Shown in pieces: positions 1 through 64,000 of a stretch of DNA of 64,000 bases. Positions within the stretch are counted from its first letter, which is position 1, and every line of letters begins with the position of its first letter. The stretch covers positions 192,001 to 256,000 of the forward strand of contig CAVQGX010000031.1 in NCBI GenBank assembly GCA_963712115.1, read 5' to 3'. A model generated the notes under the pieces. That model saw only the letters and a list, made by a program, of their open reading frames with translations, was not told the DNA's origin and did no database searches. Both the position numbers and the translations under genes were made by a program. The DNA comes from an uncultured delta proteobacterium (GTDB lineage Bacteria; Desulfobacterota; Syntrophobacteria; BM002).

Positions 1-401
1 TCGTAATCTTGCGAATATGAGGTCTCCCTGGATCTCCCCAAGCGAAAAGCAAATTTATCGCCCATTTCACTTTCTTCAACAAAGCCGGTGGTGTGCACAT
101 AGATTCCCTCTTCCCCGCTCTCCCCCCGACCGACAATAACTTTTTCCCCTTTCCGCAACCTTCGTTGCTCCACCACCTCAAGCCCTTTCTCCCTCAATAC
201 AACCGCGCAGTCCATCCGGCTCTCTTCTGCAAGAATCCACTCCCCGTCTATCTTGAAATATTCAGGGAAGATAGTGGTTGCGTGAAAAGCAGCCGGGGCC
301 ACCCCTTCTTGCAGCACCTCCTCGATTCTCACATTCGGCGAGGAGAGGAAGGACTCTCGCTTAAAATCAGGTGGGTAATATTCAGGCAATTTGAAAGTCA
401 T
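1..401 (-). CDS. 5' part of a TIGR00300 / LOR-SDH conserved-region (ornithine cyclodeaminase-like) protein, running off the left edge
   Basis: Not in the ORF track because there is no stop in the window. Manual translation from ATG 401 (GGAGG RBS upstream): MTFKLPEYYPPDF...GVAPAAFHATTIFPEYFKIDGEWILAEESRMDCAVV...VIVGRGESGEEGIYVH...FAFRLGRSRETSYSQDY. This resembles the AP-x-F-x-TT...W...RMD-x-x-VV pattern of that family. Confidence 0.65.
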   Translation of the reverse strand, partial: MTFKLPEYYPPDFKRESFLSSPNVRIEEVLQEGVAPAAFHATTIFPEYFKIDGEWILAEESRMDCAVVLREKGLEVVEQRRLRKGEKVIVGRGESGEEGIYVHTTGFVEESEMGDKFAFRLGRSRETSYSQDY

Positions 402-516
402 GGGTAATCCTCCCTCTTGCAAAGTATTGTGGTGCCCTCGGTCTGTTGCCGGTCGTCCGTTCTGGAAGTTGACATTATACAACTGTGACAACTGATTAGT
501 CACTTCTGAGTTGCAC

Positions 517-625
517 AGGAGTTTCGCCAAAAATATTCTAGGACACGGGAAAGCTACTCCACAACGAGCATCGGAGCAACCGGTGCGAAGCCTCCACTGC
601 TTGCAAAGACCACCATGTGCATCGG
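517..625 (-). repeat. Copy A of a two-copy non-coding element (partner at 42657-42780)
   Basis: CACGGGAAAGCTACTCCACAACGA (544-567) matches 42692-42715 at 23/24 nt; a similar AGGAGTTT...AATATT block lies beside both. Confidence 0.6.
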
Positions 626-647
626 CACGAGGAAGGGGGAAATCGGG

Positions 648-1655
648 TTAAATGATTTCAATGGATTCGGGTGGGCAGGTAAGCCAGATATTTGAGCCCA
701 TACCTAAAGACATGGCTGCGAAGTCTTCCTTTGAAATGAGAACGCAAAGCGGCAGCCCTACGTCAACCAGGGCCCGCACCTTGTTTTTCTCATCGGTCAA
801 CTGTACCAAACGACCTTTGAAGGAGTTCGCCGGAGGTGCGTCATCAGCGGTTCTACTGACCTGAATTGCATTAGGGTTTATGGCGATGCGAACCGGTCCC
901 ATCTTTCCCTTGGTGATACCCAGCTTCAACTTGTTCTGCACTAGGCAATAGGGATCACCGTTTTCGCCGGGCCTGATGTGCCCAGTGAATATGTTCTCGT
1001 AGGTGGATTGGGCCAACCTACCCTCGAAAAGAAAGACGATCTCATCCGCAAGCCTTGCCGCCTGGTTCATGTCATGGGTGGTGAAAATAACTGATATTCC
1101 CTTGTCCTGGTTAATCTCCTGGACAATCCTTTCTATGGCGATCTGGTTTTCCACATCCACACTGGCAGTCGGCTCGTCAAAGAGGATCACCTCTGGCGAG
1201 CAGGCGAGAGCTCTGGCGATTGCAATCCTCTGCGTCTCTCCACCCGAAAGGTTGTGAGCCCGAGCGTACTTAAATTCCCGCATGCCGACCAGATCCAGCA
1301 ATTCGTCGATCACTTCCTCTTGTCTCTGCTTCGGGACTTTACGGATAACTAGTGGAAATTCCAGATTCTTCTCAACTGTAACGGTAAACATGATGGGATG
1401 CTGTTGCACTATGACGACCCTGCGGCGCAGATCCCGCAGTCTATTGTTCTCGTGGTCAACCTTTTTACCTTGAAACCATACCTCCCCGGAGGTTGGTCGC
1501 GAAAGAAAGGCAAATATCTCGAGAAGCGTGGTCTTTCCGGCACCGTTGGGCCCCAAGAGTCCAACGATTCGACCCGCTTCAACCGCAAGATGGGGCAGAT
1601 CAAGGACTGCCCGTTTACCGTATATCTTTTTCAGATTACTCAACTCGTATAACAT
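648..1655 (-). CDS. tupC: Tungstate ABC transporter ATP-binding subunit with C-terminal TOBE-like domain
   Basis: Walker A GPNGAGKTT, signature LSGGE, Walker B ILFDEPT; downstream of tupAB. Confidence 0.85.
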   Translation of the reverse strand: MLYELSNLKKIYGKRAVLDLPHLAVEAGRIVGLLGPNGAGKTTLLEIFAFLSRPTSGEVWFQGKKVDHENNRLRDLRRRVVIVQQHPIMFTVTVEKNLEFPLVIRKVPKQRQEEVIDELLDLVGMREFKYARAHNLSGGETQRIAIARALACSPEVILFDEPTASVDVENQIAIERIVQEINQDKGISVIFTTHDMNQAARLADEIVFLFEGRLAQSTYENIFTGHIRPGENGDPYCLVQNKLKLGITKGKMGPVRIAINPNAIQVSRTADDAPPANSFKGRLVQLTDEKNKVRALVDVGLPLCVLISKEDFAAMSLGMGSNIWLTCPPESIEII

Positions 1656-1830
1656 GACATTTTGTTTATTTGTAGTTCCTACGGTTTTTGCTTGGACAAT
1701 TTTCTATTAGCCTTTCATACTATGGCTTCCCTGAGACAGGGGGAGCTGCGAGGCAAAGTGCATCTGAGCCACCGGTGTTTTGCTCCGGAAGAACCCTCTT
1801 TTATCAAGAATCAGCTTTGCATTCTCGTTT

Positions 1831-2526
1831 TCATACCCGGGCTCTCCCCTGGACATAGTTGAAAAAAATGTTCAGCCCGAAACTTACTGTGAGGAGGACA
1901 ATCCCCAAGGCCACACTAAGGACAAACTCACCTTTGTCATACTCCAGAGCCATTGCTGTGGTCATATTGCGGGTAAAGCCTTTAGCATTTCCGCCTAACA
2001 TCATACTGATACCAACCTCAGCAATGACCCTGCCAAAGGCGGCGATAACCGCAGCTACGATGGCGAAGCGCGCTTCTCTGATAATAACCCAGGCTGTCTG
2101 CAGAGCGTTCGCCCCCAAAGTCATGGCTGTTTTCCGGTAGCGCTCGTCGATTCTGCTGATGGCCGAGATAGTGAACACGGTTATGATTGGGATAATGAGG
2201 ATCACTTGACCGATAATCATGGCTTTCTGGGTATAGAGCAAATCGAGTACCCCCAGAATTCCCCGCCGTGAAATGAAGGCGTAGACAAAAAGCCCTACCA
2301 CCACCGTGGGCAGAGCCAGCAGTGTATTGAGAATGGTGATGAGCATACGCTTTCCTGGGAATTCCCGGAAAGCTATGAGGAATCCCGCCGGAACCCCGAC
2401 CAGGCTGGCAATGATCGTTGAGGTGGAACTTACCTTGAGCGAGACGGAAACGATTTCCACCAGCTCCGGATCAATAGACCATAGAAGCAATAGTGCGGAA
2501 AAGAAGCTGTCGAAAAGAAATTCCAT
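1831..2526 (-). CDS. tupB: Tungstate ABC transporter permease
   Basis: Hydrophobic; LALPTVVVGL and FGRVIAEVGISMMLGGN...TRNMTTAMALE motifs typical of TupB. Confidence 0.9.
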   Translation of the reverse strand: MEFLFDSFFSALLLLWSIDPELVEIVSVSLKVSSTSTIIASLVGVPAGFLIAFREFPGKRMLITILNTLLALPTVVVGLFVYAFISRRGILGVLDLLYTQKAMIIGQVILIIPIITVFTISAISRIDERYRKTAMTLGANALQTAWVIIREARFAIVAAVIAAFGRVIAEVGISMMLGGNAKGFTRNMTTAMALEYDKGEFVLSVALGIVLLTVSFGLNIFFNYVQGRARV

Positions 2527-2574
2527 GCTTTACCTTAGTTTTCTGCTGAGAAAATGACCCATACTTTACGACAG

Positions 2575-3477
2575 TCACTTTGCATCCGGAATGGCATCGG
2601 GGTAAAAAGCCTGCTGTCCCTGAATCTTGTAGCGGGCAATCATAGCCTGTACCTTGGGCGATACGAGCCATTTGGCAAAGTGATCGGCCAAGTCAAACTT
2701 GACGTGTGGGTACTTCTTCGGATTAATGGGGATGATTCCGTAAGGGTTGAAAAGAAGTGGATCGCCCTCACAGAGGATGTCCAGTTCCACTGCCGGCTGC
2801 TTACCGTACTTGTACTCCAGGTACGTACCTCGATCCGCCAGGGTGTAAGCTCGCTTTTCGTCAGCAAAGGTCAGGGTTTTTCCCATTCCTTGACCGATGG
2901 AAAGATACCACTCCCCGAGTCCACCAGGGTACATAAAGGTCAAGCCCTTCTTCTGCCCCTTGACTACGATCTCGGTCCTTTGGGTTTGCAACGGCAAGCC
3001 CGTGGCCTTCCAGAGTGCCTGCTCCTTGGTGTGCGTTCCGCTGTCATCACCCCGTGAAACGAAACTGGCCTTGGCCTCGGCGATTTTCTTCAGGGCTTCG
3101 GAACCATGCTTCATACCTTTGATACCCGCGGGATCAGCAGCAGGTCCCAAAATGATGAAGTCGTTATGCATGACTGCCAGACGATAGGCGCCGTACCCGT
3201 CGGCCACGAATTGCTCCTCTCTTGCCTTGGCGTGAACGAAGATGATATCTACATTTCCGTCCATGCCGTCCCGGATGGCCGCACCCGTTCCTTTGGCGAA
3301 GACCTTAATTTTTATGCCGGTATCCTTTTCGAACTCAGGCAGCAGCACATCCAGAAGGCCGGAGTTCTCCGTGCTGGTGGTGGTGGACATCTTGATCACC
3401 TTTTCAGCGGCAGTTACAGGACGCAAAGCAAGCATCACAAAAACCAGAGCAATGATCAACAACCAACTTCTCTTCAT
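2575..3477 (-). CDS. tupA: Tungstate-binding periplasmic protein
   Basis: Signal peptide; TTTSTENSGLL, GTG and FVSRGDDSGTH signature motifs of TupA. Confidence 0.92.
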   Translation of the reverse strand: MKRSWLLIIALVFVMLALRPVTAAEKVIKMSTTTSTENSGLLDVLLPEFEKDTGIKIKVFAKGTGAAIRDGMDGNVDIIFVHAKAREEQFVADGYGAYRLAVMHNDFIILGPAADPAGIKGMKHGSEALKKIAEAKASFVSRGDDSGTHTKEQALWKATGLPLQTQRTEIVVKGQKKGLTFMYPGGLGEWYLSIGQGMGKTLTFADEKRAYTLADRGTYLEYKYGKQPAVELDILCEGDPLLFNPYGIIPINPKKYPHVKFDLADHFAKWLVSPKVQAMIARYKIQGQQAFYPDAIPDAK

Positions 3478-3492
3478 CGTTTCACCTCCATT

Positions 3493-4398
3493 TTACCCTC
3501 GAAAAACAACCTGTCCTGACAAAGTCAGATCGTACCCAGAAAACTTGTCGCTCAAACGGAGAAACTCCTCATCTCTAAGCAGGGCCAGGAGCATCTGCAC
3601 GCCGCGGCTGAAGAAGACATCTTTGCGCATGATGAAATCGTACCGTTCCCAGCGCACCTCCACCTGATCCAAACCCAGCATTTCTGCGACAGCAGCGATT
3701 GCCAACCCCGCATCGGCCCTTTCCGCCAATACCTCCAGGGCCACATCGAGGTGACGGGCGAATTCTGTCTCGTACCCTGGAATCTGATCACCACTGACAC
3801 CCTGCCTCTCCAGTTCCTGGTCAAAAAGCAGTCGGGTTCCGGTGCCTTTCTTGCGGTTGGCGATCCGCAGCCGACCGCTGGTGAGATCAGCCAGCTCCTT
3901 GATCCCTTTTGGGTTACCGCGAGGCACCACTACCGCCTGCAATCTCTTACAAAAGTTAACCAACACCACGTCATTGCCTAATTCCTCTTCCACGTAGGCG
4001 AAGTTGTAATCGTCTCCATCCGACTCCAGTAGGTGACAAGAGCAGATGTGACAGAGATTCTCCTTTAGGGCCCGAATGCCTCCCATGCTCCCTAAGTTGC
4101 TGAACAAAGGAAGAGGAAGGGGATACCGTCGAGCAAACACTTCCAGAAGCTGGTCTAGTAATAAATCGTTACTCCCGGTTATTATAAGTAAGTTTTTGTA
4201 AGTATCTGTAGTCTTCCCAGCAGGAGGATAGTTCTCGGTATGCTGCTCCAGCCACCGGTCTACCAGGTGGCGCTGAAAAAGCCATTTGCCCGTAACCTTG
4301 GTGGCGGGCAACCCCTTGGCCGTAATCAGGTTGTATATCTTTTTTTCATTTATTCCAATATATTGAGAAACTTCCTTGGTGTTCATTAAAGACGACAT
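3493..4398 (-). CDS. Excisionase-type HTH plus molybdate/tungstate-binding PBP-domain regulator (TaoR/ModE-like)
   Basis: N-terminal HTH_17-like MNTKEVSQYIGINEKKIY...LPATKVTGKWLF; C-terminal GSND, GSMGG, NRKKGTGTR PBP motifs; first gene of the tup operon. Confidence 0.8.
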   Translation of the reverse strand: MSSLMNTKEVSQYIGINEKKIYNLITAKGLPATKVTGKWLFQRHLVDRWLEQHTENYPPAGKTTDTYKNLLIITGSNDLLLDQLLEVFARRYPLPLPLFSNLGSMGGIRALKENLCHICSCHLLESDGDDYNFAYVEEELGNDVVLVNFCKRLQAVVVPRGNPKGIKELADLTSGRLRIANRKKGTGTRLLFDQELERQGVSGDQIPGYETEFARHLDVALEVLAERADAGLAIAAVAEMLGLDQVEVRWERYDFIMRKDVFFSRGVQMLLALLRDEEFLRLSDKFSGYDLTLSGQVVFRG

Positions 4399-4467
4399 GA
4401 TTTAATCCTTCAGGTAAAAATAAAGGGAAAAAAGATTGGATTGAGTGATCATTTTTTGCTTATGACT

Positions 4468-4496
4468 TTATTACCACAAGCGAATAATCATGTCAA
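4468..4496 (-). promoter_or_regulatory. Putative sigma70 promoter of the regulator-tupABC operon
   Basis: Minus strand TTGACA-N17-TAATAA, about 70 nt upstream of the ATG at 4398. Confidence 0.5.
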
Positions 4497-4763
4497 AACA
4501 AGAAACGAAAAATAACAGATTATAACTTTATTTTCTTCTCTTGATACGTTTTTAGTGAGATTTTTCTAGGAACTGGCTGTAACCCCACGGCCCAGCAGGC
4601 CGCCGAAAAATCACCGAAACCGTCATTCTGAGGAGTCCTTCGCTCTGACCCCCGAAGCAGTCGAAAACCCCTAAGTCGGCAAAGGCTCTTTTAAGGGACT
4701 CTTGACAAACATTCCGAAGTCGGTTCTGATCATATTTATTATCCGATAGACAAGGAGACGGCT

Positions 4764-7133
4764 ATGAGCACAGGCACGGAGCGTTCACCATCGTCAGGAG
4801 TTGGTATCTCCAAGGCCACAATCCGTGAGGACATTCTCCAGAGTTTCCCAGGGCTCTTCGGGACCAAGAAGATAAACGGCCGAGAAGTCAATGTGGAACA
4901 GGAGATTGCCGCACTTGCCCAAGAGTTGCATCCCAAGATCGCCGCGGTCCTCACCGCGCGTCGGGCCTTACTGCGGTCTTCCGCGCCGGTCCGCGAAAAA
5001 TATGGTTGGCCGAAGTGGGACGACACCTTTGAGGATCCCGTAACCGAGCAGTTCTGGACATATCGCCAGATTATCCAGGGCTTGATTGATAACTTTCTCG
5101 GTAAGGACAGCGACTGGAGCTGGCGGCTAAACGACGAAGTGGACATCCCCAAGGACGCCCACCCTTTGACCAACCCCGGCTTGGAGCTCACCGGGCCGTG
5201 GCATCCGCTGGACATGGCCTTCAAGGCCTTGGACAGCCCGGCCCCCATGAACATGCCGGACTTTGAAGACGCCGCGCCGCCCCATTTCCGTCCCCATGGC
5301 ACGCCCGAGAATGAGCCGTTAGGGATTTTCGCGGCCGTGGAAAACGCCAAAGAGATTTTCGAAGGCACCTGGGATAACCGCGCCTATGAGGTGGTGAAGA
5401 AAGGCGGAACGCGGGAGTACAGGATCAAGGCATCCCCGGCGCAGTGGCCGACTCGGTTTGCTCGGCCTCCGAGCATCCACGTGCGATATGATCACATCAC
5501 GGTCGAAGGCCAACCGGTGCACGGGATTATTCCCATCACCCTTCTCTGGGCGCTCAACAATTACGAATCCCTCACACGGGCCGGCACCGGCCTATATTAT
5601 TACATCCCGAAGATTCAGACCCCTCAGGAAGCTCTCATTGTGGAGAAGCTCCTGGCACGGGTGGAAGGCTTGATCGGCGTCCAACCCGGCACCATCAAGA
5701 TCAAAGTCCTCTATGAGGAGGGGAATGCGGGCCGGTTCTTGCCTGTGATCGCCTGGGTCCTGCGACGGAGACTCCTTGGGACCAACGTCGGCCGCTGGGA
5801 CTACCTCGCCAGCATCATTGAGATGTGGAAGGACGACCCGCAGGGCGTGTTTCCCGATCCACAGTCCATCGGCATGGCCACCCCGAACATGATTGCTTAT
5901 CAGCGGTATAATGCGCTGATGATGCTCATGGCCGGCATGAAGAATGGCGTGCTCAGCCAGGGGGCTCCCATTGGCGGGATGGCGGCGGTAATGATCTACC
6001 AACCGGCTGATCCCTACGGCCGCTCCCAGTATAACCCGGTGGCCCTGCGTGGAATGGTAATCGACAAGGTGCGAGAGCGGTTGCTGGGTCTTATCTTTGT
6101 GCCCGAGGAGTCGCTACCCGCAGGTGGACAGCCTACCCTGGAAGACATCCTTGCCGGAGGGGTGAAAGGACGACTCTATGATGCCTATCGGCAAAGCTGG
6201 GTTGCCAGCCCCGAACCGGCCTATGTGGCCGCCGGCAATGAACCTTTGCGGGCTCCCGTGACGCAGCTCCAGGCAATCCTCGATGCGGAGCGAGAGGATG
6301 TGGAGGTGAAAGGCAAACCTGTGCCGACGGTCGCCAGTGGTCTCTCGGAGGCGGAGCGGCAGCTGCTGCAATCCCGCGGCTTGTTGAACCCGCAGGGCAA
6401 GATCACCCCCTGGGTCGTCACCAAGGACATGTTCAGTAGGCCGGAGAAACTCTTCACCCAAGAACTTTGGGACAGCATCTACTCCGTGCCCAAGGGTGAG
6501 ATCACCATTGAGCACATCCAGCATGCCTTCTACATGGCGGCCAACTACGGCTTCCAGATTCTCAACGGTAATTTCGCGGCCGCCATCGACGACTACGAGC
6601 TTTCACTGCGTTTCATGAATGATCTCGCCACCTACCGGATCGATGTGTCCTGGCTGTGGACTCTTCTCCATCACCAAGCCGTCATCACCAAGGACGGCTA
6701 CCTCAAAGGGCCGGCGCTCACCGAGGATGGACTCAATCCGGCTGAAAACGTTTTCGAGGTCAAGGCCGGGACCCGCCTCACCAAGGAGCTGTTCCAGAGG
6801 TTGTGGGACTACCACAATGAATGGACGTCGGCGTTCTTCGCCGAGCTGGACCGCCTCGGCAATCCAGGCCGCTTTGACCGCGCCAAGGCGCCTGTCATTA
6901 TGGAGCTCCTGAAGCGCCAGCTACTTTCGCCGAGCTACATCCAGCACAGCGCCCGGGTGCTCTTCGTTTTGGCGCCGGCGAACGAACAGGAGCGCGAGCA
7001 GCTCCTCGAGGCGATTTTCACCCTCTCCCGCGAGGAAGTCGTCAAGCGCGCCCAAGCAGCCGCGCTGAACAAGTCCGCCTTGGATGCCCACGATTATATC
7101 CATGACATCTTTCCGGGAATCGAAGGAGAATAG
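4764..7133 (+). CDS. aceB: Malate synthase, enlarged and divergent AceB/MSA-like protein (789 aa)
   Basis: ELTGP, MPDFEDA, YYYIPKIQ, IKIKVLYEE, NVGRWDYLAS, PIGGMAA and FMNDLATYRI align with malate synthase A motifs; aceA and aceK are nearby; GGAG RBS. Confidence 0.75.
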   Translation: MSTGTERSPSSGVGISKATIREDILQSFPGLFGTKKINGREVNVEQEIAALAQELHPKIAAVLTARRALLRSSAPVREKYGWPKWDDTFEDPVTEQFWTYRQIIQGLIDNFLGKDSDWSWRLNDEVDIPKDAHPLTNPGLELTGPWHPLDMAFKALDSPAPMNMPDFEDAAPPHFRPHGTPENEPLGIFAAVENAKEIFEGTWDNRAYEVVKKGGTREYRIKASPAQWPTRFARPPSIHVRYDHITVEGQPVHGIIPITLLWALNNYESLTRAGTGLYYYIPKIQTPQEALIVEKLLARVEGLIGVQPGTIKIKVLYEEGNAGRFLPVIAWVLRRRLLGTNVGRWDYLASIIEMWKDDPQGVFPDPQSIGMATPNMIAYQRYNALMMLMAGMKNGVLSQGAPIGGMAAVMIYQPADPYGRSQYNPVALRGMVIDKVRERLLGLIFVPEESLPAGGQPTLEDILAGGVKGRLYDAYRQSWVASPEPAYVAAGNEPLRAPVTQLQAILDAEREDVEVKGKPVPTVASGLSEAERQLLQSRGLLNPQGKITPWVVTKDMFSRPEKLFTQELWDSIYSVPKGEITIEHIQHAFYMAANYGFQILNGNFAAAIDDYELSLRFMNDLATYRIDVSWLWTLLHHQAVITKDGYLKGPALTEDGLNPAENVFEVKAGTRLTKELFQRLWDYHNEWTSAFFAELDRLGNPGRFDRAKAPVIMELLKRQLLSPSYIQHSARVLFVLAPANEQEREQLLEAIFTLSREEVVKRAQAAALNKSALDAHDYIHDIFPGIEGE

Positions 7134-7576
7134 CCATCGAGGTTGAGACAAGATTCGGAAGAAAATCTTAACCTACACTCTAACGTTCTAGAGGTCTCAC
7201 CTACATACAGTGTTCATCACACTGGAGTTGGATATAAGTCTTTCTGCTACCGATTTGGTTTTATGGAAGTCTGCGAAAACTCGCCATACACATATCATAT
7301 ATTGAATCTTTAAAAATTTTCCATCTTGTCAAGATAACTGAAATTGCGAATCATACTTACGAGTGCCAAATATCCAATTATGAGATCCTGCCCAAGTTAT
7401 TGGATACCCAAAACCGAACGCCACATTAGCCAAATTTTATTGTGGACCAACTTGCCAGATAGTAGTAAGATTTTTCCACATTTATAACCATAAATGCCAA
7501 ATATTTTAATTCCGAAGATTAGGCTGAATTAAGTTAATTTGTTAAAATAATTAAAAAATCGCAATAAAAACTCTTT

Positions 7577-7606
7577 TGGCATGCTTTTTTCATCCAAATG
7601 TAATAC
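7577..7606 (+). promoter_or_regulatory. Sigma54-like promoter variant followed by a TGTAATAC box
   Basis: TGGCATG-CTTT-TTTCA (7577-7592; -24 matches, -12 reads TC instead of GC) after an AT-rich tract; TGTAATAC at 7599-7606. Confidence 0.35.
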
Positions 7607-7636
7607 ACCAAACGTGATTTAAACCGTAAGATACCT

Positions 7637-8134
7637 ATGAAAAAAGATGTAGTTTACTCGATGAGAATGAATAGTAGGGTCCGTGAGGCCCTCAGGAAGG
7701 CGGCAACTAGAGAACGTCGCACCGTTGCCTCCCTATTGGATAAGATTGTTACGGATTACTTGGCAAAGGAAGGCTTTCTTGCCGGTCCTGAGTTTGGTGC
7801 TGAACGGCGAAGGTTTCCCAGAAAGAAAATCACTTTGCCAGCCAAGACTCATCTTGAGACAAAAACTGAAGAAACCTTTCCAGGCGTGGTGCTTGATATC
7901 TCGATGGGAGGAGTCTTAGTAACTTATCCTAAAGGATCCGAAATTAGGTTTTCATCCATGGGGCAACTGCCTAATTTTGAGCTTTGCTTTACTCTTCCCA
8001 GCGAGAAAGAAGAATTATGCTTCGACTGTGAAGCTCGGCATATGCGCGACACTGGAGACGAGATCCAAGTCGGTGCGACCTTTAGCAATCCCAAGGGGAA
8101 CTATCTGCAGAAGTTAAATAGCTATCTCATGTAG
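7637..8134 (+). CDS. Ribbon-helix-helix-like DNA-binding domain fused to a PilZ (c-di-GMP-binding) domain
   Basis: N-terminal YSMRM...VREALRKAATRERRTVASLLDKIVTDYL has the RHH pattern; C-terminal ERRRFPR (RxxxR) and DISMGG (DxSxxG) are PilZ motifs. Confidence 0.75.
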   Translation: MKKDVVYSMRMNSRVREALRKAATRERRTVASLLDKIVTDYLAKEGFLAGPEFGAERRRFPRKKITLPAKTHLETKTEETFPGVVLDISMGGVLVTYPKGSEIRFSSMGQLPNFELCFTLPSEKEELCFDCEARHMRDTGDEIQVGATFSNPKGNYLQKLNSYLM

Positions 8135-8348
8135 AGAAGTACACGATCGGAAAGAGGAGGAAACAGCATTGCGCATAAGACATTTCATGATCTATGGTTG
8201 CTTGTAATGTTTTTTTTTCGTCTTTGCGTATTACAAATGATGCTTTAAGAAACTCATAGTCGCTTGTCATGGATAAACTCTTAAAAGACAAACCAAGTTC
8301 CAAAACCTTACTCCTTAAGAATGAGTTTAGTGATGGAGGGAACTCCTC

Positions 8349-10013
8349 ATGGAACCATTCAAAGAAGGGAGGGTTATTATGAATCGCCTAAAACCGATAC
8401 TCACAGTTTTACTGGTCTTTTGGATATGTAGTGGACTGCTGGTATCTGCAGTCCATGCAAAAGATCAGGGGTCCTCAAGGATGATTATTGTCTTTCAAGA
8501 AAAAGTTCCTTGGGAAGAGGCTAGAGAGTACGTCCAAAGCTGGAATGACTATGGAGTCTCGGTCGTTACAGAACTTCCATTTATTAATGCCATGGTTTTG
8601 AGCGTACCAACAGGGATTTCTTCTTCTGAACTGGCGGCCGACCCTCGAGTAACAAGTGTTGAGAGCAATCAGAAGGTGGGGATTCAGGCGGTCAGCGCAA
8701 CAGCGGATGGTGGGGCCGCGGATGGTGGAGCCGCGGATGGTGGAGCCGCAGATGGTGGTGCCGCAGACGGTGGTGCCGCGGATGGTGGAGCCGCGGATGG
8801 TGGAGCCGCAGATGGTGGTGCAGCAGACGGAGGTGCCCAAGATTCAATACCTTTTTGGAGTTTTATACAGCCTGTGTCCAAACCGCCGGAGGACAATCGT
8901 CCGTGGGGCATCCTTAGTCTTTATGAGCAGCTTAGAGACCCTGAGCTACTAACGGACACGTTCGAGCCAGTGGACACGCCGTGGGTGATTCGGCTGGCCT
9001 TGAGAAGAATGGCCAGAAATAAGATACGGGTGGCAATTCTCGATACTGGAGTGGATTATGCCCATCCAAGCCTTGCTGGTAAAGTGAAAGGCGGTTTTGA
9101 TGTTTTCACCATGAGCGCAGAATTGCCTGAGGATGATAATGGCCATGGTACGCACATAGCAGGAACTCTCTGCGCTCGTCTGGATGATGATCCATTTGGC
9201 CTAGCGCCCCCAATTGAAATTTATTCGGTTAAAATTCTCGACAAATATGCCAGCGGGGACCTGGTTAACATCATTCTAGGACTAAGGTGGGTAATTGCAA
9301 ATGATATAGATGTCGTCAACATGAGCATCGGCTACCGAGAAGACAGTCAGGCCATGAGATTGGCAATTAGAAAAGCCTACGAGGCTGGCGTGATCATGGT
9401 GGCAGCCGTTGGAAACCATTCCACCTGGGATGCGCCTTCTCCTGGAGCTGCAGCGGATGGTGGAGCAGCAGATGGTGGAGCCGCAGACGGTGGTGCTGCG
9501 GATGGTGGTGCTGCGGATGGTGGTGCAGCGGATGGTGGAGCCGCAGATGGTGGTGCAGCAGACGGAGGTGCTGCGGATGGTGGTGCAGCGGATGGCCTGG
9601 CCTGGTATTCAGTAATGTATCCAGCTCGCTACCCGGAAGTCATCGGAGTGGGTGCCAGCACTCCCTACGGAGAGATAGCCGGTTTTTGTAATTCCGGACA
9701 AGAACTGGAAATAACCGCACCTGGAACTAACATTGTTTCCACCAATGTATGGAAGTGGGGCGGTTTTGGCGTTTGCAGTGGTACCAGTATGGCTACTCCT
9801 CACGTAGCCGGCGCAGTTGCCATGATGCTGGCCTTAGACCCGGATCTTAGCTCAACAGAAATAAGCACGATTCTGAAGGAGTCAGCAATAGAGCTAACAT
9901 ACTCTCCGGGTATAGGTGACCTTAATCTCACTGGGGCCCTTGAGATGGTCTACATCAGAGCCCTCAAAAAGGCTTGGAGGACCAGATGGCTAGGACGACG
10001 ACAATACCGCTGA
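8349..10013 (+). CDS. Secreted S8 subtilisin-like serine protease with I9-like prodomain and two (ADGGA)9 arrays
   Basis: Signal peptide ending VHA (likely start ATG 8379); catalytic motifs ILDTG, DNGHGTHIAG, oxyanion AAVGN and GTSMATPH are all intact. Confidence 0.9.
   Translation: MEPFKEGRVIMNRLKPILTVLLVFWICSGLLVSAVHAKDQGSSRMIIVFQEKVPWEEAREYVQSWNDYGVSVVTELPFINAMVLSVPTGISSSELAADPRVTSVESNQKVGIQAVSATADGGAADGGAADGGAADGGAADGGAADGGAADGGAADGGAADGGAQDSIPFWSFIQPVSKPPEDNRPWGILSLYEQLRDPELLTDTFEPVDTPWVIRLALRRMARNKIRVAILDTGVDYAHPSLAGKVKGGFDVFTMSAELPEDDNGHGTHIAGTLCARLDDDPFGLAPPIEIYSVKILDKYASGDLVNIILGLRWVIANDIDVVNMSIGYREDSQAMRLAIRKAYEAGVIMVAAVGNHSTWDAPSPGAAADGGAADGGAADGGAADGGAADGGAADGGAADGGAADGGAADGGAADGLAWYSVMYPARYPEVIGVGASTPYGEIAGFCNSGQELEITAPGTNIVSTNVWKWGGFGVCSGTSMATPHVAGAVAMMLALDPDLSSTEISTILKESAIELTYSPGIGDLNLTGALEMVYIRALKKAWRTRWLGRRQYR
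8703..8837 (+). repeat. Coding tandem repeat, 9 x 15 bp (ADGGA), between prodomain and catalytic domain
   Basis: GCN GAY GGN GGN GCN nine times, varying only at synonymous positions. Confidence 0.97.
9453..9596 (+). repeat. Coding tandem repeat, 9 x 15 bp (ADGGA) plus ADG, inside the catalytic domain
   Basis: Same unit, nine full copies plus a partial, about 12 codons after the AAVGN oxyanion Asn. Confidence 0.97.
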
Positions 10014-10098
10014 TAATGACTGTCTTGCAGTTTATGAATCTCCTAGTAGTTCTCCAAATCGTGAACTGTTCTGATGCATTTCGAGAAAGGGGGACCTC

Positions 10099-12060
10099 AT
10101 GAAAGGCAAAAGTAATAGCCTTCCACCTAAAGGAGGCATTAGAACCCGGCTCCACAGTAAGTTCATGGTCGGTATCGTTATACTCCTTTGCTTGTTGATG
10201 TCAGCCACCATCCTAGTGGTCGAGCATCGAATGCGGGAATCCATCCTGGACGAATTTCTCAAACGCGGCCGTTCTGTTGCCAAGAACTTGGCGGCTATGA
10301 ATACGAACTACGTGACCACCTACAATTATGTAAACGTCGAACAAAGTGTGGAAAAGATAACGGAGGAGAACGGCCTAGCATACGCAATGGTCTTGCTTTT
10401 TGACGGCGAAGTGGCAGCATATAGTGGACTCAACGACATAAAGCAGGAGGTCTTGAGCGGTGAAATATATCAACGCGCCCTTCAAGCCGGCGACGTACTG
10501 GTTCAATATGGAAAGTTTGGCGCGGCAGAGGATGAATTCTGCGACATTGCCGTACCCATATTACTCAAAGATCAGAAGTGGGCTACGGTGCGGGTTGGTT
10601 TTTCGCTCAAGAATATGCAGGCGGCCATACTACAAACCCGAAAGACTTTGTTCCTTTTAGGGTTGGTCGGGCTTATTGCTGGTTGCTTGGGCTCACTTTT
10701 GCTAGCGCGTCGCGTCACAAGACCAATTGGCGGTTTGGTCGATAGTGTCGAAGCGATTTCAAATGGCGAGTACGAACGAGAAATAATGGTCAGTACTAAT
10801 GATGAAATAGGCTACCTAGGTAAACGCTTCACTGCGATGCAGGAGACTTTGAGAGATCACATCAAACTGCTGATTGATACTAACATGGAGTTGACTCAGA
10901 GTAATCAGCGTCTTCAGGGTCTATTTCAAGTCAGTCAGGCCATGAACTCACTGCAAAACCAGGAAAAGCTCTATGATTTGATTCTGGAAGCCGCCCTGAC
11001 AGCAACCGATGCTCAAGGGGGTTCGCTCATTTTACTCGACCAGGATCATCGCGCCCGAATCGTAGCTATCGCGGGGAGCAAAGACGAGGAAATTGGCTCA
11101 TTAAGCAGTAATGAAGAGAGCAAGTTTGACGAGGGATCTATCTCTAGGTACAAGTCTTTTCTGACCAATCCAGGCATTCGGCCATTGCTATTGCAGTTCG
11201 AGCATTTTGAGAAAGATATGCCCTTTTTAACTATGAGGCTCGACTCCAATCCAGAATTTGAATTGCTTTCTATACCGCTGCAGCAGGCAGAGACCTTGCT
11301 AGGGTTCATTAATCTTACGAGAAAAAGCAAGAAGGGTGAGATAAACTCTGCTGAAATGCAGACTCTTTCCATCCTTAGCAGTCACGCCACTGCATCTTTG
11401 GAGAACAAGGACCTCTTTCAGAAGCTAGAAGACGCCTACCTAAGCTCTATTAAATCACTCGCTAAGACTCTCGAGTTTAAAGACGAGTACACGCATGGCC
11501 ACGCTGAGCGTGTCGCCGAGATGTGCGTGAAAATCGGAAAGAGGATGAATATGGATGAAAAATCTTTAAAGGTGCTCTACAATGCAGCCTTACTACATGA
11601 CATTGGCAAAATTGGCGTTATGGAAAGCATTCTGCATAAAAATTCCTCTCTTGAAACAAAAGAATGGTCGGACATTAAAAAGCATCCGGTCATAGGGGAA
11701 GAGATTCTCAAACCTATTATTACATTGCGAGACGAATGCAAAATCGTAAGACATCACCACGAGAGGGAAGATGGCAAAGGATATCCTGATGGTATTTACG
11801 GAAACCGGCTTTCTTTGTCAGAGAAGATAATCATCGCTGCTGACTCGTACGATGCAATGAATTCAAAACGAGCTTATCGTGCACCTTTGGATCCAGCAAC
11901 CATAAAAAATGAATTGGTAACAAATAAGGGCAGTCAGTTTGATCCGGAAGTGGTGGATGTGCTATTGGAAGTCTTGGATGAGGAAGGAACTTCCGGATTT
12001 AGAACTAGCTCATCGCACAAAGTTATCCCCTTTCATCCAACTACTCACGATGTTTGCTAA
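10099..12060 (+). CDS. Membrane sensor with periplasmic domain, HAMP, GAF and HD-GYP cyclic-dinucleotide phosphodiesterase domain
   Basis: Two TM segments; HAMP (RRVTRPI...DEIGYLGKRF); GAF-like middle; KDEYTHGHAERVA, LLHDIGKIG, HHHEREDGKGYPDG, ADSYDAM, GSQFDP. Confidence 0.9.
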   Translation: MKGKSNSLPPKGGIRTRLHSKFMVGIVILLCLLMSATILVVEHRMRESILDEFLKRGRSVAKNLAAMNTNYVTTYNYVNVEQSVEKITEENGLAYAMVLLFDGEVAAYSGLNDIKQEVLSGEIYQRALQAGDVLVQYGKFGAAEDEFCDIAVPILLKDQKWATVRVGFSLKNMQAAILQTRKTLFLLGLVGLIAGCLGSLLLARRVTRPIGGLVDSVEAISNGEYEREIMVSTNDEIGYLGKRFTAMQETLRDHIKLLIDTNMELTQSNQRLQGLFQVSQAMNSLQNQEKLYDLILEAALTATDAQGGSLILLDQDHRARIVAIAGSKDEEIGSLSSNEESKFDEGSISRYKSFLTNPGIRPLLLQFEHFEKDMPFLTMRLDSNPEFELLSIPLQQAETLLGFINLTRKSKKGEINSAEMQTLSILSSHATASLENKDLFQKLEDAYLSSIKSLAKTLEFKDEYTHGHAERVAEMCVKIGKRMNMDEKSLKVLYNAALLHDIGKIGVMESILHKNSSLETKEWSDIKKHPVIGEEILKPIITLRDECKIVRHHHEREDGKGYPDGIYGNRLSLSEKIIIAADSYDAMNSKRAYRAPLDPATIKNELVTNKGSQFDPEVVDVLLEVLDEEGTSGFRTSSSHKVIPFHPTTHDVC

Positions 12061-12088
12061 GTGATGAGTTTATAAAAAAGGAGAGGCA

Positions 12089-13711
12089 ATGCTGGGATTT
12101 TACGGTCTAAGCTATCGTCGCATAAGGGCCCTGGGTATTATTGCGATGTTACTGCTTGTGGGTCTCTCACCTATTAGTGGTCGTGCAGACAACAAACAAT
12201 ACGGAGGAGAATACCGAATTCCACTGGCGAGTGAACCAGATTCCCTCGATCCTGCATTTATCACCAGCATTTATGCTGTAAATGTGGCAATGAACTTATT
12301 CGATGGTCTAGTGGAATTTGACAAAGATGTAAACGTAGTTCCTGCGATTGCCCGAGTATGGAAGATTTCCAGGGACCACCGCACCTACACGTTTTTTCTT
12401 CACAAGGGGGTGACATTTCACAATGGGCGTGAGGTTACGGCCGAGGACTTTGTGTTTTCATTCAGACGCATTCTCAGCCCGAAAACGGAATCACCAGTAG
12501 CATCGCTTTTCTTAAACATCCAGGGTGCGAAGGCATTTCACGAAGGTAAGAGTGCACGTATAGATGGTCTGCGTGCTCTTGACCCATATACTCTCAAGAT
12601 ACAACTGGAACAGCCCTTCGCGCCTTTTCTCTCCATTCTGGCTATGGCCAACGCGAAAGTAGTCCCCAAAGAAGAGATAGGGCCGCTTTTTGGCAAACGA
12701 CCAATTGGCACGGGTCCCTTTATTTTTAGCAACTGGCAATCGGGTGGAGAAATTCTCCTTACGGCAAATGAGAGATATTACGCGGGACGTCCTTTTTTGG
12801 ATACTCTTCGCTTCCGTGTCTATCCCAATATCGAGTGGGAAAAGATTTTTGATGACTTCGAAAATGGCTTGCTCGATCAAGCCATCATTCCTAGCAAGAA
12901 ATATGATCTTATCATGTCAGATTCTCGGTATCTTGAACGCTACAGATTGATCAGCAAACCTACACTGAATTTGGTCTATATTGGCATGAATGTAAATATG
13001 ACTCCATTCAACGATTACCGTGTACGGCAGGCATTCTCGCATGCAGTGAACACTGAGGCAATCGTCAGAGACATCACCAAAAGGGGCAGCATCCCTGCAA
13101 AAGGCATTCTCCCTCCTGGTATAGCAGGTTTTGATCCTCACTTTGAAGGATATAAATACGACCCACAAAAAGCAATGAAACTGCTCGAGGAAGCGGGCTA
13201 TCCACAAGGTCGCGGCATCCCGCCAATTCAGATCTGGACTGTATCTAAAGCTGAAAGTGTGCAGCAGGAGTTGAGTGAATACCAGCGTTACCTGGCCGAG
13301 ATTGGCATTGAGCTGATACCCAAGACAGCCGAAAACTGGAGTGAGTTTATAAAGTTCATCGATGAAAAGAAGGCACCCATGTACTATGCCGCTTGGTATG
13401 CAGACTATCCTGATCCTGACAATTTTCTCTACGTCCTCTGCCACTCTCAGAGTAAAACTAATCGCATGGGCTATCACAACCAGAAGGTTGATGAATTATT
13501 GGAGGAAGCGAGGCGAGAAACTGACTACCTGAAAAGGGTAGATCTATATCGCGAGGTCCAAAAGATAGTCATGCGAGAGGCTCCAATCATCTGTCAGCAT
13601 GTAAACGGCTTCAATTACCTTTTTCAGCCCTGGGTGAAAGGAGTACAGGTTAGCTATCTTGGAGCCGCTTACGTTGCATTCAAAAGCGTCTGGCTTGAGA
13701 AATCCCAATAG
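12089..13711 (+). CDS. Family 5 (OppA/DppA/NikA-like) solute-binding protein without adjacent permease or ATPase
   Basis: Signal peptide; EPDSLDPA, NLFDGLV, TFHNGREVTAEDFVFSF, PIGTGPF, WYADYPDPDNFL. Confidence 0.9.
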   Translation: MLGFYGLSYRRIRALGIIAMLLLVGLSPISGRADNKQYGGEYRIPLASEPDSLDPAFITSIYAVNVAMNLFDGLVEFDKDVNVVPAIARVWKISRDHRTYTFFLHKGVTFHNGREVTAEDFVFSFRRILSPKTESPVASLFLNIQGAKAFHEGKSARIDGLRALDPYTLKIQLEQPFAPFLSILAMANAKVVPKEEIGPLFGKRPIGTGPFIFSNWQSGGEILLTANERYYAGRPFLDTLRFRVYPNIEWEKIFDDFENGLLDQAIIPSKKYDLIMSDSRYLERYRLISKPTLNLVYIGMNVNMTPFNDYRVRQAFSHAVNTEAIVRDITKRGSIPAKGILPPGIAGFDPHFEGYKYDPQKAMKLLEEAGYPQGRGIPPIQIWTVSKAESVQQELSEYQRYLAEIGIELIPKTAENWSEFIKFIDEKKAPMYYAAWYADYPDPDNFLYVLCHSQSKTNRMGYHNQKVDELLEEARRETDYLKRVDLYREVQKIVMREAPIICQHVNGFNYLFQPWVKGVQVSYLGAAYVAFKSVWLEKSQ

Positions 13712-13967
13712 TTAAATAAGAAAGCCTGGATAGCAAACAGTTAAAGCAAATAATCACATCGTATGTCACTCATGGAGACTGAAGATTTTATAGTTCTGCT
13801 ATAGATGTTAACTTTAACCTAGCGAGAAAAACTTTCGTTACTATTCTCATATCTTCAATGTCAGCCCCTTCTATCCAGCAACATAAAATTGTCGGACTCG
13901 AAGCTCAGGTCTTGATCATTAGAGAAATGATCTCCATGCTCCATGCCCCATGCTCTATGCTCTATGC

Positions 13968-14600
13968 CTATTGCACTCGAAAGGGAGCGCCTTCAGGTCC
14001 AAGCTTGATCCCTTCAATCAGTATATTGACTTCAACCTCATCCCCTACGGCGCCACCGCCTTTTTCACCAAGGCCGTAGTCGATCCCGTAGTCGCTCCGT
14101 TTAATCAAGGTTGTGGCCTCGAAACCACTTCGATAGCCACCCCATGGGTCAGGACCGAAGCCGAGGATCTTGAATGGCAGCTTCACTGAACGTGTTACCC
14201 CGTGTATGGTCATTTCACCTGACATGACCCCTTCGTTCTCGCCCGCAACTTCCACCGAGGTGCTCACAAAGCGCATGATCGCGTATTTCTCCACGTGAAA
14301 AAAATCCTTGGAGAGCAAATGAGCGTCTCGTTTTTCATGGTTGGTGTCTACGCTATATACATTGATTGTGGCATCCACTCGAGACGCTTCTAGATTGCCT
14401 CTATCAAGCCAGATGGTTCCGGTTACGTCAGAAAAAGTCCCCGACACTTTAGAGAACAGGTGACGAATCTTAAAATTGGCCATGCTGTGAACCTTGTCAA
14501 TCATATAAGTCTCCATTTCTGCCCGGACTGATAGAGGCAGAAGGAGTCCAATAACTCCGGCTATCAACACCGCAGTGAATATAATTCTACGGTAGTTCAT
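13968..14600 (-). CDS. YceI family periplasmic lipid/polyisoprenoid-binding protein
   Basis: IDKVHS...FKIRHLFSKVSGTF, RDAHL, TIHGVTR, DPWGGYRSGF. Start reset to ATG 14600 (GGAGG RBS); the upstream ORF extension is repeat-derived. Confidence 0.88.
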   Translation of the reverse strand: MNYRRIIFTAVLIAGVIGLLLPLSVRAEMETYMIDKVHSMANFKIRHLFSKVSGTFSDVTGTIWLDRGNLEASRVDATINVYSVDTNHEKRDAHLLSKDFFHVEKYAIMRFVSTSVEVAGENEGVMSGEMTIHGVTRSVKLPFKILGFGPDPWGGYRSGFEATTLIKRSDYGIDYGLGEKGGGAVGDEVEVNILIEGIKLGPEGAPFRVQ

Positions 14601-14617
14601 GATTAAACCTCCCATTG

Positions 14618-14712
14618 CGATTTTCGATTTCGGATTGCGGATTGCGGATTGAAAAATAATAAGACGGAAATCCAATTAGAATTCCGCAATCCGCATTCAC
14701 AAATCCGCAATC
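14618..14712. repeat. 7-bp-period palindromic intergenic element (TTCGGAT/TGCGGAT ... ATCCGCA)
   Basis: Heptad runs face their reverse complement; same family at about 18518-18555, 30060-30080 and 34578-34610. Confidence 0.75.
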
Positions 14713-14713
14713 G

Positions 14714-15421
14714 TCAATATGGAATCGTATCACCAGTTACAGAGATGAACTCTCCTGTGTTTGAAAGAGAAATCATTTCTATTATCTGAAAAATCTTCCC
14801 CGCAGATTCTGCGACTGTCATTGGAGCAGCTGGACCACCCATGTCTGTTCTGACCCAACCAGGATGTAGGCTCACAACAGCAACACCATCCCTCTTGTAT
14901 TCAATTGCTTGATTTCTGGTCAGCATATTCAAGGCAGCTTTTGATACTCGGTAAGGAGTCGCTCCGCCGCCAGTCAGTTGGATCGAACCCATCTGGGAAC
15001 TTATGTTTATGATCTTCTTCTCCTTTCCCTTTTGGAGCAAGGGATAGAGGATCTTGGAAGTCATAAGGGGACCGCCGACGTTGACCTCCAAACTCTGGGC
15101 CAAGTCTTCCCAGTTTAGCTCGTTGACCTGAGCAGGTTCGTTTATGTTAACTCCCGCGCTGTTCACCAAGATATTCAGATGGCCGAATTGATTATCGATG
15201 AACTGACGAAGATGCTTCAGGTCATCTTCAATGGTCACGTCCACCTTGACAGGGAATATGTTCCCATGCTTCTCAGCCTCAGTCAGTAGCTTTGTCAATC
15301 TGGTCTCATCCCGGTAACCTGCCACCACCTTGCAGCCATGCTGCACCATCTCTAATGTGAGACCAAGACCAATTCCCCGATTTGCACCACTGACAAATGC
15401 GACTCTTTCTTCATCTTTCAT
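14714..15421 (-). CDS. Short-chain dehydrogenase/reductase (CsgA C-factor/sniffer-like subgroup)
   Basis: SGANRGIG, YRVSKAALN (YxxxK), LHPGWVRTDMGG. Confidence 0.88.
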   Translation of the reverse strand: MKDEERVAFVSGANRGIGLGLTLEMVQHGCKVVAGYRDETRLTKLLTEAEKHGNIFPVKVDVTIEDDLKHLRQFIDNQFGHLNILVNSAGVNINEPAQVNELNWEDLAQSLEVNVGGPLMTSKILYPLLQKGKEKKIINISSQMGSIQLTGGGATPYRVSKAALNMLTRNQAIEYKRDGVAVVSLHPGWVRTDMGGPAAPMTVAESAGKIFQIIEMISLSNTGEFISVTGDTIPY

Positions 15422-15572
15422 CTTTTTTCCTTCACCCAAGCCTCAATCTTTTCAGGAATGACGCGTAATCGTTATCAATATAGGAACGACTTTTATCAAA
15501 TACAAGACCAACCACTAGCTCCCCAATTTTCCTAGAAACATCTGACTAACAGATGACAACCTTGAGCGCGAC

Positions 15573-16628
15573 ATGTATTATTCTTTGGCTTTCTTTGCCT
15601 GGCTTTCAGAACTTGTATCCACCAAGCGTGTCGGCTTACTTGGTCTGACTCTTTCAATCTCTAAGGTGAACACTTTGCGAAAGACCTCATTATATGCACT
15701 CATGGCTATTCACGTCGGCCTGGCCTCAGGTACTTATGTTTTTGCTAAGGCTGCCGCGGTTGGATTTCCTGATGCTGAAACCTTGACCCTCGCCCGGGCA
15801 TTGGGGGCTGCCCTAATCCTCCTGTTGCTTACTGGCTGGGTCATCCCCAAACCGCGGTTCGATCTCAAGCAATGGCTCCGGATATTAGTGTTTGGGATCC
15901 TTCTTGTGCCAATAAACCAGTACTTGTTCCTCCGAGGCCTCCGGCTCACAGTACCTAGCCATCCCGCCCTTTTTTATGCCTTGACCCCCTTGGGCGTGCT
16001 CATTCTTACCAGTGGACTGAGTCGAAGAATGCCATTAAAAAGAAAAATCCTGGGGGTACTTCTGGCGCTGGTTGGGGTCTACATCATTCTCCGACCCTGG
16101 GAAGGAGGCGAGGCCATTAAGGAGCTGCGCACAGGCGATTTATGGGTTTTGGCCGCCATGCTTGCCTGGGTGCTTTACACCGTCTTGGCTGGTCGCACTT
16201 GCCAGAACCATGATCCACGAGTTGTAACTGCATGGAGTCTCATATTGGGGGCGGTGGCCATGACCCCCATTGGGGGGTATTCCCTGCTGACTACGGATTA
16301 CGGGGGAATCCCACCTGCCGCTTGGGCTGGACTGGCCTATATGATCGTCCTGACCAGCGTAACAATGTTACTGGTTTGGAACGTGCTGCTCCGCTATCTG
16401 GGGCCGGTAGAGGTGGCAATCTGTACCAACGCCCAGCCACCAACTACAGCCGCACTCTCAGCTCTGATGGCTGCTGTTGGGTTGCTCTCCAGTGAACAGG
16501 ACCTGGGCCTGCTCTTCTGGCTCGGCATGATAACCATCCTCACCGGTGTTGTTCTGGTCCAGTTCAACAATGATTCGCCAGAGAACAGAATATCTCTCAC
16601 AGAGAGCACAGAGATCTCAGAGAGCTAA
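15573..16628 (+). CDS. DMT/EamA family transporter (true start probably about 30 codons downstream)
   Basis: About 10 hydrophobic segments in two EamA-like halves. Confidence 0.8.
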   Translation: MYYSLAFFAWLSELVSTKRVGLLGLTLSISKVNTLRKTSLYALMAIHVGLASGTYVFAKAAAVGFPDAETLTLARALGAALILLLLTGWVIPKPRFDLKQWLRILVFGILLVPINQYLFLRGLRLTVPSHPALFYALTPLGVLILTSGLSRRMPLKRKILGVLLALVGVYIILRPWEGGEAIKELRTGDLWVLAAMLAWVLYTVLAGRTCQNHDPRVVTAWSLILGAVAMTPIGGYSLLTTDYGGIPPAAWAGLAYMIVLTSVTMLLVWNVLLRYLGPVEVAICTNAQPPTTAALSALMAAVGLLSSEQDLGLLFWLGMITILTGVVLVQFNNDSPENRISLTESTEISES

Positions 16629-17072
16629 AACCAGTCAGAATTATGAGCAGCAAAGATTAGGTAGGGATCGCTCAGAAGCTCATTGGAGATACCTTGAAGA
16701 CTAGAACAAACAAGCTCATTCTCGTCCTCAAGGTATCTCCAATGGTCCGATGCATTCGCATCGGCAGCCCCTGCTGCACAGGGACTTTGAGCGATCCTGG
16801 TATGTCCTCTATTGGTTTTTTGGAGCTCACTGAGGACGGCCGAGACCACAGGTAGAAGACAGGCCGTTGCCGCAAGATCCAAAAGAAGATAATCAATATC
16901 CAATTTATTCTGGCCATCAAGAGCTGCCCTCTGTCCAGATGCGCCAGCATCGGGGCCGCCCGCCCTGCGGGAGCTTCTAGGCGATCCCCGACACTCCCAT
17001 TAGCAGTTCATCTTTGTGCCCTCTGCGTTCTCTAGCGATCCTGAGCCCAAGCGAAGGGGAGCGGGCGAGAGA
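16594..17072. mobile_element. Putative non-autonomous element: CACAGAG 9-bp-period left end, GAGCGGGCGAGAG right end, structured core (copy 1)
   Basis: Ends and internal multi-stem core are shared with 23016-23303. Confidence 0.5.
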
Positions 17073-17224
17073 TTGAGTGGTTTTTCGTATTGACAATTCC
17101 TACATCGATTCTAATTTTACTTGAATACTTAGGGTTTCCCGATTTTAATTAATAATTGATAACTACAAGCGATCTGAATTGTTGGTCGACTTTGACAATG
17201 ACAATTCAGGGGGGAGGTTTTGAT

Positions 17225-18505
17225 ATGGATAGGCAGCAGCAAGTAGAAGCACTTGCAACTTCTTGGAAAACTGACCGACGGTGGCAAGGAATCCAAAGGA
17301 CCTATTCGCCTGAAGATGTGATCAGGCTCCGCAGTTCAGTTCAAATAGAATACACCCTTGCCCGGTTGGGGGCTGAGAGGCTCTGGCATCTGATGCATAC
17401 AGAACCTTTCGTCCGCGCCTTGGGAGCACTGACTGGCAATCAAGCGGTGCAGCAGGTTTTGGCTGGGTTGAAGGCAATTTACCTAAGTGGCTGGCAAGTT
17501 GCCGCTGACGCCAATACTGCCGGTCAAACTTATCCGGACCAGAGTCTATACCCGGCCGACAGTGTCCCAACAGTGGTCAGAAAGGTAAACAATGCCTTGC
17601 TCAGGGCTGATCAGCTGCAACATCTACACAGCAAAGGGGATATCTATTGGTTTGCCCCTATTGTCGCAGATATTGAGGCTGGTTTTGGCGGGCCGCTCAA
17701 TACTTTTGAAATAACCAAGGCCTGCATCGACGCCGGTGCGGCAGCCGTTCACCTGGAAGATCAGATATCCTCTTTGAAGAAATGCGGTCACATGGGCGGC
17801 AAGGTTCTGGCCCCAGCCTCGGAGTATCTGCGGAAGTTCGTGGCTGCCCGGCTCGCCGCCGACGTGCTTGGCGTGCCCACGGTGCTGGTAGCGAGGACAG
17901 ATGCCAACGGAGCCCGACTGACCCGAACCGACATCGACCCCCTTGACCATCCATTTTTAACTGGAAAGAGAACGGTAGAGGGTTACTTCGAGGTGAGGGG
18001 TGGGCTGGGACTCGCTATTGCCAGGGCTCTGGCCTATGCGCCCTATGCCGATGTCATCTGGTGTGAGACCTCCACTCCGGATCTGGGAGAAGCGCGGGAA
18101 TTTGCCCAGGCTATTCACGAAAAGTTTCCCAATAAGCTACTCGCCTACAACTGCTCACCATCTTTTAACTGGAGAAGGCACCTGGATGAGGCCACAATAA
18201 GTGGATTCCAAGAAGAACTGGGCGGTATGGGATACAAGTTTCAATTTGTCACCCTGGCAGGTTTCCACGCCCTGAATGCCTCCATGTTTGAGTTGGCTCA
18301 CGGTTACAAGGACGAGGGAATGGCTGCCTATTCCCGCCTGCAGGAACACGAATTCGAGATGGAGCGCGAAAGGGGTTACAGCGCGGTCAAACACCAAAGC
18401 TTTGTGGGTGCTGGGTATTATGATGAGGTTCAAAATGTGATTACTGGGGGCGAGACCTCCACCGCAGCCCTAACAGGCTCCACTGAAGAAGACCAGTTTG
18501 AGTAA
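17225..18505 (+). CDS. aceA: Isocitrate lyase
   Basis: [51 protein letters not shown]; ATG 17225 follows GGAGGT. Confidence 0.97.
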
Positions 18506-18669
18506 ACTACTAGGCAATTTTCGATTTCGGATTGCGGATTGCGGATTGCGGATTTGAGAGGGCATAGGGCATGGAGCATGGGGCATAGGGTTCAAAAACT
18601 TAGAGATCCAAAAATCCCCTGTCGTCTGACTTCTGACCTCCGATTTCTTTGTATTTTGGTGCCTAGTGT

Positions 18670-20409
18670 TTAGTGCCTAGTGTGCCATAACCGCTTGTTT
18701 TGCTCGTATGGAAAAATGTCCATTATTGTTCGTGCTTTGATTCGGGCCTGAATCTGATGCCAGAAATCCACCCCAAATAAATCTGAATGCTCCTGCCAGA
18801 ATAGATCCTTCAAATCTCCCTTTAGTCCCAAAAAATAACTGAACTCCTCGGGGAAAATGTCATTCTCACCAACATTAAACCACGGCTCGTCAGATAATTC
18901 GTCCTCGTAGCTTCTCGAGGGGGGCATAACCCGGAAAGTGCAATCAGACAAGAAAGAAAGTTCGTCGTAATCGTAGAATACCACCCTGTCGTGGCGAGTA
19001 ACCCCGAAATTTTTCAGGAGCATGTCACCCGGAAAGATATTTGTGGCCGCCAGGTCTTTGATCGCTTGACCGTAATCTATAATGGCTGCCCGGGCTTTGA
19101 CCTCATCAACCTCGCTCAGGTATACGTTTAGAGGAGTCACTCGCCTCTCTACATAGGCATGCTTGATAATCACGTGATCATCATTTACCTCCACGCTTCC
19201 TCCAGCCACACGTTGGAGTTGTTCTAATAGATCTTCTGAAAATCGGCTGCGGTCAAACTTCAGATGTTCAAATTCTTGCGCATCCACCAGGCGGCCGGCA
19301 CGGTCATGTTTGAACACCAGATAATACTTGGCCATCACCTCTTCCCGAGTTGTGTGCTTGTTGGGTGGGAAGCGGTCTTTAATCACCTTAAAAACCACAT
19401 CGTAATCTGGCATGGTGAATACCTCCATTACCATGCCTCTTTCGCCCTCTGCTATTTCGAACTTCTCTTTGGAAGAGTCAAGATGTTGCAGCAAATCGCA
19501 GTATAATTCGGACTTGCCATGTTTGTTGTACCCTATAGAGATGTAGAGCTCTGCAACTCGTTTTCGAGGCATAATAGACTTGAGGAAACTGACTAACTCT
19601 GCAGGTCTTCTGATATTGACCTGAAAATAGGATCGAGTAAAACTGAACAAAATGCTGACTTCGTTTTCGTCCAAGAGCACGGCATCAACTAGCATGCCTG
19701 CAGGAGTGTTGAGCAAAGCGAGCACAAGGGGAAAATCATGTGAAGCGGTGAAAAATCTGCCAACCAGGTAAGCTCCTTTACCTCGAAAAAGAACGGAGGA
19801 TAGCATATCGATTTTTTGGATAGAGCTGGAACTTCCAGCCTTGCTGAGGTGATCTTCTATTTTGGCGGCCACCAACTGGGCATCACGTCTGAGGTCTTCA
19901 TAAGCCACAGCAAAATTGTAATCCCTGAGTATAGTCTCGATCAAAGCAGCAGTTGTCTGCGGACTGGTGTAAGAGCGATAAACTGGTTGACTGATCTGGA
20001 CAGGTTGGGTTCTGGAACAGGTGTCGACGAATTCAATCTGAGGATTGACGCCAACCGTGGCAAAGACTCTTCTGGTGATAGAATTGAAGAAAGTCTCTGC
20101 AAGTTCCCAAAGATCCACTTTGGCGACCAGTTCAGCATAGACAACTTTCGCTCTCATCCATAGCTCAGGGTCATTGACTCTTCCGCCAAGCAGTCGTTTG
20201 ATCTCAACAACAGTTTCATCCACCACTTTTTTATACAGGTCCAGCCGCTCTCCTGCATCAGCTTGGATGCCGGGCCAGTCCCTGTTTTCAAAGCGCGCCT
20301 TGGCCCTCTGAGTAATCGCAGCATATTGCCCTTGGTATGAATCAAAAGCTTGGCGGATGGCTTTGGCAGCCAGCTCGGACAGGTTGTTAGTGGCTAAATC
20401 ATTCGTCAT
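18670..20409 (-). CDS. aceK: Isocitrate dehydrogenase kinase/phosphatase
   Basis: ELAETFFNSITRR, FSFTRSYF, GYNKHGKSELY, GMVM, HDRAGRLVDAQEF, NIFPGDMLLKNFGVTRH, VVFYDYDE. Confidence 0.95.
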   Translation of the reverse strand: MTNDLATNNLSELAAKAIRQAFDSYQGQYAAITQRAKARFENRDWPGIQADAGERLDLYKKVVDETVVEIKRLLGGRVNDPELWMRAKVVYAELVAKVDLWELAETFFNSITRRVFATVGVNPQIEFVDTCSRTQPVQISQPVYRSYTSPQTTAALIETILRDYNFAVAYEDLRRDAQLVAAKIEDHLSKAGSSSSIQKIDMLSSVLFRGKGAYLVGRFFTASHDFPLVLALLNTPAGMLVDAVLLDENEVSILFSFTRSYFQVNIRRPAELVSFLKSIMPRKRVAELYISIGYNKHGKSELYCDLLQHLDSSKEKFEIAEGERGMVMEVFTMPDYDVVFKVIKDRFPPNKHTTREEVMAKYYLVFKHDRAGRLVDAQEFEHLKFDRSRFSEDLLEQLQRVAGGSVEVNDDHVIIKHAYVERRVTPLNVYLSEVDEVKARAAIIDYGQAIKDLAATNIFPGDMLLKNFGVTRHDRVVFYDYDELSFLSDCTFRVMPPSRSYEDELSDEPWFNVGENDIFPEEFSYFLGLKGDLKDLFWQEHSDLFGVDFWHQIQARIKARTIMDIFPYEQNKRLWHTRH

Positions 20410-20594
20410 AGAGCCTAAACCTTATAAGCACTTCAGAATGAGGTTCTAGATTGCAAATAACGCCTATTTATTTAGCTCCGCATGATAACTATATGTCCCC
20501 TCTCCCCTCAAGACAGTGTATCGAAATTCGTCATCCCGGCCAAGTCCGGCGGCGGCGGACTCGTCCGGAATGACGGCTTTGGGGGCAGAGAAAT

Positions 20595-20630
20595 AAAAAA
20601 GCCGCACTTAGGCAGTTTCCCACGTGCGGC
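20595..20630 (-). terminator. Probable intrinsic terminator of the CsgG-like gene
   Basis: GCCGCAC...GTGCGGC stem followed by T6 on the minus strand. Confidence 0.55.
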
Positions 20631-20660
20631 ACCTTCTTATTTGTGTTTTGTTGAAATTAA

Positions 20661-21329
20661 TCAGTTCAGTTCGATGTAGATCCTTGACATTACATCATCA
20701 ATAGCCATGCGCATGGACTCAGTAGCCTTCTTTTCGTCGTAGCTTTCCCCACCACCGAAGCCCAAAACGCTAACAGCTCTGCTTCTCAACGCGCCGGAGC
20801 CGGTATCAGCAAAAACAATCTCGCCAGTCTGCACGTTCACCGCCCGTAAGTCCACGGTTGCCCTGTAGTGATGCTTTCCCACAGAGAAGTAACCAGCGCC
20901 GTGGGCACCTGATTTTGCCACGCCAAACTCGGTTACCGCTCCGGTAACGATATATTTGGCCCCCACAAGTTTGCCGATCTGGACTGCGGTAGACATGTCA
21001 ACAGCGCCACTCATCTGCAGTTTCTGCTCTTTCATTATGGCATTGAGCCTATCGCGCTCGTAGACCTTGTACTTTTTGGTTTTTACCAGCGCGGTGATGA
21101 GCATGTCGGAGGCCCCCTGCCCGACCCGCCAGTCGTGGCCAGGAACCTTGGTTTCGAAGTCCATAACCACAATTGGTATTTTCTTCCCAGTGTAATTGTA
21201 AGCGGGCAAAGTCCTGGGAGTGGCTTCTTCATCTTCTTTAGTCTCTTTGCCCGAACCGGCACAGCCCAAAACAAAGAAAAAAGCTACAATGAGTCCTACC
21301 AGCAAAAAGGTTCTTCTTCTCTTCAACAT
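20661..21329 (-). CDS. CsgG/HfaB-like lipoprotein
   Basis: Lipobox VLGC; YKVYERDRLNAIMKEQKLQMSG...IGKLVGAKYIVTGAVTEF...VDLRAVNVQTGEI. Confidence 0.8.
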   Translation of the reverse strand: MLKRRRTFLLVGLIVAFFFVLGCAGSGKETKEDEEATPRTLPAYNYTGKKIPIVVMDFETKVPGHDWRVGQGASDMLITALVKTKKYKVYERDRLNAIMKEQKLQMSGAVDMSTAVQIGKLVGAKYIVTGAVTEFGVAKSGAHGAGYFSVGKHHYRATVDLRAVNVQTGEIVFADTGSGALRSRAVSVLGFGGGESYDEKKATESMRMAIDDVMSRIYIELN

Positions 21330-21406
21330 AGGCCCTCTCCTTGTTGAGTTGAACTAAGATAAGAAAACAAGAATACTTTTAAGAACTGAATGTAAAGTGC
21401 TGTCAA

Positions 21407-21422
21407 AGCACTTTTAGTGCCA
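21407..21422 (-). promoter_or_regulatory. Possible sigma54 promoter of the CsgG-like gene
   Basis: Minus strand TGGCACT-AAAA-GTGCT, with GG and GC correctly spaced. Confidence 0.35.
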
Positions 21423-21463
21423 ACCTTAACACATCATGCTCCTAGGGGTCAAAAGCTAAAAGT

Positions 21464-22990
21464 CTATAAGCCTATGATTCTATAGATGCTGGACATATCC
21501 AGGTGATTGCGGAGGTGGGTGGCCAGTTTGTTGTATTGCTCTTCCTTCCAGTGGTGGAAAGATCTGAGTCTCTCTTTGGTGGGAACCAGATCATCACCCC
21601 TTAGAAACCGACTAATGAGGCGATGCCTCAAGCCATCGTTATCAAACAAGCCGTGCACATAAGTTCCCCATACGCGACCATCCTCTGAGACCAGGCCGTC
21701 TTGAACCCTTACCGGTCTGGAGTTACGTTCTGAAATCTCAAGGAGTGCGGTGGCGGATCCCAGAGTTCTGCTCCGCCCCATGTGTATCTCATAACCTCGT
21801 ATCTCCTCGTCTGGACCGGCCAGCTCTTGCCAAAGTACCCTAGCCTTAACCTGGGTAGTCACCTTGTCTCCCAGGAGTTCTGTCTCCATTTCCAGCAAGC
21901 CCAAGCCGGCAACCTCTTGCAGGTCGCTTTCCACGCCCATGGGATCCAACACCTTTTGGCCCAGCATTTGATACCCCCCACAGATGCCCACAACTGTGCC
22001 GCCCCGGGCATAAAATGCAATGATAGCCTCAGCGAGACCCTGGTTCTGCAAATAGCGCAGATCGTTTAGAGTATTTTTGCTGCCGGGCAAAATAACCAGG
22101 TCCATCTCAAATACTTGCTCAGGAGCAATGAAGTAGGTCAAGTTAACAGATGGTTCCTGCTCCAGGCTGTCAAAGTCCGTGTAGTTGGAAATGTGGGGCA
22201 GTCGAATAACACCAATTCGTACCTGCCCCTCTGGTCTTTTTTTTGCCTCCCGAATCTTCAGATCCAGGGCGACGCTGTCTTCCTCCGGGATGTGAATATC
22301 ATTAAAGTAGTGCACCAAACCCAAAACCGGTCTTTCGGTACGAGCCTCTATAAATTCCAGCCCTGAGCGCAGCAGGGAGGGATCGCCTCGAAACTTGTTT
22401 ATGATGAAACCCTTTATCAGTTCACGCTCTGGGGGAGTGAAAAGCTCCATATGTCCAACTATACTTGCAAAAACTCCTCCTCGATCTATGTCTGCCACCA
22501 AAATTACTGGGGCTGACACCCGCTCAGCCATAGAGAGGTTGACCAGATCCTTGTCTCTGAGGTTTATCTCGGCAGCACTGCCTGCTCCCTCCATTACCAG
22601 GACCTCGTATTTACTCTCCAACCGGCCATAGCTTTCCATGACCTGCGCCACCAGATCAGGTTTCTTTCTGTAATACTCCTCAGCGGTGAAATTACCCAGG
22701 ACCTTACCCTGCAGTATGACCTGGGAGCCTACGTTGGAGGTGGGCTTTAACAGGATCGGATTCATATCAATATGGGGCTCAATTCCTGCGGCCTCTGCTT
22801 GTACTACTTGAGCCCGGCCCATTTCACCACCTTCCGGGGTGATGAAAGAGTTTAGTGCCATGTTCTGAGCCTTAAACGGAGCCACCCTGTAGCCGTCTTG
22901 TTTTAGAATGCGGCAGAGCCCAGCCACCAGGATTGACTTGCCCACATCCGACCCGGTTCCCAGTATCATCAGGTTTTTTGCTCTAGGCAT
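21464..22990 (-). CDS. cbiP: Cobyric acid synthase
   Basis: GTGSDVGKS, FKAQNMALNS, MNPILLKP, SNYTDFD, GICGGYQMLG, GYEIHMG, GTYVHGLF (CbiP/CobQ). Confidence 0.95.
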   Translation of the reverse strand: MPRAKNLMILGTGSDVGKSILVAGLCRILKQDGYRVAPFKAQNMALNSFITPEGGEMGRAQVVQAEAAGIEPHIDMNPILLKPTSNVGSQVILQGKVLGNFTAEEYYRKKPDLVAQVMESYGRLESKYEVLVMEGAGSAAEINLRDKDLVNLSMAERVSAPVILVADIDRGGVFASIVGHMELFTPPERELIKGFIINKFRGDPSLLRSGLEFIEARTERPVLGLVHYFNDIHIPEEDSVALDLKIREAKKRPEGQVRIGVIRLPHISNYTDFDSLEQEPSVNLTYFIAPEQVFEMDLVILPGSKNTLNDLRYLQNQGLAEAIIAFYARGGTVVGICGGYQMLGQKVLDPMGVESDLQEVAGLGLLEMETELLGDKVTTQVKARVLWQELAGPDEEIRGYEIHMGRSRTLGSATALLEISERNSRPVRVQDGLVSEDGRVWGTYVHGLFDNDGLRHRLISRFLRGDDLVPTKERLRSFHHWKEEQYNKLATHLRNHLDMSSIYRIIGL

Positions 22991-23015
22991 GATCTTTGTT
23001 CTCCAGACTTTTCAA

Positions 23016-23303
23016 TCTCTCACAGAGCTCACAGAGAACTCAGAGAGCTCTTGAATATTAAAGCAGTGAGGTTGATTTGGTCCAGGAGAAGATCGCTTAA
23101 AGGCTAAATGGAGAGAGCCTGAAGCCAGGAACAAGCTTGCTTATTCCTGGCTTTCTGGGCCTCTCCATTTGTCCCGATAGCCATATGGGGACGCCCTGCT
23201 TTGCAGGGCTTTTTAAGCGATCCGGCTACATCCCCTAGTATCTTTTTCTCTGAGCCCTCTGAGGACTCGAGCGAGCCCGCAGAGCGGGTGAGCGGGCGAG
23301 AGC
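23016..23303. mobile_element. Putative non-autonomous element, copy 2 of the 16594-17072 family
   Basis: TCTCACAGAGCTCACAGAG left end, GAGCGGGCGAGAG right end, homologous multi-stem core at 23091-23222. Confidence 0.5.
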
Positions 23304-23305
23304 CT

Positions 23306-24382
23306 CTAAAGTGCGGTCAAAAGCACATATGCTATGCCTACAATGACAATGCTGATCACTCTCAGCGTTTGCCCCAAAGCAATGAGCAGAATGCCGAGTT
23401 TGGGTCTGAATATCCCCATGTAATAGGGAAGCTGATGTCTCAGTGCTCTCACCGGTGTTGCTACCACATTTCCCAAGATCAAGGCGATAACCGTCTCCCT
23501 AATTGATAAAGTACCCGCATCCAGAAGAGCCCCTGCTGCTGCGAAACCGGAAGTGAACTCTGCTACCAAGCTGAAAATTACCACGCTCATTGCCTCCAGC
23601 GGTACCACAGCGGAGGTAATACCCCCTGCAAGCTTCAAGCGCAACCAGGTAAAAAAGCCTAACTGGCTGACTATCATAACCACCACGTAGACCGGAATTA
23701 CCAGCAGCATAATCCTTTGCAATCTTTTGAGGAACTTTTGCCAGGTGTCCTGCAAAATAGTCTTCCAAGATTGTCCTTCTCTCTTTTCTGCAGCCATTTC
23801 CAGGGGACGGGGCGAGAGTGTCAACCTCGAGTAAATCACCAGACCCGCCGTGCGTAACAAGGCGGCAACCAGGGTCAGAAGGAGGTACAGAAGCCCGGCC
23901 AAACCTGCCAGGGGAAGGATGATAAAAAACGTTGTAGGTAGATGAAGAAAATAGGCCGGCAAGCCGTTCAGCAGGCTGGTCAGAATCACTTCCTTTCTAC
24001 CAAGCTTGCCTTCCTCGTGGAAGGTAACCAACATGGCCTGAGCAGCTGTCCCGGAAACGAAGGCGGTGGTAAAAGAAGCTCCAGAGGAATCCGAAAGGTG
24101 GCCCCAGCGCATTAGCGGCCGGACAAGGGTTGAAAGGCGACCGGTCCAACCTGAGGCTTCAATAATTTGTCCGGCAAAAAGCCCTAAAGAAATTAGGAGA
24201 GTCATTCGTAGAAGCGGCTTGCCCAACCGTTTCCACAGAAAGGAGGGATCGCCAAAGGACGAAGATATGGCCGGATTGGCAAAAAAGAAAACCAGAAATG
24301 CCAGGAGCAAAAGAGCGGCAAGGATAACGTACAACAGCCAGGGTGAAGTCCTCTTCTTTGCTTTCGAATTGCCACTTTTCAT
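23306..24382 (-). CDS. Nucleoside-recognition/Gate-domain membrane protein in the cobalamin operon
   Basis: Polytopic; RPLMRWGHL...FTTAFVSG and RALRHQLPYYMGIF patterns; lies between cbiL and cbiP. Confidence 0.6.
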   Translation of the reverse strand: MKSGNSKAKKRTSPWLLYVILAALLLLAFLVFFFANPAISSSFGDPSFLWKRLGKPLLRMTLLISLGLFAGQIIEASGWTGRLSTLVRPLMRWGHLSDSSGASFTTAFVSGTAAQAMLVTFHEEGKLGRKEVILTSLLNGLPAYFLHLPTTFFIILPLAGLAGLLYLLLTLVAALLRTAGLVIYSRLTLSPRPLEMAAEKREGQSWKTILQDTWQKFLKRLQRIMLLVIPVYVVVMIVSQLGFFTWLRLKLAGGITSAVVPLEAMSVVIFSLVAEFTSGFAAAGALLDAGTLSIRETVIALILGNVVATPVRALRHQLPYYMGIFRPKLGILLIALGQTLRVISIVIVGIAYVLLTAL

Positions 24383-24424
24383 TCGTCATTTCTTCGAGAT
24401 CGCTGCGCTCGGCTTTCATTCATA

Positions 24425-24589
24425 GTCATTTGGCCACGGAAAGTGGCCGTCACTACGCTACGCTGTCAATATGCCTTCAGCGTCATTTATGGTCATTAGG
24501 TCAATCTACGCTGTCATTCATAGTTAACTGTCATTGTAGAGTCGAAACAACTTAATGACGGCGAAGCCAAGTGGCGCGAAGCAAATGAC
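24425..24589 (+). repeat. GTCATT...AATGAC modular repeat (MITE-like), copy 1 of 3
   Basis: GTCATTTGGCCAC-GAAAGTGGCCGTCACTACGCTACGCTGTCAATATGCC... recurs at 46498-46735 and inverted at 56822-57017. Confidence 0.8.
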
Positions 24590-24630
24590 CCAACAGTGCC
24601 TAGTTGAAATGGCTGCCAGTTGCCGGCTGC

Positions 24631-25350
24631 CTAATGACCTTTCTTCTCTTTCTTTACTATCATCAGCGAAAGATAAGGAACCTTCTTGCCCCGGAGTTCC
24701 TCCGGATTCTTGCAGATTACCTGATCCTCCATGCCGCATCGAGAAACGAGCGTGGCCCGCCCCTTCATTCCCAACTCCTCCAGTGTGTCCAGTATTTTGT
24801 CGAAATGCCTATAGACCTTTAGCATTATTACGCAGTCTACCTTGTTGATCACCTCCTTGAGTTGCTCGCCTCCCTTTGAGCCTGAGATTACACAGAAGGT
24901 CTGCTCCTGGGCGGCCATTATTTCTTGAGCAGCTGCAGTAGCAGCTTGATAGGAGGTAACACCAGGGATCACACACACGGGCACTTCCGGGGCCATCTCC
25001 TGGATGGTTTCCATGATGTATCCAAAGGTTGAGTAAGTGAGGGGATCACCAATGGTGATGAATGCCACGTCCTTTCCCTGTTGGACGAAAGCCAGAATCC
25101 GACGGGCGTTTTCCTCCCAAGCTTTATCCAAGATCTCCTGGTCGCGAGTCATTGGGAAACTGAGTCTTACGACCTCTGCACCGTTCAGCATGTGGGATTT
25201 GGCATTCTCTAGTGCCAGAGAGTATTCGTTCTTACTCGAGGACGCAGCAAAAATTACCTTCACCTGGTTAAGCACTTTCACCGCTTTAAGGGTGATAAGT
25301 TCCGGATCACCAGGTCCAACACCTACTCCGTATAAAGTTCCAGGCTTCAT
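24631..25350 (-). CDS. cbiL: Cobalt-precorrin-2 C20-methyltransferase
   Basis: LYGVGVGPGDPELITLKA, FPMTRD, GDPLTYSTF, IPGVTS. Confidence 0.92.
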   Translation of the reverse strand: MKPGTLYGVGVGPGDPELITLKAVKVLNQVKVIFAASSSKNEYSLALENAKSHMLNGAEVVRLSFPMTRDQEILDKAWEENARRILAFVQQGKDVAFITIGDPLTYSTFGYIMETIQEMAPEVPVCVIPGVTSYQAATAAAQEIMAAQEQTFCVISGSKGGEQLKEVINKVDCVIMLKVYRHFDKILDTLEELGMKGRATLVSRCGMEDQVICKNPEELRGKKVPYLSLMIVKKEKKGH

Positions 25351-25556
25351 AGTTTTTCCCCTCATCGTTAGCTTTAAATCTGGGGCAATAATTACTCTTC
25401 TAATCCCCTAAGGACGCGAATAAAGTAGATATGCGATGTGTGATGTGAGATTTGCGATAAAGACATCTTCTAACATCCCATATCGCACATCTCATATCCC
25501 ACATCCCTTAAGCCTTCGCTGGGAAAGCCCTTGACGCAGTTGACCTGCTCACTGCT

Positions 25557-26456
25557 TTACTTCGCCAGTTCTGGGTGGAGATAGGCGGCGAGTTTCTCCA
25601 CAGCTTCAACTGATCTGGGCCCTGGTCGAGAGAAAACATACTCGTCAACGAAAAATACCCGCCCTTGTTGAACAGCCTTGAGGACCTGAAAATTGGGCCG
25701 GGATTCAGGACTGCCGGGGTTACGGTTCATTGGTCCCTCCTGGACCACGTAGACATCCGGGTCGTAGTCTATAAGTGTTTCGATATTGATCCGCACAAGC
25801 TTTTTCTCATTGGGCAAGCAGTTAAGACCGCCTGCTTTCAAAATCACATCGTTGATAATAGATCCCTGTCCTGCCCCCAAAAGGTTTGGATAGCGCACCT
25901 CGAAAAACACTTTGGGCCGATCTTTGCTCTTGGCCAGCCTCAAATCGATTTGCCGTAGGCGACTGCTTTGTCCGTTAACTAACCCTTGCGCATTCGCCTC
26001 TTCGCCGGTGAGAATTCCCAACCTGTCAATCACCGAAAAAAGTTCTGCGAAATTCCTCGGCTGGAAAACAGCCACAGTGAAACCTTTCTGTTGTATCTGT
26101 CTGATCACCTCATGCCCATGTTTCCTTCCTACAGCATGAATAATCAGATCGGGCTGCAATCCCAGCACCAGTTCCATGTTTGGCCTAAGGTGTGTTCCTA
26201 CGCTAGGTTTGTCCAAAATGGAGGGCGGGAATCTGTCCGCCCTGGTCCTGGCTACCAATTTGTCACCTGCGCCGATGGCAAAGAGAATTTCACTGTATGC
26301 CCCGTAAAGGGAAATGATTCTTTGTGCCGGCTCCTTTAGGGCAATTACCTGCCCTAGGTCATCCGTCACCCGCACCTCCGCCTCAGTCATCTTCGGTAGA
26401 AACATGAAAGTCAAGGTCAGTATCAAAGCCATTATGTGTCGACCAAAATGTGACAT
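25557..26456 (-). CDS. BtuF-like corrinoid/metal-chelate ABC substrate-binding protein
   Basis: Signal peptide; TDDLG...PAQRIISL, RPGPRSVEAVE; riboswitch-controlled operon. Confidence 0.8.
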   Translation of the reverse strand: MSHFGRHIMALILTLTFMFLPKMTEAEVRVTDDLGQVIALKEPAQRIISLYGAYSEILFAIGAGDKLVARTRADRFPPSILDKPSVGTHLRPNMELVLGLQPDLIIHAVGRKHGHEVIRQIQQKGFTVAVFQPRNFAELFSVIDRLGILTGEEANAQGLVNGQSSRLRQIDLRLAKSKDRPKVFFEVRYPNLLGAGQGSIINDVILKAGGLNCLPNEKKLVRINIETLIDYDPDVYVVQEGPMNRNPGSPESRPNFQVLKAVQQGRVFFVDEYVFSRPGPRSVEAVEKLAAYLHPELAK

Positions 26457-26501
26457 CTTACTCCGCCGCCAAATCCTCAGTATATTCGTCCTTCGGCCTT
26501 A

Positions 26502-26579
26502 AACCACAAAGATCACAAAGCACACAAAGAAATAATATTTATCTTAATACATCTTCGTGCCCTTCGTGTCCTTCGTGGT
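26502..26579. repeat. Empty 9-bp-period inverted-repeat element of the family flanking the GxxExxY gene
   Basis: AACCACAAAGATCACAAAGCACACAAAG...CTTCGTGCCCTTCGTGTCCTTCGTGGT; it supplies the HHEGHEGHEDVLR tail and stop codon of the ATPase. Confidence 0.75.
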
Positions 26580-27375
26580 GAAAACCTGCCTGCTGCCCGC
26601 TGACTTTGCCCGGCACAAACATAGCCTGCGGTGCCCCGGTGTCGGGGTGTTCTATGATCTTCACCTCGGTTTGGTAAATGTTGGAAAGATTATCCGCGGT
26701 AAATGTCTCCAAGGTTGGACCATCAAGGCAAATTTGTCCGTCTTTTAAGAAAATCAACCTCTGGCAGTAGAGGGCAGCCAAATTCAGGTCGTGCATGGCA
26801 CAGATAAACGTACCATGTTGTTGATTCATTTCCAAAAAAAGATCAAACATCTGGACTTTATGGGCCACGTCAAGGTTGGCTGTGGCTTCATCCAGCAGCA
26901 TGATTGTTGCTTCTTGGGCCAAAGCCCTAGCAATAATCACCCGCTGGGCTTCTCCGCCGGAGACCTCGTTAATTCGCCGTTGTGCCAGATCCAGAGTGTC
27001 GGTGAGCCGCATAGCCTCAATGGCCTTGCTCAGATCATCTTCGCTGTTGGTGCCGAAGTCCCGTTGGTAGGGGTAGCGGCCCATAAGCACCACTTCGATG
27101 CATTTGAAAGGGAAGGAGATTTCCAGACGCTGAGGCACAGAAGCTTCAACCCGGGCCAATTCCCTGGTTGAATATGCAGCAAGATCACGTCCGGATACAA
27201 CAACCTTGCCAGCATGTAAGGGTACGACTCTGCTTAGACAATGGAGCAAAGTAGTCTTGCCGCTTCCATTAGGACCCAGCAAGCCGATGAGTTCACCCTC
27301 AGCAACATGAAAATCCAATCCGTGGAGCACTACAGTCTCACCATACTTTGCGGTTAAACTCTCCACCCTAATCAA
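26539..27375 (-). CDS. BtuD/FecE-like ABC ATPase
   Basis: GPNGSGKTT, VSGGEAQR, LLDEAT, MHDLNLAALYC. Confidence 0.88.
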   Translation of the reverse strand: MIRVESLTAKYGETVVLHGLDFHVAEGELIGLLGPNGSGKTTLLHCLSRVVPLHAGKVVVSGRDLAAYSTRELARVEASVPQRLEISFPFKCIEVVLMGRYPYQRDFGTNSEDDLSKAIEAMRLTDTLDLAQRRINEVSGGEAQRVIIARALAQEATIMLLDEATANLDVAHKVQMFDLFLEMNQQHGTFICAMHDLNLAALYCQRLIFLKDGQICLDGPTLETFTADNLSNIYQTEVKIIEHPDTGAPQAMFVPGKVSGQQAGFHHEGHEGHEDVLR

Positions 27376-28525
27376 GGATCACCCCTCCCTTCCTTCGCTT
27401 GAGAAGAAGGCAAAAGAAAGGTCCCCCAACCAGAGCGGTAACCACGCCAACCGGTAGCTCCTCACCACCAGGTAAAAGGGTACGTGCAACCACGTCAGAC
27501 CAGAGCAAGGCCAGGCCACCAAGAAGAGCGCTAAGAATCATAAGCCGCTGGTGCGTAGCTCCCAGGCACATTCGAACCAGATGTGGAATTACTAAACCCA
27601 CGAAACCAATTACTCCAGAAACTGATACAGCTGCAGCTGTTAGTAGGCTTCCCCCTATTAAAAGACGGCTCCGCACCTTTTCTACTTCCACTCCTAATTG
27701 ACGGGCCTGTACTTCACCTAAAGTCAAAATGTCTAATTCCCTAGATCGCCTCAGCACCAGATACAAACCCAGGAGCATGTAAGGGAGGGAGAAGCCGACA
27801 TGGATCCAGCCTCTGCCCTGAAAACTGCCCATTACCCAAAAAACGATGGCTGAAACCGCCTCCTCGTCCAGTGCTTTGACCAAAGCAATGAGGGCTGAAA
27901 GAAATGTGGCCACCACAATTCCGGCCAACACCAGAGTGTCTCTCCTGACTCTTCCCTGAACCCGGCCGAGCATCAATACCAAGGTCAGGGCACCTAAGGC
28001 TCCCAGGAGAGCCAGCAGCGGAATGGTGCCAAGGCCGAGATAGGAAGTCCCACCTAAACCAAAGGCGAGAGCAAGGGCGGCTCCAAAAGCGGCTCCACTT
28101 GCTACCCCTATTGTAAAGGGATCGGCCAAAGGATTTCGCAAAACGCCCTGGAAAACAGAACCTGCTACGCCCAGTGCAGAGCCAACCAAAAATGATAACA
28201 ACACCCGACTTAAACGAATGTCGAAAACAACCAACAGGGGCGTGCGTTCAACCGTATCAGGCTGTAACAGTCCCAAGCCCTCACCAATGGCCTCGATCAC
28301 CGTCTTCCAAGGGAAATGCAACCGGCCAACCCCTGTGGCAGCTACAATCGACAGTAAAGACACCAAGGTCAAGGCCAAGAGCCCAAGTGCAAAGACCTTC
28401 CTGGATGCAGCCAGCTGACTGCGCAGCTCTCCTAATTTTGACGAGTTTTGATCCGATTTAGGCAAGAACTTATTCCATTTATTAAGCTTTGCAGATCGCT
28501 GGCCGATTCTCATGCTTCGTCTCAA
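27368..28525 (-). CDS. BtuC/FecCD-like ABC permease
   Basis: DIRLSR, RNPLADPFTIGVASGA, GVIGFVGLVIPH, ELPVGVVTALVGGPFF. Confidence 0.9.
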   Translation of the reverse strand: MRRSMRIGQRSAKLNKWNKFLPKSDQNSSKLGELRSQLAASRKVFALGLLALTLVSLLSIVAATGVGRLHFPWKTVIEAIGEGLGLLQPDTVERTPLLVVFDIRLSRVLLSFLVGSALGVAGSVFQGVLRNPLADPFTIGVASGAAFGAALALAFGLGGTSYLGLGTIPLLALLGALGALTLVLMLGRVQGRVRRDTLVLAGIVVATFLSALIALVKALDEEAVSAIVFWVMGSFQGRGWIHVGFSLPYMLLGLYLVLRRSRELDILTLGEVQARQLGVEVEKVRSRLLIGGSLLTAAAVSVSGVIGFVGLVIPHLVRMCLGATHQRLMILSALLGGLALLWSDVVARTLLPGGEELPVGVVTALVGGPFFCLLLKRRKGGVILD

Positions 28526-28599
28526 GGACCTCTTTGGGCGGGGATCCGCCCCTACTCTTCTTCCTGGCCCCTGACCTCTAACCCCTGACTCCTAAATTT

Positions 28600-29487
28600 C
28601 TACTGAAAATGACTGAACGCCGTCTTCAAATGATCCAGCCAAATATCAACAAACTCCTGATACTCAGCCAATCCTTTGAGCACCGGCTCGCATTTTATTC
28701 CTTCCTTTTCCAGGATTGATTTCCAGGAGTTTTCCTCCGGTCCCACCATGTCGTTTCTGGCATGATCCCCGGCCACAGACATTAATGGCATCAAGTAGGC
28801 CTTCTTGAGACCTCCTTTCTTGAGATCCTTTATGACGTCGTCTATCTCGGGCCAGCCCGCCACCGTGCCCACAAATATATTGGGGTCCAATTTATGCAGA
28901 TGATAGTTTAGAGCGGCATAGTAGACATCGGCAGGATGGTGGGTACCATGGCCCATAAAAACCACTGCATCGTTCTTCTTTCGCTCAGGAGGAATGATCT
29001 TGATCATAGCCTCTGCTACCCGCTGCAGGTCCTCACTGGTGGCCAGCAAAGGATAACCAACCGAGACTGTCTCTATTCCTTTGCTCATACCTTCAAATCT
29101 GCGGACGTTTTGCACCAGGCCGTGGAACTCCTCCCCTGGGATCACGTGCAGTGCTTGCACCGCCACATGAGTGAATTTCTCCCCCATCATTCTGGCCAGA
29201 GCCTCCGCGGGTGTGACCAAATGCTTTCCCTCTTTAGCCATTTTGGCGATTATTATGCGGGAGGTGTAGGCCCACTCGACCTCCACTCCGGGAAATGCCT
29301 TCTTTACGGAGCGATCGATGTTCTCAAAAGAGACCTGAGCTTCGGGAACGGTGCTCCCGAAAGCCACCAAAAGAATTCCTTTTTTCATTGGCCCTTTCTC
29401 ACCGTGAGCGTAAATGGGGGATCTGGGCAAAACCAATGAAACCAGGACAAGCGGGACAATGGCTTTCATGATGATGTAAATCCTCAT
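28600..29487 (-). CDS. cbiK: Sirohydrochlorin cobaltochelatase, exported CbiK(P)-type
   Basis: Signal-peptide-like N-terminus; LLVAFGST, HVIPGEEF, FMGHGTHH, PLMSVAGDHARNDM. The cbiK-ABC-cbiL order matches Desulfovibrio. Confidence 0.9.
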   Translation of the reverse strand: MRIYIIMKAIVPLVLVSLVLPRSPIYAHGEKGPMKKGILLVAFGSTVPEAQVSFENIDRSVKKAFPGVEVEWAYTSRIIIAKMAKEGKHLVTPAEALARMMGEKFTHVAVQALHVIPGEEFHGLVQNVRRFEGMSKGIETVSVGYPLLATSEDLQRVAEAMIKIIPPERKKNDAVVFMGHGTHHPADVYYAALNYHLHKLDPNIFVGTVAGWPEIDDVIKDLKKGGLKKAYLMPLMSVAGDHARNDMVGPEENSWKSILEKEGIKCEPVLKGLAEYQEFVDIWLDHLKTAFSHFQ

Positions 29488-29594
29488 GTCTTTCTCCTTT
29501 GCTGTCGTTCAAGGAAGCCACATCAAAACCCATGTCAAAAAGGATTTGTCCCGCCGCTACTGCCCCGGCTCCGCCCTTGGATGAATTGAACACC

Positions 29595-29632
29595 AAAAAA
29601 AAACCTTGAGCCCTGTGAAGGACTCAAGGTTT
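29595..29632 (-). terminator. Intrinsic terminator in the riboswitch expression platform
   Basis: Minus strand AACCTTGAGTCC-TTCACA-GGGCTCAAGGTT followed by a T run, between the aptamer and cbiK. Confidence 0.8.
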
Positions 29633-29714
29633 GCACCCAGTTTTCTTTGACCTCGAGTGGAGTCGGTATCCGCGTACCGCAAACCGGTAATTTTGCCATC
29701 ATCACCGATTGAGT

Positions 29715-29985
29715 AAGAACGGCAGGTCTTCTGGCTCTCCCGATCTCCGGCTCGCCTTCCCACCCCGCTTGGTCCCGAGTTATTTAGAGGGACTTACGAG
29801 ACAGTGACTTTAACCCCGGGCAGGTCTCTGTATGGGGATCTTCCAAGCCTGCTTCCCATCCCGGGGTATACCGAAAAATGACACCCCACCTGCGGTGAGG
29901 TCAGGATTACAGCGGCGGGACCGCTCCCGATTCGCACGGGATTCCCTTTTAACCCTTTCGGTACCGTCCTTTATTAGCTGGATAT
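29715..29985 (-). ncRNA. Cobalamin (AdoCbl) riboswitch
   Basis: Minus strand GGT...AAAAGGGAATCCCGTGCGAATCGGGAGCGGTCCCGCCGCTGTAA...GTCACTG...TGGGAAGGC...GAGCCAGAAGACCTGCC, upstream of cbiK. Confidence 0.93.
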
Positions 29986-30224
29986 CATACCAGCGGTCAC
30001 AAAAATCAGTCAAGCATTCATTTGTCGCTGAGCATGGAGCATGGGGCATGGAGCTAGATGATTTCGGATTGCGGATTGTGAAATTTTTGCCAGCCGCCTT
30101 CTGTCGTCTGACTTCTGACCTCTAATCGCCTCTGTATCCGACCCTGGGGCCTTGTAGCGGTGCTTGGATGACCTTGTTGGTTGTTGAACCCCAGTAGAAT
30201 ATTACGATTTAGGGTCTCAGTATT

Positions 30225-30977
30225 TCATTTTGAGAGTCCCGCTGGGCGGATTTCAAAATCGCAGATAAGGGGGACATGATCGGAAAGTTTCACCTGTGGT
30301 ATGAAAAAATCGGTTATCTCAATGCAAGGACTATGAAAAATATAATCCAGTTGCCTTCTCGGCGACCGACTGGGGTGAGAGGGTTGCCCTTCACCGTTTG
30401 CACTTCTTAGACCCGTAGCGGCGAGAAACAATTGCAATTCCTGATCACCCCAGAAAACATTGAAGTCGCCGGCAACTATAACCGGTTTTTCTAAATCTTT
30501 GACCATTCGATGAAGTTCTTGAAGCTGGTGATGGCGATGGCGAAATTTCAAAGAAAGGTGTACAAGAAAAATGTTGAAATCCTGCAACTCTAACTCGATT
30601 ACCAGACGTTTTATGCCCTCATTGAAGTAATGAAACCTGTGGGAGATAATCTTCTGGCTGGTTAATATGGCATTACCCTGCTTGTTCACCACCGGCACTT
30701 TTTGCGCCAAGGAATCGCTGGGATACTTTGACTGGTAGACATGATACTGCTTTATTTCACTTGCGATGGCTTCTGCCTGGTTGTGCTTTTCCGCCCGGTA
30801 AGACCCACTGTCCACCTCAAGCAGGCCGATGATATCTGGATTGACCTCTCTTACGAAATCAATAATCTGACTTAGATTTCCGTTGGTGCGCTTGAAATAG
30901 CCACTGTAAGGAACCGGTAAGTGAAAACGCTTGCCTATTCCTGCACCGTAGCGGATATTGTACAAAAGAAATCGCAT
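30225..30977 (-). CDS. Endonuclease/exonuclease/phosphatase family protein
   Basis: LYNIRY, PDIIGLLEVD, GNAIL, VAGDFN, LDYIF, SDHVPL. Confidence 0.88.
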   Translation of the reverse strand: MRFLLYNIRYGAGIGKRFHLPVPYSGYFKRTNGNLSQIIDFVREVNPDIIGLLEVDSGSYRAEKHNQAEAIASEIKQYHVYQSKYPSDSLAQKVPVVNKQGNAILTSQKIISHRFHYFNEGIKRLVIELELQDFNIFLVHLSLKFRHRHHQLQELHRMVKDLEKPVIVAGDFNVFWGDQELQLFLAATGLRSANGEGQPSHPSRSPRRQLDYIFHSPCIEITDFFIPQVKLSDHVPLICDFEIRPAGLSK

Positions 30978-31262
30978 GTTACCTCAGTTCTAGACCTTGT
31001 CTCTGCTGGCTGATGTCAATCTTGGAATTAAACATAGACATACAACCTGCGCCAGTCAACTGCAAAAATAAAATAAAAATTAAGATTAACTCAAGAATAG
31101 AAAAAAGGCCACCTTGGTGCAAGGTAGATTAGAGCAACTTTCGTGCCTTTCTGCGCAACTTTTTTCAAACCTTCACCGTCCTCCGCTACTAAATAGACCG
31201 AATAGCCAGGGAAACTAAACCAGCAGCACAGCAGGTGGGTTTTGCAAGTACTGGCGGACTTC

Positions 31263-34200
31263 CTACTTTCCCAGAATCTTTTCAAGACCCTTGCCGAACT
31301 CCTTGATCACATCTTCCGCGACCTTCCCGCCTTCCTTAGCCCCCTTTTTCCCCGCCTCAGACACTCCCTTGACGGGGCGGATTCGAATCTTGGGATCTTC
31401 TAGAGCGCCCTCTAGAGTTACATGCACCCTGGTCAACTCTGTCCCGGCTTTACCAACTATTGGGAATATACCGAGAACCTTGTCCAGAGTGCCAAAAATG
31501 CCTATGTCTGCATTCATGTTCAGCTGCTTCTTCACCAGATCTATATCGCCATTGGCATCCAGTTCTAGGGCGGGGCTTTCCATAGCGAGTTTGCTTATGT
31601 TCATCTTGCCACTTTGCAGGAGTGTTTTTGCCTTTATGGATTTGTACGGGACTCCCTCAGTGGCTAAATCCTTCATCGTCTTACCTGAGAGGATGTTACT
31701 TACACTGAGAAAGTTGAGTAGTTCAAAAAAAGCTTTGCCGGCCTGGCCGAGCTTGTATATGCGCCCGGGGCCCAACTCTGCCTCCACGTTCCCTCGCAAG
31801 CTCCTCAGTATGGTAAGGGTGCTTCCAGTAGTGCCTTGCAGCTGACCCTTCAGGTTGAGAGGCCCATTTACTGAAGGCTTGTTTGTGCCTAGGAGTGGCG
31901 CCATCGACTCCAATGGAACTGCTTCAATGGTTGGCTGCAGTGCAAATGGAATCTCCTGGAGGCTACGTAGATCCGCAGAGCCCTGGGATTGGATGCGCCC
32001 TCCTCCAATAAGGACTTCTAAATCGTGACTCTTGAGCACACCACGTTCATAGATGGCCTTCAATCGCAGAGCCTGGAATTCTTGTCCCCGGTACTGCCCA
32101 CGGTTGGCATCGACCTGAAGTTCCGCTGTAAGCTTTCTGAGGAATGGATGGAGTTCCCTTTTCTTCGCTATCTTTTCTGCTGGTGTTCCTGCCGCTTTAG
32201 GCTTGCCCTCTTGTTTGTCAGGGGGTTTTGAGCTGGGCTTCGACGAGGCTTCATCTGGAGCGGCTGGAGGCAGCAGACGGTCTAAATTCAAATTTGGCGA
32301 TTTCACCTGGAGTTGTGCCGTGGGCTCCTGGAAGTTGCTGACTTGCCCGGAACCGGTTATTTTCTGATCATTTACCACTAAGGTGAGATCATTAAGGTTC
32401 ACCCTGTTTCCCGCGAATTCAATATCGCCATTGCCCTCCGTAACTTTTAATTTGGCAAGCTTGATACCCAGACCACTGGTTTTGACCTTGCCGTTAAACC
32501 TGCTCTCTGCGGGTTGGGCTTTTGCATAGTGGACATGGATATTCATGTCCAACACACCGTCTAGTTCCAACTCCTTCAGTGGACGAAACAGACTACTTAG
32601 ATCAGCCAGAATAAGACTTTCTGCCTTGGCTGTAGCGTCAACAATCAATTGCTCCGTTCCCCCTCCCGAGAGCTTGCCGTCTAGCTCTATGGGAGCTTTA
32701 TTGAGCCGCCCTGTGAGGTCTTCTACGGTAAGGTCCAGGAAATTCTTATGATTAAATGTCACCCGCCCTTTGAGATCCTCCAACCGCGCTCCCGCCGGAG
32801 AACTTACTGCCCTCATTCCTTCCAGCACCAGGGAACCGCTGGCATCCCACTGCTGACGCTTGGCCTGATCGTAGTCAGCCCGCAGGTCAACTTCGGCACT
32901 CCCTGACAAACTCTCGAGGCCGTACTTCTTCAAGAGCTTTTCCACATCAGCATCTTGAGTTCCTGTTAACCGCATGGGGCCCTTGGCAGCAGCCGACACC
33001 TTTAGATTGCCTGTGAGGTTGGTGGCTCGACCCGCCAAGGTGGGCAGGGTCAAAGGCCCAATCCGCGCTTGGACGTTTGCGGCAGTTAGCTCGCCCTTTT
33101 CCAACCGCAAATTGCCTTTAACATCTTCAAGCTTTGGTAATGTTGCCGAGAGTCCCACCGACACATCCGAAACCCTTGCCGAGCCTTCGATCTTGGACAG
33201 GAGTGATTCAGGCTTTGAGGGTAGTTTTTTAAGGACGAGTTCAGGGAGGGATAATCTTTCTATAGTTACGTTACCTCCCCCTTCTAGGGCTTGGCGAATG
33301 ACCTTCTCTTGCTTACCCACTATTTTCCATGGGACCAGAGGGATCAGGTCGACCAATGGCAAATTAGAGGAAAACACTGCTCTTTCGACAATGGGCTCTT
33401 TCCGCCAATCTCGCAACAACCCCTCTCCGCTCAGGGAGATGGCGCCGAGGGTTAGGTCAAACTTTTGTACTTTAATCTGATCCAAATCAAACACCAGCTC
33501 GTAGGTGATCTTGGTTTCTGCGCCTGGAAGCGACTTTTCCCACTTGGAAAGATCGGTGTAGTTGAAGCGAGTGAGGTCCATGTGTCCATCAGCACTGAAG
33601 TGCTTGCCAAAATCGCCCTGGTAGTTAACCTCGAGAGAAATGGTGCCACCCAGCCGTTCTGCCATGGATTTGTTTTTCACATAGGGCTTGAGGGTCTCCA
33701 CATCCAGGTCTGATACGGTTGCTTTCACCTTCAGCACTGGGTTCTCCAGAGTGAGAGCTTCTGTGAGTCCCACAAAAGTTCCCTGCCCTTTCAGGGATCC
33801 CAAACCAGGTTTGGCCTCATCCCGGAGAGCGAATTGGAAGCCGATTTGCTTGCCAGGGGCCAAATTTCTGGCTTCTATTTCAACGTCTCTAAATATCCTC
33901 GAAACCTGCTGACCAGGCAAGTCCTCCAAGCGAATCCGCCCTTTCTCTACCTTGACCTCTTCGATAAGAATTTCCACTGGGAAGGTTGAGCTAAGTTTAT
34001 CGGCCGAAGGAGCGGTATCACCTCCAGCAGGTGGTTTCCCACCAGGCTTAGTCTTTACCTTTCTTTCCTGATCCGGGGAGGGGGCAAGGCTTACTGCCAA
34101 AACTGGGCTCTGCAACAGCAACTCATCCACTACGACTTTCTTGGACAGGAGGGGAAGAACCGACACCTTGGCATAAATGCGAGATAGGTCCACGTCCCCT

Positions 34201-34481
34201 GGAAATCGAGTGGCTCCCTTCAGAGCAAATCCATCAGCCTCCAGCCAGACCCCGTTCGAGATGCCCCAGTTGAGAGGCCCGAGGGTTGCCTTCCCTCCGG
34301 TGGCCGCCTCGATTTGAGAAGTGATAAACCCATTATACCGATTCAGGTCGATAAACCTGGGAACGATGAGGGCGGCAGCTATGACAATCACGGCAAGAAC
34401 CGCGAGGATGATGCCGACCTTTTTCCATCTCGCTGATTTCACCAACTCATCCTTTTCAACTAGGCACTTAAAAAGGCACAA
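31263..34481 (-). CDS. AsmA-family (bridge-like lipid transfer) protein; start probably about 34445
   Basis: N-terminal anchor followed by IDLNRY...IEAATG; long beta-rich repeats; AsmA-like C-terminus (GDIDLVKKQLNM...LEGALEDPKI). Confidence 0.75.
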   Translation of the reverse strand: MCLFKCLVEKDELVKSARWKKVGIILAVLAVIVIAAALIVPRFIDLNRYNGFITSQIEAATGGKATLGPLNWGISNGVWLEADGFALKGATRFPGDVDLSRIYAKVSVLPLLSKKVVVDELLLQSPVLAVSLAPSPDQERKVKTKPGGKPPAGGDTAPSADKLSSTFPVEILIEEVKVEKGRIRLEDLPGQQVSRIFRDVEIEARNLAPGKQIGFQFALRDEAKPGLGSLKGQGTFVGLTEALTLENPVLKVKATVSDLDVETLKPYVKNKSMAERLGGTISLEVNYQGDFGKHFSADGHMDLTRFNYTDLSKWEKSLPGAETKITYELVFDLDQIKVQKFDLTLGAISLSGEGLLRDWRKEPIVERAVFSSNLPLVDLIPLVPWKIVGKQEKVIRQALEGGGNVTIERLSLPELVLKKLPSKPESLLSKIEGSARVSDVSVGLSATLPKLEDVKGNLRLEKGELTAANVQARIGPLTLPTLAGRATNLTGNLKVSAAAKGPMRLTGTQDADVEKLLKKYGLESLSGSAEVDLRADYDQAKRQQWDASGSLVLEGMRAVSSPAGARLEDLKGRVTFNHKNFLDLTVEDLTGRLNKAPIELDGKLSGGGTEQLIVDATAKAESLILADLSSLFRPLKELELDGVLDMNIHVHYAKAQPAESRFNGKVKTSGLGIKLAKLKVTEGNGDIEFAGNRVNLNDLTLVVNDQKITGSGQVSNFQEPTAQLQVKSPNLNLDRLLPPAAPDEASSKPSSKPPDKQEGKPKAAGTPAEKIAKKRELHPFLRKLTAELQVDANRGQYRGQEFQALRLKAIYERGVLKSHDLEVLIGGGRIQSQGSADLRSLQEIPFALQPTIEAVPLESMAPLLGTNKPSVNGPLNLKGQLQGTTGSTLTILRSLRGNVEAELGPGRIYKLGQAGKAFFELLNFLSVSNILSGKTMKDLATEGVPYKSIKAKTLLQSGKMNISKLAMESPALELDANGDIDLVKKQLNMNADIGIFGTLDKVLGIFPIVGKAGTELTRVHVTLEGALEDPKIRIRPVKGVSEAGKKGAKEGGKVAEDVIKEFGKGLEKILGK

Positions 34482-34649
34482 GGCTTAAGGCGCAGGGCTC
34501 AAGGAAACCACCTAGGAGTCAGGGCTTCGAATTTCGAAATGATAATTCTAAGTTGAGTTGCGTATTTCGTCTTTTTCAAATCCGCAATCCGCAATCCGAA
34601 ATCCGAAATCATCTAGCTCCATGCTCCATGCCTAACGGATTGTGACTGC

Positions 34650-35507
34650 TCACTCTGTGACATCATACTTATCTAGATAGCCTCGGGGAGTAACCATGAA
34701 AGAATCATAGGCAAAGGTCCGGGAGTTGCCCACAATGATTACAGTTTGCATGTCTATCGAGTAGGAGTGCATATTTTCCAGATCGGTAATGGTAACTTCC
34801 TCGCCCTCTCGGGTTGCCCTGCCAACGATTCCCACCGGGGTGCTCCCCGGTCGAAATTCCAACAATATCTCTCGCGCCCGGTTGATCTGCCAGTCCCTCT
34901 TCTTACTCTTGGGGTTATAAATTGCCACAACAAAGTCTGCTTCCCCAACCATCCTGAGCCGTTTTTCGATCACTTCCCAGGGAGTCAAAAGATCACTAAG
35001 TGATATGGCAGCAAAGTCGTGCATCAGGGGCGCCCCGAGAAGAGAGCCGGCTGCAGCAAAGGCGGGAACACCGGGAATGAAAGTAAGCTGTAGACCTTCA
35101 GGTTCTGGCGCCAGAGGGATCTCCTTGGCGCGACAAACCTCCAACACCAGACCTGCCATGCCGTAGATTCCCGCATCACCGCTTGAGACCAGAGAGACAG
35201 TCCTACCTTTAAGTGCCTCATCCAGTGCCAGGTTCACCCTGTCGAGTTCCTGGCGCATGCCTGTGGCCACGGTCTCTTGATCACCTAGGATGGGTCGGAT
35301 GAGTTCTACATAGGTACGGTAACCCACCACCAGGTCAGAAGACCTAAGGGCTTTTTCTGCCGCGGGAGTCAGGTGGTCGCTGTCTCCTGGTCCGAGACTA
35401 ACAACGAGGAGGCGACCCTGGCCACTGCCACGGTCACGTTCCCCAGAATTTGCTTTTGCACCAGCAGTTCCTCGGCGCAGGCGCTTATTATTGCCGCTTT
35501 CTCGCAT
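34650..35507 (-). CDS. cbiH: Cobalt-precorrin-3B C17-methyltransferase
   Basis: VVSLGPG, VSSGDAGIYGMAG, PLMHDFAAISLSDLLTPW, YNPKSKKR, MVTPRGY; the 5' end overlaps the upstream gene. Confidence 0.92.
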   Translation of the reverse strand: MRESGNNKRLRRGTAGAKANSGERDRGSGQGRLLVVSLGPGDSDHLTPAAEKALRSSDLVVGYRTYVELIRPILGDQETVATGMRQELDRVNLALDEALKGRTVSLVSSGDAGIYGMAGLVLEVCRAKEIPLAPEPEGLQLTFIPGVPAFAAAGSLLGAPLMHDFAAISLSDLLTPWEVIEKRLRMVGEADFVVAIYNPKSKKRDWQINRAREILLEFRPGSTPVGIVGRATREGEEVTITDLENMHSYSIDMQTVIIVGNSRTFAYDSFMVTPRGYLDKYDVTE

Positions 35508-37258
35508 ACACTTTCTACTCCCAGATGTTCTCTCACTTTATCTGAAGGACTTGGCACCTCCACCGGAGTTTGGAGGTCGGAGACAGAGTAGTAGACCGCA
35601 GGCCAATGGTGCACCCTTATCAGCTCGTTCAAGCCCTCTTCGTCTTCTTTGAGTTCAACAGTGGCTAGATTGCGTACCGCCAAAAGACTCAGATTGTGAT
35701 CCTCAAAGACCTTATCCACAGCCGCGCCAATTTCAGCCGCCTTGGTGCCCCGTTTACATCCCACCCCCACAACTAAACTCTTTGGTCTCAGTACCAGACA
35801 CGGAGGGGGTTCAAAAGAGCCGATTACATCATCTACGTATATCCAGCCAGATAATTCCGCCTCCCCAGCTTCCTCCGGTCGCTGCAATATTTCTAGTCCC
35901 GCAGTTCCGGGTATGTGGGGTTGCAGCCATTTTCCGGGATCATATAGTCCAATCTGTCCCTCTTTCAACAGGGCCATGTTCAGGGTCTTCACCCTGTCCA
36001 AATTTTCGATGACTAGCCCGGCCTGTTTTGCCAGTTCATCAAAACTTATTTTCCCCTGCACATCAGTTGCTGTGGTGATTACCGCTTGACCGCCGGTAAT
36101 AGCCGCCACCTCCCGGGCCAGCAGGTTGGCGCCGCCAAGGTGTCCGGAAACCAGGCTTATGATATTGCTCCCCATCTCGTCGACAACTACCACGGCGGGA
36201 TCTTCATCCTTGGACTTCAACCAGGGGGCAAGAAATCGCACCACTATGCCGGTGGCCATTATGCACACCAGCCCTGCGTGCTTCTTGACACATTTGGCAA
36301 AGGCCTCTTTGAAGTCAGTAAAAGGGTAGGACCCGCCAAAGCCTCTGGCTTCCTTGTCGGGAAGATAGAGGCTGCTCTCCTCAAGGTTGGCGGCAATGTG
36401 GGCTGCAAGCTTGCTTCCTCCCGGAGTCAGAGCCAAAACGGCCACCCCGTGCCGCACAGCTCCTTCCTTTTGCTGAGACCCCCTAAAGCCATGGGCAAAG
36501 GTGGGATCGTAGAGTTTGCTGCGGTCCTCCAGTTCTCCACTCAGAGCCTGACCCACCAGAATCACCGCCTGTCTTTTGATCCCACTTTCCTCTACGCGCT
36601 TGGCAATGTCTGATAGCGTACCTGCAATGAACTTCTCATCCGGCCAACCTACCCTGTAGGCAACCACCACCGGGGTGTCGGCAGGGTAGCCCTGCTTTAG
36701 TTCATCCACCACTTCACCTATCTTGGACACGCTTAGATATACCACCAGGCTAGCCTGGTGCTGTGCGAGCCCAGCAAGATTTTCACTCTCGGGCACCTTT
36801 GTTCGCCCCGCCAATCTGGTGAGGATGAGTGTCTGGCTCCCCCCCGGCTGGGTGAGCTGCCGCCCTAGAGTCGCTGCTGCCGCAAAGGCCACGGTCACCC
36901 CGGGTACCACCTCGAAGGGGATTTCCTCTTTTTCCAGAAGCTGGATTTGTTCTTGAATGGCGCCGTACAATGCTGGATCACCCGTGTGTACCCGGGCGAC
37001 GATCATGCCCTTCTTGACCCCTTTAGATAGGAGGGCGTGGGTCTCCTCCAGGCTAAGACTGGCGCTGTCGTGAATTTCTGCCCCCTTCTTGGCTTTGGAC
37101 AACAGGGGTCGCGGTACAAGGGAGCCGGCGTAAACTATCAGATCAGCGACCTCGATAATCTTGGCCCCACGCACTGTTATCAATTCCGGATCTCCCGGAC
37201 CCGCCCCAATGAAATAGACTTTTCCCTGCTCTATCGCTTTCAGTTTTCGATCCTCCAC
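35369..37258 (-). CDS. cbiF: CbiF (precorrin-4 C11-methyltransferase)-CbiG (cobalt-precorrin-5A hydrolase) fusion
   Basis: N-half FIGAGPGDPELITVRG, YAGSLV, RVHTGDP, SKLYDPTFAHGFR; C-half MATGIVVR, DPAVVVVDE, SGHLGGAN, ITTATD, GVGCKRG, SVCEKAA. Confidence 0.9.
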   Translation of the reverse strand: MEDRKLKAIEQGKVYFIGAGPGDPELITVRGAKIIEVADLIVYAGSLVPRPLLSKAKKGAEIHDSASLSLEETHALLSKGVKKGMIVARVHTGDPALYGAIQEQIQLLEKEEIPFEVVPGVTVAFAAAATLGRQLTQPGGSQTLILTRLAGRTKVPESENLAGLAQHQASLVVYLSVSKIGEVVDELKQGYPADTPVVVAYRVGWPDEKFIAGTLSDIAKRVEESGIKRQAVILVGQALSGELEDRSKLYDPTFAHGFRGSQQKEGAVRHGVAVLALTPGGSKLAAHIAANLEESSLYLPDKEARGFGGSYPFTDFKEAFAKCVKKHAGLVCIMATGIVVRFLAPWLKSKDEDPAVVVVDEMGSNIISLVSGHLGGANLLAREVAAITGGQAVITTATDVQGKISFDELAKQAGLVIENLDRVKTLNMALLKEGQIGLYDPGKWLQPHIPGTAGLEILQRPEEAGEAELSGWIYVDDVIGSFEPPPCLVLRPKSLVVGVGCKRGTKAAEIGAAVDKVFEDHNLSLLAVRNLATVELKEDEEGLNELIRVHHWPAVYYSVSDLQTPVEVPSPSDKVREHLGVESVCEKAAIISACAEELLVQKQILGNVTVAVARVASSLLVSDQETATT

Positions 37259-37271
37259 ACGTACCTTGTCG

Positions 37272-37720
37272 AAGGGTGGGGAAAAACCACGAAGATCACG
37301 AAGGCGTTACAATACCATTCGTTTAATTCCATGTTTCATGTACTTCACATTAAAATTCAGCAAAAGCCCGATTGATATACCAGACAACTTCATATATGTA
37401 AGTAACTGGGCTTGGTGAACCGGCAGAACTTTATCCACGCTTTTAAGTTCAACTATAATGGTTTTGTCTATAAACAAGTCGACACGATAACCGCAGTCGA
37501 GCTTTATACTCTTGTATTTCACAGGCAAAGGGTGTTGTAGTTTGAACGGTATCCCGGCATTTGTCAGCTCATGAGCAAGGCACTGCTCATACGTGGATTC
37601 GAGTAATCCAGGGCCCAGATGCTTATGGACCTCTAGAGCACAACCAATAACTTGGTTTGACAGTTTATCGAACTTCATTCTTCGTGCCCCTTTGTGTACT
37701 TCGTGGTTAATCCCACCCTC
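37272..37720. mobile_element. Inverted-repeat-bounded cassette carrying the GxxExxY gene
   Basis: Left end AGGGTGGGGAAAAACCACGAAGATCACGAAGG versus reverse complement of the right end AGGGTGGGATTAACCACGAAGTACACAAAGG; interior is more AT-rich than the cbi genes. Confidence 0.6.
37307..37678 (-). CDS. GxxExxY protein (PD-(D/E)XK nuclease-like)
   Basis: MKFDKLSNQVIGCALEVHKHLGPGLLESTYEQCL...YRVDLFID...IVELKSV...AQLLTYMKL...GLLLNFN; start reset to ATG 37678. Confidence 0.92.
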   Translation of the reverse strand: MKFDKLSNQVIGCALEVHKHLGPGLLESTYEQCLAHELTNAGIPFKLQHPLPVKYKSIKLDCGYRVDLFIDKTIIVELKSVDKVLPVHQAQLLTYMKLSGISIGLLLNFNVKYMKHGIKRMVL

Positions 37721-37725
37721 CTTAT

Positions 37726-38946
37726 CTATGAGCGCCAGAGAGTAAGGAGGAAAAGTGGGGTTTGTGGTTGAAACCGGCTCAGCCAAGCATCCTTATCCGA
37801 CTGAATGGGAACTGTACGGCTCACTTGCAACAGCAGCCATTCGTGGGCCAACCCGGTTGTATCAACAAACCTTTGGGCCCGAGCAAGAGTCTCGGGGGTG
37901 ACCACGCCCACCACTGCCCGACCCTCAGGCCGTAGCCGTTTCTCCACGATCTCCAGAATGTCGGCGAGGTTACCGCCGCTGCCACCGACAAACACTCGAT
38001 CCGGGTCAGGCAGATCCTGCAGTACCCCAGGCGCCTCACCCAAAACCACTTTGACCCCGAAGCCACCCAGTCTTCTTACATTATCCTGGATCATCTCTAA
38101 TCTGGCTCGATCTTTTTCAACACCGTATACCCTCAAACCGGGGGCTATCCTCACAGCCTCGATCCCCACAGAACCAGATCCTGCTCCCACATCCCACATG
38201 ACCCCTTGCGGTTCGAGTTGCAATTCGGCAAGAATTAGAGCTCTCGACTCCCGCTTGGTGATCAGCGATTTTTCTTTGGCAAAAAGAGCATCTTCTAGAC
38301 CGAGCCTGACAGCTGGCTGTAGCTCTTCCTCTGGGTAGAGAACCATCACATTAAGAGGTGAAAATTGCATCCCCTCAGCTCCCGCAAGATCAGTCTCTAG
38401 GCATCGTTCTTGCTCTGAGCCAATATCTTCCACCACTGCCACTTTGCGATTGGCCATGCCGTATTCGCGCAGAATCTTGGCCAGTAGATTCGGCGTATTC
38501 TCAGGATCTGTATAGATGGCAATGGCCCCAGCATGTCCAAGTTCTGCTAAAAGGTCCGTTGCCTTCCTGCCGTGAACACTCACAGTTCTAGCCTGGTTCC
38601 AGGGTAGTTTGAGCCGAGCAAATGTCTTTTGCAGAGCTGTTACATTTGGCAGGAAGGTGACGTTTTCAGAGCCAAATACCTCCAGAGCTCTCTGGCCTAT
38701 GCCGAAGAACAGGGGATCACCCGATGCCAGGATAACTACCCCTTTCCCCGCCGCCTCCTTTTTAACCTCTTCCAGGGTAGCTCTGGGGTTGGCACCTAGA
38801 GTCCAGGTGGTCTCGGTCTGTCCAACAAACATAGCGAGCTGCCTTTTGCCCCCCACCAGCACCTCTGCTGCCTGGATCGCTCTACGATGCGATTCGGTCA
38901 GGTCATCCGGACCAACTCCGGTGCCCACCACTATAACCGTACTCAT
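37726..38946 (-). CDS. cbiET: Bifunctional CbiE/CbiT (CobL) precorrin-6Y methyltransferase, decarboxylating
   Basis: LASGDPLFFGIG, VSVHGR, LITKRESR, WDVGAGSGSVGIE, PDPDRVFVGGSGG. Confidence 0.92.
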   Translation of the reverse strand: MSTVIVVGTGVGPDDLTESHRRAIQAAEVLVGGKRQLAMFVGQTETTWTLGANPRATLEEVKKEAAGKGVVILASGDPLFFGIGQRALEVFGSENVTFLPNVTALQKTFARLKLPWNQARTVSVHGRKATDLLAELGHAGAIAIYTDPENTPNLLAKILREYGMANRKVAVVEDIGSEQERCLETDLAGAEGMQFSPLNVMVLYPEEELQPAVRLGLEDALFAKEKSLITKRESRALILAELQLEPQGVMWDVGAGSGSVGIEAVRIAPGLRVYGVEKDRARLEMIQDNVRRLGGFGVKVVLGEAPGVLQDLPDPDRVFVGGSGGNLADILEIVEKRLRPEGRAVVGVVTPETLARAQRFVDTTGLAHEWLLLQVSRTVPIQSDKDAWLSRFQPQTPLFLLTLWRS

Positions 38947-38997
38947 TTTGGTCCTTCCTGGTCTATTCACTAACATTTTAGCCTAGCAGAACACGGA

Positions 38998-39156
38998 AAA
39001 TCCGAAATCCGAAGCACGAAGCACTAAACAAATCCCAAACCCGAATTTCCCAATGTTCAAAACAAAAGCTAGTTTAAGGCTTCAGATGTACGTTTTGGTC
39101 ATTTGAATTTGGGATTTTGATATTGTTTCGAATTTCGATATTAGAATTTCGGATTT
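38998..39156. repeat. 7-bp-period long imperfect palindrome (AAATCCG...CGGATTT)
   Basis: Arms of about 65 bp are mutually complementary; same family at 47567-47673 and 55300-55470. Confidence 0.8.
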
Positions 39157-39179
39157 AAGTAGGATGGGCATCGCTCATC

Positions 39180-40301
39180 CTACGCCTTGAAAATGAGCTG
39201 TCCACTATAATCGAACAAAAGCAGGTCAATGTCCAGTTTACCTTGCGAATGGTTCTTGCTCACCCCAATGGCTTTCTGTGCAAGCTGCGGAATAATCTTA
39301 CTCGTTGTATTCGTCTCTTGCATGATCTCCAAACAGTGCCTGGCAGTGTTTGCCCTCAACAGCCTCTCACTTAAGTCCTCCGACTCTATGGTCTCTCGGG
39401 CTATTTCCCCCAGGATTCCAAGGTCCATGTTCCTGCTGCTTGCGTGGGTATAATGCAGCCCCATGGCCATTTTTATTAATTTGCCTATAAAGACAGCGTG
39501 GGTGACCTTGGTGAAGCCGGATTTTGCTGCTGCCTTCAGACTGAAACCATAGAAATCGGCAATCTGGACAAAGCTCTCCTCGGGGAGATGGGTGAGAAGC
39601 CGTCTGGCAAAACTTTCACTTTTACCCCCGGTGCTCAAAACCAATTCATCACCAGCAGCCCGAGCCACGGATAGAGCCGCCTCTATGGTCTCCTTATAGG
39701 CTCGGTGCGAGAGAGGCCGCACGATTCCGGTAGTACCAAGGATAGAAAGTCCACCTACAATACCCAGGCGCGGATTAAGAGTCTTTTTTGCCAGGGCTTC
39801 TCCGTCGGTAACGAAAATTTCAACTTCAATTCTTTGGGCCTTGTCAGCCCCGAGAGAATCAAGGACCTCCTCCACTGCCCATCGTATCATCTGCCGAGGC
39901 ACCGGATTTATGGCGGGCTCGCCCACTTTAACCGGAAGTCCGGGCTTGGTAACTCGACCCACCCCTTCCCCAGCCTTAAAAACGATTGTAGTGTCACCCT
40001 TTGTAACCCCCAAGATCCGCACCCTTGCTCCAATTTCTGCCCCGTGGGTCACATCGGGGTCATCTCCTCCATCTTTGACCACTGAACATACGGAGGTATT
40101 GCCCTCCTGACGGTATCTATGCAAGAAGATTTCTAATACCCTGGCTTGTGGAAGGGTTACCGAAATTGGAGTCAGAGGAGAGCCGGTGAACAGAAGCTGC
40201 AGTGCACCTTTTGTCGCTGCAGCCGCCGCAGTTCCTGTAGTGAAGCCTTCCCGCAGTTTTTTCCCACGTCTGCCCTTAGTACGAGTTCTTTTGGCTGGCA
40301 T
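39180..40301 (-). CDS. cbiD: Cobalt-precorrin-5B C1-methyltransferase
   Basis: LREGFTTGTAAAAA, KDGGDDPDVTHGA, GVGRVTKPGL, AINPVPR, TLNPRLGIVGGLSILGTTGIV; start reset to ATG 40301. Confidence 0.95.
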   Translation of the reverse strand: MPAKRTRTKGRRGKKLREGFTTGTAAAAATKGALQLLFTGSPLTPISVTLPQARVLEIFLHRYRQEGNTSVCSVVKDGGDDPDVTHGAEIGARVRILGVTKGDTTIVFKAGEGVGRVTKPGLPVKVGEPAINPVPRQMIRWAVEEVLDSLGADKAQRIEVEIFVTDGEALAKKTLNPRLGIVGGLSILGTTGIVRPLSHRAYKETIEAALSVARAAGDELVLSTGGKSESFARRLLTHLPEESFVQIADFYGFSLKAAAKSGFTKVTHAVFIGKLIKMAMGLHYTHASSRNMDLGILGEIARETIESEDLSERLLRANTARHCLEIMQETNTTSKIIPQLAQKAIGVSKNHSQGKLDIDLLLFDYSGQLIFKA

Positions 40302-40302
40302 C

Positions 40303-40998
40303 TTAATCCGTATCGGTTTTGTCCGTTGTCCGTTGTGGCTCAGTTCCTTCGCCGCATAGCGCTGAGCGCTTTCTAGCGGCGAGATCGGCCAGGGCATTGA
40401 TAGTAGCAGCGGCCACAGCACTTCCTCCTTTCCTGCCTGCCACTGTGATGTAAATGAGTCCAGAATCCACCAATAGCTCTTTGGCCTCCGCCGCGTTGAC
40501 AAAACCCACCACCATGCCCACAACCAAAGCTGGTCGAACTTCCCCCTGTTGGAAGAGTCTAACCAGTTCAATTAGGGCAGTTGGTGCATTGCCGATGACT
40601 GCTATGCCACCCTCTAGAAGCTCTCTAGCTCGTGAGACGGCTGCAGCGGCGCGGGTAATGTTGTCAGCCCTGGCAGCAGCGATCACCTCTTTATCGTTGA
40701 TGAAGCAGTGGACCTCAATGCCAAATGGAGCCAGATGGGTCTTGGTTATTCCGGCCTGGGCCATACGAGTATCAGTAACAATGGCTGCCCCGGCGCATAT
40801 TGCGGAAATACCAGCCTCAACCGCCTGCTGGTGGAAACGGGTCTGTTTTATGAAATCAAAGTCCGCAGTTGTATGTATTAGCCTGCGGACAACTGCCCAT
40901 TTTTCAGCTTCGAGGCCATGCTCCCCCGCCTCCTCTTCAATGATTTTGAAGCTCAATGATTCTATTTCAGCCGGGTCAACCTTGGTAATTTCAACCAT
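40303..40998 (-). CDS. cbiC: Cobalt-precorrin-8 methylmutase
   Basis: IESLSF, RRLIHTTADF, ITRAAAA, IGNAPTAL, VGFVNAAEAK, GRKGGSAVAAA. Confidence 0.95.
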   Translation of the reverse strand: MVEITKVDPAEIESLSFKIIEEEAGEHGLEAEKWAVVRRLIHTTADFDFIKQTRFHQQAVEAGISAICAGAAIVTDTRMAQAGITKTHLAPFGIEVHCFINDKEVIAAARADNITRAAAAVSRARELLEGGIAVIGNAPTALIELVRLFQQGEVRPALVVGMVVGFVNAAEAKELLVDSGLIYITVAGRKGGSAVAAATINALADLAARKRSALCGEGTEPQRTTDKTDTD

Positions 40999-41108
40999 TA
41001 TCTATCCTCGCACTCTGTGATGTCAGTAGTTCCGCCGAAGGCGGATCCGTTGCAGCTCACCTAGTTCGCGACCTAGAGGTCGCTCCTACAGAGAGCTGTT
41101 CTTTATGA

Positions 41109-42515
41109 CTAACTCTTTTCTTGATATTTTTTGCAACTCTCAACAAAATTAGCGGCCATCTCCGGGTTACTACCGAAATGAAAATGAATGTAGCCCGCCA
41201 GGGTATTGTAGGCCATAAAACCATCTGGCCCTACTTCCATTCCCTTGCGGTTACTAACTTGGTAAAGGTCAGCACTTTCCACAGTTCCATTGATCAGTTC
41301 AGAGTAATGAAACTCATGGCCTCTGGCCCTGAGCCCCTTTGGCCCCAGCAAGCTATCCTTCTTGAGAACTACTTCGCGGTAACCAAGAGCCTTTCGGTGA
41401 GAGAGCATCCGGGTTCTGAATGGGTAAAGACCAACCATGGGATAATCTCTCTGCTCTACCTCAATTGAACGGGTAAGGTACATAAAACCGCCACACTCTG
41501 CGAATATTGGCATTCCTCCTTGCGCTGCCGCCAGAACCTCGATTTTTAGACTATGATTCTCCCCGAGCTCTCGGGCAAAAAGCTCAGGGTATCCTCCCCC
41601 CAGGTATAGACCCGATAAATCAGGGGGTAGTTGCGAATCCCGAACCGGAGAAAAAAAACAAAGATCCGCCCCGAAATGAGCCAGGAGGTCCAGATTATCC
41701 TGGTAATAGAAACAGAAAGCCTCATCCCGTGCCACTCCGAGCCTTAACCCGGATTGGCTGGCCTTGGGTAGAGGTATTTTTTTACTGTTCACCCAACAGG
41801 TGGGCAATCCATATAGTTTGTCTAGCTCAAGGTTTTCTTCCACCAGCGAAGCCAACTTGTCAAAGAGATCAATAGGATAGGGATCTTCATCCGAAGTTAT
41901 CAGCCCAAGATGCCGTTCTGGTATGGTTATTTCTTCAGTCCGCGGCAGCCCTCCTAGAAAGGCAATATTAGGAATCGACTCCATTGCCTCAGCCAGAAAT
42001 CGAGCGTGGGTCTGGCTTCCCACTCTGTTTGCTATCACCCCTTCCAGTGGCAAGTCAGGGTCGAAGGTCCGGAAACCATGAACCAGGGCGGCAATACTCC
42101 TCGCCATACTACTTGCATCCACAACCAGGATTACCGGACAATTAAGCCATTTGGCCATCTGGGCGGTGGATCCTGATTCAGAGCGCCCATCATACCCATC
42201 AAATAGCCCCATTACCCCTTCCACTATACCTAAATCCTTCCCGCACATGGATTGGGAGAAGGTCGCCAAGTTGTATTCCTTGGGGAGCATCCAGCCATCT
42301 AGGTTGCGGCTTGCCGTGCCTAGCAATCTGCTGTGGTGACCTGGATCAATAAAATCAGGCCCCACCTTGAATCCCTGTACCTTGAGTCCTCTTCTCTTAA
42401 ATGCGGCCATTAAACCAAGGGAAATGGTGGTTTTGCCCACTCCGGAGTGGCTTCCGGCAACCACCAGACACCTGGGACCCGGCTTTGTTCCAAGGCTTTT
42501 GTTGGCTCCAACCAT
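41109..42515 (-). CDS. cbiA: Cobyrinate a,c-diamide synthase
   Basis: SGVGKTT, FKVGPDFIDP, EGVMGLFDG, PERHLGL, DEAFCFYY, GGGYPE, AECGGFMYL, GHEFHYS. Confidence 0.95.
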   Translation of the reverse strand: MVGANKSLGTKPGPRCLVVAGSHSGVGKTTISLGLMAAFKRRGLKVQGFKVGPDFIDPGHHSRLLGTASRNLDGWMLPKEYNLATFSQSMCGKDLGIVEGVMGLFDGYDGRSESGSTAQMAKWLNCPVILVVDASSMARSIAALVHGFRTFDPDLPLEGVIANRVGSQTHARFLAEAMESIPNIAFLGGLPRTEEITIPERHLGLITSDEDPYPIDLFDKLASLVEENLELDKLYGLPTCWVNSKKIPLPKASQSGLRLGVARDEAFCFYYQDNLDLLAHFGADLCFFSPVRDSQLPPDLSGLYLGGGYPELFARELGENHSLKIEVLAAAQGGMPIFAECGGFMYLTRSIEVEQRDYPMVGLYPFRTRMLSHRKALGYREVVLKKDSLLGPKGLRARGHEFHYSELINGTVESADLYQVSNRKGMEVGPDGFMAYNTLAGYIHFHFGSNPEMAANFVESCKKYQEKS

Positions 42516-42656
42516 TATGGGTTCCGTAGAAAGGGTTTTCCTGTTTAATCTCTCGGAAAGTCTACAATGTATTTAGTTAAAAGGGTTAAATCAAGTTTTA
42601 CTTTCTGAATTATTCCTTCTTTTACCCTGGGCTCTACCCGCTCTGCGGTTTTCTCT

Positions 42657-42780
42657 AGGAGTTTTCCAAGAAATATTTTTCTGACATTGGCCACGGGAAG
42701 GCTACTCCACAACGATCATATTCGCACCATCTATTGGCAGAGTCCCTGTTGAGGGAGCACCACATCTTCATGCAGGCCCT
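42657..42780 (-). repeat. Copy B of the non-coding element shared with 517-625
   Basis: 23/24 nt core identity plus a similar flanking block. Confidence 0.6.
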
Positions 42781-42852
42781 CTCAAAGCTGAGATTGGTAA
42801 AGATAGGTTGCTCAGATGCTCGTTGTTTCGCAGCTTCCCCTTTTGGCTTTGG

Positions 42853-43089
42853 CTGATGTCTCTTCTGAGTGACTGCGGAAGGTCTGTGCCACTTCCCCGG
42901 CTGTGGCTGGGGGAGCCCCTGGTCCGCCGAAGGCGGAAACAGGGAGGGGGCGCCCTGCCCGCCATGCGAGCAAGGCGAGGCGGGCGGGCTTCCCCCGGCC
43001 ACAGCCGGGCTAGAAGTGACCAGACCGTGAGCCCTGGCCTCCGGCCCATAAGGGGCACGCCCCGGTGGGAACGACAGAAGAGACATCAG
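42853..43089. repeat. About 240-bp GC-rich long hairpin with nested REP-like hairpins
   Basis: 42853-42867 is the exact reverse complement of 43075-43089; 42896-42914 pairs with 42991-43009 with one G-T. Confidence 0.7.
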
Positions 43090-43254
43090 TAAAGGCACTT
43101 TCATTTGCACACTAATATGAACTAGCCGTTAAATGCTGGTTAGAAGAATGATCCACTCATTTTTTGGGAAAACTCCTGGGTTTTCTCAGGTTGCAACCTA
43201 GCATGAGTTTTGCTACAAAGGTTTAAACTGTGAGGCGGAAGTGCAGCTCCCTAT

Positions 43255-44262
43255 TTGAGGATGTTCCAGCTCATGAAGAACCTATTCAGTTTTGTTGGGC
43301 CACGCCGAATTACAGTACTGCTCATATTTCTGGCAACCACCTATGTGCAAGCCGAATCTGTTTCGGTCATCACTGTAAAGGTGAGACCGGGTGACACCAT
43401 CAGCTACCTGGCACTCAAACATCTCCACACCTACGACCAAGACATATTAGATCAAATCAAAGAGCTTAACCCCCAGATCAGTGATCTTAACCGCATTCAG
43501 GTCGGTCAAGCCGTGCATCTCCCTAAACCCGGCGAAGAACCAGCACTGCCGACTGCTCCTGCACCGTTAGTCGAAAGCAAGAGGATAGCCGCTGTAGCTT
43601 CTCGCGCAGTAGCCACCCTAGTGGAAGGTGAGGTGCAGATGATGGCAGGGGGAGACAATACCTGGCTAAAGCTCAGCCCAAATGCAATCCTCAAAGGGGG
43701 AGACAAGGTCCGGGTTCTCGACAACGGGCGGCTAGAGATGGTCTTGGACAACCGTAGTGTCCTCCGGCTGGCGTCCAATACTACTTTGGAGTTAAAAGAG
43801 GTTGAACGGAAGCCTGAAAAAGAGACCTACCGTTTCGCCCTCTCTCTTGGCAAGATGTGGACACGAGTTACTCGACTGCTGGGCTTTGGCTCCAAATATC
43901 AAGTGGATACCCCCACTGCCATTACCGCTGTGCAAGGAACAGTGTACGATCTACAAGTCGATCCCAACCAGCAAACGCGGGTGCGTGTTCATTCCGGCAA
44001 TGTCCAGGTCTACAACCCATTCGCAGGCGATCTAGCACCGGGAGAAAAGGTCCCAAAGTTGCAGGAGCCTACTCGCGTCCCTGGTCCAACCAGGATATCC
44101 CGTGAGGCCTGGGAACAATTGCTGCTCCAGCAGTACCAGCAGGTGACCCTTGGCCGGGAAGGAAGAAGTACTATTTCCGCTTTCGATCTTGATAAGGCAA
44201 GGAAGGAGGCGTGGGTTCGCTGGAATGAAGCGCGCGACAAAGACTTCTATGGCGAGATATGA
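43255..44262 (+). CDS. Exported LysM plus FecR-domain protein
   Basis: Signal peptide ending VQA; VKVRPGDTISYLA...LNPQISDLNRIQVGQAVHLP (LysM); VEGEV...GDKVRV...SVLRLASNT...GKMW...VDTPTAITAVQGT (FecR-like). Confidence 0.8.
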   Translation: MRMFQLMKNLFSFVGPRRITVLLIFLATTYVQAESVSVITVKVRPGDTISYLALKHLHTYDQDILDQIKELNPQISDLNRIQVGQAVHLPKPGEEPALPTAPAPLVESKRIAAVASRAVATLVEGEVQMMAGGDNTWLKLSPNAILKGGDKVRVLDNGRLEMVLDNRSVLRLASNTTLELKEVERKPEKETYRFALSLGKMWTRVTRLLGFGSKYQVDTPTAITAVQGTVYDLQVDPNQQTRVRVHSGNVQVYNPFAGDLAPGEKVPKLQEPTRVPGPTRISREAWEQLLLQQYQQVTLGREGRSTISAFDLDKARKEAWVRWNEARDKDFYGEI

Positions 44263-46481
44263 GTTATAGAAAATTACTGATAATCACTATTGGGGTCTTC
44301 TTTATTTTCGCCTTTTGTCATGTCGCCTCATTTGGTCCTCTCGAAAACACTCACCTGAAAATCCGCGACCTCTTTTTTCGGCTTAGGGGTCCAGTACCGA
44401 CTAATCCCCAAATTGCCATAGTCGCCATCGACGACCAGAGCATTGCCCATTACGGGCGCTGGCCCTGGCCACGGGCACGGATTGGCGCCTTGATTCACAG
44501 ACTCACCGAGGCCAACGCCCGGACCATAGGGATAGATATCTCCTTCCTACCCTCGCAGTCGGAGGCAAAACCCGTAGCTCCCGATGAGGAACTCACCCCC
44601 CTTTTGGGATGGCTAAATCTCGACAACAGCCAGGAACCTTTATACTCTAATGACCAGCTCCTTGCCTTGGCTATCAAGAAAGCGGGCAATGTGGTTCTCC
44701 CCTTCTATTTTGAATTCAAAGACACCACTCGGGAAGGAAACCTTACGATACCTGAGTCTCTGTCCCACTCCGCCTACCTTTTGTTTGATGACCTTAGCAG
44801 ATTGCCTTCACTGCCATTACTTCGGGGTAGCAGTGTCTTCCCGCCAACTCCGGTTTTGGCCGAGGCCGCAGCCGCAATCGGGTGCGTCAACGCCTATCTG
44901 GACAGGGACGGCGTCCTGCGGAACGACCCTGCCATTATCTTTTACCGAGATCAATACTTCCCCTCCATGGGTATACAACTGACCCGTTTGTATCTGGGTC
45001 TCAGCTGGGCAGAGGTTAAGGTTAATAGCAATGAAAGCATAGTGCTTGGCAACCACGTGGTTCCCATTGACAATCGGGGCTTTGTCGGTCTCAACTACAG
45101 TGGCGGCAGAGAAAGTTTTCCCTACATCTCCTTTAGAAATGTCATGGAAGGGAAAATAAAGCCCGAATTGCTGAGAGACAAACTCGTCCTTGTGGGAGTG
45201 GTTGCGGCGGGGCTGCATGATTTGTGGCCCACCCCCTTTGGCCCAGGATATCCTGGGGTGGAAAAGCATGCCACAGTGGTGGCCAACATATTGGACGACC
45301 GCTTTATTGCCCGGTCGGATTTAAGTGGCATCGGAGAAGTGGCATTCATGCTCCTTAGCGCTCTAGCCCTTGTTGCAGTCGCGGGCAGTCGTCGCTCTTG
45401 GCTGCTCTGGTTGAGTTGCTTTCTTTTCCTGGGATTAACAATAGCTGGATCTTATTGGGGTTCAACCGTTCACAACCTCTGGTTTAAGCCCCTTTTCCCA
45501 GCCCTTCTGATCCTTTCCCTCAGCCTATTGATCCAGGTAGTGAGATTGCCCTCGCCTATAACCGCACCCGAAGCGGTTAAGGAAACCCGTCTTCAGCCGG
45601 TGGAGACTATGGTTGGAGAGACTTCCGAAGTCCCCGCTGAAGGGGAAATCTCTAGTGTTGGTCGATATGAGATTGAATCCGAGTTGGGTCATGGCGCCAT
45701 GGGAGTGGTCTACAAGGCCGTTGATCCAAAGATCGGCAGGTCCGTAGCCATCAAGACAATTAGATTGGACCAGACTCTCGGAGCCAGGCAACTCGCGGAT
45801 TTGAAAGAAAGGTCATTGAGAGAGGCCCAGGTCGCCGGTCAACTCTCACATCCTGGCATTGTCACAATATATGATGTGGTTGAAAAAGGTGGCCACCTTT
45901 ACATCGCCATGGAATTTATTGAGGGACAAGAACTCAGCCACTTCTGCACAGAACAGACCCTGCTCAAGCCTAAACAGGTAGCCACCATAATTGGGCATAT
46001 CTGCCATGCCCTCGATTACGCCCACAAGGCGGGCGTCGTCCACCGCGACATCAAGCCCAGTAATATTATGCTGCCTAAAGACGGTCGCCCCAAAATAATG
46101 GATTTTGGCATTACAAAGGTAGTCACATCTGATGCCACTCAAACGGCAGCCATGATTGGTACACCAAGCTACATGTCGCCAGAGCAAATCGACCTCGAGA
46201 AGGTGGACGGACGCTCGGACCTGTTTTCAGTAGGAGCCATGTTCTATGAACTTCTCTGCGGCCAACGCCCCTTTACAGGGCCCAACATCACTGCCATTCT
46301 CAAAAAAATCGCCACCGAGGACCCTCCTCCTTTAGATAAAATAAACCCTCAGATCCATCCAAAGCTGGGAGCAGTTGTTTCGAGACTTCTGGCCAAAGAT
46401 CCGAAAGACCGCTTCCAAAGCGGTGGTGAAGTGGTCTCAGTTCTCAAGAGCCTCCTGGAAGATCCCTCGATTTGGGAATAA
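44259..46481 (+). CDS. CHASE2-domain membrane Ser/Thr protein kinase
   Basis: IVAIDDQSI...GRWPWPR, DRDGVLR, PGVEKHA followed by three TMs; kinase motifs LGHGAMGVVY, VAIK, HRDIKPSN, DFG, GTPSYMSPEQ; ATGA overlap with the upstream gene. Confidence 0.92.
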   Translation: MSYRKLLIITIGVFFIFAFCHVASFGPLENTHLKIRDLFFRLRGPVPTNPQIAIVAIDDQSIAHYGRWPWPRARIGALIHRLTEANARTIGIDISFLPSQSEAKPVAPDEELTPLLGWLNLDNSQEPLYSNDQLLALAIKKAGNVVLPFYFEFKDTTREGNLTIPESLSHSAYLLFDDLSRLPSLPLLRGSSVFPPTPVLAEAAAAIGCVNAYLDRDGVLRNDPAIIFYRDQYFPSMGIQLTRLYLGLSWAEVKVNSNESIVLGNHVVPIDNRGFVGLNYSGGRESFPYISFRNVMEGKIKPELLRDKLVLVGVVAAGLHDLWPTPFGPGYPGVEKHATVVANILDDRFIARSDLSGIGEVAFMLLSALALVAVAGSRRSWLLWLSCFLFLGLTIAGSYWGSTVHNLWFKPLFPALLILSLSLLIQVVRLPSPITAPEAVKETRLQPVETMVGETSEVPAEGEISSVGRYEIESELGHGAMGVVYKAVDPKIGRSVAIKTIRLDQTLGARQLADLKERSLREAQVAGQLSHPGIVTIYDVVEKGGHLYIAMEFIEGQELSHFCTEQTLLKPKQVATIIGHICHALDYAHKAGVVHRDIKPSNIMLPKDGRPKIMDFGITKVVTSDATQTAAMIGTPSYMSPEQIDLEKVDGRSDLFSVGAMFYELLCGQRPFTGPNITAILKKIATEDPPPLDKINPQIHPKLGAVVSRLLAKDPKDRFQSGGEVVSVLKSLLEDPSIWE

Positions 46482-46497
46482 AGGAATAAGTCACTGG

Positions 46498-46735
46498 GTC
46501 ATTTGGCCACTGAAAGTGGCCGTCACTATGCTTCGCGTCATTCGGCTCCGCCGTCACTACGCTACGCTGTCAATATGCCTGCGGCGTCATTTGTGGTCAT
46601 TAGGTCATTACGCTGCGCTGTCATTCACAGTTAACTGTCATGGGGGCGTTGAAACAACTTAATGACAGCCGCAAGGCGTAATGACGGGCGCCAGCCCAAG
46701 TGACAACGAAGCGCTCAGGCGCGAAGTGTAATGAC
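46498..46735 (+). repeat. GTCATT...AATGAC modular repeat, copy 2 of 3
   Basis: High identity to 24425-24589 and to the reverse complement of 56822-57017. Confidence 0.8.
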
Positions 46736-46866
46736 TTTTGGGTACCTAATTAGCCCGTTTGCTCCTAAGCCTATGGCGACTCGAATGACATATCCAGTGC
46801 GGAAATGGTGCAATTAACTCGGTAGGTTAACCTTACTCTCTTTTCTGATCAGGATATGGTAAGCCT

Positions 46867-47295
46867 TTAAACGATACAGGGGGGAAGATTGCGAATGTCG
46901 CTAAGTATTTGAAGTATTCCCTCCCTGCGGACAAAGTCATCATCGTAGAGTTTGGTCAAAGAGTAATCCTGGATAAGGCTAAGGTAGGGCTCAGCGAGAC
47001 CGACAAACCTGATGCCTGTTCCCTGCGAGAGGTTGGTTTGAGCTTTATGGGGGCGGCTCCAAACTGATTCACCTTGAACCTGAATTGAGTTCAGGGTTTC
47101 GGGCATCAGGAATTCCAAGTTCACCTTTACCTGTGCGCCAATAGGCTCTGCCGTGGTAATAAAAATCCCACCGGTGCTCATATTGACAGCTCTCCCCATA
47201 ACCATTGGGGAGCCCCTCAATTCACACCTAACGGCGAAATCCACTGGAATCCGAAGTCCTGCTCTCTTACTCCGTCCTATATCGCATAAATGCAT
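46867..47295 (-). CDS. PilZ-domain protein (C-terminus possibly frameshifted)
   Basis: KRAGLR (RxxxR), NMSTGG (NxSxxG), GESVWSR, GTGIRF. Confidence 0.8.
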   Translation of the reverse strand: MHLCDIGRSKRAGLRIPVDFAVRCELRGSPMVMGRAVNMSTGGIFITTAEPIGAQVKVNLEFLMPETLNSIQVQGESVWSRPHKAQTNLSQGTGIRFVGLAEPYLSLIQDYSLTKLYDDDFVRREGILQILSDIRNLPPCIV

Positions 47296-47343
47296 AGCTC
47301 ACGCGCCCCGATATTTTTAGACCACAAAGGCGAGTTAAACATT

Positions 47344-47359
47344 TGCAAGAGAAGTACCA
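47344..47359 (-). promoter_or_regulatory. Sigma54 promoter of the PilZ gene
   Basis: Minus strand TGGTACT-TCTC-TTGCA, about 50 nt upstream of the ATG, preceded by an AT-rich tract. Confidence 0.7.
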
Positions 47360-47446
47360 AGGAAGACAGCTAATTATTTAAATAAATAAACTTAACATAG
47401 TCAGTATGTTAAGATTTTTAACGAGATTTAGCCCTAAATAGATTTA

Positions 47447-47479
47447 GCCATCTAGCCAAAAGCTATTTGGCTAGATGGC
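47447..47479. promoter_or_regulatory. Perfect 14-bp inverted repeat, candidate enhancer-binding-protein site
   Basis: GCCATCTAGCCAAA-AGCTA-TTTGGCTAGATGGC, about 90-120 bp upstream of the sigma54 promoter. Confidence 0.45.
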
Positions 47480-47566
47480 CAACTTTTTTGCCTTAGGGCC
47501 AAATTCAGGAGGGAGCACACAATCCAGGCCTGTGGAGAATCCCGCCCTGCCCGGGGGAACATGGCA

Positions 47567-47673
47567 AAATATCAAATCTCAAGCACCAAACTACAAACAA
47601 ATCTCAAATTCCAATATCAAATGACCGAAACAGGTTTGGAATTTTGAATTTCGGTCATTGTGATTTGGTATTT
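47567..47673. repeat. 7-bp-period palindromic intergenic element
   Basis: AAATATCAAATCTCAAGCACC...GATTTGGTATTT, same family as 38998-39156. Confidence 0.7.
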
Positions 47674-47680
47674 CTATCTC

Positions 47681-49039
47681 TTAAAAAAGGACGTCAAGGA
47701 CACCTTGAACTGATTGGACTCCGATGATCTGAATGGACTTAATTGCTCTCAGCCGTTCTGCGTTGCTTTGCGGCAGTAAACAGCGGCGAAACCCTAGCTT
47801 TTCCGCCTCTTTAACCCTAATGTCCGTCCGGCTAACCGCCCTGACCTCGCCTGTGAGGCCAACCTCCCCCAAAAGAACGGTATGAGGATCCACAGGTTTA
47901 TCCAGGAAGCTAGAAGCTACCGCAGTGGCAATTGCCAGGTCCACAGCAGGTTCATCAATCCGGACACCCCCCACTGCATTGACAAATATGTCCTGATGTA
48001 GCATGGAAAGACCAACTTTCTTCTCCAAGACCGCCACCAGCAAGGCCAAGCGATTGTGATCTATACCCATTGATGTTCTTCGTGGCACTGCCAGGCTTGA
48101 TGGGCTCGTTAGTGCCTGCACCTCAACCAGGATGGGTCTGGTACCCTCCATTGCCGCCGTTACCGTAGATCCTGGCGTATCCAGGGGCCGTTCGGCCAGG
48201 AGAAGTTCTGAAGGATTGGCCACTTCCTGAAGGCCGCTGTCCTTCATCTCGAAGACTCCGATCTCGTTGGTGGAGCCATATCTATTTTTTGTGGCTCGGA
48301 GAATACGGAAGGCATGCCCGCGATCTCCCTCAAAGTAAAGCACCGTGTCCACCATGTGCTCCAAAACCTTGGGTCCTGCAATTGCACCCTCCTTGGTCAC
48401 ATGTCCGACGAGAAAGGTTGGGCGCCCTTTCCTTTTTCCTTCCTGTATGAGACGGTCAGCACAGTGCCTCACCTGACTAACACTGCCCGGGGCTGACTCC
48501 AGTTGGGTGGTGTAAACTGTTTGGATGGAATCTACTGCTAAAACAGCCGGGCTGAGCTCATCACTGAGACGCAATATATTTTCCAGAGCTGATTCGGCCG
48601 CCACATACAGATGTGACGAGGTCAACCCCAATCGCTGTGACCGCATTTTTATCTGCACATTGGACTCTTCCCCGGATACGTAGAGAATAGACCGCTCAGA
48701 TGCAGTAAGGCCATGGAGTGCCTGGAGCAATATCGTAGACTTACCTATGCCAGGGTCACCGCCTATCAAAACAGCCGAACCGGGCACCACTCCACCGCCT
48801 AGAACGCGGTCCAGTTCGGCTATCTTTGAGGAAATTCTTCGGCTTTCCTCCAATCCCACCCTATCGATAGGTTGCGGGATGGCCGGTGGCGGCAGGTCCT
48901 TAACCCCTGGAGTCAGAATGGTTTCCTCCACCAAGGTATTCCACTGCCCGCACCCAGGACATCGCCCTAACCACTTAGGGCTCTGGAAGCCACACTGTTG
49001 ACAAATATGCTGACTTTTTACCTTACTTTCGCGGGCCAT
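47681..49039 (-). CDS. radA: DNA repair protein RadA/Sms
   Basis: Zn finger CQQC...CPGC, GGDPGIGKST, YVSGEES, KNRYG, Lon-like C-terminus; start reset to ATG 49039. Confidence 0.96.
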   Translation of the reverse strand: MARESKVKSQHICQQCGFQSPKWLGRCPGCGQWNTLVEETILTPGVKDLPPPAIPQPIDRVGLEESRRISSKIAELDRVLGGGVVPGSAVLIGGDPGIGKSTILLQALHGLTASERSILYVSGEESNVQIKMRSQRLGLTSSHLYVAAESALENILRLSDELSPAVLAVDSIQTVYTTQLESAPGSVSQVRHCADRLIQEGKRKGRPTFLVGHVTKEGAIAGPKVLEHMVDTVLYFEGDRGHAFRILRATKNRYGSTNEIGVFEMKDSGLQEVANPSELLLAERPLDTPGSTVTAAMEGTRPILVEVQALTSPSSLAVPRRTSMGIDHNRLALLVAVLEKKVGLSMLHQDIFVNAVGGVRIDEPAVDLAIATAVASSFLDKPVDPHTVLLGEVGLTGEVRAVSRTDIRVKEAEKLGFRRCLLPQSNAERLRAIKSIQIIGVQSVQGVLDVLF

Positions 49040-49627
49040 ATGCTCACAGCCTATCAAAGAGTTTGCCCTCAAGTTTGGCCGGAACACTCTATGATGTCAA
49101 GGCATTGTTTAACGATGTTAGTTGTTCCGCCGAAGGCGGATCTGTCGTCCGTTGCAAAGCGCATAGAGCATAGCGGATTAATCAGCAGGCAGCGGCCAAC
49201 TGGCAGCCCCGCGACAAGCTCGGGACAGGCTGGCAGGAAGAAAATATCCAGTATACAGAATCATTGCTGCATGCCCTATGCCCTGCGCCAAGTTAACGTT
49301 GACAAACAATTATCTCTATGTTTAAATTCGAGACTTCAGTGGCCCGGAGCTTTGAAACCCGGGTTATGATTACTTATTTTTGCCCCATTTCTAAAGCACC
49401 AAGTTAACGGAATAGATGGATACACCCTTCGGCTGATAAACAACATGCTAGCTGCGAGGGTAGATATATCCGGTATTGGCTGAATAGCTAATAGCTTACC
49501 GTCGCAACCAGCACAGGATGAGGGGAAATCACCATAACCTGGGCTTTTCAGAATAAGCGGAGGCGACCATCGCAAGGTAATCGGCCCTGAAAAAGGCCAA
49601 TCCCCATTTCAACCAGGAAGGAGTCCG

Positions 49628-49960
49628 ATGATGGCGGAAAAAAACATCATTGAAGTTAGTGACGATACTTTTGAAAAAGAAGTACTGCAGTCAGACACGC
49701 CCGTTCTAGTTGATTTCTGGGCCCCGTGGTGCGGGCCTTGTCGAGCCATCGCTCCTGTAGTTGCTGAACTAGCAACTGAGTATGAAGGTAGCCTGAAAGT
49801 GAGCAAATGTAATGTGGATGAAAGCCCGAAGACTCCATCCCAGTATGGCATTAGGGCCATTCCTACCTTGATCATCTTTAAAGAAGGGAAGGTTTCCGAG
49901 CAGATAACTGGAGCGGTTTCCAAGTCTCAAATCGATGCCGCCATCAAGAAGGTCATCTAG
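49628..49960 (+). CDS. trxA: Thioredoxin
   Basis: VDFWAPWCGPC, YGIRAIPTL. Confidence 0.97.
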   Translation: MMAEKNIIEVSDDTFEKEVLQSDTPVLVDFWAPWCGPCRAIAPVVAELATEYEGSLKVSKCNVDESPKTPSQYGIRAIPTLIIFKEGKVSEQITGAVSKSQIDAAIKKVI

Positions 49961-50106
49961 CCGGTCGCAGACCGTTCTACCATGATCGGTCTCAGTCAGG
50001 TTGGAACTTGTCCCAGTAGAGAACAGTCAAGTTTAATTGATCACAATGAGGCCGAGTCCCGAGCAGAATATTATCGGGATAAGGCCTTTTCCGTTGAAAT
50101 AGGAAC

Positions 50107-50847
50107 GTGGATCAAATAACACGCCAAACTCAATTCGCAAGGGGGAACCGGAAACCTGCCTTAATTGCCTTTGCCCTTATTTTTCTATGGCTGGCAGTGG
50201 GGGCCGCTGGGTGTGCCTGTCTCACGGGCAGTAAGCAGGTTGAGAGCGCCGAAGAACTGGCTGAAAAGGGAATGGAATCTTTTGAGGAGGAGGACTATAG
50301 CGATGCCCTGAAAGCCTTCAATACCCTGAAAGAGCGTTACCCCTACAGCCGGTACGCGATTCTCGCCGAACTCAAGGTTGCTGACGCCCATTTTTATCGT
50401 GAGGAGTTCCCCGAAGCCATAGGTGCCTATGAAGACTTCGTTCAGCTGCATCCCAAAAACGAGGCTATTCCTTACGTAAAGTATCAGATCGGCGTCTGTT
50501 ATTATGAACAAATGTTAAGCATAGATCGAGACCAAACGCCGACTCGGCTGGCCATCCTCTCTTTTGAAAGGCTCCTAAAAGAGCATTACGATTCAGCTTA
50601 CGCTAGCGAGGCAACAAAAAGAATTAATTATTGCCGCAAGCTCTTGGCAGAGCACGAGTTATATGTTGGACGTTTCTACTATAAGTCCGAACACTATAGC
50701 GCGGCACTGGGTCGCTTCGAAGGTGTTCTGACGGGCTACATGGATGTATTACCCCCCAACACTCAGAGAGAAGTAGAGAGACTGATAATATCCTGCAAGG
50801 CAAAACTCTCGGATCGTATTGGAGACGAGGCTGATGACAATAACTGA
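50107..50847 (+). CDS. bamD: Outer-membrane protein assembly factor BamD
   Basis: Lipoprotein-like signal; TPR helices YPYSRYA...AELKVADAHF, DRDQTPT, LAEHELYVGRFY. Confidence 0.88.
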   Translation: MDQITRQTQFARGNRKPALIAFALIFLWLAVGAAGCACLTGSKQVESAEELAEKGMESFEEEDYSDALKAFNTLKERYPYSRYAILAELKVADAHFYREEFPEAIGAYEDFVQLHPKNEAIPYVKYQIGVCYYEQMLSIDRDQTPTRLAILSFERLLKEHYDSAYASEATKRINYCRKLLAEHELYVGRFYYKSEHYSAALGRFEGVLTGYMDVLPPNTQREVERLIISCKAKLSDRIGDEADDNN

Positions 50848-50915
50848 TTTATTAGTTTCTTGCTTCTTTCCCACCGAGGAGGGGTATAGACCGATCACCA
50901 TGAGACAAAAAAGAC

Positions 50916-50943
50916 TTGACACTGTATGGGCTGTGCTTTAAAT
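50916..50943 (+). promoter_or_regulatory. Putative sigma70 promoter ahead of a long rho leader
   Basis: TTGACA followed at a suitable spacing by TTTAAAT. Confidence 0.4.
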
Positions 50944-51415
50944 TGATATTACATTGAATTAAATTGAGCGGTTTGCAAAACTTCCTGCCTGAGGAGTTTT
51001 CCTAAACTAATTAATTCGAATCCCGGCCATTGAGCCGCCAGTAGAACTCCCAAAGAGGTCTTTGATTCTGAGCAACTAATTGTCTAGCGGAAATAATTTT
51101 CCGAATGACAGGTGTTGCAGCTTCTTAGTGCTGGCACTGTGTCAGTGGATTTTAATGAAAGCAAAAACGAGGAAGAATAAATAACTTTTGATGACGGCGC
51201 CACTTTAAATTGTTTCCCACTCTTTTGAGCCTTTCATTCAAAACCTTGCCGAACAGATCCCTGCTGAGTTCAACTTGCGCCGCGGTGAAACTAGGGATTG
51301 TTCACTTTGATCTACTAATAAGTAGAATCGACGAACGGCGAAGCAAATTAAAAGATAACTCTCTGATCATCTGAGGAAAGGAGGAATGCCCTTCTAAGCA
51401 GATGGGCAAAAAGGT

Positions 51416-52663
51416 ATGGATCTCGTACAACTAAAAGAACAGAACATTAAAGGATTGATACAGCTGGCCAAGGAATTAGGCATTGAGGGTTTCAGCAGTA
51501 TGCGCAAGCAGGAGCTGATCTTCGCCTTGCTCCAAGCACAAGCTGAACAGAACGGTCTGATATACGGTGAAGGAGTCTTGGAAACCCTACCGGACGGATT
51601 CGGCTTTCTAAGAGCGCAGAGCTATAATTACCTTCCTGGCCCTGACGATATCTATGTCTCGCCCTCACAGATAAGAAGGTTCGGCTTGCGAACAGGGGAT
51701 ACTGTCTCAGGACAGATCCGCCCACCAAAGGAAGGTGAGCGCTATTTTGCCCTTCTTAAAGTTGAAGCGGTGAATTATGAGGACCCGGAAGATACAAGGG
51801 ATAAGATTCTCTTTGACAATCTTGTTCCCCTTTATCCCGATGAGAGAGCGGTTCTTGAAACCGATCCGGACAACTATTCCACTCGAGTCATGGACATGCT
51901 CACTCCACTCGGCAAAGGTCAAAGAGGGCTCATAGTGGCTTCGCCTCGAACTGGAAAGACCATGTTGCTCCAGGCTATTGCTAATGCCATTACTAATAAT
52001 CACAAGAGCATATACATGATTGTCCTGCTCATCGATGAACGACCGGAGGAGGTCACCGATATGGAGCGGTCGGTGAAAGCGGAAGTGGTGAGTTCGACTT
52101 TCGACGAACCGGCCCAACGTCACGTCCAGGTCGCTGAGATGGTGATCGAGAAGGCCAAACGTCTTGTAGAGCACAAGCGAGATGTAGTCATACTCTTGGA
52201 TAGCATCACCCGCTTGGCGCGCGCCTACAATACGGTGGTGCCCCCCAGCGGCAAGATTCTCTCTGGCGGGGTTGATTCCAACGCTCTGCATAGACCCAAA
52301 AGGTTTTTCGGTGCAGCCCGGAACATAGAGGGTGGAGGAAGTCTCACCATTATCGCCACCGCACTTATAGACACCGGTAGCCGGATGGATGAAGTTATCT
52401 TTGAAGAGTTCAAAGGTACAGGTAATATGGAAATTCACCTAGATCGGAAACTGGCCGATCGAAGGATATTCCCATCCATTGATATCAACCGCTCAGGCAC
52501 ACGCAAAGAAGAACTTTTGCTGCCGCCCGACGATTTGAACCGCGTATGGATCCTCCGTAAGCTTCTCTCTCCCCTAAACACAGTAGATGCTATGGAATTC
52601 TTGCTGGACAAACTGTCGGGTACGAAAAACAACGCTGATTTTTTGGACTCCATGAATCAATAG
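51416..52663 (+). CDS. rho: Transcription termination factor Rho
   Basis: [52 protein letters not shown]. Confidence 0.98.
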
Positions 52664-52745
52664 AGCAGATGGCTATCCTTCCATCCACCCAAATCCACCG
52701 CCTAATTTAGTTATCAGGACTGAAATCAACGGCTTATGGAGTATT

Positions 52746-52934
52746 CCCTGATCACCAGCAAGGTATTAGGTGCAAGGCGCCGAGGAGCAACGACTGAGGC
52801 GTATGGAGTAATACGCCGCAAGCATGCCCCCGCGCAGGCGGGGGGAGAAGTGATCGAAGGCAACGCCGCCCTTCGACTTTGCTCAGGGCCGTGAGCCTGT
52901 CGAACGGCAGATGATGCCTTGCTGGTGATCAGGG
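52746..52934. mobile_element. MITE-like element with perfect 18-bp terminal inverted repeats
   Basis: CCCTGATCACCAGCAAGG (52746-52763) and CCTTGCTGGTGATCAGGG (52917-52934); internal GGCGTAT...ATACGCC hairpin. Confidence 0.65.
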
Positions 52935-53080
52935 TCCAAAAGAATTCTTGCCAAATAGCTCCTATGATACTATTATAGAAAGGTTTATGACTTGATTACC
53001 TCCTTGAAGGGTATCGGTCTGCCTACTTTTCTGCAATGGCAATGAAAATCCATAGATGGGATTGAGAGGAAAGGAAAGTT

Positions 53081-53338
53081 ATGAAAAAGGACATCCACCC
53101 TGAATATCAACCGACTACAATTCGCTGTCACTGTGGCAGCGAGTTTGAGGCTGGCTCAACCAAAGAAGGTATTAGCGTCGAGATCTGCTCCCAGTGTCAC
53201 CCTTTCTACACGGGTAAACAGAAGCTAGTAGATTCGGCAGGCCGGATTGAACGCTTCCGGAGAAAATACGGTGATTACCTGGATCAGAACAAGAAAAAGG
53301 AAAAGGGAGAGGAAAAGCAAGAGGAGGCTGCGGAGTAA
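53081..53338 (+). CDS. rpmE: 50S ribosomal protein L31 (zinc-binding type)
   Basis: MKKDIHPEY, CxC...[13 protein letters not shown]. Confidence 0.97.
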
Positions 53339-53361
53339 TCTCCTCGGCCCGGTGAATCAAG

Positions 53362-54432
53362 ATGTTCGACAAGTTGGAGAGCATAGAGGCCCGTTATCTT
53401 GAGTTGGAGAAGGCCCTCAGTGATCCGGCAACAATTGCCAATCATAGGGAATACCAAAAGCTTGCCAAAGAGCATGCTGATTTGACACCTTTCGTGCAGA
53501 CCTGGAGAAAACACAAGAAACTCAGTGCCCGACTTGAGGACAACCACGAACTTCTCGATGATTCAGACCCGGAAATGAGACAACTGGCGAGAGAAGACAG
53601 CAGTGAGTTGCAAGGTCAACTTGATGAATTAGAAGATGAACTCAAGGAACTCCTCACTCCCAAAGATCCCAACGACGAAAAAAACGTGATCCTTGAGATT
53701 CGGGCCGGTACTGGCGGTGATGAGGCAGCCCTTTTTGCTGCGGATCTTTTCAGAATGTACACTCGCCATGCTGAACTCATGAATTGGAAGGCGGACGTGC
53801 TAAGTAGCCATGCCACGGGCATCGGCGGATTCAAGGAAGTTATTTTCTCTATTTCGGGTCACCGCGCCTACAGCCGTCTGAAATATGAAAGCGGGGTGCA
53901 TCGGGTACAGCGCGTTCCCACCACCGAGGCGCAGGGCCGCATTCATACTTCCGCCGTAACGGTAGCTGTGCTGCCTGAAGCTGAAGAGGTGGAAGTTGAT
54001 ATTGAGCCCAGCGACCTTCGCATAGACGTCTTTCGCTCTTCTGGCCCCGGCGGCCAGAGTGTCAACACCACTGACTCGGCTGTCCGCATAACCCATTTGC
54101 CAACCGGACTTGTAGTTACCTGCCAGGACGAAAAATCTCAGCACAAGAACAAAGCCAAGGCACTAAAGGTGCTGCGCGCCAGACTTCTGGACGCAATGCA
54201 GGAAGAGCAAAGGGAGAAAACCGCTGAAGACCGAAAGAGCCAAGTGGGTAGCGGCGACCGCAGTGAACGTATACGCACCTACAATTTTCCCCAAAATCGA
54301 GTGACTGATCACCGAATCAACCTTACCCTTTATAAATTAGAGGAAATTCTCCAAGGGCATATCAACTCCATCATCGATTCACTTACTACCCACTTTAAAG
54401 CCGCGTCAATCATGCAGTCAAACCATGCCTGA
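53362..54432 (+). CDS. prfA: Peptide chain release factor 1
   Basis: [12 protein letters not shown] (PxT) and [15 protein letters not shown] (GGQ). Confidence 0.98.
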
Positions 54433-55300
54433 AGAGCCCTGGACCATCCTGAAACTTCTGCATTGGACCACCGATTATTTCAAAAAAAGCAAGGTGGCGG
54501 AACCTCGCGCTTCTGCTGAAGTGCTTTTGGCTCATTTGCTCTCCGAGGACCGTCTCTTTCTCTATCTGAACTATGACCGACCAATGGAAGCCGAGGAACT
54601 GGCCGCATTTCGGGCCTTTGTCAGGCGTCGTCTAGCAGGTGAACCCAACCAATATATCACTGGAATGCAGGAATTCTGGTCACTTCCTTTTCGAGTAAGC
54701 CCGGATGTTCTAATTCCCAGGCCAGAAACCGAAGTCTTGCTGGAAACTGTGCTGGAGTTTCTCGGTTCTCCTGGCCCTGAGGTTAGAGTCCTGGACTTGG
54801 GGACCGGATCGGGAGCAATTGCTGTTGCTTTGGCTCGGGAATTGGGTGTGATCAACATAGTGGCGACGGACTCGTCAATGGCTGCCCTTAAGCTGGCTCA
54901 GGAGAATGCCCTGTTGAATCAGACAGATGATCGCAAAATCCATTTTGTCTGCGCTGACATGTTCACTGCGTTTTCCAGTGCTTCAGCGAAATTTACCGTG
55001 GTTGCAACAAATCCCCCCTATGTAAGCCACGCTGAATTCTCTAAACTTTCGCCGGAGATCCGTGATTATGAACCTCGCTACGCTTTGGACGGAGGCCCGG
55101 ACGGACTGGCCGCTATTAGACGCATCATTAAGCAGGCCCCCACCGTTTTGTCCCAGAAAGGTGCTCTTATCATGGAAATTGGGGCTGATCAGGCTGAGAG
55201 TGTCTCCGCACTAGTAAGAGATAGTCAGCACTATGAAAGATATCGGATTATCAGGGATTACAGCGGTTTAGATCGAGTTCTACTGGCGGTAAAGCAGTAA
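54425..55300 (+). CDS. prmC: Release factor glutamine methyltransferase
   Basis: [19 protein letters not shown]; follows prfA. Confidence 0.96.
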
Positions 55301-55470
55301 AATCCGAATTTCTAAATCCTAAGCACGAAACAAATCCAAAATCCAAATTTTCAAATGTTCCAAACAAAATTGACTAGCTAGGTTGTATTAGGTTTTGGTA
55401 ATTTGGATTTGGTGAATTAGAATTTGTTTAGTCCGCCTCCGGCGGATCGATATTCGGATTTCGGATTTTT
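55300..55470. repeat. 7-bp-period long palindrome containing a nested CCGCCTCCGGCGG hairpin
   Basis: Same family as 38998-39156. Confidence 0.75.
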
Positions 55471-55540
55471 TGAAATTGCCTTCCGAATCCTAGAAAAGGA
55501 ACTGATGGTTGGGTATTACCCCCTGCAAATAAGGTGAAAG

Positions 55541-56791
55541 ATGGATAAGATAGTCATTGAAGGTGGTCGTCCTTTGAATGGCACCGTGGAAATTAGCGGG
55601 GCAAAAAATGCGGCACTTCCCATATTAGCAGCCACCCTACTTGCCGGCGGTGTTCATCGGTTGCACAATATTCCGCATTTGAGAGACATTCGTACCGCCA
55701 AGACTCTCCTTTACCACCTTGGTGCCACCTTTGAAGAAGGTGATCCGCTCTGTGTTCACACCGACACTGTGGACGGCCATGAAGCCCCTTACGATCTGGT
55801 GAAAACAATGCGTGCCTCGGTGCTTGTACTGGGCCCACTGGTAGCGCGCTTCAAAAGAGCCCGGGTGTCACTACCGGGAGGCTGCGCCATCGGAGCTCGG
55901 CCTATCAACTTTCACCTGGGCGGCTTGGAGCGGTTAGGGGTAAATATTGAGCTAAAGCACGGCTACGTGGAAGCCTCTGCCAAACGGTTGTCAGGCAATC
56001 ACATCTACTTCGATATCCCGACCGTTACGGGCACGGCGAACTTGATGATGGCCGCAGTCCTTGCTGAAGGCCAGACGGTTATAGAGAACGCTGCCCGGGA
56101 ACCAGAGGTGGTTGAGTTGGCCCGCTGTTTAACTAACATGGGTGGTTCCATTAAAGGCGTTGGCACTTCAGTAATTACCATTGAAGGGGTGTCCGAATTA
56201 CAGCCCATGGATCACGTCATCATGCCTGATCGGATCGAGGCCGCAACGTATTTGACTGCAGCAGGTATTACTCGTGGAAACATCACTATTACACCTTGTA
56301 TTCCGGAACATCTGGAAGCGGTTATTCACAAGCTGGAACAGGCTGGCATGAAATTCGAGATCAGTGAGGATTCGATCAAGTCCTTTGGCGGTGAGGTGAT
56401 CCGAAGTATAGACATCAAGACAAACCCTTACCCTGGGTTTCCCACGGACATGCAAGCCCAGATTATGGCCATGATGTGTCTGGCTGATGGTCAAAGCATA
56501 ATTACCGAAAAAATATTTGAAAACCGTTTCATGCATGTAAGTGAGTTGAAGCGCATGGGTGCCGACATCAGCATAGAAGGCAACACGGCCATTGTGCGCG
56601 GTCGGCCAAAACTGCAGGGTGCTCCAGTGATGGCCACGGATTTGAGGGCCAGTGCATCTCTGGTGCTGGCCGGATTGGCTGCCGAAGGTGTTACCGAGAT
56701 ATCCCGAGTATACCACTTAGACCGAGGCTACACGCGCCTCGAAGAAAAACTGAGCGGCGTAGGGGCAAGGATAGAGCGAGTGAAGGAGTAA
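55541..56791 (+). CDS. murA: UDP-N-acetylglucosamine 1-carboxyvinyltransferase
   Basis: [44 protein letters not shown]. Confidence 0.98.
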
Positions 56792-56821
56792 GTGGAAAAA
56801 CTTGGCACTAGGCACCCACAA

Positions 56822-57017
56822 GTCATTACACTTCGCGCCTGTGCGCTTCGTTGTCATTTGGGCTGGTGCCCGTCATTAGGCCTTGCGGCCGTCATTAGGT
56901 TGTTACAACAATTGACTATAAATGACAGCGTGGCGTATTGACCTAATGACCATAAATGACGCCGAAGGCATAATGACAGCGAAGCGTAGTGACGGCCATA
57001 TCTCGTGGCCAAATGAC
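56822..57017 (-). repeat. GTCATT...AATGAC modular repeat, copy 3 of 3 (inverted)
   Basis: Reverse complement aligns with 46498-46735. Confidence 0.8.
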
Positions 57018-57114
57018 TATGAGCTGAAGCAGCAGATAGTTAAAGCGTTAGGCTGCTTGCTGTAATTATTCATAGAGGGGCATCGACAAACATCATCCAA
57101 AAGGCGCACGCACC

Positions 57115-59559
57115 GTGGGACTTGTTCACCGTCCTCTTTTTCACCTTTTATTCAGTTTCACCAGTGGCATTGTTATAGGCCGGCACCTCTCTCCGGAGCC
57201 TGTAATCTTCTTTATATTGGCATTCTCTTTCTGTGCACTGCTTTTCTTCTTTCTGGTGCAAGGACGGAAAACATGGTTCCTGCCATTGGTTGTTTTTCTC
57301 CTCATTGGAATATTATCCTCTACTAAAATCCCTGATCCCGACCGGCCCCCCGGCACCATTCAAGAGCTCTTGCATAGAAAAAACGTAATCCTCACAGGCA
57401 CAGTTACCCATTCGCTCGAACAAGGTCCAATTAGCAGCAGGATGCTCTTGAACTTGGCGTCCTTCAAAGAAGGCGACCGCTGGCGGGCCGTCTCAGGCAA
57501 CCTGCTCCTTAACATCCGAAATTGTCAGAAACAATGGCCAGTGGGACAACGGCTGGCCGGTCGAGTTCGGATCAGACCGGTACGGAATTTCAACAACCCG
57601 GGGGCATTCAATTACAGACAGCATCTTGCCGATCGAGCAATCTGGCTCAGGGGTTATGTGCGCAGTGATATGGATCTGGTGCCCCTGGACAAACCTGAGC
57701 GAAATTGTAACTATTTCCTCGATTTCACTCGCACCAGAATCCGGGCTTTCATAGACGCTTGGCTCCCCCCTGATCTTGCCGGTCTCTATCGATCTCTCTT
57801 GCTGGGGGAACGCTATGCTCTGAGTGCTGATCTCCGAGAACTGCTCTATAATGCAGGAATTGGACACCTGCTTGCCATTTCCGGCCTCCATCTTGGGCTG
57901 GTGGCGGGCTTCGCTTTTTTGGTATGCTACTTTGTTGTGGTACGCATTCCCACTGTGGCTGGCAGGTGGGGGGCACGACCTGTGGCTGCTCTCGCCGCAT
58001 TTCCCGTCGCCCTCGGTTACGGCCTGCTCACCGGAATGGCATTACCTGCTTTGCGCGCCACCCTCATGCTCGCCGTTTTTACCTTGGCCTTGGTAGTCCA
58101 GCGGGAAAAGGATCTGGTCAACTCTCTCTTGCTTGCTGCCTTCCTTATCTTGAGTATTTATCCAGAAGCTCTTTTTTCTGCATCTTTTCAGCTCTCCTTT
58201 ATTGGTGTAGCCTCCCTAATCTGCATATTATCAGTTCTGCCGGTACCTCGCCTGCTTCTCCCCCAGGATCATAAAAGGGGAAAATTACCTCGGCTAGGAC
58301 GTCGCTCCTACCAATTTATCTGCGGTTCCTTGATCATATCTCTCTATACCGCTCCCGTGGTCCTCTATCACTTTCACCGATTCACTACCCTGGGTATCCC
58401 CGCTAATCTTATAGCAGTTCCGGTTGTTGGTTTCCTTGTTTTACCCGCTGGCTTATTAGCTGTCTCTTTGCTACCTGTGTCCATCTCACTGGCTGGCTTC
58501 CTTCTCACTCTAGGCAGTTTGGGTCTCAATCTGACTGTCGCTCTTTCGAGCAAATTAGGCAGTCTCGCCTGGGCCATTTTTTGGCCCGGAAGTCTTAGGG
58601 CCTGGCAGGTTGTTCTTGCTTACGTTCTACTATTGCTCCCATTCGCAAAAACAAGGCGGTGGTGCCGTTTTAGCTTAATGGCGGTTTGTTCCCTGGTCCT
58701 TATCGGTTCTTGGATGATTCCCCACCATTTCCGCTCATCTAAATCTTTGCTCCGGGTTACTTTCTTGGATGTGAGTCAAGGCAACTCAGCGGTGATTGAG
58801 TTACCTGGGGACAACATCATGCTGGTTGATGGTGGTGGGTTTCAGGGCAATTCCTTTGATGTGGGAAGATATGTGCTGGCGCCCTACCTTTGGCACCGTA
58901 GGATTACTCGACTGGACACCATGGTGCTGAGCCACCCTCATCCCGACCACTACCAGGGCTTGCGTTTTGTGGCCGCCCATTTTCCTGTCAGGCAATTTTG
59001 GTACAGCAATGTGTCCAGGCGGGATCCCAACATCCGCAGCCTGTTGACAACACTGGCTGACAAAAAAGTGGTCTTTGTGAGCCCAGGAGAACTCGCAACA
59101 AGCCAGAACATAAATGGGGTGAATGTTCAGGTACTCCATCCGCCGCCTGATTTCACTGGCAGCGCAAGAACTCCAACTGACAGGGAACTCAACAACCTGT
59201 CTCTCGTGGTTCGCCTTAGATACAAAGACGTCTCTTTCCTTTTCCCTGGTGACATTGAGAAAGAAACTGAAGATGAACTGGCAAGATTGCAGCACCTTGA
59301 GCCTGTTGATGTCCTGCTGGTTCCGCACCACGGCAGCCGCACCTCAAGCTCAATTCCTTTCTTGCAACGGCTCAAACCCCAAATCGCAATTTTTTCCGTT
59401 GGCTTTGATAACCATTTTCATTTGCCCGCTTACAAAATTCGTCAGCGCTATGATGCTTTGGGTATTCGGACGTACAGGACTGATCGGGACGGTGCTATCA
59501 CCGTCATCACTGATGGTCACAACATCGAGGTCGAGACCTTTCTCTCAGTGGCCAAGTGA
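57115..59559 (+). CDS. comEC: DNA uptake channel ComEC/Rec2
   Basis: NPGAFNY, HLLAISGLHLG, SFQLSF; MBL domain LDVSQG, SHPHPDH, PHHGSRTS, RTDRDGA. Confidence 0.93.
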   Translation: MGLVHRPLFHLLFSFTSGIVIGRHLSPEPVIFFILAFSFCALLFFFLVQGRKTWFLPLVVFLLIGILSSTKIPDPDRPPGTIQELLHRKNVILTGTVTHSLEQGPISSRMLLNLASFKEGDRWRAVSGNLLLNIRNCQKQWPVGQRLAGRVRIRPVRNFNNPGAFNYRQHLADRAIWLRGYVRSDMDLVPLDKPERNCNYFLDFTRTRIRAFIDAWLPPDLAGLYRSLLLGERYALSADLRELLYNAGIGHLLAISGLHLGLVAGFAFLVCYFVVVRIPTVAGRWGARPVAALAAFPVALGYGLLTGMALPALRATLMLAVFTLALVVQREKDLVNSLLLAAFLILSIYPEALFSASFQLSFIGVASLICILSVLPVPRLLLPQDHKRGKLPRLGRRSYQFICGSLIISLYTAPVVLYHFHRFTTLGIPANLIAVPVVGFLVLPAGLLAVSLLPVSISLAGFLLTLGSLGLNLTVALSSKLGSLAWAIFWPGSLRAWQVVLAYVLLLLPFAKTRRWCRFSLMAVCSLVLIGSWMIPHHFRSSKSLLRVTFLDVSQGNSAVIELPGDNIMLVDGGGFQGNSFDVGRYVLAPYLWHRRITRLDTMVLSHPHPDHYQGLRFVAAHFPVRQFWYSNVSRRDPNIRSLLTTLADKKVVFVSPGELATSQNINGVNVQVLHPPPDFTGSARTPTDRELNNLSLVVRLRYKDVSFLFPGDIEKETEDELARLQHLEPVDVLLVPHHGSRTSSSIPFLQRLKPQIAIFSVGFDNHFHLPAYKIRQRYDALGIRTYRTDRDGAITVITDGHNIEVETFLSVAK

Positions 59560-59617
59560 CTGTGACTTTGATGCGAGGGGAAAAGGCTGACAGCTTTGAA
59601 AGGCGGGTTAATTTAGG

Positions 59618-60634
59618 CTATGAAGATAGGGGAAAATGACATGCCACTTTGTGGGCCCGGCCCACATCATGGAGGTACGGTTCGCTGGCGGGATCGGTGC
59701 ATACCTCAGGTCTAGCCTGCTCCTGATATACCGGGCAGCGTGGGGCAAAACGGCAGCCGCTGAAAGACCGCTCGAAATCAAACACGCCCCAATCACCAGA
59801 AGATCCTGGTGACGTTAGACCGGAGACTTCGCGGCTCTCTTTGGTAACCAGTGAGGACCAGAGACTGCGGGTATAGGGATGACGAGGGGAGTGGGCTATG
59901 TGGCCGGCCAATCCCAATTCGACGATCCTGCCTAAATACATGACCGCCACCTTGTGGCTTACAAGCTCTACCATGCGCAGGTCGTGGGAGATGAAAAGGT
60001 ACGACAGACCAAGCCTATCCTGCAGGTCCTTTAGTAAATTGACCACTTGCGCCTGAATAGACACGTCCAGGCCGCTGGTGGGCTCATCGGCAACCAGAAA
60101 TCGAGCCCCCACCGCCAGGGCGCGGGCAATCCCCACCCGCCGTTTTTCCCCCCCGGAAAGCTCATGAGGAAAATTGCCCAGTTTGCTCTCCTTAAGGTTG
60201 ACCTGCTCCAACAGTGTTCTTGTCCTGGAGTCGACTTCCGGACCACTCATCTGGTGATGAACCTGGACTGCCTCTTTCAAAATTGCCTGGACTCTCATCT
60301 TGGGATTGAGCCCGGCATCCAGATCCTGAAACACCATCTGCATATCTTTCCTCAGAGGATGGAATTCACCTGCGGAGAGAGAAAGGATCTCTTTACCGTC
60401 AAAGAAGATTTCGCCTGAAGTGGCGGGGGTAAGCCGGAGAATCGTCTTACCCACCGTGGTCTTGCCAGAACCTGACTCGCCCACCAGTCCGAGGGTTTCA
60501 TTTTCCTTGAGGTAGAAGCTCACATCGTCCACCGCAGGAATCGTCCTCTGCCTGCCTCGCCCCAAGGAAAAGGGACCTCTTCCCTGAAGGTAATATTTTT
60601 TCAGATTGACTACTTCGAGAATTGTTTTATTCAT
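59618..60634 (-). CDS. oppF: Oligopeptide/dipeptide ABC ATPase (OppF/DppF-like)
   Basis: GESGSGKTT, ELSGGEKRR, ADEPTSGLDVSIQAQ, Cys-rich tail CRFAPRC...VACH. Confidence 0.85.
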   Translation of the reverse strand: MNKTILEVVNLKKYYLQGRGPFSLGRGRQRTIPAVDDVSFYLKENETLGLVGESGSGKTTVGKTILRLTPATSGEIFFDGKEILSLSAGEFHPLRKDMQMVFQDLDAGLNPKMRVQAILKEAVQVHHQMSGPEVDSRTRTLLEQVNLKESKLGNFPHELSGGEKRRVGIARALAVGARFLVADEPTSGLDVSIQAQVVNLLKDLQDRLGLSYLFISHDLRMVELVSHKVAVMYLGRIVELGLAGHIAHSPRHPYTRSLWSSLVTKESREVSGLTSPGSSGDWGVFDFERSFSGCRFAPRCPVYQEQARPEVCTDPASEPYLHDVGRAHKVACHFPLSS

Positions 60635-61740
60635 ATTCGTTCGTCGAAATAGAGCCAGCATCTTACCCAATGACCGGGAGAGATTTCCTTCAATGCTGGC
60701 TCATGTTCTTTGCAGCTTTCGTTAATTTTTTCGTTCTTCTGATTGCAGCGGGGATAGAACCTGCACCCCCCAGGGATATTCATGGTGTCGATTACGTCGC
60801 CCTCAATAGCCTGCAAAGAGACTTTCTCTTTGATATGTTTTTCCTCAGGGATGCAGGCGAGTAGTGCTGCGGTGTACGGGTGGTTGGAGCCATCTTGGCA
60901 GCGGAGGATCTCTTGGACTGAGCCCGATTCCACCACCCTGCCGCCATACATCACCGCCACCCGGTCAGAGAGCCTGCCGACCACCTCGATATCGTGACTT
61001 ATGAGCATGGTGGTTATGTTCAATACTGCCTTGAGTTCCATCAGCAGTTCCACCACCTTGGCTTGTATGGTGGCGTCAAGCCCCGTTGTCGGCTCGTCGG
61101 CGATCAACAGCGAAGGCTCCGCCGCCAAGGCCATGGCGATCATCACCCGCTGACACATACCGCCCGACAGTCCGTAGGGGTGGTTATGGTATCGCAACCG
61201 GGGGGAATCGATCTTAACCCTCTCGAGCCAGTACAGAGCTCTCTGTTGGGCTTCCCGGCTGTTCTTGGTTTCGGTATTGAGCTGGATGGCTTCGGTTATC
61301 TGTTTTCCCACAGTGACAAATGGATTCAGCGATGACTGCGGATCCTGAAAGATCATGGCGATCTCTTTGCCACGGATGTCTCGCATAAGCCGCTCTGTTT
61401 TTCTTTGCCAGCCGGCGCAGTCCTTTTGTACCGCCATGATCCGGCCATTTTTCCTTTCCCGCTGAACGTACTGATCGAGGTCCTGGAGTAGGTTCTGCTG
61501 AAGCCCGTTGGATCTGTATTCTATCTTCCCGGAAATCACCCCCGGTTCTGCGCCCAGCAGACCCATAACCGATAGAGCGGTGACCGTTTTACCGCTGCCG
61601 CTTTCACCCAACACACCAAGGGTTTCTCCTTGCATTATCTCGAGATCGACACCCTCAGCCGCCCGCACAAAGGCCTGTTTGTTCCGGGCGTAGAAGAAGG
61701 TGTGCAGGTTTTCTATCCTCAATATGACCGTCTGGCTCAT
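60631..61740 (-). CDS. oppD: Oligopeptide/dipeptide ABC ATPase (OppD/DppD-like)
   Basis: GESGSGKT, MIFQDP, LSGGMCQRVMIA, CRFYPRC...VRCW. Confidence 0.85.
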   Translation of the reverse strand: MSQTVILRIENLHTFFYARNKQAFVRAAEGVDLEIMQGETLGVLGESGSGKTVTALSVMGLLGAEPGVISGKIEYRSNGLQQNLLQDLDQYVQRERKNGRIMAVQKDCAGWQRKTERLMRDIRGKEIAMIFQDPQSSLNPFVTVGKQITEAIQLNTETKNSREAQQRALYWLERVKIDSPRLRYHNHPYGLSGGMCQRVMIAMALAAEPSLLIADEPTTGLDATIQAKVVELLMELKAVLNITTMLISHDIEVVGRLSDRVAVMYGGRVVESGSVQEILRCQDGSNHPYTAALLACIPEEKHIKEKVSLQAIEGDVIDTMNIPGGCRFYPRCNQKNEKINESCKEHEPALKEISPGHWVRCWLYFDERI

Positions 61741-62642
61741 GTGCTCCTGTGCCCTTCGAGTATGTTGTTGAGCCCGTCTCCCAGGAGATGAAAGCCCAAG
61801 ATGGTGAACAGGATGGCGAGAGCTGGCGTGGTCGAGAGCCAGAATTTGCCCTGGAGAAGATAATTGGCCCCGGACTGCACCATGTTTCCCCAGGATGGTA
61901 CCGGCTCTTGCACGCCGAAGCCAAGATAGCTCAGACTGGTCTCGACAAGAATGACCTCAGCCATCCCCAGCGTCGCCTGGATGATGAAAAGCGAGCGGCA
62001 GTTGTACCAGAGAATATGCTTGAAAACAATTACCCGATTCTTGAGACCAAGGGCGACGGCGGCCTCGATGAAATTTTTCTGCTTGAGAAAATTGATTTTC
62101 CCCTTGACCTGAGAGAGCACATTGGGGACGTTGGTCAAACCGACGATGATCATAATATAGTAGATATTAGGCTTGAAGGCGGCAATCACCAGGAGAATCA
62201 GAACAAGTCGCGGAAAAGAGTCAATGAGATTGGCAAGGTAGAGGACGGCCGTCTCCATGGCTCCGCCGCGATAGCCGGCCAGCACCCCGAAGAACGTGCC
62301 TAAGCTGATGCTGATAACGATGGCGAGCAAGCCGGGCACGAAGTAAGCCTGAATGCCGACGATGAGCCTGGCGAGGATATCCCGGCCCATGAAATCCGTG
62401 CCGAGAAGGTGGCCCGCAACTCCCGGTGGAGCCATAAGCAGCGACAGATTCATCTCCTGAGGGTCATGAGGGAGAAAGTTGAGGGCGCCCAGGATGTAGG
62501 ACAGCACCACGAGATTTACGATAAAGAGACCGTATCCCACATAGAGGAGATCTATGGCAGCGGCTTGCTTCCACAGGGGCCGGCTTGACAGATCGGTCAC
62601 AGTAAGTGACGCTTGCGAATACCGCTTCATCCCTGTCATCAA
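61737..62642 (-). CDS. oppC: Oligopeptide/dipeptide ABC permease (OppC/DppC-like)
   Basis: HLLGTDFMGRD, FIEAAVALG, ETSLSYLGFG...SWGNM. Confidence 0.85.
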   Translation of the reverse strand: MMTGMKRYSQASLTVTDLSSRPLWKQAAAIDLLYVGYGLFIVNLVVLSYILGALNFLPHDPQEMNLSLLMAPPGVAGHLLGTDFMGRDILARLIVGIQAYFVPGLLAIVISISLGTFFGVLAGYRGGAMETAVLYLANLIDSFPRLVLILLVIAAFKPNIYYIMIIVGLTNVPNVLSQVKGKINFLKQKNFIEAAVALGLKNRVIVFKHILWYNCRSLFIIQATLGMAEVILVETSLSYLGFGVQEPVPSWGNMVQSGANYLLQGKFWLSTTPALAILFTILGFHLLGDGLNNILEGHRST

Positions 62643-63610
62643 CTTCCCTTCTCCTGAGATGCCCTCGGATTAACCATGATGTAAACCACTCTTTGAGTCA
62701 GGGTGCCGAATCGAACGAAGAGTGCTGCAACAACGGCAATCCCCATTATGACCGGATAGTCCCTGTCCAGGGCGGCCTGCCAAGCCATTCTTCCCATCCC
62801 GGGCCAGTTGAACACCTGCTCCACCACCACTGCACCACCTAGAATAAAAGGAATCTTGGAGGCAATGATTTCAGTTATGGGGATGAGGAATCCTTCTTTG
62901 AACGCATGGCGCCAGGGGGAGGCTCCCTTGGCGCGAGCGGTGCGAACGTAGTCTTCTCGCAAAACTCTGCCCATTTCATCCCGGAGGTGACGAACCACCT
63001 CGCTGATGGTGCCATTACCGACTCCCAGCACCAGGATGGGCAGGAGGAAGAAAAGTAGGGTCAACTCCCGCTCGCTGGAATAACCATAAAGGATGGGAAA
63101 CAGCTTGAACTGGTGGATAAAAATGTAGATAAACACATACCCCAACCAGAAAACCGGCAGGGCTGAGACCAGGTAAGCGAACATGGTAAAGGGCCAATTG
63201 AGCGGGGTGTCTCCCCGCTGTGCCGGTGACAGGGCAATGGGCACCGCAATGAGAAGTGTCACCAGCATAGAGCCTACAGTCAGATATAGGGTGTTGATCC
63301 CCACCCGGACAATCTCTTGCAGAACCGGAAGCCCGGTGCGGATCGAGGCACCGAAATTTCCCTGCAGCATGTTTCCCAGCCAGAGAAGATACTGGGAGTA
63401 CCAGTGCTCCGGCACCCCCAGAGCCGTACGAAGCTGCTGCTGCGCCTCAGCCGTGGCTATCTGTCCTTCCAGCAGCAAGCTAAATGGATCTCCGGGTGAG
63501 AAATAGAGGACGAGGAAGACTACGAAGCTCACGCCTAGAAGGAGCAGTGCCGTGAGAGCAAGCTCCCTGAAAAGCTGCTGAGCGACAGGTCTTACGAAGG
63601 ATAGTCTCAT
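62639..63610 (-). CDS. oppB: Oligopeptide/dipeptide ABC permease (OppB/DppB-like)
   Basis: PGDP, DYVRTARAKG, VEQVFNWPGMG, RDYPVI. Confidence 0.87.
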   Translation of the reverse strand: MRLSFVRPVAQQLFRELALTALLLLGVSFVVFLVLYFSPGDPFSLLLEGQIATAEAQQQLRTALGVPEHWYSQYLLWLGNMLQGNFGASIRTGLPVLQEIVRVGINTLYLTVGSMLVTLLIAVPIALSPAQRGDTPLNWPFTMFAYLVSALPVFWLGYVFIYIFIHQFKLFPILYGYSSERELTLLFFLLPILVLGVGNGTISEVVRHLRDEMGRVLREDYVRTARAKGASPWRHAFKEGFLIPITEIIASKIPFILGGAVVVEQVFNWPGMGRMAWQAALDRDYPVIMGIAVVAALFVRFGTLTQRVVYIMVNPRASQEKGS

Positions 63611-63622
63611 GGTTCAGATTAA

Positions 63623-63649
63623 ACAGGGCCCTCCTGAGGAGGGCCCTGT
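63623..63649. other. Strong intercistronic hairpin between the SBP and permease genes
   Basis: ACAGGGCCCTCCT-G-AGGAGGGCCCTGT is a perfect inverted repeat with no T-tail; typical of mRNA-stabilising stems after SBP genes. Confidence 0.65.
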
Positions 63650-63672
63650 GAAAGGACATGCCACAGCAAGGA

Positions 63673-64000
63673 CTAGCGTTGCTCTTGCTCCGGTATGTAC
63701 CACCTGTCGGAAAAAGAGAAAAACTTGTATGGATGGATGGCCACGTGGCGGAGTTTGTGGTGATAGGCGGCATAGTTCGTCAGCGTCCACAGGAAAGTGT
63801 ATGGACATTCTTCCGCCAACAGAGAGTGGAGTTTGCGGTAAATGGTTCTCCGCTTCTCGTGGTCGAGTGTCAGCTTACTCTCTACGATAAGACTGTCTAT
63901 TTCAGGATTTGAATAGCCGCCGAAATTGTTCCGCCAGGGGCCGATCTCGGACGAATGAAACAGGGAGGTGATGTCGGCGGAGTCATCAAACACCCAGGAG
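63673..64000 (-). CDS. 3' end of a family 5 peptide-binding protein (OppA/DppA-like), open to the right edge
   Basis: NFGGYSNPEIDSLI...KRRTIYRKLHSLLAEECPYTFLW; the frame stays open to 64000. Confidence 0.85.
   Translation of the reverse strand, partial: SWVFDDSADITSLFHSSEIGPWRNNFGGYSNPEIDSLIVESKLTLDHEKRRTIYRKLHSLLAEECPYTFLWTLTNYAAYHHKLRHVAIHPYKFFSFSDRWYIPEQEQR

Follow-up and report, generated by a model that had tools for sequence, protein, structure and literature searches.

The window, the whole 64,000-nucleotide stretch of DNA analyzed here, carries four open reading frames on its + strand, at 7637-8134, 8349-10013, 10099-12060 and 12089-13711, separated by gaps of 214, 85 and 28 bp. From 5' to 3' they encode an RHH-PilZ protein, an S8 protease with two arrays of nine ADGGA units each, a sensor of the sCache-HAMP-GAF-HD-GYP type, and an orphan family-5 solute-binding protein (SBP). 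The ORF coordinates, Pfam matches and TRF output bear out a first-pass annotation of this DNA, which had described a co-oriented four-gene set with 18 ADGGA copies and the domains that it listed. The features are as follows.

7134..7636, + strand: AT-rich intergenic region upstream of RHH-PilZ, candidate promoter/operator (alignment with G020 and L125)
7637..8134, + strand: RHH-PilZ protein, 165 aa (Pfam, translation)
8135..8378, + strand: PilZ-protease intergenic region (alignment of six orthologous regions)
8349..10013, + strand: S8 (subtilisin-type) protease, 554 aa as called (Pfam, BPN' alignment, AlphaFold2)
8703..8837, + strand: array 1, aa 119-163, nine perfect ADGGA units where the propeptide meets the mature enzyme
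9450..9596, + strand: array 2, aa 368-416, nine perfect units (aa 369-413) and a cut tenth (translation, TRF, BPN' alignment)
10099..12060, + strand: membrane sensor, 653 aa (Pfam, translation)
12089..13711, + strand: orphan family-5 (DppA/OppA-like) SBP, 540 aa, with a signal peptide (Pfam, NCBIfam and PDB matches)

The set is flanked downstream by YceI and SDR genes on the opposite strand and upstream by a malate-synthase-like gene. No ABC permease or ATPase genes stand beside the SBP gene in the window or in the annotated flanks of G020, G079, G187 and G378, in agreement with the earlier description of an SBP without a transporter. Within the window no promoter, terminator or riboswitch signals rise above background. 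Each of the four genes is matched in part, at 99% identity or more, by contigs assembled from two RNA libraries of a single study, which is weak evidence because DNA carry-over is possible. The host of the cassette is a sediment bacterium.

The protease has a single Pfam match, to Peptidase_S8 (PF00082, E 1.5e-46). Residues D232, H266, N356 and S480 align with D32, H64, N155 and S221 of BPN', with the catalytic Asp-His-Ser triad and the oxyanion Asn intact and ordered as in subtilisins; these positions are invariant in 34 family members. A signal peptide is followed by an I9-like propeptide (aa 42-111), the catalytic domain and a basic C-terminal helix (aa 527-553). The propeptide has no Pfam I9 match at E <=0.01; in the AlphaFold2 model (mean pLDDT 79.2, core >90) the same residues, which the family alignment shows to be conserved, fold with confidence into a beta-alpha-beta-beta-alpha-beta module. 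Comparison with homologues suggests that translation starts at ATG 8379 (MNRLKP...), which is preceded by a GGAGGG ribosome-binding site, so that the first gap, 214 bp by the ORF call and in the earlier description, becomes 244 bp.

In the sensor, a first transmembrane segment, a periplasmic sCache_3_2 domain (aa 48-179) and a second transmembrane segment precede HAMP (201-253), GAF (288-434) and HD-GYP (454-618) domains, with Pfam matches to sCache_3_2, HAMP, GAF_2 and HD_5 (E 2.6e-28) or HD (E 4.5e-20). The sequence contains LLHDIGK and RHHHEREDGKGYPDG, and its HHEREDGKGYP conforms to HHExxDGxGYP, the signature of the HD-GYP phosphodiesterases; the substrate may be c-di-GMP or cGAMP. The HAMP, GAF and HD-GYP domains had been recognized previously; the sCache domain, which may have a ligand of its own, was missing from that list.

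The PilZ domain of the first gene product spans aa 56-164 (Pfam E 2.1e-08, above the cutoff) and contains R58xxxR62 and D87xS89xxG92, which fit the RxxxR and D/NxSxxG signatures of PilZ c-di-GMP receptors. Its N-terminal Arc/CopG-like RHH stretch scores below the cutoffs (Arc, 19.4 bits against 20.4, E 9e-4; RHH_5, 18.2 against 26) and is conserved in orthologues. The region upstream of this gene contains TGTAATAC (7596-7606, a minus-strand match to GTATTACAnnn) and TGGCATGCTTTTTTCAT; in a motif search the motif showed no enrichment in the window as a whole. In the PilZ-protease intergenic region, GTATTACAAATGA lies behind a T-run at 8228-8240 and is common to the window, G010, G020 (one base off) and L125. 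Neither of these two intergenic regions in the window has a sigma54-type match.

Repeat arrays within the protease

TRF places the period-15 arrays at 8701-8837 and 9444-9595. Array 2 is inserted at BPN' residues 161-163, adjoining the S1 pocket; after it comes M423, which occupies the position of BPN' G166. Both arrays are predicted by AlphaFold2 to be disordered, with pLDDT <50 for aa 115-164 and aa 361-418. The ADGGA arrays are something other than chance low complexity: in a genome-wide scan of G000 for three successive GG-xx-[DE] units, all 12 matches (12/12) fell inside the protease gene, and the reversed-pattern control gave 0.

Pentapeptide arrays of the form x[DE]GGx occupy the catalytic-domain loop beside the S1 pocket in 63 of 64 family members, and across the family arrays occur at three different insertion sites. 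Where a protein has two arrays, both carry an identical unit (29/29), and variation inside an array is limited to synonymous sites. In these sequences the course of repeat evolution points to sequence-specific recognition of the unit. Covariation of the repeat unit with the SBP, a check suggested in the first-pass annotation, was not found: unit type does not follow SBP lineage. Assignment to the pentapeptide-repeat (A[D/N]LXX beta-helix) or RTX families, which call for a hydrophobic residue at the center of every unit and for a hit to the Pfam Pentapeptide or RTX profiles, was rejected: there is no such hit, Gly lies at the center of the unit, and the arrays are modeled as disordered.

Distribution of the cassette and its two wirings

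The protease family is rare and comes mainly from Desulfobacterales-type records; in our genome samples its members turned up in 4 genomes among the 122 of the class, in 3 of the 401 sampled across the phylum and in 6 of 401 from the order to which G378 belongs. Together, 11 genomes carry 16 protease loci. A sensor with a homologous N-terminal module adjoins the protease at 14 of these loci and an SBP orthologue at 12, in at least four gene orders. Among the 122 genomes of the class, SBP orthologues (at least 56% identity, E <=1e-204) occur only in the 4 that bear the protease. In a metagenome scan the repeat protease was present at 17 of 27 loci with SBP identity of at least 55%, the other 10 contigs being short or ending at the cluster; where SBP identity was lower, it was absent from all 52 loci. 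In a quick tree the SBPs linked to the protease group in a single clade (20 rows, SH-aLRT 100). Some loci are incomplete: two G574 protease genes stand alone, and an adjacent SBP is missing at one G574 locus and at the second G187 copy.

These data show that protease, SBP and sensor are inherited together, as had been proposed, although gene order varies and the sensor output is of two kinds. The neighborhood could in principle be a mere legacy of common descent or of hitch-hiking within a handful of related lineages, without a functional link, and the rarity of the family and the many loci from related, non-independent Desulfobacterales-type genomes are in keeping with this. However, the same three partners recur despite at least four gene orders, two orientations and two sensor outputs, and the flanking genes differ in every genome examined; we disfavor this explanation as very improbable, and consider it likely that the cassette is one functional unit.

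The sensor has an HD-GYP output in the window, G010, G020, G187, G378, G569 and G584, and a (hybrid) histidine kinase output in G079, G574, G642, G790, L120-122 and L133. At 10 of the 16 loci the gene immediately upstream of the protease, on the same strand, codes for a transcription factor, RHH-PilZ in seven cases and a REC-sigma54 activator-HTH protein in three; G378, G079, G642, L118 and L119 have no such gene. At HD-GYP loci the upstream factor, where present, is always RHH-PilZ. Sigma54-type promoter matches stand ahead of protease genes in four regions of the kinase type and, in G584, ahead of the sensor gene; these 5 matches come from 4.7 kb of scanned sequence, in which our own arithmetic predicts about 0.2. 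Two kinase-type loci are followed by c-di-GMP enzymes, REC-PAS-GGDEF-EAL in G079 and HDOD-GGDEF in G574. Since both the sensor outputs and the upstream factors differ, the same periplasmic trio has two wirings, one through HD-GYP and PilZ and the other through a histidine kinase and a sigma54 regulator. The place of RHH-PilZ in the cassette, as first annotated, holds for the seven loci at which it lies directly upstream, but it is absent from four complete cassettes, and relatives with 47-63% identity over the full length are found in unrelated contexts in 12 protease-less genomes.

The SBP and its predicted contact with the sensor

By sequence and fold the SBP belongs to family 5 (SBP_bac_5, PF00496, E 3.6e-88), and its closest solved relatives are the peptide SBP 8upi (1.8e-70) and DppA 1dpp (5.4e-57). 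Its NCBIfam equivalog scores are all far under the cutoffs, and it is thus not an orthologue of DppA, OppA, GsiB or NikA. D439, invariant among 26 SBP sequences, aligns with DppA D408, and K387, nearly invariant, with DppA R355; the two DppA residues clamp the amino and carboxyl termini of the peptide, and their counterparts may do the same here.

Co-folding of the SBP with the sensor gave an ipSAE of 0.63, against 0.00 for the best control. Among 157 solved complexes 116 scored this high, as did 2 of 215 mismatched pairs; these counts are only approximate because our own alignments were used. The runs agreed in at least 96% of contacts, with partner pLDDT of at least 84. The predicted contacts involve sensor residues 74-79, 100-104 and 156-161 and SBP residues 85-97 and 478-480, among them invariant W91 (SBP), Y75 and W161 (sensor). 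The model supports contact between the SBP and the periplasmic domain of the sensor, and in silico the contact proposed earlier is upheld. Adjacent genes and a predicted periplasmic contact place the pair with the SBP-dependent sensors of the ChiS-CBP and LuxPQ type.

Many SBP-sensor pairs have no protease (28 of the 52 lower-identity loci, plus G010:C8 and G018); such pairs are older and more widespread than the protease-linked ones. As they retain the D439 and K387 columns, the ancestral ligand cannot depend on this protease. The protease might be a mere regulated output, for example in matrix remodeling or nutrition, switched by c-di-GMP or the sigma54 regulator, with an environmental SBP-sensor ligand that is independent of protease activity. 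The repeats would then serve the enzyme itself: they could be an acidic spacer that resists proteolysis, bind cations or minerals, or cover the S1 pocket like a lid. The wide occurrence of protease-less pairs with unchanged clamp residues is consistent with this explanation, as are the predicted disorder of the arrays and the lack of covariation between repeat unit and SBP; the upstream factor and the sigma54 promoter matches speak to regulation of the protease and are silent on the origin of the ligand. Furthermore, typical subtilisins prefer large hydrophobic residues, in which the units, composed of Gly, Ala, Ser and one acid, are poor. The explanation of a mere output leaves open, however, why one SBP clade is restricted to this protease family, why the SBP has no transporter, and why the unit is identical in every array of a protein despite synonymous drift, and we regard it as unlikely.

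A proposed autoregulated cassette and its relation to known systems

We propose that the locus encodes an autoregulated periplasmic signaling cassette in which the protease is both an output and the source or controller of the ligand, a reading to which we give about an even chance. The orphan DppA/OppA-like SBP would dock on the sCache domain and report a short peptide-like ligand; the HD-GYP domain of the sensor would then alter the level of c-di-GMP, and RHH-PilZ would read c-di-GMP and set transcription of the protease gene directly downstream. The exported S8 protease would be the regulated output and also the enzyme that makes the SBP ligand or controls its supply, and with the protease acting as both output and ligand supplier the feedback loop would be closed. 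At the sister loci a histidine kinase and a response regulator dependent on sigma54 would take the place of HD-GYP and PilZ behind the same trio. We infer both the direction of regulation and the peptide nature of the SBP ligand; that the protease supplies this ligand is a finely poised proposition. The circuit first outlined for this locus keeps its co-conserved trio, its SBP-sensor contact, in silico, and its upstream factor, but the presence of RHH-PilZ varies among loci.

It is possible, if doubtful, that the SBP ligand comes from the protease's own repeats, the arrays being a built-in multi-copy signal precursor; this case makes up a little over half of the chance that we give to ligand supply by the protease. 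What bears on it is indirect: the uniform units amid synonymous drift, the three insertion sites of the arrays, and the lack of covariation with the SBP. Maturation or self-cleavage would cut the loops into pentapeptides of the x[DE]GGx type (or a circular permutation, such as GGAAD), which the orphan SBP would capture, passing the message to the sensor; the change in c-di-GMP, or a phosphorelay, would feed back on protease transcription through RHH-PilZ or the sigma54 regulator. If true, Gram-negative sediment bacteria would have a peptide autoinducer loop whose enzyme and signal precursor are one polypeptide.

The enzyme might also act on the SBP, on the periplasmic domain of the sensor or on another envelope protein and so set the state of the sensor, the acidic repeats serving as a tether or autoinhibitory loop. 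Such regulated proteolysis would be a mirror image of the c-di-GMP-controlled LapD-LapG system, in which the periplasmic cysteine protease LapG is sequestered by an inside-out receptor. In both cases c-di-GMP signaling is coupled to a periplasmic protease; here, in contrast, the protease is of the S8 type and its partners are a PilZ transcription factor and an SBP-sensor pair that works from the outside in. All three partners have export signals or periplasmic domains, array 2 lies beside the S1 pocket, and the basic C-terminal helix could pair electrostatically with the acidic arrays, yet the SBP retains its ligand-pocket residues and the orphan G574 protease genes have no adjoining partner. 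We consider this mode of action improbable.

Our proposal of a cassette in which the protease supplies the signal has partial parallels, and a literature search found no published description of this circuit. Plant BURP-domain cyclases and Kex2-processed fungal repeat precursors are eukaryotic and make modified natural products, and in BURP proteins the core-peptide repeats share a chain with the enzyme. As in those precursors, many identical short units lie in one polypeptide; unlike them, the units here sit in surface loops of a bacterial protease. In the Phr-Rap/Opp systems of Bacillus, subtilisin-type proteases cut precursors to pentapeptides that are recognized by an OppA-type (family-5) SBP. 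There Phr is made as a small protein distinct from the protease, the SBP delivers to a permease and the receptor lies in the cytoplasm, whereas the candidate precursor here would be the protease's own loops and the orphan SBP is predicted to signal across the membrane via the sensor. Multi-copy pheromone propeptides, from tandemly duplicated Phr, are processed by extracellular proteases (PMC11343458).

Control of a membrane enzyme by a periplasmic binding protein is shared with Vibrio NspS-MbaA and LuxP-LuxQ, although the SBP families and sensor domains differ and those systems have no protease partner. MbaA appears as a c-di-GMP enzyme among the SBP-controlled GGDEF/EAL proteins, and CBP-ChiS as an SBP_bac_5 sensor pair, in a review whose main text has no mention of an HD-GYP output, with 0 occurrences of the term (PMC8050422). 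In chitin sensing by Vibrio ChiS-CBP a family-5 SBP is docked on a hybrid sensor kinase and the ligand is made by secreted chitinases (PMC12704726). The cassette resembles ChiS-CBP in that an SBP_bac_5 protein is the predicted co-receptor for a membrane sensor whose periplasmic domain is Cache-like, and that a secreted hydrolase would belong to the same regulatory loop; it differs in that the hydrolase is an S8 protease inside the cassette, with repeat arrays, that the SBP has no transporter, and that the output is HD-GYP and PilZ or a sigma54 regulator.

The cassette and its repeat-bearing protease

Open reading frame calls, Pfam searches and the period-15 DNA arrays confirm that the window holds the four co-oriented genes reported in the first-pass annotation, including the protease that bears the ADGGA repeats:

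7637-8134, co-oriented: RHH-PilZ gene, PilZ with a weak Arc/RHH N-terminus (Pfam)
8349-10013, co-oriented: S8 protease gene, Peptidase_S8 (Pfam)
10099-12060, co-oriented: sensor gene, sCache_3_2-HAMP-GAF-HD-GYP (Pfam)
12089-13711, co-oriented: gene for a family-5 solute-binding protein (SBP), SBP_bac_5 (Pfam)

The PilZ protein contains R58xxxR62 and D87xSxxG92 and the sensor carries HHEREDGKGYP, both read from the translations; we take these to be the PilZ and HD-GYP signatures. Alignment with homologues suggests the ATG at 8379 as the likely start of the protease. The SBP had also been described as lacking a transporter, which is correct for this locus, where no ABC permease gene adjoins the SBP gene in the window. 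The flanks are unrelated to the cassette, with a malate-synthase-like gene upstream and YceI, SDR, EamA, isocitrate lyase and AceK genes downstream; the glyoxylate-shunt genes among these border the cassette at 4764-7133 (malate-synthase-like), 17156-18505 (isocitrate lyase) and 18670-20409 (AceK). Short tandem heptamers lie at or near gene ends at six places in the window (13932-13967, 14626-14651, 18523-18554, 18559-18590, 30030-30054 and 34578-34610), the units being CTCCATG, GATTGCG (twice), AGGGCAT, GAGCATG and AAATCCG.

The protease has nine ADGGA units at residues 119-163 (array 1) and nine more at residues 369-413, followed by a cut tenth (array 2); all of the units are perfect, and the two stretches correspond to the DNA arrays at 8701-8837 and 9444-9595. 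A search over 5.8 billion proteins gave 194 matches at E <= 1e-20, from which the query and the top 63 matches (E <= 2.4e-70) were taken as the family set (n=64). Tandem x[DE]GGx pentapeptides are present in 63 of the 64 proteins, with ADGGA as the majority unit in 37, GDGGS in 8, GEGGA in 7, ADGGS in 5, GDGGA in 4, and SDGGA and GEGGS in one each (n=63). The arrays are fully uniform in 50 of these 63, and all 29 proteins with two arrays have one majority unit shared by both; mixed proteins are few, such as P0016 with 12 ADGGA, 7 GDGGA and 2 AEGGA units. The named sources of family members are, per their records, Deltaproteobacteria/Desulfobacterales MAGs, Desulfonema magnum (P0048) and Desulfococcus multivorans (P0061). 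Five genomes were scanned for the pattern GG-xx-[DE] x3: in four of them (G000, which is the window's own, G010, G584 and G642) all the matches listed fall in family protease genes, and in the fifth (G574) the matches lie in six family protease genes at five loci. Pentapeptide-repeat and RTX readings of the arrays were rejected, as Pfam matched Peptidase_S8 only, the units have Gly at their centre and the arrays are modelled as disordered. In a contig scan for protease relatives based on generic S8 motifs, the matches were subtilases from Firmicutes, archaea and other unrelated sources, none of them belonging to the family.

Across the family, the array takes the place of residues 161-163 of the reference subtilisin BPN', immediately before the residue aligned with G166 in the floor of the S1 pocket, and the optional second array falls where the propeptide meets the mature enzyme. 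In the AlphaFold2 model of the window protease the subtilisin core and the propeptide are confident (pLDDT > 90), both arrays are disordered (pLDDT < 50 for residues 115-164 and 361-418), and there is a C-terminal basic helix at residues 527-553. The G166 position is Met in 59 of the 64 family proteins and the E156 position is His, Arg or Lys in 57; the other 57 S8 matches listed are diverse at both positions. In engineered subtilisins a filled position 166 and a positive charge at 156 favour small or acidic P1 residues, and the S1 pocket of the family would fit cutting within the units. A distant S8 relative adjoining an SBP gene (L166, 943-2610) has GEGGD units in the usual loop, five further units at a third position immediately N-terminal to the catalytic Ser, and an in-frame TGA at VVS*GN. 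In genome G020 the protease gene (L014 7432-7890 and 7709-9262) is split by a frameshift within array 1, which may reflect either misassembly of the repeat or a genuine slip.

The 18 units of the window protease vary solely at third codon positions, and all five codons are variable. A minimum of 6 + 6 mutational events accounts for this variation in the window, and 10 + 10 in G010 (37 units). As 13 of the 45 possible single-base changes of an ADGGA unit are silent, the chance of 12 silent events out of 12 is about 3e-7 by our own arithmetic, and we infer from the codons that the repeats are under protein-level selection. Between lineages the two outer positions of the unit swap among Ala, Gly and Ser, and Asp swaps with Glu. 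The uniformity of units within each protein, at up to three array sites, together with these shifts between lineages suggests that each unit is recognised at a single sequence-specific site. Repeat copy number in wild populations is unreadable because short-read DNA contigs break at both arrays.

Co-occurrence and two wirings

Family proteases are rare: they occur in 4 of the 122 genomes of the class, in 3 of 401 sampled from the phylum and, for the order to which genome G378 belongs, in 6 of 401 sampled; within the window's genus they occur in 2 of 18 genomes, G000 included. In total there are 20 protease genes at 16 loci in 11 genomes, a G187 gene split across two contigs being counted as one. 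The first-pass annotation treated the four genes as one system. Co-conservation stands for the protease with a sensor that has the homologous TM-sCache-TM-HAMP module (adjoining at 14 of 16 loci) and with an SBP orthologue (12 of 16), but the presence of RHH-PilZ varies: two genomes (G378 and G079) and two further loci (L118 and L119) lack it, and full-length relatives (47-63% identity) are found beside unrelated genes in 12 protease-less genomes. In three genomes such relatives outside the cassette directly follow a gene for a KaiC-like ATPase-HTH-cupin regulator (L188 in G056, L189 in G079 and L192 in G077).

Gene order varies (PilZ-S8-sensor-SBP, sensor-SBP-PilZ-S8, sensor-SBP-S8 and regulator-S8-SBP-kinase, with S8 divergent from kinase-SBP in G079), and the flanking genes are unlike in each genome examined. 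Both stand-alone protease genes are in G574, where protease, SBP and sensor occur together at two of the remaining three loci, and L202, the last of them, has the sensor without the SBP; one repeat unit is common to all of the protease loci of this genome. SBP orthologues (at least 56% identity) are confined to the four protease genomes among the 122 of the class; the next-best matches there, at 43-45% identity, represent a paralogue. A metagenome scan with the SBP alignment gave 79 loci: the repeat protease was seen at 17 of the 27 whose SBP is at least 55% identical, the other 10 contigs being short or ending at the cluster, and at none of the 52 with lower SBP identity. The protease-linked SBPs form a single clade in a quick tree.

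One stretch of about 26 kb (G642:C1, ~210,600-236,200; L198, L199 and L205) has four repeat-protease genes, one of ADGGS and three of GDGGA type. Alongside these two unit types are two pairs of SBP and hybrid-kinase sensor, and the stretch also encodes one more hybrid kinase and a sigma54 regulator. The second cassette copy of G187 (L107 and L108; G187:C188 and C325) consists of PilZ, protease and sensor, with an LVIVD-repeat gene in the place of the SBP and imperfect array 2 units at the contig ends.

The N-terminal module of the sensor is kept while its output differs, being HD-GYP in the window type and HisKA-HATPase or a hybrid kinase elsewhere. Directly upstream of the protease, HD-GYP-type loci have RHH-PilZ (the window, G010, G020, both G187 copies, G569 and G584) and kinase-type loci have a REC-(PAS)-sigma54 activator-HTH regulator (G574 twice, G790); with both wirings pooled, a transcription-factor gene occupies this position at 10 of 16 loci. 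A scan of 4.7 kb for the sigma54-type promoter consensus gave 5 matches, where our own arithmetic predicts about 0.2: they fall in four regions before protease genes at kinase-type loci and in one before the G584 sensor gene, and the window's two intergenic regions have none. The correspondence between the two wirings is the strongest argument for the proposal that RHH-PilZ reads the output of the sensor and controls the protease gene, against which stands its variable membership. Genes for c-di-GMP enzymes follow kinase-type loci in G079 (REC-PAS-GGDEF-EAL) and G574 (HDOD-GGDEF). At L131 (1011-5138) genes for a REC-PAS-GAF-HD-GYP regulator and two SBPs come after that for a sCache-HAMP kinase, an arrangement that looks like the single HD-GYP sensor of the window in unfused form.

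The PilZ-protease gap carries, behind a T-run, the element GTATTACAAATGA (window 8228-8240), which is common to G010, G020 (one base off) and L125; the core recurs inverted, as TGTAATAC, in the region before the PilZ gene (7596-7606). On this comparison of the window with L013, L014 and L125 the two elements are a candidate RHH operator, with no enrichment across the whole window. The candidate operator GTATTACAAAT is kept between orthologous intergenic regions and is a lead only, its 10 matches in the window (<= 2 mismatches) comparing with 11.7 expected. TGGCA(T/C)NNTTTTTTCAT is kept upstream of the PilZ gene in the window (7578-7596), L014 and L125, and resembles a sigma54 -24/-12 element, but with the -12 G replaced by T. 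Riboswitches and other RNA families had no match up to E 1 (window 6500-14500), and promoter and terminator matches at 7000-14100 were not above shuffles (12 against 9.9 and 6 against 6.5).

The SBP-sensor pair

SBP paralogues (~40-48% identity) are followed by sCache-HAMP kinases with a homologous input module at 28 of 52 loci, and likewise in G010:C8 and G018, in the window's bacterial family. We infer that the SBP-sensor pair predates its link with the protease. Contact between the two proteins, a step of the originally proposed circuit, gained support in silico: when the mature SBP was co-folded with residues 43-186 of the sensor, the score was 0.63, the best control giving 0.00. Of 157 solved complexes 116 attain that mark, as do 2 of 215 mismatched pairs, a rough calibration since our own alignments were used. 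The runs share at least 96% of contacts with partner pLDDT of at least 84. On the SBP side the predicted interface comprises residues 85-97 and 478-480, on the sensor side residues 74-79, 100-104 and 156-161; the invariant residues W91 (SBP), Y75 and W161 (both sensor) are part of it. Docking of the SBP on the periplasmic domain of the sensor is thus supported by modelling; to our knowledge, no structure of a family-5 SBP bound to a sCache_3 domain has been solved. The SBP is DppA/OppA-like, its D439 and K387 aligning with D408 and R355 of DppA, the residues that clamp the peptide termini there; D439 and K387 are also kept in the protease-less paralogues.

The repeats as a candidate signal

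The first-pass annotation proposed that the protease releases its own repeats as a peptide that the SBP presents to the sensor. Several observations are in favour: selection acts at the level of the unit, which is identical at all sites of one protein; the arrays are restricted to this protease family, with one exactly at the point of propeptide removal; the S1 pocket is specific to the family; a five-residue unit suits an OppA-type pocket; and the orphan SBP co-occurs with this protease family only. Other observations are neutral or count against it. Covariation of the repeat unit with the SBP, sought at sequence level, did not appear, a result that speaks neither for nor against a pocket effect: the SBPs of G378 (ADGGS units) and L119 (ADGGA) are 92% identical (497/540); beyond the signal peptide L119 has 13 changes of its own, and not one of them brings it closer to the residues found in other SBPs of ADGGA type; and ADGGS units pair with three separate SBP lineages. 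The protease-linked SBP clade gained no basic residue at its 19 specific positions and lost Arg or His at three. Excision of array 2 would leave a nick in the catalytic domain. Near the protease-less SBP-sensor pairs no separate repeat precursor was found, and tandem peptide repeats outside protease genes were absent from L109-L205 except for one simple repeat in L198. On balance we consider it rather unlikely that the repeats themselves are the signal, and put an even chance on the broader proposition that the protease supplies the SBP ligand from whatever source. The circuit as first drawn is partly supported, by the conserved cassette, the modelled SBP-sensor contact and the PilZ/sigma54 parallel; RHH-PilZ is not constant in it, and the proposal that the repeats would be the signal is its boldest step.

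SBP-dependent sensors and c-di-GMP circuits are well known, and the cassette is real and conserved and, it seems, undescribed, an SBP-dependent signalling system with a protease partner and interchangeable read-outs. Three features were not found in print: a protease as third partner of an SBP-sensor pair; one periplasmic module with two alternative read-outs, HD-GYP with a transcription factor of PilZ type in the first and a kinase with a sigma54 regulator in the second; and a subtilase family with uniform pentapeptide arrays within the catalytic domain. Literature searches on the unit strings, on tandem-repeat subtilases and on subtilisin with c-di-GMP and SBP gave nothing relevant in a corpus covering few subscription journals. 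Its nearest known counterparts are ChiS-CBP, in which a family-5 SBP acts on a sensor and a secreted hydrolase produces the ligand, and Bacillus Phr-Opp signalling, which involves subtilisin-type proteases, pentapeptides and OppA; propeptides with tandem pheromone copies are described for Phr-Opp (PMC11343458). For family 5, a review of SBP signalling names DppA-Tap, AibA-TlpB and CBP-ChiS, and neither "protease" nor "HD-GYP" occurs in its main text (PMC8050422). If the arrays are the signal, they would be a new encoding of a peptide autoinducer, among few Gram-negative peptide-based loops; if they are not, the puzzle remains of units in a disordered loop that stay identical despite codon drift.

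Contigs of two RNA libraries from one study match parts of all four genes at >= 99% identity (PilZ 7929-8079; protease 8805-9445, in pieces; sensor 10242-10708; SBP 12435-12615), with the proviso that such libraries may contain DNA and that regions without cover carry no meaning. Near-identical DNA is present in marine-sediment and estuary metagenomes, where 7 of the 24 runs listed hold at least half of the sampled words.
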